NCBI GenBank assembly: GCA_029859385.1 | Contig: JAOUDF010000003.1 | Location: 1 to 37,221, forward strand | Reading direction: 5' to 3' | DNA length: 37,221 nucleotides | Source: Nitrospirota bacterium | GTDB lineage: Bacteria > Nitrospirota > JAOUDF01 | Shown: positions 1-37,221 of the stretch, piece after piece | Layout: each line of letters begins with the position of its first letter | Numbering within the stretch: position 1 is the first letter of the stretch | Notes under the pieces: model-generated | The model's database searches: none | Told to the model about the DNA's origin: nothing | What the model saw: the letters and a program-made list of their open reading frames with translations, nothing else | Made by a program: the position numbers and the translations under genes

Positions 1-505
1 CGACCGATCGATCGGATGGCAAAAGCCTTTTAAAGGCCGGCAACAACTGCTCATAGGTGCTTCTCAGGTGTTGCGGCATGACCCGGACATCGCCCAGCAC
101 CGGCATGAAATTGGTATCGCCGCCCCAGCGCGGCACCACATGAACATGGAGATGATCGGCAACGCCCGCACCCGCAACCTTGCCCAAATTGATACCCACA
201 TTGAAGCCCTGCGGATTCATCGCCTCCCTGATCGCTTCCACCGCCATGCCCGTCACCGCCATCAGCTCCGCCTGGGTCTCGGCATCGAGGGAGGCGATCG
301 ATGCCTTGTGCGCGTAGGGTACCACCATGATATGGCCATTGTTGTAAGGGAAGATGTTCATGATGACGAAGGTGCGCCTGCCGCGCCAGAGGATATAGTT
401 CTCTCCGTCCCGGTCTTCGGCGGGCCGGTCACAGAGAAAGCAGCCATCGGCCTTGATCCCCGTCTCAATATATTCCATGCGCCAGGGCGCCCAGAGCCGC
501 TCCAT
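1..505 (-). CDS. HIT-family hydrolase (Ap4A hydrolase/phosphorylase-like), 3' end runs off the window
   Basis: Translated manually from ATG at 505: MERLWAPWRMEYI..GCFLC..NIFPYNNGHIMVVP..DHLHVHVVPRWGGDTNF, with the HxHxH triad. No stop before position 1, so it is absent from the ORF track. Confidence 0.9.
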   Translation of the reverse strand, partial: MERLWAPWRMEYIETGIKADGCFLCDRPAEDRDGENYILWRGRRTFVIMNIFPYNNGHIMVVPYAHKASIASLDAETQAELMAVTGMAVEAIREAMNPQGFNVGINLGKVAGAGVADHLHVHVVPRWGGDTNFMPVLGDVRVMPQHLRSTYEQLLPAFKRLLPSDRSV

Positions 506-517
506 CTTACCGTCTCC

Positions 518-1027
518 CTAGCCACCCCAGGCCATTTTGGAATAGGCTTCCGTCAGCTGTTCGCGGTATTCCTTGAAGAACTTCTCGTGGCTCTTCTCCC
601 ACCGGGCCAGCATCAGGAGCGCCATCTTCGCCTCCCCTTCAGCCTTCTCGGCCATCTTTTCGTAGAACTCGCTGAGGTCCTTTTCGATCAACCATGCGGT
701 ATTGAAGACCGCCACATCAGGGACCATCGATTCATACAGGCACTGTTCCAGGAACTCCTTCTTTGCCCGGTCATCGAAATAGTCAGTGGGTTCAAGGGCT
801 ATTTCACGAAGCTTCGAGAGGTCTACTTCTCCCTTGCCCTTCAGATCTTCAAGAATCTGGGTAATGAAGGCAATATGGCGCTTCTCTTCCTCAATCAACG
901 TTTTAAAGGCGCTGACCGCCTCGCCGACACCCATGCGTTGTATTGACGTTTCGAAAAAGGTCATACCCGTCTTTTCCTGGTTGAGCGCATACTCGAATAT
1001 CTTTATGAGGTTTTCGTTGTTTGACAT
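518..1027 (-). CDS. Ferritin-like / rubrerythrin-family diiron protein
   Basis: ALNQE..EEKRH and E..EKSH ExxH-type helices. ATG at 1027 is preceded by AAGGAG. Confidence 0.85.
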   Translation of the reverse strand: MSNNENLIKIFEYALNQEKTGMTFFETSIQRMGVGEAVSAFKTLIEEEKRHIAFITQILEDLKGKGEVDLSKLREIALEPTDYFDDRAKKEFLEQCLYESMVPDVAVFNTAWLIEKDLSEFYEKMAEKAEGEAKMALLMLARWEKSHEKFFKEYREQLTEAYSKMAWGG

Positions 1028-1151
1028 CGCCACTCCTTTCGCTGCTCTTTGAGAAAGATTTACAGAGTCGAAAATACATGTTTTATGAAATTGTATCAAG
1101 AACGAACATCCGGGGATGCTTCAGGATCGGCCAAAACCGATAAACAGACAC

Positions 1152-1185
1152 AAAAAAGGCGCCGAAGGTGACCCTTGCGACGCCT
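1152..1185 (-). terminator. Intrinsic terminator after the nucleotidyltransferase gene
   Basis: On the minus strand, AGGCGTCGCAAGG-GTCA-CCTTCGGCGCCT forms a hairpin followed by a T run. Confidence 0.75.
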
Positions 1186-1232
1186 CACTAATTCTAGAAA
1201 TACAACGGCCGCCAGCCCAGTGGCCGACAACC

Positions 1233-2156
1233 TCAGACAGTAACCTTGCAGACAAATCCTTTCTTTTTCTGGGCAGGGGCCGTTTCAAGCGGGTATGCCA
1301 CACCAAATACCTGCCGCCACTTCTCCTGGGCAAATCCGTCGTACCCCGCGGAGCTGAACTGGATCGCCTCATCCGCCAGTTTCAGCGAACGGGCCGCGAT
1401 ATGCTGGAACTTCCCCTGCGACCAGATATACTGGCCGCTGCCAACCGTCATCATAGTGTCCCGTTCGGGTCTCTCCGCAAGATATTTCATGAAATCGCGA
1501 CACATCCAGTCGTAGTAGAGCACAGACTTGTCCCTGTACCGCCAGTCCTTTATGAAGTTATACGCCAGCGTATCCAGTTGCAGTCCGCCCACAGGAACCG
1601 ACCAGAGGTTCTTCCAGGCCCTCATCATCCGGCAGAGCCACTTGAGGTTGCCGTTGGTCTGGCTGCTCATGGCGGCGATGGTCTCTATCTCCGCCTTCGG
1701 GTGCGTCGTTTTCCAGCTCCCTCCCAGGTTGGCGTCGGGACAGGTATAGCTGCCGTCCTTGTTGAGGAAGGCAGGCACTATCTCGAAGGCCACGCCATCG
1801 GGATAGCTGATGACGACAGCCTGTCCATTGGCGCCAATCCTGGCATTGGGGAATGTCTTCTGAAGAGACGCCTGTACATCGAGCAGAAGGGAGAACTGCC
1901 CGTTGGGTTTCATGGAGGCGTATCGCTCATAGCTTTCATCGGGAAGACAGAAGATCATATCAAGGTCGATACAGCCGCGAATGGCAGTACCCCTTCCGTA
2001 CGATCCGGTGCAGAGGCTGTGGGCGGTCCTTGAATCCACCCCGCGAAAATCGGCATTGAGGCGCCGCACAACAAGGTGATACCGCTGCAGCAGGCCCTCC
2101 CGGTTATCGATAACCAGCCTGCCGCAAAATTCCCTGAAATCATCGCCTGCGCCCAC
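1233..2156 (-). CDS. SMODS-domain / cGAS-DncV-like nucleotidyltransferase (CD-NTase)
   Basis: Motifs GSYGRGTAIxxxDLD, FEIVPAF, PDANLGGSWKTTHP, LKWLCRMMRAWK and KWRQVFG are typical of bacterial CD-NTases. The likely start is GTG at 2156, preceded by GGGAGG. Confidence 0.85.
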   Translation of the reverse strand: MGAGDDFREFCGRLVIDNREGLLQRYHLVVRRLNADFRGVDSRTAHSLCTGSYGRGTAIRGCIDLDMIFCLPDESYERYASMKPNGQFSLLLDVQASLQKTFPNARIGANGQAVVISYPDGVAFEIVPAFLNKDGSYTCPDANLGGSWKTTHPKAEIETIAAMSSQTNGNLKWLCRMMRAWKNLWSVPVGGLQLDTLAYNFIKDWRYRDKSVLYYDWMCRDFMKYLAERPERDTMMTVGSGQYIWSQGKFQHIAARSLKLADEAIQFSSAGYDGFAQEKWRQVFGVAYPLETAPAQKKKGFVCKVTV

Positions 2157-2231
2157 AGTCTTCCTCCCGTCATCAAACTCGTTAAAGCCTTCCGGGCGAC
2201 AACCGCCCGAAAGAGTATCTGTAACGAGTAG

Positions 2232-2248
2232 AGCAACAGGAGTGCCAG
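2232..2248 (-). promoter_or_regulatory. Sigma54 (RpoN) -24/-12 promoter upstream of the CD-NTase gene
   Basis: Minus strand CTGGCACTCCTGTTGCT fits TGGCAC-N5-TTGC with exact GG-N10-GC spacing, about 75 bp upstream of the start codon. Confidence 0.75.
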
Positions 2249-2272
2249 ACGGCGGAACTGGGTAACCAACTG

Positions 2273-2309
2273 AAAAATAATGGGCCGCCCCCCTTCCGGG
2301 GATCGGCCC
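2273..2309 (-). terminator. Probable intrinsic terminator of msrAB
   Basis: GGGCCG-ATCCCC-GGAA-GGGGGG-CGGCCC GC-rich hairpin followed by ATTATTTTT. Confidence 0.55.
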
Positions 2310-2369
2310 TTCAATCAACAGCGTGCCTTTTTGTATCTAGCGGTTTCCTTCATGTAACTGCACGAAGAG

Positions 2370-3443
2370 TTATTTGAACAACCGCTGATATTCGCCATAG
2401 CCCTCCTTTTCCAGCGCGTCTTTCGGGATAAAACGGAGGGCGGCCGAGTTGATGCAGTAACGCAGCCCTGCGGGCTGAGGACCATCGTTGAAGAGATGAC
2501 CGAGGTGCGAGTCGCCGCGGGCGCTCCTTACTTCAGTCCGCACCGTAAAGAGGGAACGGTCTGCCTTCTCCACCATATTCCCCGCTTCGAGGGGCTTGGT
2601 AAAGCTCGGCCATCCCGTCCCCGAGTCGAACTTGTCGGTGGAGGCAAAGAGCGGCTCGCCGGAAACGACGTCAACATAGATACCCTCCTTCTTATTGTCC
2701 CAGTATTCGTTGTCGAAAGGGGGTTCGGTGCCGTTCTCCTGGGTCACTTTATATTGCAGCGGGGTAAGTTTCGATTTCAGCTCTTCCCTGCCCATCTTTT
2801 TCCCTTCAGGATGCCCGCCCCAGGTCTTTTTCAGAAACTGGTCCCGCCCCGAGTTATACCGGTAATACTTGTAACGAACCGGGTTCCTCTTATGGTAGTC
2901 CTGGTGATAATCTTCGGCCCGATAGAACGTCGACGCCTTGATAATCTCCGTTGCAATCGGCTTGTTGAAGACCCCTGATTTACCCAAGGCAGCCTTTGAC
3001 TCCTCCGCCAGCCGCCGTTGCTCGTCGCTATGGTAGAAGATCGCCGACCTGTACTGACCTCCCCTGTCAACAAACGACCCACCCGCATCGGTGGGGTCGA
3101 TCTGCCGCCAGAAGACATCGAGAAGTTGCGCGTACGTCACCTTCGCCGGGTCATAGACCACCTCTATCGACTCCAGATGCCCGGTCCTCCCCGACGAAAC
3201 CTCATCATAGGCAGGGTTATCCTTATGACCGCCGGTGTAGCCGGAGATCACCTCCATGACGCCATCGAGCTTCTCAAAGGGGGGCTCCATGCACCAGAAG
3301 CAGCCCCCGGCAAAGGTGGCCTTTTCATATCTTTCAGGAACAGTCTTCATGGAATCAACCCTCTTGTTTTCATTGCTTTCAATATTGGTGCAGCCGCCAA
3401 GGATTGCGACAAATACCAGAAGTGTAAAAATCCATATTCTCAT
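2370..3443 (-). CDS. msrAB: Bifunctional peptide-methionine sulfoxide reductase MsrA/MsrB with lipoprotein signal
   Basis: MsrA motifs GGCFWC and AEDYHQDY. MsrB motifs [18 protein letters not shown] and RYCINS. N-terminal hydrophobic stretch ending LGGC (lipobox). Confidence 0.95.
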
Positions 3444-3608
3444 GCCTATCTCACCCCATGGATTACCTTACCTATAAATATATCATCATTCCCCAATATC
3501 TCGTCCGAGTATGGATATAAGATATTCGCGATCTCTGGGGGGAGTATCCAATAAAGCCAACAGAGTCCATCTGTTATTACGTCGGCGGTTAAACAAGTGA
3601 AACATCCT

Positions 3609-3671
3609 GTCATGCCCGAGTGATTCTATCGGGCATCCAGTGGTATGAATTCCCGCTTTCCCGGAAACGAC
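3609..3671. repeat. Degenerate GTCA..TGAC-type REP-like palindromic element
   Basis: GTCATGCCCGA-GTGATTCTA-TCGGGCATCCAG followed by GAATTCCCGCTTTCCCGGAAACGAC. Same architecture as 12264-12365. Confidence 0.55.
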
Positions 3672-4086
3672 GTCCTTTCAGTATTTTATTGCCGCAGCAA
3701 TAACAACAAACCACTCCCAATGAAACGACAATCATTTTCCGCATAAAGCGTATATAGCCGTCACAACACCACAAGCTAACATTCAGAAACCTCAAAAATA
3801 TCTCTTCCATCTTCAATCATGTATCGCAAAAAAAACTTACTAAATCAAACTCTTGACGGCAAACTACTGATGTATTAATTTTTTTAAATCTTTTACCGTC
3901 TCGTCGTCGCGTGCGGCAACTATCAGTGAGACAGTTGATATTGCACTGTATTAACCGCGAGATGGAGCGTGTCATTGGAGAAGGCTCGAAGGCTTCTCGA
4001 TCAGCAAACATCTTTAGAAACCCAAGATAAGTTAGCCACAACTATCTATTGGTTTTAACTATACAAACAACCAAGGAGGAGAAACC

Positions 4087-4773
4087 GTGAACAAATGTTT
4101 ATTGTTGGCAGCGATAGTGGTGCTTGGTATATCGAATATAGCCCATGCTGATCTGATCAATCGGGGCGGCGGTACATCAGCCCACGGCACATATAACCTG
4201 ATCTACGACACCGACCGCAACATCACATGGTATGACTACACCAATTCACAGGACACTTGGTGGAATCAGGTAGACTGGGCATCGAACCTGTCGGTCACAT
4301 TTGATGGCCAGACGTTTATCAACTGGCGCCTGCCGGAGACGGTAGACGGCGTTTATTCCTATAAATATAAATATGACAGTAGCGCCACCGCCGGCTTCAA
4401 CATTACCAGTAGCGAGCTTGGCCACCTGTATTACACAGAGCTTGGGAACTTGGGTATGTACGATACAAACGGACATCCTCGCGCTGCCGGAACTTACGGC
4501 CTTATAAACAGCGCCCCCTTCCAGAACTTGCTTTCTAACTCCTATTGGTCGGGCACGGAGCACGCGCTCACGCTTACTCCTGACGCGTGGATATTCTCTA
4601 CTTCTTTCGGTAACCAGTATATATACACGCAGGGCCTCTACTTACACGCTTTGGCTGTGCATGATGGCGATGTTGCAGCCGCGCCGCTGCCCGCGCCGGA
4701 ACCCACTACTTGGCTGCTGCTGGGAAGCGGTCTTGTCGGCTTGGTGGCATTTAGGAAGGTGATCAATCGTTAG
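4087..4773 (+). CDS. PEP-CTERM sorting domain surface protein (DUF1566/Lcl-like core)
   Basis: Signal peptide, core WRLP..SELGHLYY..YWSGT, and C-terminal APEP-TM-RK motif (APEPTTWLLLGSGLVGLVAFRK). AAGGAGG RBS before the GTG start. Confidence 0.9.
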   Translation: MNKCLLLAAIVVLGISNIAHADLINRGGGTSAHGTYNLIYDTDRNITWYDYTNSQDTWWNQVDWASNLSVTFDGQTFINWRLPETVDGVYSYKYKYDSSATAGFNITSSELGHLYYTELGNLGMYDTNGHPRAAGTYGLINSAPFQNLLSNSYWSGTEHALTLTPDAWIFSTSFGNQYIYTQGLYLHALAVHDGDVAAAPLPAPEPTTWLLLGSGLVGLVAFRKVINR

Positions 4774-4829
4774 CGGCGTATTACACGGCAACGTCTTCAC
4801 CCTTCGACCTAGCATAACCTGCTGCCTGA

Positions 4830-5033
4830 TTAATAATGCGGTGGGGGTACTTCCTCTGACAGGTCTTTGACGTCGGCGGGAATCAGGGCGCGAAGCTTTT
4901 GTTTGAGAAACTCGACGTCGCTGACAAGCTGGTCGATGGCCTTCTGCTGGGTGATAACCACCTCGTTAAGCTGCTGGATGGTCTCTTCATGCTGCATGAT
5001 ATGGAGTTCTATGTCGACAAGGCGGGATTCCAT
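4830..5033 (-). CDS. slyX: SlyX family protein
   Basis: 67-aa coiled coil (TIQQLNEVV) ending in the diagnostic PPPHY. GGAG RBS. Confidence 0.9.
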   Translation of the reverse strand: MESRLVDIELHIMQHEETIQQLNEVVITQQKAIDQLVSDVEFLKQKLRALIPADVKDLSEEVPPPHY

Positions 5034-5161
5034 AAACCTCTGATCTCCTCTTTTCTTCGAGTTTAATCAAGCTTATCACACCCACGGCCGATTTTATAAT
5101 GGTCTTCTCTCATCCGTCTTTGGTATCTTGTGTAACATGAAGCCCATTGGAACCGACCGGC

Positions 5162-6382
5162 ATGTATAAAAAACTCGCCATTATCGTCATACTGATCGCC
5201 ATTGTGGCCGGAGCGGTGTACCTCATCAAAAAGCCCCAGGCCGCCGTCCCGGTGAAGACCCTCACTGTCGCAAAGGGCGATTTCACCATCTCCGTCTCGT
5301 CTGCCACCACTTCCACGGTAAAGTCGGAGCGTGAAATCAACATAAGCGCGCAGCGCAACGGGAAGCTCATTGCCTTTTCCCTTAATGAGGGTGATCTCGT
5401 AAAGAAAGGGCAGGTGGTCGCCCGCCTCGACAGCGAGGAGGCCGAACTCCAGGTACAGCAGGCCGGAGCATCGCTGCGGCAGGCAAAGGCGCGCATCGGG
5501 CAGATCCAGGCCGAAATCACCATGGCTCGGGAATCATCCATGGCCCAGGTCGCCGAGGCAAAGGCCGCGCTGGATGAAGCCGCCAGCGACCTCAAGCGAA
5601 AGCAGATTTTGTTCGAGCGCGGGATGATCTCCCGGCAGGAGATCGACGCGGCGGTCGGCGCGGAGGGCGGGGCCCGGGGTCGCTACGACAACGCCATTGC
5701 CAATCGCGCCCAGGAGCAGATAAAGGAGGACGAGCTGACAACGGCCCGGGCACGGCTGAGAGAGCTCGAGGCCACTCTCGGCCTGACCAGCCTTCAGGTC
5801 GACTACGGCACGATCCACGCCCCCATCAATGGCGTGGTATCAAAAAAGCTGGTGGAGCAGGGGGAATATGTCATGACCGGCGCTCCACTGTTCCGGCTCA
5901 CCGATCCCGGCAACCTCTATATCGAAGTCGCCATCGACGAGTTCGACGCAAAATACCTCAAGCTGGGGCAGGCCGCCAAGGTGCGGATGGACGCCTTCCC
6001 CGGTGAGCATTTTACGGGCAGGGTGACGCTGGTCTCCCCCATTGTCATCGGTGAAAAGCTCCAGACAAGGACCTTCCTGGTGCGGGTGATGCTCGACGAC
6101 CGGAGGATAAAGATAGTCCCCGGCATGTCGGCCGATGTGGAGATCATCGCCCAGGAGGTGAGCGGGGTGCTGTCGATCCCCACTTCATCCATCGTGGAAA
6201 AGGACCAGCGGAAGATGGTCTATGTAGTCGCAGAGGGCAAGGCCGTCCTGACTCCTGTCACCAGGGGTATTACCACATGGAACGCAACGGAGATCACCGC
6301 GGGGCTGACGGAAGGGCGAAAGATCGTCACCAATCCCGAGGTACTGAACCTGCGCGACAATGTCCGGGTGAAGGAACAGTAG
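5162..6382 (+). CDS. Efflux transporter periplasmic adaptor subunit (HlyD/MacA-like MFP)
   Basis: N-terminal TM, lipoyl-like halves (EGDLVKKGQ, IHAPINGVV) around a coiled coil, and PGMSADVEI. Confidence 0.9.
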   Translation: MYKKLAIIVILIAIVAGAVYLIKKPQAAVPVKTLTVAKGDFTISVSSATTSTVKSEREINISAQRNGKLIAFSLNEGDLVKKGQVVARLDSEEAELQVQQAGASLRQAKARIGQIQAEITMARESSMAQVAEAKAALDEAASDLKRKQILFERGMISRQEIDAAVGAEGGARGRYDNAIANRAQEQIKEDELTTARARLRELEATLGLTSLQVDYGTIHAPINGVVSKKLVEQGEYVMTGAPLFRLTDPGNLYIEVAIDEFDAKYLKLGQAAKVRMDAFPGEHFTGRVTLVSPIVIGEKLQTRTFLVRVMLDDRRIKIVPGMSADVEIIAQEVSGVLSIPTSSIVEKDQRKMVYVVAEGKAVLTPVTRGITTWNATEITAGLTEGRKIVTNPEVLNLRDNVRVKEQ

Positions 6383-6401
6383 GCAGGCTGAAGAGAAAGG
6401 C

Positions 6402-6430
6402 TCGACAGTTCCTCAATAATTCTGTATCGT
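6402..6430 (+). promoter_or_regulatory. Possible sigma70 promoter of selC
   Basis: TCGACA-17 nt-TATCGT ending 11 nt before the tRNA. Confidence 0.4.
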
Positions 6431-6441
6431 TATGTCGACGA

Positions 6442-6539
6442 GGGAGCGGATAGGGTCTGGTGGCTCTTGCGGACTTCAAATCCGTGGGCGGACATCCCCG
6501 CGATGGCCGCGGTGGGTTCGATTCCCACCCCTCCCGCCA
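6442..6539 (+). tRNA. selC: tRNA-Sec (UCA)
   Basis: Anticodon loop CTTCAAA (TCA at 6476-6478), 6-bp D stem with TGGT loop, long variable arm, TTCGATT T-loop, G discriminator plus CCA. Adjacent to selD and selA. Confidence 0.97.
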
Positions 6540-6559
6540 GAACTGGAAACTAAAACCAG

Positions 6560-6680
6560 GAAACAGGAAATTTTTCGCAAGGTCAAGGCGGACGAAGAAT
6601 TGCGCGGAGGCGTACATTGAAGTACGTCGCACAAGCAATCCTGAAGTCCAACGCAGAGATTGCGGAAAAGGGCCTGTTTC
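6560..6680. repeat. About 120-nt imperfect palindrome (REP/MITE-like or structured RNA)
   Basis: Nested complementary blocks: GAAACAGG/CCTGTTTC, TTTTCGCAA/TTGCGGAAA, GGAC/GTCC, ATTGC/GCAAT, CGTAC-ATTGAA-GTACG. Confidence 0.6.
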
Positions 6681-6693
6681 AAAAGAGGTGTGC

Positions 6694-7116
6694 ATGACCT
6701 GGGGTTCCGTATATCTACATCGTCAGCGCGCCCCCCGCGTGAGCATCAGCCTGCCCGTCGAATACGATGCAGACGGCGCCTCCGATACGTTATCAGCCGA
6801 AGCCGCCGACAGCCTGAAGAAGACCGAATCCAAAAACATCAGTGAGGGCGGCCTGCTCCTGATACTCCCCGACAGGCTTGATCTCGATTCGACCATCACC
6901 GTCCGCATACATGTCCCCATCAAGTATTACACCGACAGAAACAAGATATCGCCTGTCCTCGCGAAGGCCCGCGTGGTCTGGACGGACCTGATCGCGGAGG
7001 GTTCATCGGGAGAGTACCACTGCGGCATCAGCTTCACCGACATTGCTCCGGAAGACCTGGCGCTGCTGAGGGAATTCATCAACCGCTGTCTCTCCTCGGA
7101 AAACCCGCTTAAATAA
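6694..7116 (+). CDS. PilZ domain protein
   Basis: RQRAPRVSISLPVEY..NISEGGL..ARVVW..GISF. GAGGTG RBS before ATG 6694. Confidence 0.85.
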   Translation: MTWGSVYLHRQRAPRVSISLPVEYDADGASDTLSAEAADSLKKTESKNISEGGLLLILPDRLDLDSTITVRIHVPIKYYTDRNKISPVLAKARVVWTDLIAEGSSGEYHCGISFTDIAPEDLALLREFINRCLSSENPLK

Positions 7117-7141
7117 TAACCTATACCCTGATGGTGCAATG

Positions 7142-8197
7142 ATGACCCAGAAAGAAAAGATACGCCTGACCCAACTGGCGTCCTGTTCCGGCTGAGCGGC
7201 CAAACTCAGTCTGAAAGACCTGTCCCAGGTGCTGGGGCAGCTGCCGAAAGGTGAAGACAACCCCAACGTCCTGGTCGGGCTTAACGACCCGGACGACGCG
7301 GGGGTTTACCGCCTTGACGACCGGATGGCCATGGTCCAGACGGTGGACTTCTTTCCGCCCATCGTGGACGACCCGTACGACTTTGGCGCCATTACGGCGA
7401 CCAACGCCATCAGCGATGTCTATGCCATGGGCGGCAGGCCCGTCACCGCGCTGAACCTGACGGCCTTTCCGGAGAAGGAGCTGGGAAGCGGCATACTTGA
7501 TAAAATACTCAAAGGCGGCCACGACAAGGCGGCCGAGGCAGGGGTCGCCGTCATCGGCGGACACTCCATAAACGACAAGGAAATAAAGTACGGCATGGCG
7601 GTGACCGGCCTCGTCGAGATCGAGAAGATGGTCACCAAGGGGGGTGGACGACCGGGAGATATACTGTACCTCACCAAACCCCTGGGAGTGGGGATCATTG
7701 CAACGGCGGCCAAGCGGGACCTGGCCCCGGAGAAGGCATTGAAAAAAGCCATCAAATCGATGAGTGAGCTCAACAGGGGCGCAGCGGAGGCCATGGTAGC
7801 CGCGGGAGTGCGGGGTGGAACCGACGTTACGGGATTCGGCCTTCTGGGGCACCTGTGGGAGATGCTGGTCGCGGGCAAGGTGGGGGCCGAGATATCGGCC
7901 TCGGCGATACCGGTGTTCGAAGAGGTCTGGGACCTGGCGTTGGCCGAGATAATGCCCGGCAGGACAAAGGTCAACCTCGATTATCTGAGCGAGCATATCG
8001 TCTTCGAAGGCAGGGTCCCGCCGCAGACCCGGCATATCCTCTGCGACCCGCAGACGTCGGGCGGGCTGCTCATCGCGGTTCCCGAGGCATCGAGAGAGAT
8101 ATTTCTGCGCGAGGCCGAAGCCCGGGGCGTAAAGACGGTGGCCGAAATAGGCCGGTTAGTCAAAGACAAGGAATGCAGGATAAGGGTGACGCCATAA
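7142..8197 (+). CDS. selD: Selenide, water dikinase (selenophosphate synthetase), Sec-containing
   Basis: MTQKEKIRLTQLASCSG-UGA(7193-7195)-AAKL is in frame with the downstream ORF containing DDAGVY, TVDFF, NAISDVYAMGG, TDVTGFGLLGH and DPQTSGGLL. An alternative ATG lies at 7139. Confidence 0.95.
7196..7240 (+). promoter_or_regulatory. Candidate bacterial SECIS hairpin(s) in selD
   Basis: Two stem-loops follow the UGA: CAGTCT-GAA-AGACCTG (7207-7222) and CTGTCCCAG-GTG-CTGGGGCAG (7220-7240). Confidence 0.5.
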
Positions 8198-9597
8198 TGG
8201 AACAGAAAACCAGCAGACAGGCCGAGTTGAGAAGGCTTCCCAGCGTGGAGGAGGTCCTTCAGGTACCGGCGCTGGCACCGTGGATAGAAACTCTTTCGCG
8301 GGCCGTCGTGACGGCGGTCGTGCGGGACCAGCTTGCGTCCATACGGAAAGCGGTCGTCGATGGCGCCGACTGCCCCGATGAGTCCGCCATCCACGGCCGA
8401 ATCGCGGCCGCCCTGAAGCAGAAATCACTCTCCACCCTCAGGCCGGTCATCAACGCCACCGGCGTTATCCTTCACACCAATCTCGGTCGCGCCCCCCTTT
8501 CGAAAGCAGCCATTCAGGCGTTGACGGAGGTGGCAGCAGGGTACAGCAATCTCGAACTCGATCTCTCCTCGGGAAAGCGTGGAAGGCGCGCGCCCTTTAT
8601 GGAAGAGCTGGTCCGTCACCTCACCGGTGCAGAGTCGGCGCTGGTGGTCAACAACAATGCGGCTGCCCTCCTTTTGGCCCTGGGAACTCTGGCCAATGGC
8701 AAAGAGGTAATCATCTCGCGGGGAGAGCTTGTGCAGATCGGGGGCGGGTTCCGGATACCCGACATACTCCAGCAGAGCGGGGCAAAGCTCAAGGAGGTCG
8801 GCACCACCAACCAGACCTACGCATCGGATTACGAAAAGGCCATCGGCCCCGATACCGCCATGATCCTCAGGGTTCACCACAGCAACTTCAGGATGCTGGG
8901 GTTCACCCATCAGGCCGAGCGCCGCGATCTGGCAGCCCTGGCGGAGCGGCACAACATCCTGCTTGTCGAAGACCTGGGAAGCGGCGCCGTGGCCGACACC
9001 GCCGCCTTCGGCATGGAACACGAACCGACCCCGGCCGACTCGCTGGCAGCGGGGGTACATCTGGTTTGCTTCAGCGGCGACAAGATTCTGGGCGGCCCCC
9101 AGGCGGGGATACTGGCCGGGAGAAAGACGCTGGTCGAGCAGATGCGCAGGCACCCGCTCCTGCGGGCCATAAGGGTCGACAAGCTACAGGCCGCGGCCCT
9201 TCAGGCGACCCTTATCGACTATCTCAAGGGTGAACCGGAGAAGCGCAACCCCGTCTGGCAGATGTTGTCGGCCACGATTGATTCGCTGCGCTTACGGGCG
9301 GAGGAGCTGGCGGCGACACTGAAGAACGCGGGGATTGCAGCGGAGGCGACTCCCTGCACCAGCGCCATGGGAGGCGGTTCGCTGCCGGAGCAGGATATGC
9401 CGTCATACGGCGTAACCGTTACTCCTGCCTACCCGGTTAATGAGGAGGAAGAAAAACTGCGCACCGGTGAGACGCCGATCATGGCGCGGATAGAGGAAGA
9501 CAGGCTGGTGCTGGATTTGCGGACGGTGCTGCCGGGGCAGGATGATACGCTGGTCAAGGCGCTTTGTGACAGTTTGTCGGAAGCACCGTTGCGATAG
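8197..9597 (+). CDS. selA: L-seryl-tRNA(Sec) selenium transferase
   Basis: VINATGVILHTNLGRAP, VVNNNAAA, EVGTTN, EDLGSG and FSGDKILGGPQAG (PLP Lys). The ATG overlaps the selD stop (TAATG). Confidence 0.97.
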   Translation: MEQKTSRQAELRRLPSVEEVLQVPALAPWIETLSRAVVTAVVRDQLASIRKAVVDGADCPDESAIHGRIAAALKQKSLSTLRPVINATGVILHTNLGRAPLSKAAIQALTEVAAGYSNLELDLSSGKRGRRAPFMEELVRHLTGAESALVVNNNAAALLLALGTLANGKEVIISRGELVQIGGGFRIPDILQQSGAKLKEVGTTNQTYASDYEKAIGPDTAMILRVHHSNFRMLGFTHQAERRDLAALAERHNILLVEDLGSGAVADTAAFGMEHEPTPADSLAAGVHLVCFSGDKILGGPQAGILAGRKTLVEQMRRHPLLRAIRVDKLQAAALQATLIDYLKGEPEKRNPVWQMLSATIDSLRLRAEELAATLKNAGIAAEATPCTSAMGGGSLPEQDMPSYGVTVTPAYPVNEEEEKLRTGETPIMARIEEDRLVLDLRTVLPGQDDTLVKALCDSLSEAPLR

Positions 9598-9650
9598 AAC
9601 GGCTGGATCAGCCACGGCTGTAAGGAGTTGGCTGCATCCATTTGTTGAGC
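9594..9650 (-). other. attC recombination site (57 bp)
   Basis: GCTCAAC-AAATG-GAT(G)CAGCCA(A)C-loop-GTGGCTGATC-CAGCC-GTTCTAT has an RYYYAAC R'' box, L''/L' pairing with two extrahelical bases, and a GTT core. Confidence 0.8.
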
Positions 9651-9682
9651 AATTCGTTGCCTGCGAATATCTCTTTCTACGT

Positions 9683-10414
9683 TCATGAGGGTTGACCCTC
9701 GTGCAGCTTTCTGAGTTTGGCCAGCCACGTCTCGAATGTTAGGTCGACGGTCAAGTCAAATTCTGTCTCTGCGAGATACGTCCATTCCATACCCACTGGT
9801 ACCGTCTTCTTTCGCACTTCATTCCCTTCGTTAATCTCCGCCCACATCTCCGTGGGACATTTGTCAGATAGGACTTGCATTAGTTCACGAATCAGCTTGA
9901 AGATGATTGTCGCATATTCCATTACTTCATCAAACGATGCTATGTAGCCTCGATGTATGACTTTGTTTCGAAGTTGCGGGATTTTCTCTGATAACTCGAA
10001 CGACTCACCCGCTATAGCCGGAAACAAAAAGAGAAAGGCGCCAAACTGCCGCTCCGATTGGGCTTTCACATGCTTCCACGATACATCGAAAAGCGAAGAA
10101 GATAATCCAAGCTTGCGATATGCGACTCTTAGGAAGAACTCATATGCGCGCTCAAGAGCTGCCGAAAAGGTAGATACAGCTTCATTCGTGTAATGATCAA
10201 GAAGAGCGTGACAACCGGACTGGAAAAGTACATGATGTTTGCGACTTATATGCACAACAGCAGTGGTGTGACCCTTTTCGCAGGTGAGATAGACTATTCC
10301 ATTGTCGTCCATTTCAGCGTAGTAGAATAACCTAACAGGTGTCGACTCGCCTGTAGTGGTCAGCTTGTTAGCTGCTTCTTTCATGCATATCACGCAAGAT
10401 CCCGTCGCCTTCAT
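9683..10414 (-). CDS. Cassette-borne hypothetical protein with CxxC..CxxxH zinc motif and HEPN-like RxxxxH motif
   Basis: CVIC..CEKGH, then AALERAYE and LRNKVIHRG. AAGGA RBS. AT-rich relative to neighbours. Confidence 0.7.
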   Translation of the reverse strand: MKATGSCVICMKEAANKLTTTGESTPVRLFYYAEMDDNGIVYLTCEKGHTTAVVHISRKHHVLFQSGCHALLDHYTNEAVSTFSAALERAYEFFLRVAYRKLGLSSSLFDVSWKHVKAQSERQFGAFLFLFPAIAGESFELSEKIPQLRNKVIHRGYIASFDEVMEYATIIFKLIRELMQVLSDKCPTEMWAEINEGNEVRKKTVPVGMEWTYLAETEFDLTVDLTFETWLAKLRKLHEGQPS

Positions 10415-10432
10415 TATTCCTTATCCATCATT

Positions 10433-10485
10433 GCCCAACGTATAGCTAGCGCCAGAATGGCGCGAATTTGAGCGAATTGTTAAGC
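10433..10485 (-). other. attC recombination site (53 bp, short)
   Basis: GCTTAAC-AATTC-GCTCAA..GCGCC-ATTCT-GGCGC-TAGC-TATAC-GTTGGGC. The stop codon TAA of the upstream ORF lies inside the R'' box. Confidence 0.75.
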
Positions 10486-10857
10486 ATGACCTTCTTTTGA
10501 TCCTGCGAAGTAACCGACTGCATAGCCGATTGCTCCAAGGACAAAACAATATACTGGAAGTACCGCAAAAATTAATGCGCTTGTAGAGCTTCCAGTTGCT
10601 GTACCGTTAATATCGAAATACCACTGAATATGAATAAACCACATTAACGGAATAACTGGAACAAGAAACCCTTTTATAGCTGAGATATGTCGTTTTTCCC
10701 CTTTCCTTCCAGCCAGTATGGTCCTTATGAAAATAAGAATTAACGGTAAAAGTACCCAAAGTGAGCCAATATTGGGAACCACATTGGCAAAAAACAAACA
10801 AGCAATTGCTGTGACAGTAATGATTACCTGGATAAATTTTGTATCAATGCGTTCCAT
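10480..10857 (-). CDS. Cassette-borne small integral membrane protein (about 4 TM), function unknown
   Basis: MERIDTKF.. with four hydrophobic segments. AT-rich, and ends within the attC R'' box. Confidence 0.65.
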   Translation of the reverse strand: MERIDTKFIQVIITVTAIACLFFANVVPNIGSLWVLLPLILIFIRTILAGRKGEKRHISAIKGFLVPVIPLMWFIHIQWYFDINGTATGSSTSALIFAVLPVYCFVLGAIGYAVGYFAGSKEGHA

Positions 10858-10998
10858 GTTCTGATGCCATATCAACAAGTTATTAGATAAACGGAACCAT
10901 AGCACTAGAACATCGAATTATCAATCCATTAGCAAAAACAAAACCCGTTGGCGATACCGCCGCCCCTGGCTACTATTTGTGATTACCACTACGCCCGT

Positions 10999-12240
10999 TT
11001 ACTCCGCCGAGCGCTCCTGCTCAACTGATTCTGACGTTTCAGCTACCCTGCCCGACCGCAACACCAGCCCCCCCGCGAGACAGACCGCCCCGCATATCGC
11101 CACGGTCCACTGCACGCCGATCCGGTGCGACGCCACACCGGCAAAGAGGCTCCCGATGGGAGTAAGCCCCACGAACATCATGGAGTAGAGGCTCATCACC
11201 CTCCCCCGCAGTTCATCGGGCACCGTCGATTGCAGATAGGTGTTGGTCGAGACCAGCTGGGTAATGAGGCTGAACCCGGCCAGCGGCAAGATCAGCAGCG
11301 ACAGCCAGACGTTTGTTGACCCCGAAAAGAGGATAAGGACGACGCCGAAGGCTGACGCAGCTTTCCATACATTCCGGTCCATGCCGTCCTGCGCGTTCCG
11401 GTGGGCCAGCGCCAGGGCCCCGGCCAGGGCACCCATCCCTATGGCCCCCATGAGGTACCCCAGCAGGGCCGGGCCTCCGTGAAGGATTTCTCCGGCAAAG
11501 ACCGGCATGAGCACGGTATAGGGCGACCCGGCAATGCTGGACATTGCCACAAGGATGAGCAGCGCCCTGATGCGCGGCGTGTGCCACGCATAGCGAACCC
11601 CCTCCTTCAGCCGTTCGAGGTATGAGCCCTTTGGACCGGCAGCGGGGCGCGCTGCAAGCTGCATGACGAGAAGGCAGCCGATGACCACCATGAAGCTGAG
11701 GCTGTTTATGACAAAGCAGATCCCCTCGCCGTAGACGGCCACGGTGACCCCGGCGATGGAGGGGCCGATGAGGCGGGCGCTGTTGAAGATGGTGGAGTTG
11801 AGCGCTATGGCGTTGGAGAGGTCCTTGCGGTCGACCAGCTCCACGATGAACGACTGGCGGGCGGGCATGTCCACGGCGTTGATGAAACCGAGAAAGAGCG
11901 ACAGGGCGATGATATGCCAGACCTCGATGGTCCCGGCTATGGTGAGCACGGCGAGAAGGGCCGCCTGAAGCGCAGACAGCGCCTGGGTGATGACGATGAC
12001 GCGCCGCTTGGGAAAGCGGTCGGCCACCACCCCGCCCCACAACCCCATGACCAGCATGGGAAGCTGGGAGCAGAAGGCAACAATGCCCAGGAGAAAGGCC
12101 GAATTGGTCATGCGGTAGACGAGCCACCCCATGGCCACCTGCTGCATCCATGTGCCGACGAGGGAACAGAGCTGGCCGATGAAGAAGAGTCGGTAGTTTT
12201 TGTACTGGAGGGCGCGGAAGGTTTCTTTGGTTGAAAGCAA
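10999..12240 (-). CDS. MFS transporter (MFS_3/DUF894-like)
   Basis: NYRLFFIGQ..SLVGTWMQ, GVVADRFPKRR, DMPARQSF and LRGRVMSLY. About 12 TM segments. Confidence 0.92.
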   Translation of the reverse strand: MLSTKETFRALQYKNYRLFFIGQLCSLVGTWMQQVAMGWLVYRMTNSAFLLGIVAFCSQLPMLVMGLWGGVVADRFPKRRVIVITQALSALQAALLAVLTIAGTIEVWHIIALSLFLGFINAVDMPARQSFIVELVDRKDLSNAIALNSTIFNSARLIGPSIAGVTVAVYGEGICFVINSLSFMVVIGCLLVMQLAARPAAGPKGSYLERLKEGVRYAWHTPRIRALLILVAMSSIAGSPYTVLMPVFAGEILHGGPALLGYLMGAIGMGALAGALALAHRNAQDGMDRNVWKAASAFGVVLILFSGSTNVWLSLLILPLAGFSLITQLVSTNTYLQSTVPDELRGRVMSLYSMMFVGLTPIGSLFAGVASHRIGVQWTVAICGAVCLAGGLVLRSGRVAETSESVEQERSAE

Positions 12241-12263
12241 CTTTGATGGTCTCGCAAACAGCC

Positions 12264-12365
12264 GTCACACCGGTGAAAACCGGTGTCCAGCGACTTTGTA
12301 GCTATCCAAGAGAACTGGATTCCGGCTGGAGTTTACCCCGTACCTTGATACGGGGCCGGAATGAC
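12264..12365. repeat. GTCA..TGAC-type REP-like palindromic element
   Basis: GTCACACCGGT-GAAA-ACCGGTGTCCAG followed by CTGGATTCCGGC..CCCCGTA-CCTTGA-TACGGGG-CCGGAATGAC. Confidence 0.7.
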
Positions 12366-12404
12366 AAAAACTCTCCTCGACTTTCCCTACTTAATTTTGG
12401 GCCT

Positions 12405-13235
12405 TTACCGTATAGATGCTTTATAAGAGCTGCGCACCAGCGGGCCGGACACTACTTTGGCAAAACCAAGGGAGAGGGCCGCATCCTGCAGCTCGTCGAA
12501 CTCCTCTGGCGGCACAAACCTTGCCACCGGGTGCCCCTGCCCGCCGGGGTTGAGATACTGGCCGATGGTGAGGCTGCGGCATCCCACCGAGATCAGGTCC
12601 TGCAGCACCGTCATTACTTCGCTGGTCGTCTCACCCATGCCAAGGATGAGGCCCGATTTCGCCGTGAGCCCCGCCCGGGAAACCTTCTGCAGAAGATGCA
12701 GCGACCGTTCGTAGGCCGCGCCGGGCCTTACCTGCCGATAGAGCCTTTGGACCGTCTCCACGTTGTGGCCGAAGACATCGGGCTTCGAGTTGATCACCGT
12801 GTCGATGGCCGCATCATCTCCCATAAAATCGGGGGTCAAAAGCTCGACGGTACAGGAGGGGATTGTTTCACGGATGGCCGCCACGGTCAAGGCGAAGATG
12901 CGCGCCCCGCCGTCGGGAAGGTCATCCCGCGTTACCGAGGTAATGACGGCATGGCGGATGCTCAGTTGCTTCACCGCCGCCGCCACCCTCTCCGGTTCAT
13001 GCGGGTCGACATCCTCCGGCTTGCCGCCGGGGATGCCGCAGAAGGCGCAGTTGCGGGTACAGACATTGCCGAGGATCAGAAAGGTGGCGGTGCCGCTGCC
13101 CCAGCACTCCCATCGGTTGGGACAGCCGGAACTCTGGCAGACGGTGTGCAGCCCTTCGGCCGCAATGGTCGAGGCTACCGCGCGGTAGGCGTCGTTTTCG
13201 ATCGGATTTATTTTGAACCAGGGAGGTAACGGCAT
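12405..13235 (-). CDS. lipA: Lipoyl synthase
   Basis: CX4CX5C (CQSSGCPNRWEC), radical-SAM CTRNCAFC, HNVETV and RSSY. Confidence 0.96.
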   Translation of the reverse strand: MPLPPWFKINPIENDAYRAVASTIAAEGLHTVCQSSGCPNRWECWGSGTATFLILGNVCTRNCAFCGIPGGKPEDVDPHEPERVAAAVKQLSIRHAVITSVTRDDLPDGGARIFALTVAAIRETIPSCTVELLTPDFMGDDAAIDTVINSKPDVFGHNVETVQRLYRQVRPGAAYERSLHLLQKVSRAGLTAKSGLILGMGETTSEVMTVLQDLISVGCRSLTIGQYLNPGGQGHPVARFVPPEEFDELQDAALSLGFAKVVSGPLVRSSYKASIR

Positions 13236-13240
13236 AAGAA

Positions 13241-13321
13241 CCCCACCCTCACCCTAACCCTCTCCCTGAGGGCGAGGGGAGCCCCCCTCCCTTTCAAGGG
13301 GAGGGTCGGGGTGGGGATGGG
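13241..13321. repeat. BoxC-like REP pair (CCCTCACCCTAACCCTCTCCC family)
   Basis: CCCTCACCCTAACCCTCTCCC-TGA-GGGCGAGGG followed by an inverted-type unit CCCTCCCTT-TC-AAGGGGAGGGTCGGGGTGGGG. Confidence 0.7.
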
Positions 13322-13342
13322 TAAAATCGCACAATAAAATTC

Positions 13343-14653
13343 TCAGACAACCAACCCCACCGGGTTCTCCATCAAATGACGAAACTCCTGCAGAAACTGG
13401 GCGCCCTGCATCCCGTCCACTACACGATGGTCGCAGGAGAGGGTCACCATCATCCTCTTGCCCACCTTTACATGGCTGCCCGCAACCACCGGCACGTCGC
13501 TGATGGTACCAATGGCGAGGATTGCGGCCTCGGGCGGGTTGATGACGGCAATGAAGCTCTCCACGCCGAACATCCCCAGGTTGGTGATGGTGAACGTCGC
13601 GCCGGTATATTCGTCCGGTTGCAAGCCCCGTTTTCTGGCCCGCTCGACCAGTACCTTTCCTTCGGCGGCGATGACCTTCAGCGCCTTGTTGCCGCAGTCG
13701 CGGATGACCGGCGTGATGAGCCCGTCCTCCAACCCGACCGCGACACCGATATCGATGGCCTTGTGGACCTTGACCTTGTTCTCCTCGACATAGGACGAGT
13801 TGAGCTGGGGGAACTTCTTCAGGGATTCAGCCGCCGCCTTGATCACGAGGTCGTTGACCCCGATCTTCACCTCAGGGTGAGTCTCCTTGACCTCCGCCAC
13901 CACCTCCAGGGCCTTCTCCATGGGGATCTCCATGGTGAGGTAGAAATGGGGCACCGGGGCCTTGCTCTTCGCCATCTGCCGCACAATGGCCTTGCGCATC
14001 TGCGAGAGGTCTTTTACCTCGCCGGGAACAGCAGGAGCGGCAACGGGAGGCGTCGGAGTGGGTTTCGCTGCCGGTTTCGGCGCGGCAGCCGCTGGGGCAG
14101 AAGTGCCTGCCGCATCGAGGATGTCTTTTTCCACAATGCGGCCTTCAGGACCAGTGCCGTGGACTTTGGCCAGATCAACCCCTTTTTCCTCAGCCAGCTT
14201 TCTTGCTGCAGGCGAAATCATCAATCGTCCTTCCCCTGATTCAACAGGAGGGGCTGGGGACGGCGCTGCTGCTGCCTTGGGTTTTTCTTCCACCGGCTTT
14301 GCGGCGGGCGCGGCAGGCGCTGGGGCAGCCGATTTCGGCTCTTCAGCAGGCTTCGGCGCGGGTGCGGCTGGTTTGGCTTCGGCACCACCGCCGACAATAT
14401 CCGAGATATCCTCATCCGCCGTACCCAGCACCGCGATAAGCTCGCCGATAGGGGCCGCCTGACCGGGCTCCAACAGCTTCTTGCGCAGAATGCCCGAAGA
14501 GAACGACTGAAGGTCCATCACCGCCTTGTCGGTCTCCACCTCGGCAATGGCATCGCCTGCCTTCACCTCGTCACCCTCATCCATATACCAGCTGATGATG
14601 GTTCCCTCTTCCATGGTGTCGCTGAGCTTGGGCATCAGTATTTTAATGGCCAT
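13343..14653 (-). CDS. pdhC: Pyruvate dehydrogenase E2, dihydrolipoamide acetyltransferase
   Basis: Lipoyl domain (ETDKA), Ala/Pro linkers, E3-binding SPAARKLA..GTGPEGRI, and catalytic DHRVVDG. Confidence 0.95.
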   Translation of the reverse strand: MAIKILMPKLSDTMEEGTIISWYMDEGDEVKAGDAIAEVETDKAVMDLQSFSSGILRKKLLEPGQAAPIGELIAVLGTADEDISDIVGGGAEAKPAAPAPKPAEEPKSAAPAPAAPAAKPVEEKPKAAAAPSPAPPVESGEGRLMISPAARKLAEEKGVDLAKVHGTGPEGRIVEKDILDAAGTSAPAAAAPKPAAKPTPTPPVAAPAVPGEVKDLSQMRKAIVRQMAKSKAPVPHFYLTMEIPMEKALEVVAEVKETHPEVKIGVNDLVIKAAAESLKKFPQLNSSYVEENKVKVHKAIDIGVAVGLEDGLITPVIRDCGNKALKVIAAEGKVLVERARKRGLQPDEYTGATFTITNLGMFGVESFIAVINPPEAAILAIGTISDVPVVAGSHVKVGKRMMVTLSCDHRVVDGMQGAQFLQEFRHLMENPVGLVV

Positions 14654-14690
14654 TGGTTCTCCTATAGCAACGCCAGAAACTCATTTATCG

Positions 14691-15047
14691 TCATGTTTTT
14701 CTCCGACGAATGCGAACGGCTCCCGCCGTAACAACGGTAAACGCCTGCAACAGCTCGTCTCCATGTTCTCCGACAGCGATCATTACTCTTTCCGCCTTAC
14801 TGTCAGGGGAGATACCTCCCAATCGAAGCAGCAGAACACCAGAAGATATCCTTCGCTGAAGATGCACCAGTTCTCCAAAATCCTTGTCCGCAGTGAGTAA
14901 AAGCGCCCCTTCTTTGTTGGCAAGGTCAAGAACAACATCATCGGAAATACCCGGCGACATTTCTGCAACATACCAGACATTGTGCCCGGAATGTCGAAGG
15001 CGCTCAACAACCTGCCTGTCAACGCCCTCGTCTGCAAGAAATTTCAC
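14691..15047 (-). CDS. DUF5615 PIN-like toxin
   Basis: MKFLADE..D..V..LLTADKDFGEL. Overlaps the upstream DUF433 gene (GTGA). Confidence 0.88.
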   Translation of the reverse strand: MKFLADEGVDRQVVERLRHSGHNVWYVAEMSPGISDDVVLDLANKEGALLLTADKDFGELVHLQRRISSGVLLLRLGGISPDSKAERVMIAVGEHGDELLQAFTVVTAGAVRIRRRKT

Positions 15048-15277
15048 GCGGCCTCCCGAAGTGGATACACCACCTCATCCCGCAACGACTCTGCCGCAAA
15101 GGCTAAAGCCGCCTGTATGGCCTCTCGGGTCAGCCTTGGGTGAGCAGTAAGAACCTCTTCCATTGATTCTCCTGCCGCGAGCTTATCAAGAATAAGCTCA
15201 ACGGTTATGCGGGTACCGGCAATGACAGGCTTCCCCATCATGACTGCCGGATCGGATATTATTTGCACCTTCTGCAT
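15044..15277 (-). CDS. DUF433 family antitoxin
   Basis: DPAVMMGKPVIAGTRITVELIL..HPRLTREAIQAALAFA. Confidence 0.9.
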   Translation of the reverse strand: MQKVQIISDPAVMMGKPVIAGTRITVELILDKLAAGESMEEVLTAHPRLTREAIQAALAFAAESLRDEVVYPLREAA

Positions 15278-15316
15278 TTTATCTCCTTTGTTCTTTGATT
15301 TCGTTCTACCGAGGCT

Positions 15317-16286
<970 letters not shown>

Positions 16287-16294
<8 letters not shown>

Positions 16295-17252
16295 AGATGT
16301 CCTCCTCGATGGTCTCCTGCCCGGGCCACGGGCTGGCATCGGCGAAGGCTACCGCGTCGCTGACGACCTTCTCTATCTCGGCCTCTATCTCCTTCTTCAT
16401 CTCCTCGTTCATGACGCCGTCTTTGGACAGTTTATTAAAAAGATTGGCGATGGGGTCCTGTTTTTTCTGCGCCTCCCATTCCTCCTTCGTCCGGTAGTGG
16501 CCGTGGGAAGGGTCCGACATCGAATGCCCCATGAAGCGGTAGACCCGCGCCTCGATGAAGGTCGGCACGCTGAGGTTTCTCGCCATGTCCACCGCCTTCT
16601 TCACCTGCTCGTACACCTCCAGCACGTTCATGCCGTCGATGTGAAAACGGGCCATGTCGTAGGCGCACCCCTTCTGCGCGATGTCGTAGATAGCCGATGC
16701 CCGCTCCACCGGCGTCCCCATGCCGTAGCGGTTGTTCTCGCAGATAAAGATGACCGGGAGCCTCCAGAGTACCGCCATGTTGAAGGCCTCGTGGACCACT
16801 CCTGCATTCACCGCCCCTTCGCCGAAAAAACAGAGGGTGACATTGTCTTCGTTCCGGTATTTGGAGGCAAAGGCCGCCCCCGCCGCCAGCGCCGTGTGGG
16901 TCCCCACGATGGCGTGCCCGCCCATGAAGCCCCGCTCCACGTCGGTGAGGTGCATCGAGCCGCTCTTGCCGCGGCAGATGCCACCGCTACGGCCGTACAG
17001 CTCGGCCATGATCTTGCCCGGGTCCGAGCCCATCACCAGGGGATGGCCGTGGTCGCGATAGGCGGTAAAGACGTAGTCGCCGGGCTTGATCGCCGCCAGC
17101 GAACCGACGGCAGTGGCTTCCTGGCCTATGTAGAGATGACAGAAGCCGCCGATCTTCTGCTGGGTGTATGCCTCGGCGCACTTTTCCTCGAAGCGGCGGA
17201 TGAGGTACATCTTCCGGTAGAGATCAATCAGCTGATCTTTGGAAAGGAGCAT
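16287..17252 (-). CDS. pdhA: Pyruvate dehydrogenase E1 alpha subunit
   Basis: [15 protein letters not shown], ThDP motif GEGA..ENN, and [11 protein letters not shown]. Confidence 0.95.
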
Positions 17253-17263
17253 GGATTGTTGAC

Positions 17264-17890
17264 CTATTTACACGATGCACATACTTTTTGACGATATTGC
17301 ACGATTTCCAGCTTTTCTACAAGACTGTTCACGTGGTTCCAGTCAAGATTTGCCATGAAGGCATCGAGATATTTTTTTCGCGCCGTGCCGTAGTCGATCA
17401 TGTAGGCATGCTCGTAGACATCGAGTACCAGAAGCGGCGTGCAGCCCCATATCCCCTGGGTGTGGTAGTCGGATGAATAGTTGTGGAGTTTCGCGTCGGC
17501 CCAGTTGTAGGCCAGCACCACCCAGCCGCGGGCAGCAACACCGGCAGCCTTGAAGTCCTCGACCCACTTTTCGTAAGAGCCGAAATCCTCCTTGATCAGG
17601 TCGAGGATTGCCCCCTTGGCCTGCCCGTCACCGCCGAGATTGTTGAAATATGCCTCGTGCAGGGTGATGGCGTTGGTGGCGAAACACTCTTCCCGCTTCA
17701 GCTCGCCGATAAGGCTGAAGGTCCCGTTGGCCTCCGATCTGTCGGCCGTTTCCATCTTTGTCTCAATCTCATTGAGCTTGTTTACGTACCCCTTGTAGAG
17801 GGTATTGAAATGTTCGTCGATCTGCCTCTCCGAAATCCCCGGCAAGGCCCCTTTGATCTTCAGGTCAATGGCGGCATGTGTACTCTTCAT
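17264..17890 (-). CDS. sod: Fe/Mn superoxide dismutase family protein (ChrC-like)
   Basis: Metal ligands in DEH, LHE and DVYEHAY. AAGGAGG RBS. Confidence 0.88.
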   Translation of the reverse strand: MKSTHAAIDLKIKGALPGISERQIDEHFNTLYKGYVNKLNEIETKMETADRSEANGTFSLIGELKREECFATNAITLHEAYFNNLGGDGQAKGAILDLIKEDFGSYEKWVEDFKAAGVAARGWVVLAYNWADAKLHNYSSDYHTQGIWGCTPLLVLDVYEHAYMIDYGTARKKYLDAFMANLDWNHVNSLVEKLEIVQYRQKVCASCK

Positions 17891-18095
17891 AACAACCTCC
17901 TTTAATAGTGGGTTTGGGAACGCATGAGAAAACTATAACACAAATCACTCTCCGCGAAAAAAACAGACGAAATATCGGCACCAGCCGGGCCGTCTACCTA
18001 CTATGCTGAAGTTTACCCTTGAAAGGCAAGCATTTTCAGGCGGGATAGCCCATGGATACTCATGATCCCGGGAGAACAGCGCCGCAACTGGGCAT

Positions 18096-18132
18096 AAAAA
18101 AAGGCCCCGCAGGAAATTCCCACGGGGCCTTT
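18096..18132 (-). terminator. Intrinsic terminator after csp
   Basis: AAAGGCCCCG..CGGGGCCTTT stem with a 7-T run on the minus strand. Confidence 0.8.
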
Positions 18133-18148
18133 CTGAAAACAGGCTTAT

Positions 18149-18358
18149 TTAGGACACCTTGGTGACGTTGGAAGCCTGAGGCCCTTTCTCACCCTGAATA
18201 ATATCGAACTCAACCTTCTGCCCTTCGGCGAGGGACTTGAACCCATCCCCCTGAATGCTGGAGAAGTGAACGAATACATCCTGCCCGCTCTCCTGCTCGA
18301 TAAAACCATAACCCTTTGCGTCGTTAAACCACTTTACCTTACCGATGTTGTTTGCCAC
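18149..18358 (-). CDS. csp: Cold-shock protein (CspA family)
   Basis: [15 protein letters not shown] and DVFVHFS. GTG start with AGGAGG RBS. Confidence 0.96.
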
Positions 18359-18761
18359 TTCCAAACCTCCTGATGCTGTGCAGGTAATGCCCTTGTTACC
18401 TGTATAACCGTTGAACCTTTTTTTGAAAGGGCGAGAAAACTCCCTTTCACTCTCCCTTTTTTATAACCGTTAGTGCTGTGCCGTTTCACCTCCTGCTGCC
18501 GTTGACCATCCACACTTCGCGGGCTTTCACTTCCCGGGGCACCATGGATGAAGCCCACAGGCCGTCCCGCGGCCGAATCAATACCGCTAAAACAGGCTGT
18601 CGATAAACGTAGCATGTTTTCCATTGGTGTCAAGCGCCTTTTGATATGACAAAGGTCATCCAGGGCTCAATCGACCAACCATGCTCGTTCCGTGCGACAC
18701 CGCTTCAATACTCGAACGGCGCAGAATAACAATAACATACTTCATATCCGGCGACGGTCTC

Positions 18762-19436
18762 TTAAAAAAAATTAATTAACGGACATCGCTCACAATCGGG
18801 CCGGGAGGGCCGGCAGTAATCCTTTCCCGTCTTAACGATGAGGGCATGGTAGTCGTTGTAAAGGGCAACACCCATGGGGAGCCTTTTTACAAAATAATCC
18901 TGCACCTCGTGATAGGTGGCATCATCGCCAAAACAGCCGTGGCGGGAGAATATCCGCTTCGTGTAGGCGTCGACCACAAAGGACGGCAGGTTGGCCGCGT
19001 AGAGGAGTATGGAGTCGGCCGTCTCGGGCCCGATCCCCTTTACCTCAAGAAGCTCGTGCCGCAGCCGCTTCAGCCCTACTGCGAACAAGGCGTCGAGGTC
19101 GCCGCCGTGCGGTCCAAAGAGGTAGTCCAGAAACGCCCCTATCCGCCTCGCCTTTATGTTGAAGTATCCGGCGGGCCGGATCAGCGCGGCCAGCTCCTTT
19201 TCGGCAAGCTTCCTCATGGCATCGGGCGACAGCACACCGGCCTTCTTCAGGTTGGCGATGGCCTTTTCCACATTGGTCCATGCCGTGTTCTGGGTAAGGA
19301 TGGCGCCGATGATCACCTCGAAGGGGGTCTCCCCCGGCCACCAGTGTTGTGGCCCGAACGCGGCGTACATGGCCTCATAGACCTCCATGAGGTCCGGTAC
19401 CTGCTTTACGGCCGGTGGCGTCCACTTTTTTTTCAT
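18762..19436 (-). CDS. Endonuclease III-domain (HhH-GPD) DNA glycosylase-like protein
   Basis: GAILTQNT.W, IRPAGYFNIKA, HhH motif LLEVKGIGPETADSILLY, VVDAY and CX6CX2C. Confidence 0.9.
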   Translation of the reverse strand: MKKKWTPPAVKQVPDLMEVYEAMYAAFGPQHWWPGETPFEVIIGAILTQNTAWTNVEKAIANLKKAGVLSPDAMRKLAEKELAALIRPAGYFNIKARRIGAFLDYLFGPHGGDLDALFAVGLKRLRHELLEVKGIGPETADSILLYAANLPSFVVDAYTKRIFSRHGCFGDDATYHEVQDYFVKRLPMGVALYNDYHALIVKTGKDYCRPSRPDCERCPLINFF

Positions 19437-20008
19437 GCCACCCTCACCGCCCGGGGTTGCTGCACCCGCCTTCCCGTCACCTCGCCGAATTTTTCCTGAA
19501 GCCCTTTCATATTCAGATGTAGAAATTCCATCAGCCCCTCCGGAGGATTACTTGCAAGATAGCCATTGGCCAGGGCCTCCATCTTTTCGTTGTAGCGCTT
19601 GCGGGACGATCCATGAGCGTAGTTTCTCGAGTTGAAGCGCCTGAGGTCGCCGTTGAAGTCGGGGCTGATATGATAAAGCTCGTGCACAATGGTCGTAAGT
19701 TTCTGAAAGAAGGGGAGGTCAATAAATCGCGGCGATGCCAGGTAGATCACGTAGAGAAGCTCCTTGTCCCGATGTATGAAGGTCTGCATCCGGTAGCGGC
19801 GCATCCCCTTCGCCACCTCGCGAACCCCGCCCTCGAATCTCAGCGGGGCTATCTGGGCATAGGCGCCGCCCCTGCCGCCGGAACGCGATGTCGTGAAGGC
19901 CACCGAAACGTGGGACATGTCGATGTGGGACAGCTCGGGGCAACGCCTGACGATGTCTTCCATCAGGTCTGCCACATGACGGGTATAGTCAAAAGGGGGG
20001 CACTTCAT
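19433..20008 (-). CDS. Putative metallopeptidase (HExxH, phage-metallopeptidase-like)
   Basis: CPELSHID..V, PRF.DL..QKL.TIVHELYHI.P.F.GD. Stop overlaps the next start (ATGA). Confidence 0.75.
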   Translation of the reverse strand: MKCPPFDYTRHVADLMEDIVRRCPELSHIDMSHVSVAFTTSRSGGRGGAYAQIAPLRFEGGVREVAKGMRRYRMQTFIHRDKELLYVIYLASPRFIDLPFFQKLTTIVHELYHISPDFNGDLRRFNSRNYAHGSSRKRYNEKMEALANGYLASNPPEGLMEFLHLNMKGLQEKFGEVTGRRVQQPRAVRVA

Positions 20009-20043
20009 GATCTTGAATCGTGTCAGTTCGAAAATAAGGGCTT

Positions 20044-21372
20044 CTATGGTTCGACCAGCAGCACCTGCACATCCATCACATTGGTGCCGGTAGGGCCGGT
20101 GATCAGATGGTGCCGCTCACCGGAGAGTCTATCCAGTTGCTCAAAAAAAGTATAGGAATCGTTGCGGGCGAGAAAATCTTCCGGCTCGATACCGAACCCT
20201 CTCGCCCGGCCTGCCGTCTTTCCGTCCACCATGGCCCCGGCCGCGTCCGTCGGGCCGTCGTTTCCGTCGGTGCCACCCGAGAGGAAATCGATCCCCTCCG
20301 TACCTTCTATTTCCATGGCGAAGGCAAGGGCCATCTCCTGATTTCGCCCCCCTTTGCCACTACCCTTCACCGTTACGGTGGTTTCACCGCCGGCGATGAT
20401 GCAACGCCTGCCGCCGCCATGTCTCAAGCCATCCCGCCCCACCCCGGCCAGATAGCGGGCTGCATCGGCGGCCTCTCCCTGAAGTTCGGCGGTGACCACT
20501 TCAGTTGCATATCCAAGAGATTCGGCCTTGGACCGCGCAGCTTCCAGGGCCAGCGCCAGTGATCCGACCACCAGCGGGGAAGAACCGCTGAAGCATGCGG
20601 CCCGCGCCTTTGGGGTATCGGCAATCTTTCCGGCCTCTCCCTCGACCAGATACCTGGCCGCTGCCGCGGGCAAACGATCCTCAAGTCCGTATTTTCTAAT
20701 TACCTTCAGCGCATCGGCAAAGGTTGAACCGTCGGGTACCGTAGGCCCCGAGGCTATGACATCAAGCCGGTCGCCGATAACGTCGGAGAGGATAAGGGTT
20801 GCCAGGGTAGCAGGGTGCGCCAGCTCGGCCAATCTTCCGCCCTTGACCTTTGAAAGGTGCTTCCGGACCGCGTTCAGTTCCCCGATGGGAGCGCCGGCCC
20901 GTAAAAGGAGATCGGTGACCGCCTGCTTGTCGCCAAGGCTAAGCCCCTCCGCCGGTGACACCAGCAGTGCCGATCCCCCGCCCGAGAGGAGGCAGATTAC
21001 GAGGGTCTTTTCATCCGCCTCTTTCAGCATGCGGACGATCTCTTCCGTCCCCTTCACTCCGGCCTCGTCCGGAAGCGGGTGGGCGGCCTCCACCTGGCGT
21101 ATCCTCCCCAAAGACCCAGTGTGGCCGTACTTCACCACGACGAGCCCTTGGTCGATCCTGTCGCCCAGTATTTCTTCCATGGCTCTCGCCATGGGCGCCG
21201 TACCCTTGCCCGCGCCCACCACGATTATCCTGTTGAAGCAGTCCAGGGCATATGACGCACTGCCCACGTACAGGCGATTACCCTCCAACCGTACGGCATT
21301 TTTGACCGCTCGCCAAGGATCGGCCGCCTCCAGGGCAGCCTTGAAGATAGTGGTGAGGATCTGATCCTTCAT
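20044..21372 (-). CDS. Glycerate 2-kinase (DUF4147/MOFRL, TtuD/GckA type)
   Basis: GAGKG, SGGGSAL, RKHLSKVKGG, IASGPT, GGETTV, GGRNQE, GTDGNDG and TGTNVMD. Confidence 0.93.
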   Translation of the reverse strand: MKDQILTTIFKAALEAADPWRAVKNAVRLEGNRLYVGSASYALDCFNRIIVVGAGKGTAPMARAMEEILGDRIDQGLVVVKYGHTGSLGRIRQVEAAHPLPDEAGVKGTEEIVRMLKEADEKTLVICLLSGGGSALLVSPAEGLSLGDKQAVTDLLLRAGAPIGELNAVRKHLSKVKGGRLAELAHPATLATLILSDVIGDRLDVIASGPTVPDGSTFADALKVIRKYGLEDRLPAAAARYLVEGEAGKIADTPKARAACFSGSSPLVVGSLALALEAARSKAESLGYATEVVTAELQGEAADAARYLAGVGRDGLRHGGGRRCIIAGGETTVTVKGSGKGGRNQEMALAFAMEIEGTEGIDFLSGGTDGNDGPTDAAGAMVDGKTAGRARGFGIEPEDFLARNDSYTFFEQLDRLSGERHHLITGPTGTNVMDVQVLLVEP

Positions 21373-21410
21373 TCTGAAACCCTCAAAGAGATCAGCCCGT
21401 CAGCCACAGA

Positions 21411-21647
21411 CTATTTCTCCCGTGTGTAGACGATCTTCTTCGTGCCGCCTTCGCAGCTGCCAATCACTTTGCCCTCACCCTTTTCCTCTTCAACCTTGTC
21501 GCTGGGAACAAGCCTGAGGCTGTAATTCTTTATCCCCTTGGCCTCCAGTTTCGCCTCGATATCCTTCACCACCTCTTCGCAGGGCGTACCTGCAAAGACC
21601 GGGGCAGCAACCATCAGCGCCAACACAGCAATCATCAATCTTTTCAT
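21411..21647 (-). CDS. DUF1161 (YnfD-like) small exported protein
   Basis: Signal peptide, then CEEV..I..K..Y.L..GKVIGSCEGGTKKIVY. Confidence 0.85.
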   Translation of the reverse strand: MKRLMIAVLALMVAAPVFAGTPCEEVVKDIEAKLEAKGIKNYSLRLVPSDKVEEEKGEGKVIGSCEGGTKKIVYTREK

Positions 21648-21791
21648 CCTGTTCCCTCCTTAGTAAAGAGATAGTGTCCGGACCACTATATCATAAATCA
21701 TCAGACCGGCCAGCCACAAGAGGCCTGATGCATGCAGTCCATTTGGGGACGCTCTTGTCTTGCCCTCACAAGCCTGTTACCCTGTCTGCCC

Positions 21792-23420
21792 ATGGACATC
21801 CTTGTAATCAGCGTCATCGTCGCCGAACTTTCCCGCCTCATCACCGGCAGCCGTATCGACAAGGTTGTCGAGGAGGCCGACGGCTCATTTCATTTCACCC
21901 TGCGGGGCAAAGGGACCAATTACCGCCTCCTTGTCTGCGCCAACCCGCCCCATCCGCGCATCCTTCTGACAAACAGTTCTCCCGTACCCATTGAGAAACC
22001 GTCGACCTTTCATCAGTTCCTGAAAAGCCGCCTGACGGGAGGCAGAATCACCCGGGTCGCCCGGGAGGGCCTTGACCGGATCGTGCGGATAAGTGTCGAG
22101 ACCGGCGGCCCCTTCGAGGCGAAACTGATCGACCTGATCATCGAACTTCCGGGCAAGAGCGCCAACATTATCGCTCTGGATGCCGACGGTGTCATCCTCG
22201 CCTGCCGCCGTACGATTCCCCTCACGGAGAGCGGAAGGGGCATCCTCCCCGGCCTGCGCTATACCCCGGCGGCCGCGCCAACCGGCGTCCCTCTGGACAG
22301 ACTCACCGAGCCGATCAGCATCGAACGGATTGCGGGGCTGAGCCCCCTTCTCAGAAAAGAGCTGACAACCCGCTCAGGCTCGAAGGACGAGACAATGGCA
22401 GCGATCAAAGACTTTCTTGCCGTACTGGAGGGCCGGGAATGCAAGCCGGTTATCTATCCCGCCGAGGGGGGAAACAAGGCAGTCCTCTCCGCAATTGCGC
22501 TTCTCCAGTTCGACGACCGGCACCATCTCTCCTTTGATTCCATGAACGAAGCGGCCGACAGTTTTTATCAGACACAGACCACGTCAGCAACCCCGCTCGA
22601 AACACTCCGGAGCGGCCTGCGGCAGAAGATGTCGAAACAACGGGAAAAGGTCCGCCGTACTGAGGCCGTAGTCCGTCGCGAGCTGTCGGCGTGGGAGGGT
22701 TCATCCCTCGACCTGGTAAAGGGTCAGACTATCCTCACCTGGCAGGGCCGCATACCCAAGGGTGTCGAGACAGTAGATCTGCCCGGTCCCGATGGCGACA
22801 ACATCAGCATAGCCCTCGATCCGGCGCTGTCTTTCCCTGCCAATGCCGAACGGTATTTCAAAAGATACAAGAAGGCGAAACGCGGGATGGAGACCTGCGC
22901 GGAGCGGCTGGACAAGCTCTCGCAGGACACCGAATATCTGGAACTGATGCTGGCGGCAATCGACACGGCCGATACTTCATCAGACCTGCGCCGCATCGAG
23001 GAGGAGCTGCAAACCGAAGGGTACATGAAGAAACCGGCGGCAACCTCTCAGTCCAGAAAGAAAGAACCGGCCTTTCAACCCAGAAAGGAGCAGATCGAGG
23101 GGTGGGAGGTCTGGGTCGGCCGCAGCGCCGGAGACAACGACGAGCTGCTTCGTCACGCCTCGCCGGACGACCTTTGGTTTCACGCCCACGGTGTGCCCGG
23201 CAGCCATGTCATCATCCGCAATCCGAACCGGAGCGAAATACCGCAGGAGGTCATCCACCGGGCGGCACGGTTCGCCGCACGGCACAGCAAGGCACGGAAT
23301 GAGGGGAAGGTCGAGGTGATCTATTGCCTGAGGAAATTCGTGCGGAAACCGCCCGGCGCCCGGCCCGGGCTGGTGACGGTTTCACCGTTTGACAGCATCA
23401 CCGTGACCGCTCCGTTTTAA
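21792..23420 (+). CDS. rqcH: NFACT/FbpA family ribosome quality control protein RqcH
   Basis: DRIV..ELPG..ANII (NFACT-N), coiled coil, NAERYFKRYKK, and GRSA..ND..DLWFHA..PGSHVII (NFACT-R/DUF814). Confidence 0.9.
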   Translation: MDILVISVIVAELSRLITGSRIDKVVEEADGSFHFTLRGKGTNYRLLVCANPPHPRILLTNSSPVPIEKPSTFHQFLKSRLTGGRITRVAREGLDRIVRISVETGGPFEAKLIDLIIELPGKSANIIALDADGVILACRRTIPLTESGRGILPGLRYTPAAAPTGVPLDRLTEPISIERIAGLSPLLRKELTTRSGSKDETMAAIKDFLAVLEGRECKPVIYPAEGGNKAVLSAIALLQFDDRHHLSFDSMNEAADSFYQTQTTSATPLETLRSGLRQKMSKQREKVRRTEAVVRRELSAWEGSSLDLVKGQTILTWQGRIPKGVETVDLPGPDGDNISIALDPALSFPANAERYFKRYKKAKRGMETCAERLDKLSQDTEYLELMLAAIDTADTSSDLRRIEEELQTEGYMKKPAATSQSRKKEPAFQPRKEQIEGWEVWVGRSAGDNDELLRHASPDDLWFHAHGVPGSHVIIRNPNRSEIPQEVIHRAARFAARHSKARNEGKVEVIYCLRKFVRKPPGARPGLVTVSPFDSITVTAPF

Positions 23421-23423
23421 CTT

Positions 23424-24143
23424 CTAGCGCGGCGTCTTTTTGTCTTTCTTGCGATTGCCGTTTTCAGGCTGATCGGGTGTCTCGGGCTGACCGAAGAGAC
23501 TGATCAGCCGTACCTCCACCTGGTCTATCGCCACGTTGTGCGGCACGGCGGAGTCGTTCCAGGTCTCGATATAGAGCGTTGCGGCCCGGCCCGTCAGCGG
23601 CACCGCGCTCATGAAGATGCGGTTCCAGCGGGGCTCCACGCTGGTCGTCGGAGAACTCCACCGTACAACGGCCGGTGGCTCATAGCCGCTGATGCCGTCG
23701 TAAACGCCGACACGGATATTGGTCCGTTTGGAACTGGCCAGCCCCCTTGCCGCGGGGTCGGCATACCACACCTCGATGGAGTAGAGCCCGGGGGGCAGCT
23801 TGAACGCCTGATAGATGCCGCCGCGCCACGGCCCGTCACCGTACCATCGCTGGGCCAGACGTCCCGAATAAATAGCCCCCAGCGGTTTGTAGATGACCTC
23901 GAACTCGGCCTTGCCAGAATATCTCAGCCTCGTCGACACATAGGGCATCCAGGGCATGGCGATGCCGTAACCCGAATCCCCAAGCCCCGTAAGGCCCCCT
24001 TCAAAATCGCCATTGGCCAGGAAACCCGGCTCGTCCATCGGCACGTCCGAGGGCGGCCCGTCACCCCGCCCCATGGCATTGGCAGGCGCAGCCAGGGCAG
24101 AGCAAGCAAGGACCAGCATCAATATGAGTATGCGACCCGTCAT
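23424..24143 (-). CDS. Exported protein with galactose-binding-like / CBM-type beta-sandwich
   Basis: Signal peptide ending ANA, then LANGDFEGG..W..GGIYQ..IDQV. CAGGAGG RBS before ATG 24143. Confidence 0.65.
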   Translation of the reverse strand: MTGRILILMLVLACSALAAPANAMGRGDGPPSDVPMDEPGFLANGDFEGGLTGLGDSGYGIAMPWMPYVSTRLRYSGKAEFEVIYKPLGAIYSGRLAQRWYGDGPWRGGIYQAFKLPPGLYSIEVWYADPAARGLASSKRTNIRVGVYDGISGYEPPAVVRWSSPTTSVEPRWNRIFMSAVPLTGRAATLYIETWNDSAVPHNVAIDQVEVRLISLFGQPETPDQPENGNRKKDKKTPR

Positions 24144-24226
24144 TTTTGCCTCCTGATGAAATATAACCCAATTCTCCGCATCATGTAATCCGATAAGTGA
24201 ATTTTCCACATCTGACGCATAACTGC

Positions 24227-24410
24227 GTGCCTGCACCCGGAAGGTTGGCGGGAGGGGTTTCAAGCGGGGATATGAGGGCGCGTTAAGTTAAATTTATAGT
24301 TTCCAGGCTACTCGCCGTCCATTCTGCACTGGATATATTGTTCCGTAAGTTTAAGGTGGCGCCATATCCCCTGTCGAAACCCCTCCCGCCAACCTTCCGG
24401 CTGCAGGCAC
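24227..24410. repeat. 48-bp inverted repeat pair (44/48 identical) flanking an 88-bp spacer
   Basis: 24227-24274 reads GTGCCTGCACCCGGAAGGTTGGCGGGAGGGGTTTCAAGCGGGGATATG. The reverse complement of 24363-24410 reads GTGCCTGCAGCCGGAAGGTTGGCGGGAGGGGTTTCGACAGGGGATATG. Confidence 0.92.
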
Positions 24411-24446
24411 ACACCACATAGATGTGAGCTGTTTTTATTTATGAAA

Positions 24447-24476
24447 GTTGACAAGAACTGACTCAAGTTTTATACT
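24447..24476 (+). promoter_or_regulatory. Sigma70 promoter of the dnaJ-hspR-clpB operon overlapped by a HAIR-like HspR operator
   Basis: TTGACA(24448)-17 nt-TATACT(24471). GTTGACA-N7-ACTCAAG compares with the HAIR consensus CTTGAGT-N7-ACTCAAG. Confidence 0.8.
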
Positions 24477-24492
24477 AACAGTTAGGTATACA

Positions 24493-24555
24493 GACTGAAG
24501 GCTGAAGGAAAGCAAGACTTGCAAGCCTCTACCTTCAGTCTTCGGCCTTCAGCCT
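24493..24555. repeat. Heptamer-repeat hairpin in the dnaJ leader
   Basis: GACTGAAG-GCTGAAGG followed later by CCTTCAGT-CTTCGGC-CTTCAGCC, complementary 7-mer units. Confidence 0.6.
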
Positions 24556-24580
24556 AACCACCTGATTTCAAAGGAAAACC

Positions 24581-25564
24581 ATGGCCAAACGTGATTTTTA
24601 CGAAATTCTGGGCGTCCCCCGGTCCGCGTCGGACAAGGAGATAAAGAAGGCCTACCGCCGCCTCGCCCGCAAGTACCATCCCGATGTCAATCCCGGCGAC
24701 AAGACCGCTGAGGCGAAATTCAAGGAGGTCAGCGAGGCCCACGAAATTCTCTCCGACCCGAAGAAGAAAGAGATGTACAACCGTTTCGGCCACCAGGCCT
24801 TTGAAGCCGGGTTCGGGGAAGGGGGCTTCGGCGGTGCGGGACAGGGCCCCCGCTCAGGCTCCTTCAAATTCAAGGATGGCGCCTTTCGTTTTGAAACTTC
24901 CGGACAAGGGGGCCCCGGCTTCGACTACGACATGTTTCGGGACATATTCGGCGAATCGGGATTTGGAGAAGGCTTTCGACAACGGGGGCCTGTAGCTCAC
25001 CGCGGCGAAGACCTCTCCCATGAGGTGGAGATCGATCTGGAAGATGCCATCTACGGGACATCGGTCCAACTGTCGATCCGCCGCTCAAACCGGACCGAGA
25101 CGATTTCCATAAAGATTCCGCCGGGCGCTGATGAAGGCTCCAGAATCCGCGTGGCCGGGAAGGGTGAGGAAGGCAGCGGCGGCGGCCCGGCGGGCGACCT
25201 CTATATCGTGACGCGGCTTCGGTCCCACGCCTTCTTCGAACGCAAGGGGAACGACCTCTACTGCACCATGCCGGTAACCGCCTCCGAGGCGGCCCTCGGC
25301 GCAAAGGTCGAAGTGCCGACAACGGCCGGCGTGGTCACCCTGACCGTACCGCCGGGCACCCAGAGCGGACAGAAACTCCGCCTCAAGGGGAAGGGCGTAC
25401 CGGCAATGAAAGGCGGAACACCCGGCGACCAGTATGTGGTTATCAGCATCACCGTCCCTCGGAAACTGGATGCGCGAACCGAAGAGCTTTTCAGGGAGAT
25501 CAAACGCCTGCACCCTGAAAATCCGCGACAGGAGATCAGCTTCAGGGGCTTCAGAAAGAGATGA
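24581..25564 (+). CDS. cbpA: DnaJ-class co-chaperone without zinc finger (CbpA/DnaJ2-like)
   Basis: J domain with HPD, G/F region and two C-terminal domains. No CxxCxGxG repeats. Confidence 0.88.
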
Positions 25565-25578
25565 GGTGAGGTCCGCCA

Positions 25579-25977
25579 ATGGTACGGAAGAGTAAGAAAT
25601 ATTTCGTCATCAGCATCGCCTCGGAGATTCTGGAGGTCCACCCCCAGACCCTGCGGCAGTTCGAGAGAGAGGGGCTCGTCAAGCCGTCCCGCAGCCAGGG
25701 GAACGTAAGGCTCTATTCCGAGGAAGATATCGAACGGGTCAGGATGATCCTGCGTCTGCGGCGCGAACTGGGGGTAAACCTGGCCGGGATAGAGGTAATC
25801 CTCGGCATGCGCGAAAAGATGGAGGAGATGCAGCGGGAGATGCTGGAGACCTTTGACCAGATGCAGCGCTACGTCGCAACGGAACTGGCCCGGCGCAACG
25901 AACTGATGAAGCAGCCGTTGGCGAAACGTCCCCGTAGGGACATTGTAAAAATAAAGATTGAGGAAGACGAGGAGTAG
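25579..25977 (+). CDS. hspR: MerR-family heat-shock repressor HspR
   Basis: [42 protein letters not shown]. Located between dnaJ and clpB. Confidence 0.88.
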
Positions 25978-25981
25978 AACC

Positions 25982-28564
25982 ATGAGACTCGACAGATTCA
26001 CCGTAAAAGCCCAGGAGGCGCTTCAGGGCGCCCAGCACGAGGCGGAAAAAAAGAAAAATCAGCTTATCGAGCCCGAGCATCTGCTTGCGGCCCTCATCGC
26101 CCAGGAGGACGGCATCGTCGTCCCCATTCTCCGCAAGCTGGAGGTCGACCCGGGGCGGCTTTCCGAGGAGCTGGCAAAAGAGACCGGCCGATTCCCCCGC
26201 GTAGAGGGGGCCACTGCCGGGAGCTACCTCTCCCCCGCCGCCAACCGCCTGCTTGAAAAGGCCTTCGAAGAGGCCGAGCGGATGAAGGACGAATACGTAA
26301 GCACCGAACACCTTTTAATCGCCATCCTCGAGGCATTCACCCCGGCTTCCAGAATTTTGAAGAGCCTGGGCGTCACGCGCGACCGGCTTTTGACGGTGTT
26401 GCGCGAGGTGCGCGGCTCCCAGCGGGTCACCGACCAGAATCCCGAGGAGAAGTATCAGGCGCTCCAGAAATACAGCCGCGACCTTACCGACCTGGCCCGC
26501 AAAGGGAAACTCGACCCGGTCATCGGCCGCGACGAAGAGATCCGCCGCGTCATCCAGGTTCTCTCACGAAGGACAAAGAACAACCCGGTGCTCATCGGCG
26601 AACCGGGCGTCGGAAAGACCGCCATCGCCGAGGGGCTGGCGCAGCGGGTGATCGCCGGTGACGTCCCCGAGGGGTTGAAGAACCGGCGCGTCGTTTCGCT
26701 GGACATGGGGGCGCTCATCGCGGGGGCCAAATATCGAGGCGAGTTCGAGGAGCGGCTCAAGGCCGTGCTCAAGGAGATTTCCGAGGCGGGCGGCGAGATC
26801 ATCCTCTTCATCGACGAGCTTCATACGCTGGTAGGCGCGGGGGCTGCCGAGGGGGCCATGGACGCCTCCAACATGCTCAAACCCGCCCTCGCCCGGGGCG
26901 AGCTGCGCTGCGTCGGCGCGACCACCCTCGACGAGTACCGCAAGCATATCGAGAAGGATGCGGCGCTGGAGCGGCGTTTCCAGCCGGTGCTGGTGGGCGA
27001 ACCCAACGTGGAGGACACCATCTCCATCCTCCGCGGCCTCAAGGAGCGCTACGAGGTGCACCACGGCGTCAAGATCCGCGACTCCGCCCTGGTGGCCGCC
27101 GCCATGCTGTCGAACCGCTACATCACTGACCGGTTCTTGCCCGACAAGGCCATCGACCTCATCGACGAGGCTGCATCGCGCCTGCGGATGGAGATCGACT
27201 CGCTCCCCACCGAACTCGACGAACTGGAGCGGCGGATGCGCCAGCTTGAGATCGAGCGGCAGGCGGTGAAGAAGGAAAAGGACCCGGCGTCGCAGGAGCG
27301 GCTGGCGGGTATCGAGCGGGAACTGGCCGAACTGGGAGAAGAGGCCAAGGGGCTGCGCGCCCACTGGCAGGCCGAGAAGGAGTGCATAAAAAATATCCGC
27401 GCGGCCAAGGAGTCGTTGGAACAGGCCCGCACCGACGCCGAGAAGGCAGAGCGGGAAGGGAACTGGGAAAAGACGGCGGAGCTGCGCTACGGCAGGCTGA
27501 TCGAGTTGCAGAAGTCCATCGATGCCGAGAACGAGCACCTGCAGGAGATACAGAAAACCGGCAAGATGCTGAAGGAAGAGGTGGACGAGGAGGACGTGGC
27601 GCGCATCGTCTCGCGCTGGACCGGTATTCCGGTAAGCCGGATGATCGAGAGTGAGATGCAGAAGCTGCTGCGAATGGAGGACTCTCTGGCTCGTCGAGTT
27701 GTCGGCCAGGCCGAAGCGCTCTCCGCCGTGTCAAACGCCGTGCGCCGCGCCCGGGCGGGGATCGCCGACCCCAACCGCCCCATCGGTTCGTTCATATTCA
27801 TGGGGCCTACCGGCGTCGGCAAGACCGAGCTGGCCCGCGCCCTCGCCGATTTCCTCTTCGACGACGAGAACGCCATGGTCCGCATCGACATGAGCGAGTA
27901 CATGGAGAAACACACCGTCTCGCGGCTCATCGGCGCGCCCCCCGGCTACGTGGGGTACGAGGAGGGCGGTCAACTCACCGAGGCCGTGCGGCGCAGGCCC
28001 TACGCCGTCATCCTCTTCGACGAGATCGAGAAGGCCCACAACGACGTCTTCAACATCCTGCTGCAACTCCTGGACGACGGCCGTCTCACCGACGGCCACG
28101 GCCGGACGGTCGACTTCAAGAACACTGTGGTCATCATGACCTCCAACGTCGGGAGCCAGTATATCCAGCAACTTGTTATCGAGGACGAGGATGAGATGCG
28201 CAAACTGGCCACCGAGGCGCTTCGGGCATCGTTCCGCCCCGAGTTCCTCAACCGCGTCGACGACATAGTCATCTTCCATCCCCTTGGCATGGAACATCTG
28301 AAAAAGATCGTCGAGATTCAGTCGGAGTATCTCAAGAAACGCCTCGCCGAGCGTAGCATCAATCTAATGCTCAGCGAAGAGGCGAAGGAGCTTCTCGCAA
28401 GGGAAGGCTTCGACCCCGTCTACGGCGCACGGCCTCTCAAGCGTACTATTCAGCGGGAGATACAGAATCCGCTGGCGCTCAAGGTGCTGGATGGGACATT
28501 CCACGAAGGAGATACAGTGGAGGTTGGAGCGGAGGAGGGGAAGATTGTGCTGGGGAAGGTTTAA
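25982..28564 (+). CDS. clpB: Chaperone ClpB
   Basis: Clp N repeats, [24 protein letters not shown], coiled-coil M domain, GPTGVGKT and [12 protein letters not shown]. Confidence 0.97.
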
Positions 28565-28604
28565 ACACGGGAGTCCCTAGTAGCAGGGGCTCCCGTGTTT
28601 AAAC
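28559..28604. terminator. 20-bp stem hairpin between convergent genes (likely bidirectional terminator)
   Basis: GTTTAAACACGGGAGTCCCT-AGTAGC-AGGGGCTCCCGTGTTTAAAC spans the gap and touches both stop codons. Confidence 0.7.
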
Positions 28605-28969
28605 TATTTAGTCTGTTTGAAAAAGGTATTGAACGTCTCCTGCGACTCAAAATACAGGGCTATTCCGCCCTGTCCCACGCCGATCACCGCCGTGGCCTTG
28701 TCCACCGGGTTCCCCGTTACGGGGTCCTTGGCCGTACGAAGGTCGGCCTCGGACTTGAGCCCCTGCACGCACCCCATGCAGCAGCCGTAGTAGGTCTTCC
28801 CCTCTACCTCGACCGGTATCTGGGTCTTGTCCATGACCGTGTCGTTCACCATGCAGACATACTGGTTCTCCACCGGCTTGACGTTCTCGGCGAACACCTG
28901 ACCGGCGTTCAGAAGAACGATGGTAAACACTGCGATATAAAGGGCTGAAAGCAACCTGCGCATTTTCAT
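28604..28969 (-). CDS. Exported YHS/TRASH-domain metal-binding protein
   Basis: Signal peptide, VCMVND, VEGKTYYGCCMGC, DPVTG..VDK and LYFES. Confidence 0.8.
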   Translation of the reverse strand: MKMRRLLSALYIAVFTIVLLNAGQVFAENVKPVENQYVCMVNDTVMDKTQIPVEVEGKTYYGCCMGCVQGLKSEADLRTAKDPVTGNPVDKATAVIGVGQGGIALYFESQETFNTFFKQTK

Positions 28970-29058
28970 GACTTCCTCCGACAATTTAACTCACCGCCGC
29001 CCGGTATCGGACGGCAACCTTGGACTTGTTCTATTATTATACCATTTTCGTAAGCTGA

Positions 29059-29352
29059 TCAGGCCTCTGCTTCCGGTTCGACGCCGCCCTCATCCCCGAA
29101 ATTCAACCGGGCCCCGATAAACTGCCCGGCGATTACCGCGACGATGACAAAGGGAATGGCATACGCCGAAATCTCGAGAAAGTGCCGCAGAAGGATACTG
29201 ATGGTGAGAGGAATATAGAGGCAGCGGGCCCACGGGCGCGACAGGCGGCGGTAGCGGTTTCTCAGGTGCCCCACGGGGATGTTCCCCACGAAGATTACCG
29301 AGAAATAGAGCGCTACTGCCAGCATGTGATGGTGCGACACAAACTCGTGCAT
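29059..29352 (-). CDS. Small conserved-type membrane protein
   Basis: Three hydrophobic segments, NIPVG..R..W..IP and AGQFIG. GAGGAGG RBS. Confidence 0.65.
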   Translation of the reverse strand: MHEFVSHHHMLAVALYFSVIFVGNIPVGHLRNRYRRLSRPWARCLYIPLTISILLRHFLEISAYAIPFVIVAVIAGQFIGARLNFGDEGGVEPEAEA

Positions 29353-29370
29353 CCTTGCCCCTCCTCAGCC

Positions 29371-30390
29371 TTACTCTTTCGAAGCCGGTTTACGCTCCCT
29401 GGTTTCCTTCTCCCGGTCGTCGCCCGTCTCGAACCACAACCCCTTCTCCTTGGCCTCAGCCACCGCCTCCTCAATCTCCTTCGCATTTACATTTCTCGGG
29501 AGGGTAAGCTTCTGGCCTTCGGCTATCTGGGTAGGGTCCTTGATCTGCGACCGGTTTGCCTTGTAGATAATGGGCCAGAGGTAAGGGTCTCCGTAGACAT
29601 CCTTGCGGGCCGATATCTGCCAGAGCGTCTCCCCTTTTCCAACCATGTAGTCGGTCAATACCTGCGGTATTCCATTGCGGGCTCCCGCAGCCTCAACCTC
29701 TTTCTTGTCCGTGGCCTTTATCGCCGACGAAGAAGGGGCCTCGGGTTTGGATTTTGTCTCCAATGTTGCCCGTTTGGCGGCGAGACGCTCGACTTCCACC
29801 CGCGCCATGCGCTCGGCCTCGAGTTTGGCAAGCCGCTCCTTTTCTTCCTTGGTCTCTTTTATAGATTCATCGGCCGCAATCTGGGCCATCTTGGCCTTTT
29901 CGATGGAGGCTGAATAGCCACAGGTGCTTACAAAGAACAGATTTTTGGCCTCCACGAGAGCGGCCTGGGCCGACTCGAGTTTGGCCGAGGCATGCGTTTT
30001 GGCGCCGGCCTTTTCGGCTGACTCTATGGCATACATGGCTTCGCGGATCGAGCGCTCGGCATCGTTCTTTGAGCGCCTGATGAGGTCGGCCGCCTTGGTC
30101 ATGCTGGTCTTGGATTTCTGGTTTGACTTCTCGGCGGCGACACGGGCTTTCTTGTACCCTGTCAGCATGCTCTCCAGCGCCTCGGCATCCCGCTTCTCGG
30201 CTTCGGTCAGCAACTGGCCGATTTCCTCATAATCCTTCGGCAGGAAATATTCAACGCAGTTTTCCTGGGCCGCCTTCATGGCCGCCCGGGCGTCGGCAAT
30301 CTCCTGGATGGGCCTTTTAGTGCAGCCGACAAGGGATGAACCCAGAACAGCCACCGACAGCATGAGACAGGTAAAACGCAACACTTTCAT
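29371..30390 (-). CDS. LysM and DUF4398-like coiled-coil lipoprotein
   Basis: Lipobox LVGC, Ala-rich helices, and LysM YMVGKGETLWQIS..VYGDPYLWPIIYKAN..I..GQKL.LP. Confidence 0.85.
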   Translation of the reverse strand: MKVLRFTCLMLSVAVLGSSLVGCTKRPIQEIADARAAMKAAQENCVEYFLPKDYEEIGQLLTEAEKRDAEALESMLTGYKKARVAAEKSNQKSKTSMTKAADLIRRSKNDAERSIREAMYAIESAEKAGAKTHASAKLESAQAALVEAKNLFFVSTCGYSASIEKAKMAQIAADESIKETKEEKERLAKLEAERMARVEVERLAAKRATLETKSKPEAPSSSAIKATDKKEVEAAGARNGIPQVLTDYMVGKGETLWQISARKDVYGDPYLWPIIYKANRSQIKDPTQIAEGQKLTLPRNVNAKEIEEAVAEAKEKGLWFETGDDREKETRERKPASKE

Positions 30391-30421
30391 TATACTCACC
30401 TCAAAACTACTTGTACTTCCG

Positions 30422-32197
30422 TTACTCCACCGGCGCAAGAGCGGCGATCTGCAACTCCAGCAACTGTTCCGGCGCAACCCTCGACGGGGCCTCGCTCATG
30501 AGGCAGGTCGCCTTCTGCGTCTTCGGGAAGGCGATGACGTCGCGGATGGAGTCGGTGCCCGCGAGAATCATGGTAATGCGGTCCAGGCCGAAGGCGATAC
30601 CGCCGTGGGGCGGAGCGCCGTACTCGAGGGCATCGAGCAGGAACCCGAACTTCAGCCGGGCATCCTCCTCGGAAATGCCGAGGAGTTCGAACATCTTCTT
30701 CTGCACATCCTGGCGATGGATACGGATCGATCCGCCGCCGATCTCGTAGCCGTTGAGCACGATGTCGTAGGCCTTGGCCCGCGCCTTTGACGGGTCGCTG
30801 TCCATCAGGGCCTCGTCGCCGTCCATGGGGGCCGTGAAGGGGTGGTGCATGGCGGCCCAGCGGCGACCTTCCTCGTCCCACTCCAGCAGCGGGAAGTCGG
30901 TGACCCAGAGGAAATTATACTTCGATTCGTCGATCATGCCGAGCCGCTGCGCGATATGGGTCCGCAGATGGGCCAGGGCATCGGCCACAATCTTGGGGTT
31001 GTCGGCCACGAAGATCATGAGATCGCCGGGCTTGGCGCCGAACTTCTGCGCGATGGCATCGATGGTCTCGGGCTTGAAGAACTTGGCGATGGGCGACTCG
31101 TAGCCCCCGTCGACGACCTTGATCCACGCGAGGCCCTTGGCCTTGTAGATCTTCGCCTCTTCGGTGAGGTCGTCCAGCTCCTTGCGCGAAAGGCCCGCCA
31201 TGCCGGGCGCGGCAAAGCCCTTCACCTGTCCGCCCGCCTCGACGGCCGCGGTGAAGACCTTGAAGTCGGAACCCTTCGCCAGCTCCGATACATCGTTGAG
31301 TTCGAGACCGAAGCGGGTGTCGGGCTTGTCGCAACCGTAACGATCCATGACCTCCTGATAGCCCAGGCGCGGGAAGGGCCGGGCGATGTCGATTCCCTTG
31401 GCCGCCTTCATTACCGTCGCCAGCATCTCCTCCATGAGGGCGATGATATCCTCGCGGTCGATGAACGACATCTCGAGATCGATCTGGGTGAACTCGGGCT
31501 GACGGTCGGCCCGCAGGTCCTCGTCCCTGAAGCACTTGACGATCTGGTAGTACCGCTCGAACCCTGCCACCATCAAAAGCTGCTTGAACAGCTGGGGCGA
31601 CTGGGGAAGGGCGAAGAACGAGCCGGGATTGACGCGGCTGGGGACGAGATAGTCCCGCGCGCCTTCGGGCGTGCTCTTGGTAAGGAACGGTGTTTCCACA
31701 TCGACGAAGCCCTGATCGTCGAGAAAACGCCGGACGGTCTTTGCGATGGCATGCCGCATGAAAAGTATCTTCTGCAGTGCAGGACGCCGCAGGTCGAGGT
31801 AGCGGTACTTGAGCCGCGTCATCTCCCCCACGTCGGTGTTGTCTTCTATCATGAACGGCGGGGTCTTGGCGGTGTTGAGCAGTTCAAGACCGTTGATCAG
31901 TACCTCGACCTCGCCGGTCGGCAGGTTGGGGTTGACCGTGCCGTCGGGGCGGGCCTCCACTCTGCCGGTCACCGAGATGACATACTCGCTGCGCAGCTCG
32001 TGGGCCTTTTCGTGGGTGGTCCCGTCTATCTCGGGATTGAACACCACCTGGGTAATTCCCTTGCGGTCGCGAAGGTCGATGAAGATCAGCCCGCCGTGGT
32101 CCCTGCGCCGCTGCACCCATCCCGCCAGGTGCACCACCTTGCCGATATCGCCCTTCCTGAGCTCTCCACACGTATGCGTTCTTTTAATCTGTGCCAA
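30422..32197 (-). CDS. aspS: Aspartate-tRNA ligase (probably non-discriminating)
   Basis: [32 protein letters not shown] and GGIAFGLDR. Confidence 0.97.
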
Positions 32198-32213
32198 GTT
32201 GTCCAGTCTCCTT

Positions 32214-33359
32214 TTATGTCGTCGCCTGCCTGAGCCGCTTCACCTCACCGGGGGTGAGAAACCGCCACGCCCCCAGCGGCAGCGGACCCAGCTCGACGGG
32301 ACCAATCGCCATCCGTTTCAGTTTGAGCACCGAATGCCCTATCTTTTCGCACATCCTGCGCACCTGCCGGTTCCTTCCCTCATGGATGGTGATCTCTATC
32401 CACGAGTTGGTCGCCGTCTTCTTTACCGGCTTTACCGCCGCCGGGGCAGTCATACCGTCAGCCAGCTTTACGCCCTGCCGCAGCTTTTCGAAATCCGCCT
32501 CGTCGAGCACGCCATCCACCTTCACCCGGTAGGTCTTGGCCATCTCCCGCGCCGGATGGGTGACGGCATTGGCCAGGTCACCGTCGTTGGTAAAGAGCAG
32601 CAGCCCTTCGGTCTGCACATCCAGCCTCCCCACCGGTTTTACCCGCATCTTGAGCCCCTTGATGAGGCGCATCACCGTGTCCCGCGCCTCGGGGTCGTCC
32701 ATGGTGGTAATAAATCCCCGCGGCTTGTTGAGCATGATGCAGACCTTCTCTTCGGCATTGATGCGCAGCGGTTTGCCGTTTACCTTTATGTAGTCCCTGG
32801 CGGGGTCGACCTTGCATCCCAGTTCCGCCACCTGTCCGTTGACCGTTACCGAGCCCTCGCTGATCAGCTCCTCGGCGTGCCTGCGGGAGGCTATCCCCGC
32901 CTGCGCCAGCACCTTCTGGAGCCGCTCCAGGCCAGGTTCCCCGGTCGACGCCGGTTTTTCTACCCTGGGTGCAGCAGCAGGACGTCTCCTCGCCGTCATA
33001 GGGCGAGCCCCTTCTTCAGGGCGCCTCCTGCTGAGTGACGGTTTGCCGGGCGACGGCTTGCTCGATTTTGGTGATGACGGGCCACCGGTCCTTTGTCGAC
33101 CCGTTTCCGCCTGTTCCGGACGGGCGGTCCTTCCCTTCGCGGTCTTCGAAGGCCTCCCGGCCGACGGTTTCTCCGCCGATGAAGGGCGACCTTTGCGGTT
33201 GGTCGGCGTCTCTTCCCGGCCCGGCTTCATGGCCTTCCTCGCCTCGTGATATCTGTCCACCGCAGCCTTGATTACTTTTTCCATGCTGCCGGAGGATCGT
33301 CCGGTCGATTTCTTTCCACCGGCTGTTTTCGGCCTTTGACGCGTCTTTGTTGGTTTCAA
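32214..33359 (-). CDS. rluB: RsuA/RluB-family pseudouridine synthase with long basic N-terminal extension (start uncertain)
   Basis: S4 domain [21 protein letters not shown], catalytic VGRLD and [10 protein letters not shown]. Confidence 0.88.
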
Positions 33360-33383
33360 TTCATTGTCTCGGGAAGATATTCC

Positions 33384-34940
33384 CTACTCCCACTCTATGG
33401 TGCCGGGGGGCTTGGAGGTAATGTCGTACACCACCCGGTTTACCCCCTTCACCTCGTTGATAATCCGGTTGGAAATCCTTGCCAGCAGTTCGTAAGGAAG
33501 GTGCACCCAGTCGGCGGTCATGCCGTCGAGGGAGTTTACTGCCCGCAGCGCGATGGTGTAGTCGTAGGTCCGCTCGTCCCCCATGACACCTACGGTCTTT
33601 ACCGGCAGGAGCACGGCAAAGGACTGCCATATCGACTGATAGAGCCCGGCGCTCTTGATCTCTTCGAGCACCACGGCATCGGCGTTGCGCAGAATCTCAA
33701 GACGGTCGGCGGTTACTTCACCCAAGCAGCGGATGGCCAGACCAGGGCCGGGGAACGGCTGCCGGTTGATGATCTCCTCGGGCATGCCCAGTTCGCGCCC
33801 AACCTGCCGGACCTCGTCCTTGAACAGTTCGCGCAGCGGCTCGATAAGCTTCAGCCGCATCCGCTCCGGCAAACCGCCCACGTTGTGATGCGACTTGATC
33901 ACCGCCGCCGGTCCCTTGACGGAGACCGATTCGATGACGTCGGGGTAGAGGGTTCCCTGCGCAAGGAAGTCGACGGTCCCGAGGCGCTCGGCCTCCCGCT
34001 CGAAGAGGTAGATGAACTCGTTGCCGATGATCTTGCGCTTCTGCTCCGGGTCGGTCACCCCTTTGAGTTTATCCAGAAAGATGTCGGACGCGTCGACATA
34101 GTCGAGGTTCATCCGGAACTGGTTCCGGAAGACATCCTGCACGCGTTCGGCCTCGCCCTTTCTGAGGACGCCGTTGTTGACGAAGATGGAGGTAAGCTGC
34201 TGGCCGATGGCCTGGTGAATGAGCACCGAAACCACCGATGAATCGACCCCGCCGGAGAGGGCGGAGATGACCTTGCCGCTGCCCACCTGGCGACGGATCG
34301 CGTCGATGGTGGTGCCGATGAACGACCCCATGGTCCACTGCCCCGTGCAGCCGCAGACGCCGCGCACGAAGGCCTCCAGAATTTCAGCGCCCCGGGGGGA
34401 ATGCACTACCTCGGGATGGAACTGGATGCCGTAGAAATTCCGTGACGGGTCGGCAATGGCAGCGGCCGGTGAGTTGTCCGTATGGGCTACAACCTTGAAG
34501 CCCTGAGGGGATTTTTCAATCCGGTCGCCATGGCTCATCCATACCTCGAGGGGGGCATTGTCTCCACGGAACGGGGCGAATATCCCCGATGCATCGTCAA
34601 CGCGAAGATAGGCGCGGCCGTATTCCCGCTTGGTCGCCCTCTCCACCACGCCGCCGTTGAGGTGGGTCATGAGCTGCATGCCGTAGCAGATGCCCAGCAC
34701 GGGCAGCCCCAGTTCGAATATCCCCTTGTCGATCATTGGGGCTTCCTTATCGTAGACGCTGGACGGGCCGCCGGAGAGGATGATCCCCTTGGGCGCCCAC
34801 TTTTTGATGGCGTCGAGACCGACGTTAAAAGGGTGTATCTCGCAGTAGACGCGGTTCTCCCGCACCCGCCGGGCAATAAGCTGGGTGTACTGGGAACCGA
34901 AGTCGAGGATCAGTATCTTTTCGGAATGGATGTCGGTCAT
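33384..34940 (-). CDS. guaA: GMP synthase (glutamine-hydrolysing)
   Basis: [25 protein letters not shown] and KPPGTIEWE. Confidence 0.98.
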
Positions 34941-34959
34941 GAATTGGCTTTCAAAAAAT

Positions 34960-35023
34960 GTAGGGGCGATCCTTGTGATCGCCCAATCTGTGCTGTGCGG
35001 GCGAATACAAGATTCACCCCTGC
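34960..35023. repeat. GTAG-family REP doublet
   Basis: GTAGGGGCGATC-CTTGT-GATCGCCC followed by the inverted unit GGGCGAAT-ACAAG-ATTCACCCCTGC. Confidence 0.7.
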
Positions 35024-35027
35024 GATA

Positions 35028-36543
<1,516 letters not shown>

Positions 36544-36578
36544 GGTAAAGCACCTTCAAAGGGAGCATGTCGAAAAAT

Positions 36579-36608
36579 AAAAAGGCCCATCATTGCTGAT
36601 GGGCCTTT
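36579..36608 (-). terminator. rRNA operon terminator
   Basis: AAAGGCCCATCA-GCAA-TGATGGGCCTTT plus a T run just downstream of 5S. Confidence 0.85.
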
Positions 36609-36616
36609 CATTTTAA

Positions 36617-36734
36617 TCCCGGCGACGTCCTACTCTCCCACACCATCGCTAGTGCAGTACCATCGGCGCTGGAGGTCTTAACTGCCGTGTTCGGGATGGG
36701 AACGGGTGTTGCCCCTCCGCCATAGCCACCGGGA
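36617..36734 (-). rRNA. rrf: 5S rRNA
   Basis: Reverse complement contains CCCGTTCCCATCCCGAACACGG, GATGGTACTGC and GGGAGAGTAGG. The ends pair with each other. Confidence 0.96.
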
Positions 36735-36812
36735 ATTCCGAATACTACTCAAACCGAATAAGCACATCTGATTTATGCGTTTTAAAAGACCGGATTTTTC
36801 AAGGGCAAATTA

Positions 36813-37221
<409 letters not shown>

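Follow-up and report, generated by a model that had tools for sequence, protein, structure and literature searches.

The closest described systems to the gene studied here are type I CBASS operons that pair a CD-NTase with a 2TM SLATT effector, such as the phage-tested EcCdnF04-SLATT6 operon (bioRxiv 10.1101/2023.05.21.541620). More distant enzymes of known structure, the CdnD proteins of P. aeruginosa (6p82/6p8u/6p8j) and Enterobacter (7ljl), are cyclic trinucleotide synthases of type III/II CBASS. In the part of a further preprint considered here, a TIR-SAVED effector works without its cyclase and reads host c-di-AMP (bioRxiv 10.1101/2025.06.19.660554). As far as the parts of these sources considered here describe them, bacterial CD-NTases form half of a suicide-type defence pair, and a member without the killer gene stands out. 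Our literature search for orphan or standalone CD-NTases, or for CBASS combined with sigma54, found no such case; supplementary CBASS catalogues may list effector-less cyclases.

In this study, we analysed such a gene in a stretch of 37,221 nt, hereafter the window (contig JAOUDF010000003.1, positions 1 to 37,221, forward strand), from the Nitrospirota bacterium assembly GCA_029859385.1. The assembly is a MAG of 373 contigs, 95.9% complete and with 5.6% contamination. The contig carries the core genes ClpB, AspRS, GuaA, GuaB and SelA, and the CD-NTase gene lies 1.2 kb from its end. The features of the locus are as follows:

2 to 505, minus strand: HIT-family gene, ATP adenylyltransferase-like, running off the contig end (Pfam HIT, 6.6e-14)
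518 to 1027, minus strand: downstream neighbour, a rubrerythrin/ferritin-like protein of 169 aa (Pfam Rubrerythrin, 1.7e-11)
about 1148 to 1186, minus strand: predicted strong intrinsic terminator ending the CD-NTase unit (hairpin plus UUUUUU)
1207 to 1232, minus strand: GC-rich hairpin directly after the CD-NTase stop (-19.1 kcal/mol, z -2.5)
1233 to 2156, minus strand: CD-NTase (SMODS) gene of 307 aa with a GTG start and a TGA stop at 1233-1235 (Pfam SMODS, PADLOC and alignment)
1236 to 1286, minus strand: codons of a 17-residue C-terminal tail (residues 291-307) that is absent from canonical family members
2161 to 2168, minus strand: Shine-Dalgarno-like GGGAGGAA, 4 nt before the GTG (read from the sequence)
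about 2190 to 2213, minus strand: leader hairpin in the predicted 5' UTR (10-bp stem in the MFE fold)
2232 to 2247, minus strand: sigma54-type -24/-12 element TGGCAC-N5-TTGCT, TGGCACTCCTGTTGCT, with a predicted start near 2220
2273 to 2309, minus strand: terminator-like hairpin with a U-rich tail (AUUAUUUUU) after msrAB (-24.4 kcal/mol, z -2.8)
2370 to 3443, minus strand: upstream neighbour, an MsrA/MsrB fusion with a lipoprotein-like N-terminus (Pfam PMSR 4.4e-63, SelR 1.4e-47; NCBIfam)

A first-pass annotation, made from the sequence alone, had described a 307-aa SMODS/CD-NTase-type gene of host-like base composition between msrAB and a ferritin-like gene. This description was borne out by the reading frame, the Pfam matches of both neighbours and the GC content, which is 0.55-0.57 in the gene, like its flanks, and 0.56 in the genome. 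The residue encoded by the GTG at 2156, which sits behind GGGAGGAA, is also the first residue of the family alignment, and the Shine-Dalgarno-like sequence is compatible with the translated upstream region of the closest homologue (P0002, 88% identity). The rubrerythrin-like protein has many homologues of about 70% identity that are named rubrerythrin, and the promoter scan gave its gene a sigma70-like match of its own at 1071-1099; no match to it at E <= 1e-10 was found in 60 same-phylum genomes. An identical rubrerythrin-like protein is encoded on a contig of 47.4 kb. The HIT gene scored 169.7 bits against NCBIfam NF052622, below the cut-off of 290. The only ORF in the 3' spacer encodes 44 aa and spans the terminator hairpins. 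The flanks contained short chance-level repeats only, with no direct repeats that would hint at a mobile insertion.

The results of the profile, alignment and structure comparisons showed that the window gene is a true CD-NTase with an intact GS/DxD/E catalytic set. The Pfam SMODS profile (PF18144) scored 118.1 bits (cut-off 26.5, E 5.8e-34) over positions 5-161 of the 164 in the model, and the PADLOC cyclase profile PDLC00786 matched over its full model length (1.6e-106). The NCBIfam equivalog CBASS_cyclase_b (NF041117) gave 100.7 bits, below its cut-off of 200. G51 S52, D64 and D66 are invariant and E125 near-invariant in a 28-row alignment, and the window protein keeps them all; E125 corresponds in the alignment to the Asp of CdnD's VDAVPAF. 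The AF2 model had a pLDDT of 90.3 and a pTM of 0.86, and its top Foldseek matches were all CD-NTases (CdnD, CdnB, CdnC, CdnE and DncV), with P. aeruginosa CdnD 6p82 as the best (TM 0.75). Profiles, catalytic set and fold agree on a CD-NTase rather than a generic pol-beta nucleotidyltransferase.

We then compared the locus with 160 homologous loci. An adjacent SLATT_4 gene was present in 151 of them, a SLATT_6-type gene lay just upstream in four (Pfam was run on two of these), and one had an unclassified TM protein; the remaining four end too early, leaving 156 informative loci. An adjacent 2TM effector of the SLATT_4 or SLATT_6 type was present in 155 of the 156, none of them split. The nearest relatives with known context (L002/P0004, 61% identity) have the two-gene arrangement with SLATT_4. 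In the first-pass annotation, close relatives retaining an adjacent effector were named as a sign of a recent deletion; such relatives exist at the level of the family, all at 61% identity or less, so a domesticated cyclase is a plausible reading and not more than that.

The window protein (P0001) belongs to a small divergent subclade together with three metagenomic proteins at 88% (P0002), 75% (P0003) and 52% identity, which have a common C-terminal tail. In alignment A1 this tail occurs only in P0001, P0002, P0003 and P0017, and the subclade of proteins that bear it has good support (SH-aLRT 98-99). The tail is predicted to be disordered (AF2 pLDDT < 50), and its motif KGFVCKV is identical in P0001, P0002 and P0003. 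These three proteins have intact ORFs and keep all catalytic residues, and in P0017 an Arg replaces the third catalytic acid. The scan of genomes returned no relative above 61% identity and that of metagenomes none above 56%; 60 genomes of the same phylum yielded no homologue, indicating that the gene is not ancient in the phylum. The contig of P0003 is 1361 bp long. We considered a link between the P0002 contig (2315 bp) and the downstream neighbour through rubrerythrin-like homologues and rejected it, as the matches of 90, 83 and 79% lie on other contigs (3142, 1861 and 13478 bp).

No effector adjoins the CD-NTase gene, in line with the original description: its neighbours are MsrAB and the rubrerythrin-like protein, no SLATT profile matched at the locus, and no SLATT remnant was detectable after the stop codon. 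It had also been suggested that the system might be a split CBASS with its effector elsewhere, and this suggestion gained no support. We searched for SLATT_1-6, SAVED and the Cap4 nuclease, and none scored above cut-off in the 95.9%-complete, 373-contig assembly, where such a gene may have been missed. The best match below cut-off was to SLATT_2 (11.9 bits) and contained internal stops. Three custom searches of the six-frame translated genome, two with profiles and one with a single sequence, gave best E values of 0.6-2.3. Neither a second SMODS gene nor an RtcR/CARF-type EBP as an alternative receptor was found in the assembly. One GEMM-I riboswitch lies elsewhere in the genome and has no tie to the CD-NTase.

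Sigma54 promoters are of the nitrogen/stress type and depend on an activator. The motif TGGCACTCCTGTTGCT lies 75 nt upstream of the start codon in the same orientation, and it is the sole perfect TGGCAC-N5-TTGCW in the window (0.04 expected; a match in 4 of 100 shuffles). Genome-wide, nine perfect sites were found against about 2.8 expected from composition, and several of the others precede a flagellar rod gene (flgF/G-like), an ammonium transporter (amt), hsp20 and a PEP-CTERM gene. The genome encodes RpoN (Sigma54_DBD 1.3e-64 on C43) and has 21 Sigma54_activat matches, none of them on the window's contig, and no EBP gene adjoins the CD-NTase. Because rpoN and these activators are present and several of the other perfect sites precede classic sigma54 targets, the consensus site noted earlier is very probably a real promoter. 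In P0002, whose translated upstream region makes seven positions of the motif legible, all seven are conserved; this is weak evidence, with an estimated chance probability of about 0.09. Among 152 canonical family loci, none had a perfect site upstream and two had a site with one mismatch.

The downstream terminator (-22 kcal/mol, z -4.4, with U6) folded better than all 200 shuffles, and the hairpin upstream (z -2.8, with AUUAUUUUU) was not picked up by a simple terminator scan. These bracketing terminators and the gene's own sigma54 motif support the view, already put forward in the first-pass annotation, that the gene is a standalone transcription unit. As for the leader hairpin, its 10-bp stem exists, but the complete leader is not significantly more stable than shuffled sequences (z -1.2). 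No known RNA family was found in the leader or the spacers; one match reached 21.5 bits against a cut-off of 75.

The CD-NTase gene is apparently present in an RNA library. A contig of 1029 nt from a metatranscriptome run (X2) spans 1225-2253 and covers the whole gene with three differences, two synonymous and one N200S, which are too few to interpret. This contig extends 6 nt beyond the -24 element, where it overlaps with the contig of msrAB; it is therefore compatible with read-through or contaminating DNA and shows no start site, which assembled contigs cannot show. Contigs from the DNA run of a second study bridge the CD-NTase gene and msrAB. X2 cover has gaps in the window, for example at 1003-1169 and 3675-4175, with the genes covered; these gaps are evidence neither of transcript ends nor of a library free of DNA.

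To assess constraint, we compared the window gene with its relatives. Relative to P0002, the coding sequence differs at 40 of 547 determinable positions, and the 159 nt before it at 30 of 102 (odds ratio 0.19, p 5e-9). P0001-P0003 differ from one another less often at columns that the family conserves than elsewhere (odds ratio 0.35-0.40, p about 1e-3). Some of this constraint could derive from a lineage still in possession of an effector. Of 93 columns with at least 95% conservation among 157 canonical members, P0001-P0003 retain only 74-76, against 87-93 in the canonical members themselves. P0001 and P0003 differ at 10% of the conserved columns, whereas canonical pairs of like divergence differ at a mean of 2.4%. 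Next to the active site, the subclade has two changes of its own: S63, which adjoins D64, is replaced by I or N, and D110 of GxDGQ, a motif otherwise invariant, by N. The relaxation of conserved positions may be a sign of decay instead of a new role.

We propose that the window gene descends from a type I CBASS cyclase, has lost its effector, has been kept under selection and is driven by sigma54, an account to which we give an even chance. The ancestor would have been a two-gene type I CBASS of a cyclase and a SLATT 2TM membrane effector, and after loss of the effector the cyclase would persist in an uncultured Nitrospirota-like bacterium from sediment, as a single-gene unit within the core chromosome. 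An enhancer-binding protein encoded away from the locus would activate sigma54-RNA polymerase at the -24/-12 element, giving a transcript that would begin with a 5' UTR of about 65 nt and end at the hairpins after the stop. Judging from its family, the enzyme would make a cyclic di- or tri-nucleotide from NTPs. As the family's usual SLATT pore is not available, the signal would be either read by an unrecognised receptor or without downstream consequence.

Plain decay of a broken system is a serious rival, over which we favour a selection-retained, sigma54-gated cyclase only modestly. Here the toxic SLATT of a horizontally acquired type I CBASS would have been deleted, the cyclase would be an unbroken leftover and the sigma54 site would be incidental. 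The positions that the family conserves vary about four times as much in the subclade as between canonical pairs, the third catalytic acid is missing from P0017, and the gene was not found in the 60 same-phylum genomes, all as expected of a neutral remnant; the partial relaxation fits a slow decay too. However, the ORF and all catalytic residues are intact in P0001, P0002 and P0003, the coding sequence shows about a quarter of the change seen in the adjoining non-coding DNA, and KGFVCKV is conserved across homologues of 75-88% identity. The predicted promoter of high quality, ribosome-binding site and terminator dedicated to the gene, together with the lack of a detectable SLATT remnant after the stop, also argue against it, and we regard neutral persistence as possible but somewhat doubtful. 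Purifying selection, the shared derived tail and the housekeeping context all fit domestication, which is plausible. In its fullest form, a cyclase taken from anti-phage defence by a lineage of uncultured Nitrospirota-like bacteria would have lost its pore partner, gained the KGFVCKV tail and altered active-site neighbours, and come under a sigma54 promoter between oxidative-stress genes as an inducible host second-messenger synthase, with a kind of receptor new to CD-NTases; this complete scenario we consider unlikely.

The gene might still serve defence as part of a split or unrecognised CBASS, with its effector on unassembled DNA or of a type outside the profiles used. The fragmentation and contamination of the MAG, the nearby contig end and the restriction of the search to SLATT_1-6, SAVED and the Cap4 nuclease leave room for such an effector. 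This reading is nonetheless improbable given that cyclase and SLATT-type effector are immediate neighbours in 155 of 156 informative loci, that the six SLATT families, SAVED and the Cap4 nuclease all stayed below cut-off, that the custom searches gave nothing better than E 0.6, and that housekeeping genes set off by terminators lie on both flanks. Least probable, and by our estimate very unlikely, is a non-signalling pol-beta nucleotidyltransferase that modifies protein or RNA, a possible setting being the oxidative-stress functions of the neighbours. The replacements of S63 and D110 and the proximity of MsrAB, the rubrerythrin-like protein and a HIT/Ap4A-type enzyme would suit such an enzyme, but the window protein is 50-61% identical over its full length to effector-coupled cyclases and has the CD-NTase fold with a complete catalytic triad, and nothing functional links it to neighbours that form separate transcription units.

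The selection-retained cyclase that we favour would be a testable candidate for cyclic-oligonucleotide signalling with a role other than abortive infection, and if the second-messenger reading is true, it would be a bacterial counterpart of eukaryotes, in which cGAS-like enzymes have been recruited repeatedly. If the gene is inert, it is an example of a non-toxic CBASS component outlasting its toxic partner, which matters for counting "defence systems" by cyclase matches alone.

Compared with known systems, the TIR-SAVED case is, in the part of that report considered here, a precedent for CBASS parts functioning outside a complete operon; it is an effector without a cyclase, the mirror image of the window's cyclase without an effector, and that part describes no cyclase-only case. 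CdnD is the best match of the window protein by both sequence (E 5.8e-8) and structure (TM 0.75, rmsd 3.6-3.7 A), and the FE(I/V)VPAF strand aligns with the CdnD strand bearing the third catalytic Asp. Identity to CdnD is only 21-24%, however, and the genes seen to flank the cyclase include no HORMA/Trip13 or Cap2 partner. With the type I CD-NTase plus SLATT CBASS, the window cyclase shares family, length, catalytic residues and fold. It differs from that system in the lack of an effector found at the locus or in the assembly, in the extra 17-residue C-terminal tail, in the replacement of about 18 of 93 family-conserved positions, and in its housekeeping chromosomal setting behind a sigma54-type promoter, a perfect form of which precedes 0 of 152 canonical loci.

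The contig analysed here (C174, 37,221 bp) belongs to a 2.78-Mb metagenome-assembled genome of 373 contigs (95.9% complete, 5.6% contamination). The following features were found around the cyclase gene.

Features of the cyclase gene and its surroundings
1233-2156, minus strand: CD-NTase gene, 307 codons, GTG start at 2156 after GGGAGGAA
2232-2247, minus strand: sigma54 site TGGCACTCCTGTTGCT, perfect consensus
2273-2309, minus strand: hairpin downstream of msrAB, -24.4 kcal/mol, z -2.8, then a U-rich run
1207-1232, minus strand: first hairpin past the cyclase stop, -19.1 kcal/mol
about 1148-1186, minus strand: second hairpin past the stop, strong terminator, -22 kcal/mol, z -4.4, then U6
neighbour, minus strand: MsrA/MsrB fusion (profile matches)
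neighbour, minus strand: rubrerythrin/ferritin-like protein, 169 aa, with its own sigma70-like promoter match
neighbourhood, minus strand: HIT-family, ATP-adenylyltransferase-like gene (profile matches)

The encoded protein matched the Pfam SMODS profile (5.8e-34) and, over its full length, the PADLOC cyclase PDLC00786 (1.6e-106); against the NCBIfam CBASS cyclase equivalog it scored 100.7 bits, under the cut-off of 200. G51 S52, D64, D66 and E125 aligned with invariant or nearly invariant family columns. An AlphaFold2 model from 28 sequences (pLDDT 90.3) was confident save for residues 293-307, and its closest solved structures were CD-NTases throughout, the top one being P. aeruginosa CdnD (TM 0.75, 23% identity), which was also the top match by sequence (E 5.8e-8). 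These profile and structural matches identify the protein as a CD-NTase, as the first-pass annotation had proposed. The reading frame can be extended to a TTG at 2318, but this longer version was rejected: all family members begin at the GTG position in the alignment, and the 54 additional codons diverge as non-coding DNA does.

The neighbours named in that annotation, msrAB and a ferritin-like gene, were found on the same strand, and its impression of host-like composition was borne out by a GC content of 0.55-0.57 in the cyclase gene, equal to that of the flanks and the genome. Elsewhere the contig encodes ClpB, AspRS, GuaA, GuaB, SelA, a 2-oxoacid dehydrogenase E2 and an NFACT protein; the cyclase sits in the core chromosome, not in a defence island. 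By sequence relationships the host is a deep, uncultured lineage, because the 60 nearest genomes compared were all related at phylum level only and the top named relatives of its AspRS, in Nitrospirota MAGs, were 74% identical. No cyclase homologue was found in these 60 same-phylum genomes. Between msrAB and the gene for a 228-aa protein (4087-4773, plus strand) is an AT-rich stretch of about 640 bp (3450-4090, GC 0.42) without a long ORF; the 228-aa protein, whose C-terminus resembles a PEP-CTERM sorting signal, had no Pfam match at 1e-5. The rubrerythrin-like product of 518-1027 recurred with the same sequence (P0241) on a 47,400-bp contig. As this exceeds the window in length, a second assembly from this organism probably reaches beyond the window's left end.

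The cyclase family comprised 1117 proteins at E <= 0.001. We compared 80 loci from genomes and 80 from metagenomes, 45-61% identical to the query, and scored every reading frame at these 160 loci, whose independent number is somewhat lower owing to duplicate records of one contig (e.g. L029/L116, L047/L126, L010/L011), with a profile made from the downstream neighbours.

Genes adjoining the cyclase at the 160 loci
151 loci: adjacent SLATT_4 gene, 150 downstream, mostly overlapping the cyclase stop, and 1 upstream (L042)
4 loci: SLATT_6-type gene about 80-110 nt upstream (L018, L026, L066, L094)
1 locus: 170-aa membrane protein with a sub-threshold SLATT_1 match (L049)
4 loci: contig end within 33 bp of the cyclase, uninformative (L048, L085, L140, L163)

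Pfam backed the SLATT_4 identity on three examples (E 5e-53 to 5e-72) and the SLATT_6 identity on L018 and L066 (E about 3e-62 to 3e-64), L026 and L094 being alike by eye. A SLATT-type gene therefore adjoined the cyclase at 155 of 156 informative loci, the remaining one having another membrane protein, in agreement, at family level, with the expectation that relatives sit beside an effector. The family tree did not track taxonomy, as expected of mobile defence genes, and the window cyclase is clearly CBASS-type by descent. Effectors are swapped inside one tight clade: an upstream SLATT_6 gene (L018, L026, L066, L094) stood in place of the downstream SLATT_4, and the sister cyclases L066 (SLATT_6) and L073 (SLATT_4) were joined with an SH-aLRT of 99.

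The same profile, applied in all frames, found no SLATT gene at the window's locus, confirming that no CBASS effector lies there, and no effector remnant was detectable in the 130-200 bp past the cyclase stop. The suggestion of a split CBASS with its effector elsewhere found no backing in the 95.9%-complete assembly, where SLATT_1 to SLATT_6 gave no match above cut-off and neither a SAVED domain, a Cap4 nuclease nor a second SMODS gene was found; when all six-frame ORFs were searched with two custom profiles and a single sequence, the best E-values were 0.6-2.3. Lacking the defining effector, the window gene does not constitute a CBASS system. A receptor search found no RtcR-type activator in the genome. 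The sole cyclic-dinucleotide-sensing element found there was a GEMM-I (c-di-GMP-I) riboswitch at 1684-1766 of contig C290 (L165:1501-1583; 59.6 bits, gathering score 35), upstream of a secreted subtilisin-like protease gene, and nothing connects it to the product of the window cyclase.

The window protein (P0001) formed a supported clade with a long stem (SH-aLRT 98-99) together with three metagenomic homologues: P0002 (88% identical, 2315-bp contig), P0003 (75%, 1361-bp contig) and the more distant P0017 (52%, 305 aa). The closest neighbours of this clade in the tree were the SLATT_4-linked L002/P0004. All four members carry a C-terminal extension that is absent from the other 24 aligned members, and KGFVCKV is the same in the three closest. 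The tail (window 1236-1286, minus strand) was modelled as disordered, with TV, AA or VA after KGFVCKV in P0001-P0003; that this short hydrophobic end is a protease-recognition tag or other short linear motif is pure conjecture. Of the 93 columns with at least 95% conservation across 157 canonical sequences, the subclade keeps 74-76 and canonical members 87-93; its replacements include S63 beside catalytic D64, D110 to N in the GxDGQ strand, W235 and K253. Between P0001 and P0003, 10 of 100 conserved and 67 of 206 variable columns differ; equally divergent canonical pairs differ at 2.4% of conserved columns on average and 12.8% at most. Constraint inside the subclade is reduced but persists.

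The 76-residue N-terminal extension of P0002 as called is the translation of its own upstream DNA and aligns, with one 3-codon indel, to the in-frame translation of the msrAB-cyclase spacer up to the msrAB stop region, indicating that the 88% homologue has the same intergenic region. We counted only nucleotide positions fixed by P0002 amino acids. Of 102 such positions in the 159 nt ahead of the start codon 30 differed, against 40 of 547 in the coding sequence (odds ratio 0.19, Fisher p 5e-9); the protein is therefore held about four times tighter than the adjoining non-coding DNA.

The anatomy proposed for the transcription unit, a hairpin upstream and a terminator downstream, was recovered; the leader hairpin was present as well, although the leader overall was not unusually stable (z -1.2). 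The sigma54 site claimed ahead of the cyclase was the sole perfect consensus in the window (expected 0.04). Genome-wide there were 9 such sites against about 2.8 expected from base composition, and the genome encodes rpoN and 21 sigma54-activator domain matches, none on the window's contig. Each of the other 8 perfect sites precedes an ORF in the same orientation; among these ORFs are genes for a flagellar rod protein, an ammonium transporter, a PEP-CTERM protein, a CheW-DnaJ protein and an Hsp20 adjoining an activator gene. Several of these genes belong to the classic sigma54 targets, so a perfect site is probably a functional promoter in this host. In P0002 all 7 determinable positions of the motif were the same as in the window and the spacer held a forced change, which is only suggestive that the site is kept (chance probability estimated at about 0.09). 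No perfect site lay within 300 nt upstream at 152 canonical loci, so a sigma54 site is not a family trait. One-mismatch sites occurred at two of these (TGGCATCTGTGTTGCT, 144 nt before the cyclase start in L156 and L157), both canonical cyclase and SLATT_4 loci; in some organism, complete CBASS loci of this family may thus be under sigma54 control too. An 11-nt segment is common to the stop-side hairpin (1222-1232) and the leader hairpin (2194-2204; 10/11 identical), which may be chance. A 44-codon ORF (1096-1230, minus strand) that opens 3 nt past the stop codon of the cyclase contains two short hydrophobic segments. It matched no SLATT profile, crosses both terminator hairpins and is unlikely to be a gene.

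The first 5 kb of the window were partly present in ten public runs, one of them a sediment metatranscriptome (52% of sampled words).

Metatranscriptome contigs aligned to the window
1225-2253: 1029 nt, depth 11.8, 3 differences; whole cyclase gene, leader and promoter
2235-2833: 599 nt, depth 14.9; msrAB
2818-3440: 627 nt, 623 aligned, depth 14.6; msrAB
130-881: 915 nt, depth 4.0; HIT/rubrerythrin-like genes

The cyclase sequence is present in the RNA library, which is not proof of a start site, as assembled contigs show neither starts, ends nor strand and an RNA library may contain DNA. The cyclase contig extends beyond the -24 element, so it may stem from DNA carry-over or from read-through that began in msrAB. 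Contigs from another study's DNA run span 1863-2649 and independently confirm the msrAB-cyclase junction.

We give about even chances to the reading that the window cyclase is retained under selection with sigma54 control. It is favoured by the intact ORF and catalytic residues in three lineages, by the strongly significant constraint relative to non-coding DNA, and by the conserved tail, dedicated promoter, ribosome-binding site, terminator and core-genome setting, which suit a working gene. That the gene is a neutral remnant on its way out seems less likely but is a serious rival: the family-specific constraints are relaxed in the subclade, no homologue was found in the 60 same-phylum genomes, and P0017, with its third catalytic acid replaced (E to R, FEIVP to FRIVP) on a very long branch (0.97), is probably an inactive relative, but the same intact reading frames and constraint speak against it. 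An effector that is unseen or unrecognised is improbable, given the searches of the assembly, and an activity other than that of a cyclase very improbable for a protein with intact catalytic residues.

Our literature search turned up no description of a bacterial CD-NTase that stands alone, nor of one controlled by sigma54, although supplementary catalogues may list cases. What is unusual is the combination: in a family strictly coupled to effectors, an orphan that is clean, constrained and tail-bearing occupies a core-genome setting behind an apparently activator-dependent promoter, which the 88% homologue seems to share.

What the first reader, a model, noticed from the sequence alone, without database searches (positions are those of the whole stretch)
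9594..10888. Integrase-less integron cassette array inserted exactly at the selA stop codon
Seen: two attC-like sites (9594-9650 and 10433-10485) each follow an AT-rich ORF. The start of the HEPN cassette (GTTGGGCAAT) matches the reverse complement of its own R'' end (GTTGAGCAAT) at 9 of 10 positions, as expected for a formerly circular cassette. The last core site GTTCTAT is the reverse complement of ATAGAAC, which contains the selA TAG. No intI is present in the window. Established: IntI can insert cassettes at non-canonical genomic GWT(MW) sites, and GTTCT fits that pattern. Inference: this is a natural trans-integration landing site at the end of the Sec operon, possibly transcribed by read-through from the co-oriented lipA-MFS genes.
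Basis: partly seen in the sequence, partly recalled or inferred. Interest (0 to 1): 0.75.

Follow-up and report, generated by a model that had tools for sequence, protein, structure and literature searches.

The report
Integrase-less integron array with own attI
Between the selA and MFS genes lies a small integron-type array of two mobile gene cassettes that has its own docking site and promoter but no integrase gene, and it appears to be one of several such satellite docking sites in a genome with a single integrase.

Summary
A low-GC island (about 9600-10980) lies between selA and an MFS gene. Covariance models trained only on attC sites from other loci rank these two sites first and second in the window (25.3 bits, E 0.001; 17.3 bits, E 0.086). 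Close homologues of ORF2, a HEPN-motif protein, sit between attC sites in two other genomes. Homology to them begins exactly at the predicted G|TT boundary.

The interpretation needs changing. About 100 nt upstream of cassette 1 is homologous to the attI/promoter region next to the genome's real integron integrase, which is split over two other contigs. The same module lies beside intI in related genomes. So the cassettes sit at an orphan attI, not at a bare secondary site. GTTCTAT at the selA stop is the distal junction of the array.

At least five further intI-less attI-like sites occur in this genome, and more in two relatives that each have one IntI. Formally the element is a two-cassette CALIN. 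An attI/Pc head on such elements, and their multiplicity, turned up in none of my (limited) literature searches. Service in trans by the integrase is inferred, not shown.

The parts
8197..9597 (+). selA (L-seryl-tRNA(Sec) selenium transferase). Its stop codon TAG is at 9595-9597. It is the flanking core gene and converges on the array.
   Evidence: Pfam SelA E 9.7e-138. Sequence.
9594..9650 (-). attC-2: R'' GCTCAAC (9650-9644), 3-nt spacer, 5-bp stem TGGAT/ATCCA, one extra base (G) on the 5' arm, 6-bp stem CAGCCA/TGGCTG, 3-nt spacer, R' GTTCTAT (9600-9594). The inferred crossover is G9600|T9599.
   Evidence: Best covariance-model hit in the window: R1 14.9 bits, E 0.14; R3 25.3 bits, E 0.001. 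It is also the best non-training hit in the whole genome: 25.4 bits, E 0.06. Fold.
9601..10438 (-). Cassette 2 without its final G (the full cassette is 10438..9600). It holds ORF2 (10414-9683, 243 aa): a HEPN-motif protein with an N-terminal Cys/His beta-domain.
   Evidence: 66 homologues besides the window's own protein (67 hits at E <= 0.001), mostly 60-89% identical. R149, N150 and H154 are invariant. Pfam HEPN_RiboL-PSP is below cut-off, E 0.012. AF2 model pLDDT 91.4; the best Foldseek hits are HEPN proteins but with E >= 0.047. Homologues in L085 and L086 are flanked by attC sites. Homology starts exactly at GTTGGGCAAT.
10433..10485 (-). attC-1: R'' GCTTAAC (10485-10479, containing the ORF1 stop TAA), R' GTTGGGC (10439-10433), and a 6-bp GCGCCA/TGGCGC hairpin with a 7-nt bulge on the 5' arm. 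The crossover is G10439|T10438.
   Evidence: Second-best covariance-model hit in the window: R1 11.1 bits, E 1.9; R3 17.3 bits, E 0.086. Its 3' boundary is confirmed by the homology breakpoint in three genomes. On its own it is weak at genome scale.
10439..10875 (-). Cassette 1. It holds ORF1 (10857-10480, 125 aa), a small membrane protein with no Pfam family.
   Evidence: No Pfam or PADLOC match. 35 homologues, mostly 60-82% identical, some labelled gammaproteobacterial. Found in only 1 of 400 other genomes of the phylum.
10874..10977 (-). Orphan attI/Pc module: a conserved upstream box (CGCCAAC), a -35 TTGATA (10924-10919), a -10 TATGGT (10901-10896), then GTTCCGTTTATCTAATAACTTGTT (10897-10874), whose last GTT is the crossover triplet (G10876|T10875).
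   Evidence: 24 nt are identical to the site beside intI on C363, and 26 nt to C132. Alignments. An HMM from five relatives' intI-linked modules gives E 0.001. Promoter-like site. Contigs from other samples carry the MFS-module junction.
10999..12240 (-). MFS_3 transporter gene. It is the flanking core gene, co-oriented with the array. Its stop codon lies about 20 nt before the module begins.
   Evidence: Pfam MFS_3 E 8.4e-72.

Best explanation
The island is an integron platform without its own integrase. It consists of an orphan attI site with an embedded cassette promoter (Pc-like), followed by two gene cassettes, each ending in an attC site: a small membrane protein and a HEPN-motif protein. 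The last attC is fused to the DNA just past the selA stop. Shown: the anatomy, the homology of the head module to genuine intI-adjacent attI regions, the cassette nature of ORF2, and the presence of one integron integrase gene elsewhere in the genome. Inferred: that IntI acts in trans, binding the orphan attI as double-stranded DNA and the folded bottom strand of a circular cassette's attC, and exchanging strands at G|TT (10876|10875). New cassettes would then enter beside the promoter, and resident ones could be excised by attC x attC or attI x attC recombination. Also inferred: transcription of the cassettes from TTGATA-17-TATGGT, running towards the 3' end of selA. The locus is one of several such satellites in this genome (C132, C181, C44, C179, C32, C185), and similar ones occur in two relatives that each have a single IntI.
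For: attC sites: models trained without the window rank the two sites first and second, with exact ends, on the ORF strand. attC-2 shares the clade's geometry of AAC, 3 nt, 5 bp, then an extra base. Cassette boundary: the window, L085 and L086 are homologous from GTTGGGCAAT onward and unrelated upstream of it. In L085 the ORF2 homologue (327-1028) lies between attC hits at 250-309 and 1064-1134. In L086 a 33.4-bit attC ends 19 nt before the gene. attI: 24 nt are identical to the C363 site, which sits about 130 nt from the intI start. The same module lies between intI and the first cassette in G074 (E 4.7e-7) and G217 (E 0.005). A profile built only from relatives gives E 0.001 for the window. 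IntI: 245.8 bits for positions 2-230 at the end of C363, plus 103.2 bits for positions 243-313 at the start of C352. The IntI-specific insert and the RHRY-type motifs are present. No intI remnant lies at any orphan locus. Variability: relatives in four sequencing runs cover selA and MFS, but 9637-10471 has no cover in any of them. One 192-nt contig (X6 record 27) matches 10874-10963 with 1 mismatch and then diverges right after the GTT. Multiplicity: the exact 12-mer TATCTAATAACT occurs 5 times against 0.33 expected. C181, C44 and C179 each have a core, an ORF and an attC (24.7-48.7 bits). G130 has two orphan modules, each followed by an attC of 51 or 45.5 bits, and only one IntI. G074 has one.
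Against: No experiment or read-level evidence shows recombination at this attI. The only sign of alternative content is one short, low-depth contig whose non-matching part I could not read. attC-1 scores at the genome's noise level (17 bits) and folds poorly: the z-scores of the folds are only -0.6 to -1.5. attC-2 has one extra base (G on the top strand) where the clade consensus has two with a near-invariant C, and its R' is non-consensus. IntI is split across two contigs with about 12 residues unseen, so its intactness is not proven. The genome is a MAG with 5.6% contamination, so linkage of C363/C352 to the window's organism is by binning and shared motifs only. The promoter is a consensus match (9 of 12) with no expression data. 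The C132 copy has ATT in place of GTT and no detectable attC, so some satellites may be dead.
Confidence: 0.72

Rival explanations
1. One reading: one or two cassettes were inserted by IntI in trans directly at a non-canonical genomic attG site (G|TTCT at the selA stop), with no attI involved. The element would be a small CALIN of the kind Loot et al. attribute to genome insertion.
For: IntI1 inserts cassettes at short 5'-GWT-3' genome sites, and many two-cassette CALINs exist: 1362 of 2961 (passages of 10.1101/2022.09.11.507474). The distal junction GTTCTAT is non-consensus and overlaps the selA stop. IntI is encoded elsewhere.
Against: A plain attG insertion leaves no attI sequence. Here about 100 nt upstream of cassette 1 are homologous to intI-adjacent attI regions. 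The left junction lies exactly at the conserved ...AATAACTTG|TT core. The MFS-module junction is present in related strains whose downstream content differs.
Confidence: 0.1
2. Fossil of a complete integron: intI once lay between MFS and the attI and was cleanly deleted. The array is a decaying remnant that is no longer serviced.
For: Cury et al. list integrase loss as one origin of CALINs (passages of PMC4889954). The module covers nearly the whole attI region up to roughly 50 nt short of where intI starts in C363. The C132 copy looks inactivated: ATT core and no attC.
Against: tblastn found no intI remnant. The module starts about 20 nt after the MFS stop. Six further orphan sites in this genome and three in two relatives with one IntI each would need many independent clean deletions. 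The attI core is 100% conserved with the active-looking copy, and content seems to differ between strains.
Confidence: 0.13
3. Not integron-related: an ordinary horizontally acquired islet whose attC-like and attI-like motifs are chance, or a shared promoter/operator region of a regulon.
For: Fold z-scores of the two sites are weak. attC-1 is at noise level genome-wide. The conserved 20-mer lies just downstream of a promoter-like -10, where an operator could sit.
Against: The two sites rank first and second in two independent models. The homology breakpoint falls exactly at G|TT in three genomes. ORF2 homologues are flanked by attC sites elsewhere. The module is found beside intI in five relatives. 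In four of the six other orphan loci of this genome it is followed by an ORF plus an attC-type hit (24.7-48.7 bits at C181, C44 and C179), though the C185 hit is only 18.0 bits at E 3.66.
Confidence: 0.04

Closest known systems
[quoted passage not shown] 2016, PMC4889954; IntegronFinder 2.0, PMC9024848; passages read)
   Same: It has two or more attC sites on one strand, each after a co-oriented ORF, with no intI nearby, in a genome that encodes IntI elsewhere. About half of CALINs are in such genomes, by the passages read. It is small: 1362 of 2961 CALINs have two cassettes.
   Different: It has a recognisable attI with a promoter at its head. IntegronFinder does not detect attI outside class 1 (class 1-3 patterns in the 2016 version), because attI sites are 'poorly described'. 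Cury et al. describe CALINs split from an integron as cut off from Pc. Here several such attI-headed units coexist with one IntI.
Complete (sedentary chromosomal) integron
   Same: The order is attI, then G|TT, then cassette, attC, cassette, attC, with a promoter reading into the cassettes. The cassettes are low in GC and of unknown or defence-like function. The attI is homologous to that of the genome's own complete integron on C363.
   Different: The defining intI gene adjacent and divergent to attI is absent. An MFS gene ends about 20 nt before the module, and no pseudogene is present.
attG insertions / SALINs (Loot et al., bioRxiv 10.1101/2022.09.11.507474; abstract and passages read)
   Same: Cassettes lie outside the integron, at the 3' end of a core gene, in a genome with IntI available in trans. 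The distal junction has a non-consensus GTT-type triplet.
   Different: attG sites have no attI-like structure, by the passages read. Here an attI homologue precedes the cassettes.
Delta-attI-type gene cassettes of mobile integrons (Gonzales Machuca et al. 2026, PMC12901181; abstract only)
   Same: attI-derived sequence is found away from its usual place next to intI and is still usable by IntI, according to the abstract.
   Different: Those are truncated attI1/attI2 pieces that serve as the downstream site of resistance cassettes inside class 1 and class 2 arrays. Here nearly full attI/Pc modules head separate chromosomal loci.
HEPN-domain RNases (cargo of cassette 2)
   Same: An invariant R-N-x3-H motif, an all-helical core, and best structural neighbours that are HEPN proteins: 2q00, 2hsb, Csm6, AbiV.
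   Different: It is below Pfam's cut-off (15.9 against 28.4 bits). Foldseek E-values are 0.047 or worse. It has an extra N-terminal beta-domain with conserved Cys/His residues. No partner antitoxin is evident.

Membership tests
Integron gene cassette array / CALIN | At least two attC sites recognised by a covariance model (IntegronFinder default E < 1) | tested here: met
   I used my own clade-specific models, not IntegronFinder's. R3 gave E 0.001 and 0.086. R1 gave E 0.14 and 1.9. These are the top two hits in the window in both models.
Integron gene cassette array / CALIN | attC architecture: R'' RYYYAAC and R' GTTRRRY, paired L boxes, and extrahelical base(s) on the R''-L'' arm | tested here: inconclusive
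   Three of the four 7-mers fit the consensus. attC-2 has the clade's spacing and one extra base, but G instead of the usual C, and it lacks the second one. attC-1 has a 7-nt bulge and a short stem.
Integron gene cassette array / CALIN | Cassettes are discrete mobile units: the same cassette occurs in other arrays, with homology ending at G|TT | tested here: met
   Met for cassette 2. Not testable for cassette 1, because no genomic context could be fetched for its homologues.
Integron gene cassette array / CALIN | No integron integrase within the element or nearby | tested here: met
   There is no TIGR02249 match on C174. tblastn against 9000-13500 gave E > 3.
Complete integron | intI with the IntI-specific insert, adjacent to attI | tested here: not met
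   intI lies on C363/C352, not in the window.
Complete integron | attI site at the head of the array | tested here: met
   Met by homology only: 24 nt are identical to the C363 attI, and a profile built only from relatives gives E 0.001. Binding and recombination were not tested.
Complete integron | Pc promoter reading into the cassettes | tested here: inconclusive
   TTGATA-17-TATGGT with TG, 9 of 12 matches. The -35 and -10 boxes are conserved across six copies. No expression data.
attG (secondary-site) insertion | Cassette flanked on both sides by native genome sequence with only a GWT core and no att site | tested here: not met
   An attI homologue lies on the upstream side. The downstream side (GTTCTAT) is compatible.
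HEPN superfamily (ORF2) | Rx4-6H catalytic motif in a four-helix core | tested here: met
   R149, N150 and H154 are invariant in 40 aligned sequences. The model is helical.
HEPN superfamily (ORF2) | Significant match to a curated HEPN family or a solved HEPN structure | tested here: inconclusive
   Pfam HEPN_RiboL-PSP scores 15.9 bits against a cut-off of 28.4. PADLOC Cas13c E 0.017. Foldseek best hit is 2q00 with E 0.047, probability 1.00.

The most novel reading that the evidence does not exclude
A distributed integron. In this IntI clade a single integrase serves many attI/Pc landing pads scattered around the chromosome, each holding one or two cassettes next to its own promoter. The attI modules are themselves mobile. 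They could spread, for example, by IntI-mediated excision from a site upstream of attI together with the adjacent cassettes, followed by re-insertion at genomic GWT sites. In that case many small 'CALINs' would be expression-competent satellites that can capture cassettes, not debris.
Probability: 0.35. Interest if true: 0.8.

Novelty: new variant of a known kind. Interest (0 to 1): 0.62.

Why it matters
CALINs are about as numerous as complete integrons, and their origin and activity are debated: debris, split arrays, or secondary-site insertions. Standard tools cannot see attI outside class 1, so nobody can tell from their output whether a CALIN still has a docking site and promoter. Here a clade-specific attI profile shows that the CALIN-like loci of one genome, and of two relatives, begin with an attI/Pc module homologous to the one beside the single intI. 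If these sites work, an integron need not be one locus. It can be a network of promoter-equipped landing pads that place several cassettes in first, expressed position at once. That would remove the usual limit that only promoter-proximal cassettes are expressed. It would also give a concrete, testable system for attI evolution and for how cassettes colonise core-gene neighbourhoods, here directly behind the selenocysteine genes.

Tried and rejected
- **Rfam.** It holds no attC family. A scan of 9400-11100 gave only two sub-threshold chance matches.
- **Strict-consensus attC scan.** My first scan (RYYYAAC/GTTRRRY plus an energy threshold) found nothing in the relatives' arrays, because their R boxes are looser. 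I replaced it with a relaxed scan.
- **Model R2.** It used the RNAalifold consensus of the diverse alignment, lacked the R box (6 pairs), and was never used.
- **Flanking direct repeat.** A 16-nt imperfect direct repeat flanks the island: GTTCTAGTGCTATGGT at 10911-10896 and GTTCTATCGCAACGGT at 9600-9585 (12 of 16). I considered it as the junction of an inserted circle. I rejected this because homology to other attI regions continues upstream of 10911, and similar 75% pairs are common in the region.
- **Synteny in close relatives.** None are held. All 40 'relatives' are only the same phylum, with SelA at most 49% identical.
- **Metagenome scan for the 20-mer core.** It returned only two loci, whose contig lengths equal those of this genome's contigs C132 and C363.
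- **Sequencing runs.** The best holder has 14% of the words. No cover of 9637-10471 in the four runs laid, and no joint across the island; contigs only, so this shows nothing by itself.
- **NCBIfam scan.** It failed on a frame error for one C363 ORF and was not repeated, so NCBIfam was not consulted.
- **Lineage name.** The best named SelA homologues are only 50-55% identical and labelled Chloroflexi, so I name no phylum.
- **Earlier findings of this scan.** None were on record.
- **Literature search for orphan or solo attI.** One search was swamped by 'attitude' and is uninformative. I therefore do not claim that the phenomenon is absent from print. simply did not surface it.
- **Supplements.** No supplementary files were opened.
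Full report
**Layout**

The window is contig C174 of a 373-contig, 2.78-Mb metagenome-assembled genome, 95.9% complete with 5.6% contamination.

| Feature | Coordinates | Strand | Source |
|---|---|---|---|
| selD | 7229-8197 | + | (ORF listed; the name selD was not tested by any search) |
| selA | 8197-9597 | + | |
| MFS_3 transporter gene | 10999-12240 | - | |
| lipA | 12405-13235 | - | (ORF listed; the name lipA was not tested by any search) |

- Between the selA stop and the MFS stop, GC falls from about 0.62 to 0.37-0.50.
- The island holds two minus-strand ORFs: ORF1 at 10857-10480 (125 aa) and ORF2 at 10414-9683 (243 aa).

**Checking the observation**

Read on the minus strand:

- ORF1 is followed by GCTTAAC-39 nt-GTTGGGC (10485-10433).
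- ORF2 is followed by GCTCAAC-43 nt-GTTCTAT (9650-9594).
- The stop codon of ORF1 lies inside the first R''.
- The last 7-mer is the reverse complement of ATAGAAC, which holds the selA TAG (9595-9597).
- The first ten bases of cassette 2 (GTTGGGCAAT) match the reverse complement of the extended R'' of its own attC (ATTGCTCAAC) at 9 of 10 positions.

**Are the sites attC sites?**

Rfam has no attC family, and IntegronFinder's model was not available, so I built my own models.

- *Source of training sites.* The integron-integrase family TIGR02249 passes its cut-off in 93 of 401 genomes sampled from the phylum. The IntI fragment of this genome has relatives at 60-83% identity in many of them.
- *Collecting sites.* I fetched the cassette side of 16 such integrons and scanned them for AAC...GTT hairpins. 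This gave 51 candidates in low-GC DNA. I dropped 8 that were dubious or wrongly bounded, adjusted 2 and added 1, leaving 44 sites of 48-66 nt.
- *Consensus.* It reads AAC, 3-nt spacer, 5 bp, an extra C, 3 bp, an extra base, 3 bp, with the mirror arm ending in a 3-nt spacer and GTT. Compensatory changes occur in 10 of 14 pairs.
- *Model R1*, run with filters off over the window plus the C132 and C363 loci, 51,123 bases:

| Site | Bits | E-value |
|---|---|---|
| Known attC beside intI on C363 | 32.1 | 1.3e-6 |
| Window 9594-9650(-) | 14.9 | 0.14 |
| Window 10433-10485(-) | 11.1 | 1.9 |
| Noise hits | 10.9 and below | 2.2 or higher |

- *Model R3.* A second, more diverse model was built from 31 sites, none from the window, with 12 hand-set pairs taken from pair counts. 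It gave 25.3 bits (E 0.001) and 17.3 bits (E 0.086). The next hit was 15.0 bits and has GAC instead of AAC.
- *Limits.* E-values from these models are rough. A whole-genome run scored only 150 of 1441 candidates. There attC-2 is the best non-training hit (25.4 bits, E 0.06), while 17-18 bits is noise level. Single-strand folding is not better than shuffles (z -0.6 to -1.5).

**Independent evidence that ORF2 is a cassette**

- ORF2 has 66 homologues, mostly 60-89% identical and mostly on short contigs. Labels include Nitrospirae and Thermodesulfobacteriota MAGs.
- A scan of species-representative genomes found 173 loci. The three closest are L085 (63%), L086 (71%) and L087 (58%).
- R1 over the best 14 loci (89,293 bases) gave 5 hits at E <= 1, all in L085 and L086:
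  - In L085 the gene (327-1028) lies between hits at 250-309 and 1064-1134.
  - In L086 a 33.4-bit site ends 19 nt before the gene.
- The 11 distant loci (at most 41% identity) and L087 had none, so the wider family is not always cassette-borne.
- When the upstream junctions are aligned, the window, L085 and L086 agree from GTT(G/A)GGCAAT(A/G)ATGGATAAG... onward and are unrelated before it. There each carries a different attC. That is the signature of a cassette boundary at G|TT, and it fixes the 3' end of attC-1.

**The cargo**

- ORF2 has an invariant R149-N150-x3-H154 and a sub-threshold Pfam HEPN_RiboL-PSP match.
- Its structure model is confident (pLDDT 91.4). The best Foldseek neighbours are HEPN proteins (2q00, 2hsb, Csm6, AbiV), but none reaches E 0.001.
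- ORF1 is a small membrane protein without a family. It has 60-82% homologues, some labelled gammaproteobacterial, and a homologue in only 1 of 400 other genomes of the phylum.

- *IntI.* TIGR02249 matches the end of contig C363 (positions 2-230, 245.8 bits) and the start of C352 (positions 243-313, 103.2 bits). The translation shows the IntI-specific insert and the catalytic motifs. About 12 residues between the contigs are unseen.
- *The C363 array.* Upstream of that intI, on the other strand, lie an intergenic region and two cassettes with attC sites (38.9 and 20.9 bits with R3).
- *The shared block.* The 24 nt just before the first C363 cassette, GTTCCGTTTATCTAATAACTTGTT, recur identically in the window at 10897-10874, just before cassette 1. 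A 26-nt block recurs on C132.
- *Extent of similarity.* It continues upstream for about 100 nt and includes a -35 (TTGAYA) and a -10 box at 17-nt spacing.
- *Relatives.* The same module lies between intI and the first cassette in the closest relatives: G074 E 4.7e-7, G217 E 0.005, G193 E 0.16. It is recognisable by eye in G130, G244, G045 and G172.
- *Independent profile.* A profile built only from five relatives' intI-linked modules finds the window copy at E 0.001 in the whole genome.
- The head of the island is therefore an attI/Pc region, and the cassettes sit at its G|TT (10876|10875). No intI remnant exists there.

**Stability and variability**

- No close relative is held.
- Contigs of four sequencing runs, at 85-99% likeness, cover selA and MFS. 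None covers 9637-10471 (one run has slight depth over 10472-10805).
- A contig of X3 (record 23, 10916-11066) and one of X6 (record 28, 10927-11128) carry the MFS-module junction.
- A 192-nt contig of X6 (record 27) matches 10874-10963 with one mismatch. Its other 102 nt, on the cassette side, do not lie on the window.
- This suggests that the module is stable and the content variable. It is one short, low-depth contig, and I could not read its loose part.

**The locus is not alone**

| Locus | What is there |
|---|---|
| C363 | Core 12-mer, beside intI |
| Window (C174) | Core 12-mer, two cassettes |
| C132 | Full module, but ATT for GTT and no attC at E <= 10 |
| C181 | Core, then one ORF, then an attC (24.7/43.1 bits); R'' GGTCTAAC mirrors the cassette start GTTAGACC |
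| C44 | Core, then one ORF, then an attC (18.1/34.1 bits) |
| C179 | Variant core (TTAATAACATTGTTGGGCC), an ORF and a 47.5/48.7-bit attC |
| C32 | Second module type (GTCGTTCAGATAATAACTGGTT) |
| C185 | Second module type, plus an 18-bit attC-like site 1.9 kb downstream |

- The exact 12-mer TATCTAATAACT occurs 5 times in the genome, against 0.33 expected. With up to 1 mismatch there are 8 hits against 12.2 expected, so only the exact copies stand out.
- The second module type resembles the intI-linked module of G045.
- None of these loci has an IntI remnant (which covered C132, C181, C44 and C179 but not C32 or C185).
- Relatives:
  - G130 has one IntI (on C5) and two further modules on C3 (89% and 85% identity). 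Each is followed about 1 kb on by an attC of 51 or 45.5 bits.
  - G074 has one further module with a promoter, an ORF and an attC-like site.
  - G244 has one weak extra copy.
  - G172 has none.

**Interpretation**

- Formally the element is a two-cassette CALIN in a genome that encodes IntI, a common situation (passages of PMC4889954 and 10.1101/2022.09.11.507474).
- The difference is the attI/Pc head. Current tools cannot see attI outside class 1.
- Most likely reading: IntI from the C363/C352 locus acts in trans on this orphan attI, as on its own, inserting cassettes at 10876|10875 next to the promoter.
- GTTCTAT at the selA stop is then what lay to the right of the attI core before the first insertion.
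- How the module reached this place is open. A clean loss of intI is possible for one locus but strained for nine across three genomes. Excision from a site upstream of attI and re-insertion at a GWT site would fit the imprecise excisions reported by Loot et al. (abstract). I found no diagnostic upstream junction.

**Unexplained**

- The block that is 100% identical between the window and C363 starts exactly at one GTT (10897-10895) and ends at the crossover GTT.
- The C132 copy shares 6 more bases upstream but loses the core.

Noticed in passing
window 12240-12370; also C132:4301-4400 and C181:9290-9330: A repeat of about 100 nt (gtcacaccggtgaaaaccggtgtccagcg...ctggattccggc...gccggaatgaca), REP/MITE-like. 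Its summed contig depth in other samples is very high: 157 and 69 in the bin 12142-12308, against single digits to about 30 elsewhere. Copies lie within 0.1-2 kb of three of the orphan attI loci.
   Followed up: partly
C363:3726-4136 (L001:1090-1500); relatives: The IntI proteins of this clade have open frames of about 430-560 aa. An N-terminal extension of about 130 aa (MLPIPE..L..FDA...K..P......YRKWLRYFLDF) looks like a second copy of the integrase N-terminal SAM-like domain.
   Followed up: no
C32:496-580(-), C185:2412-2482(-): A second type of orphan attI module, with the core GTCGTTCAGATAATAACTGGTT and about 80 nt of shared upstream sequence. It resembles the intI-linked attI of relative G045. 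No matching second intI was found in this assembly.
   Followed up: partly
C132:6209-6323(+): A full attI/Pc module, 26 nt identical to the window's, but with ATT where the crossover GTT should be. It is followed by a low-GC signal-peptide ORF (6325-6893) and has no detectable attC. It may be a dead or fixed satellite.
   Followed up: partly
L069:1917-2013 and 2878-2979 (G074); L079:9121-9214 (G199): Elements of 94-102 nt with 12-bp perfect terminal inverted repeats (CGATAACTCGCT...AGCGAGTTATCG), lying inside the cassette arrays. They may be a long attC class or another small mobile element.
   Followed up: no
window 10911-10896 and 9600-9585 (minus strand): An imperfect direct repeat, GTTCTAGTGCTATGGT and GTTCTATCGCAACGGT (12 of 16, first 6 identical), lies near the two ends of the island. 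I judged it chance, because attI homology continues beyond it.
   Followed up: yes
proteins P0003 and P0082: An 89% homologue of ORF2 and a 77% homologue of ORF1 are each recorded on a contig of 2585 nt from the same source type. The same two cassettes may therefore be neighbours in another sample. The contig could not be fetched.
   Followed up: no
protein P0105: A SelA with 100% BLASTP identity over full length to the window's (slightly lower score, 1001 vs 1003 bits) is recorded on a 47,400-nt contig of another assembly. That contig would show whether the island is present there. It could not be fetched.
   Followed up: no
L083:2668-2727 (G110): The last attC of a relative's array ends in the non-consensus R' GTTCTTA. 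The attI cores of G074 and G045 read GTTCAT and GTTCCC. GTTC-type triplets therefore recur at array ends and at attI sites in this clade, like GTTCTAT in the window.
   Followed up: no
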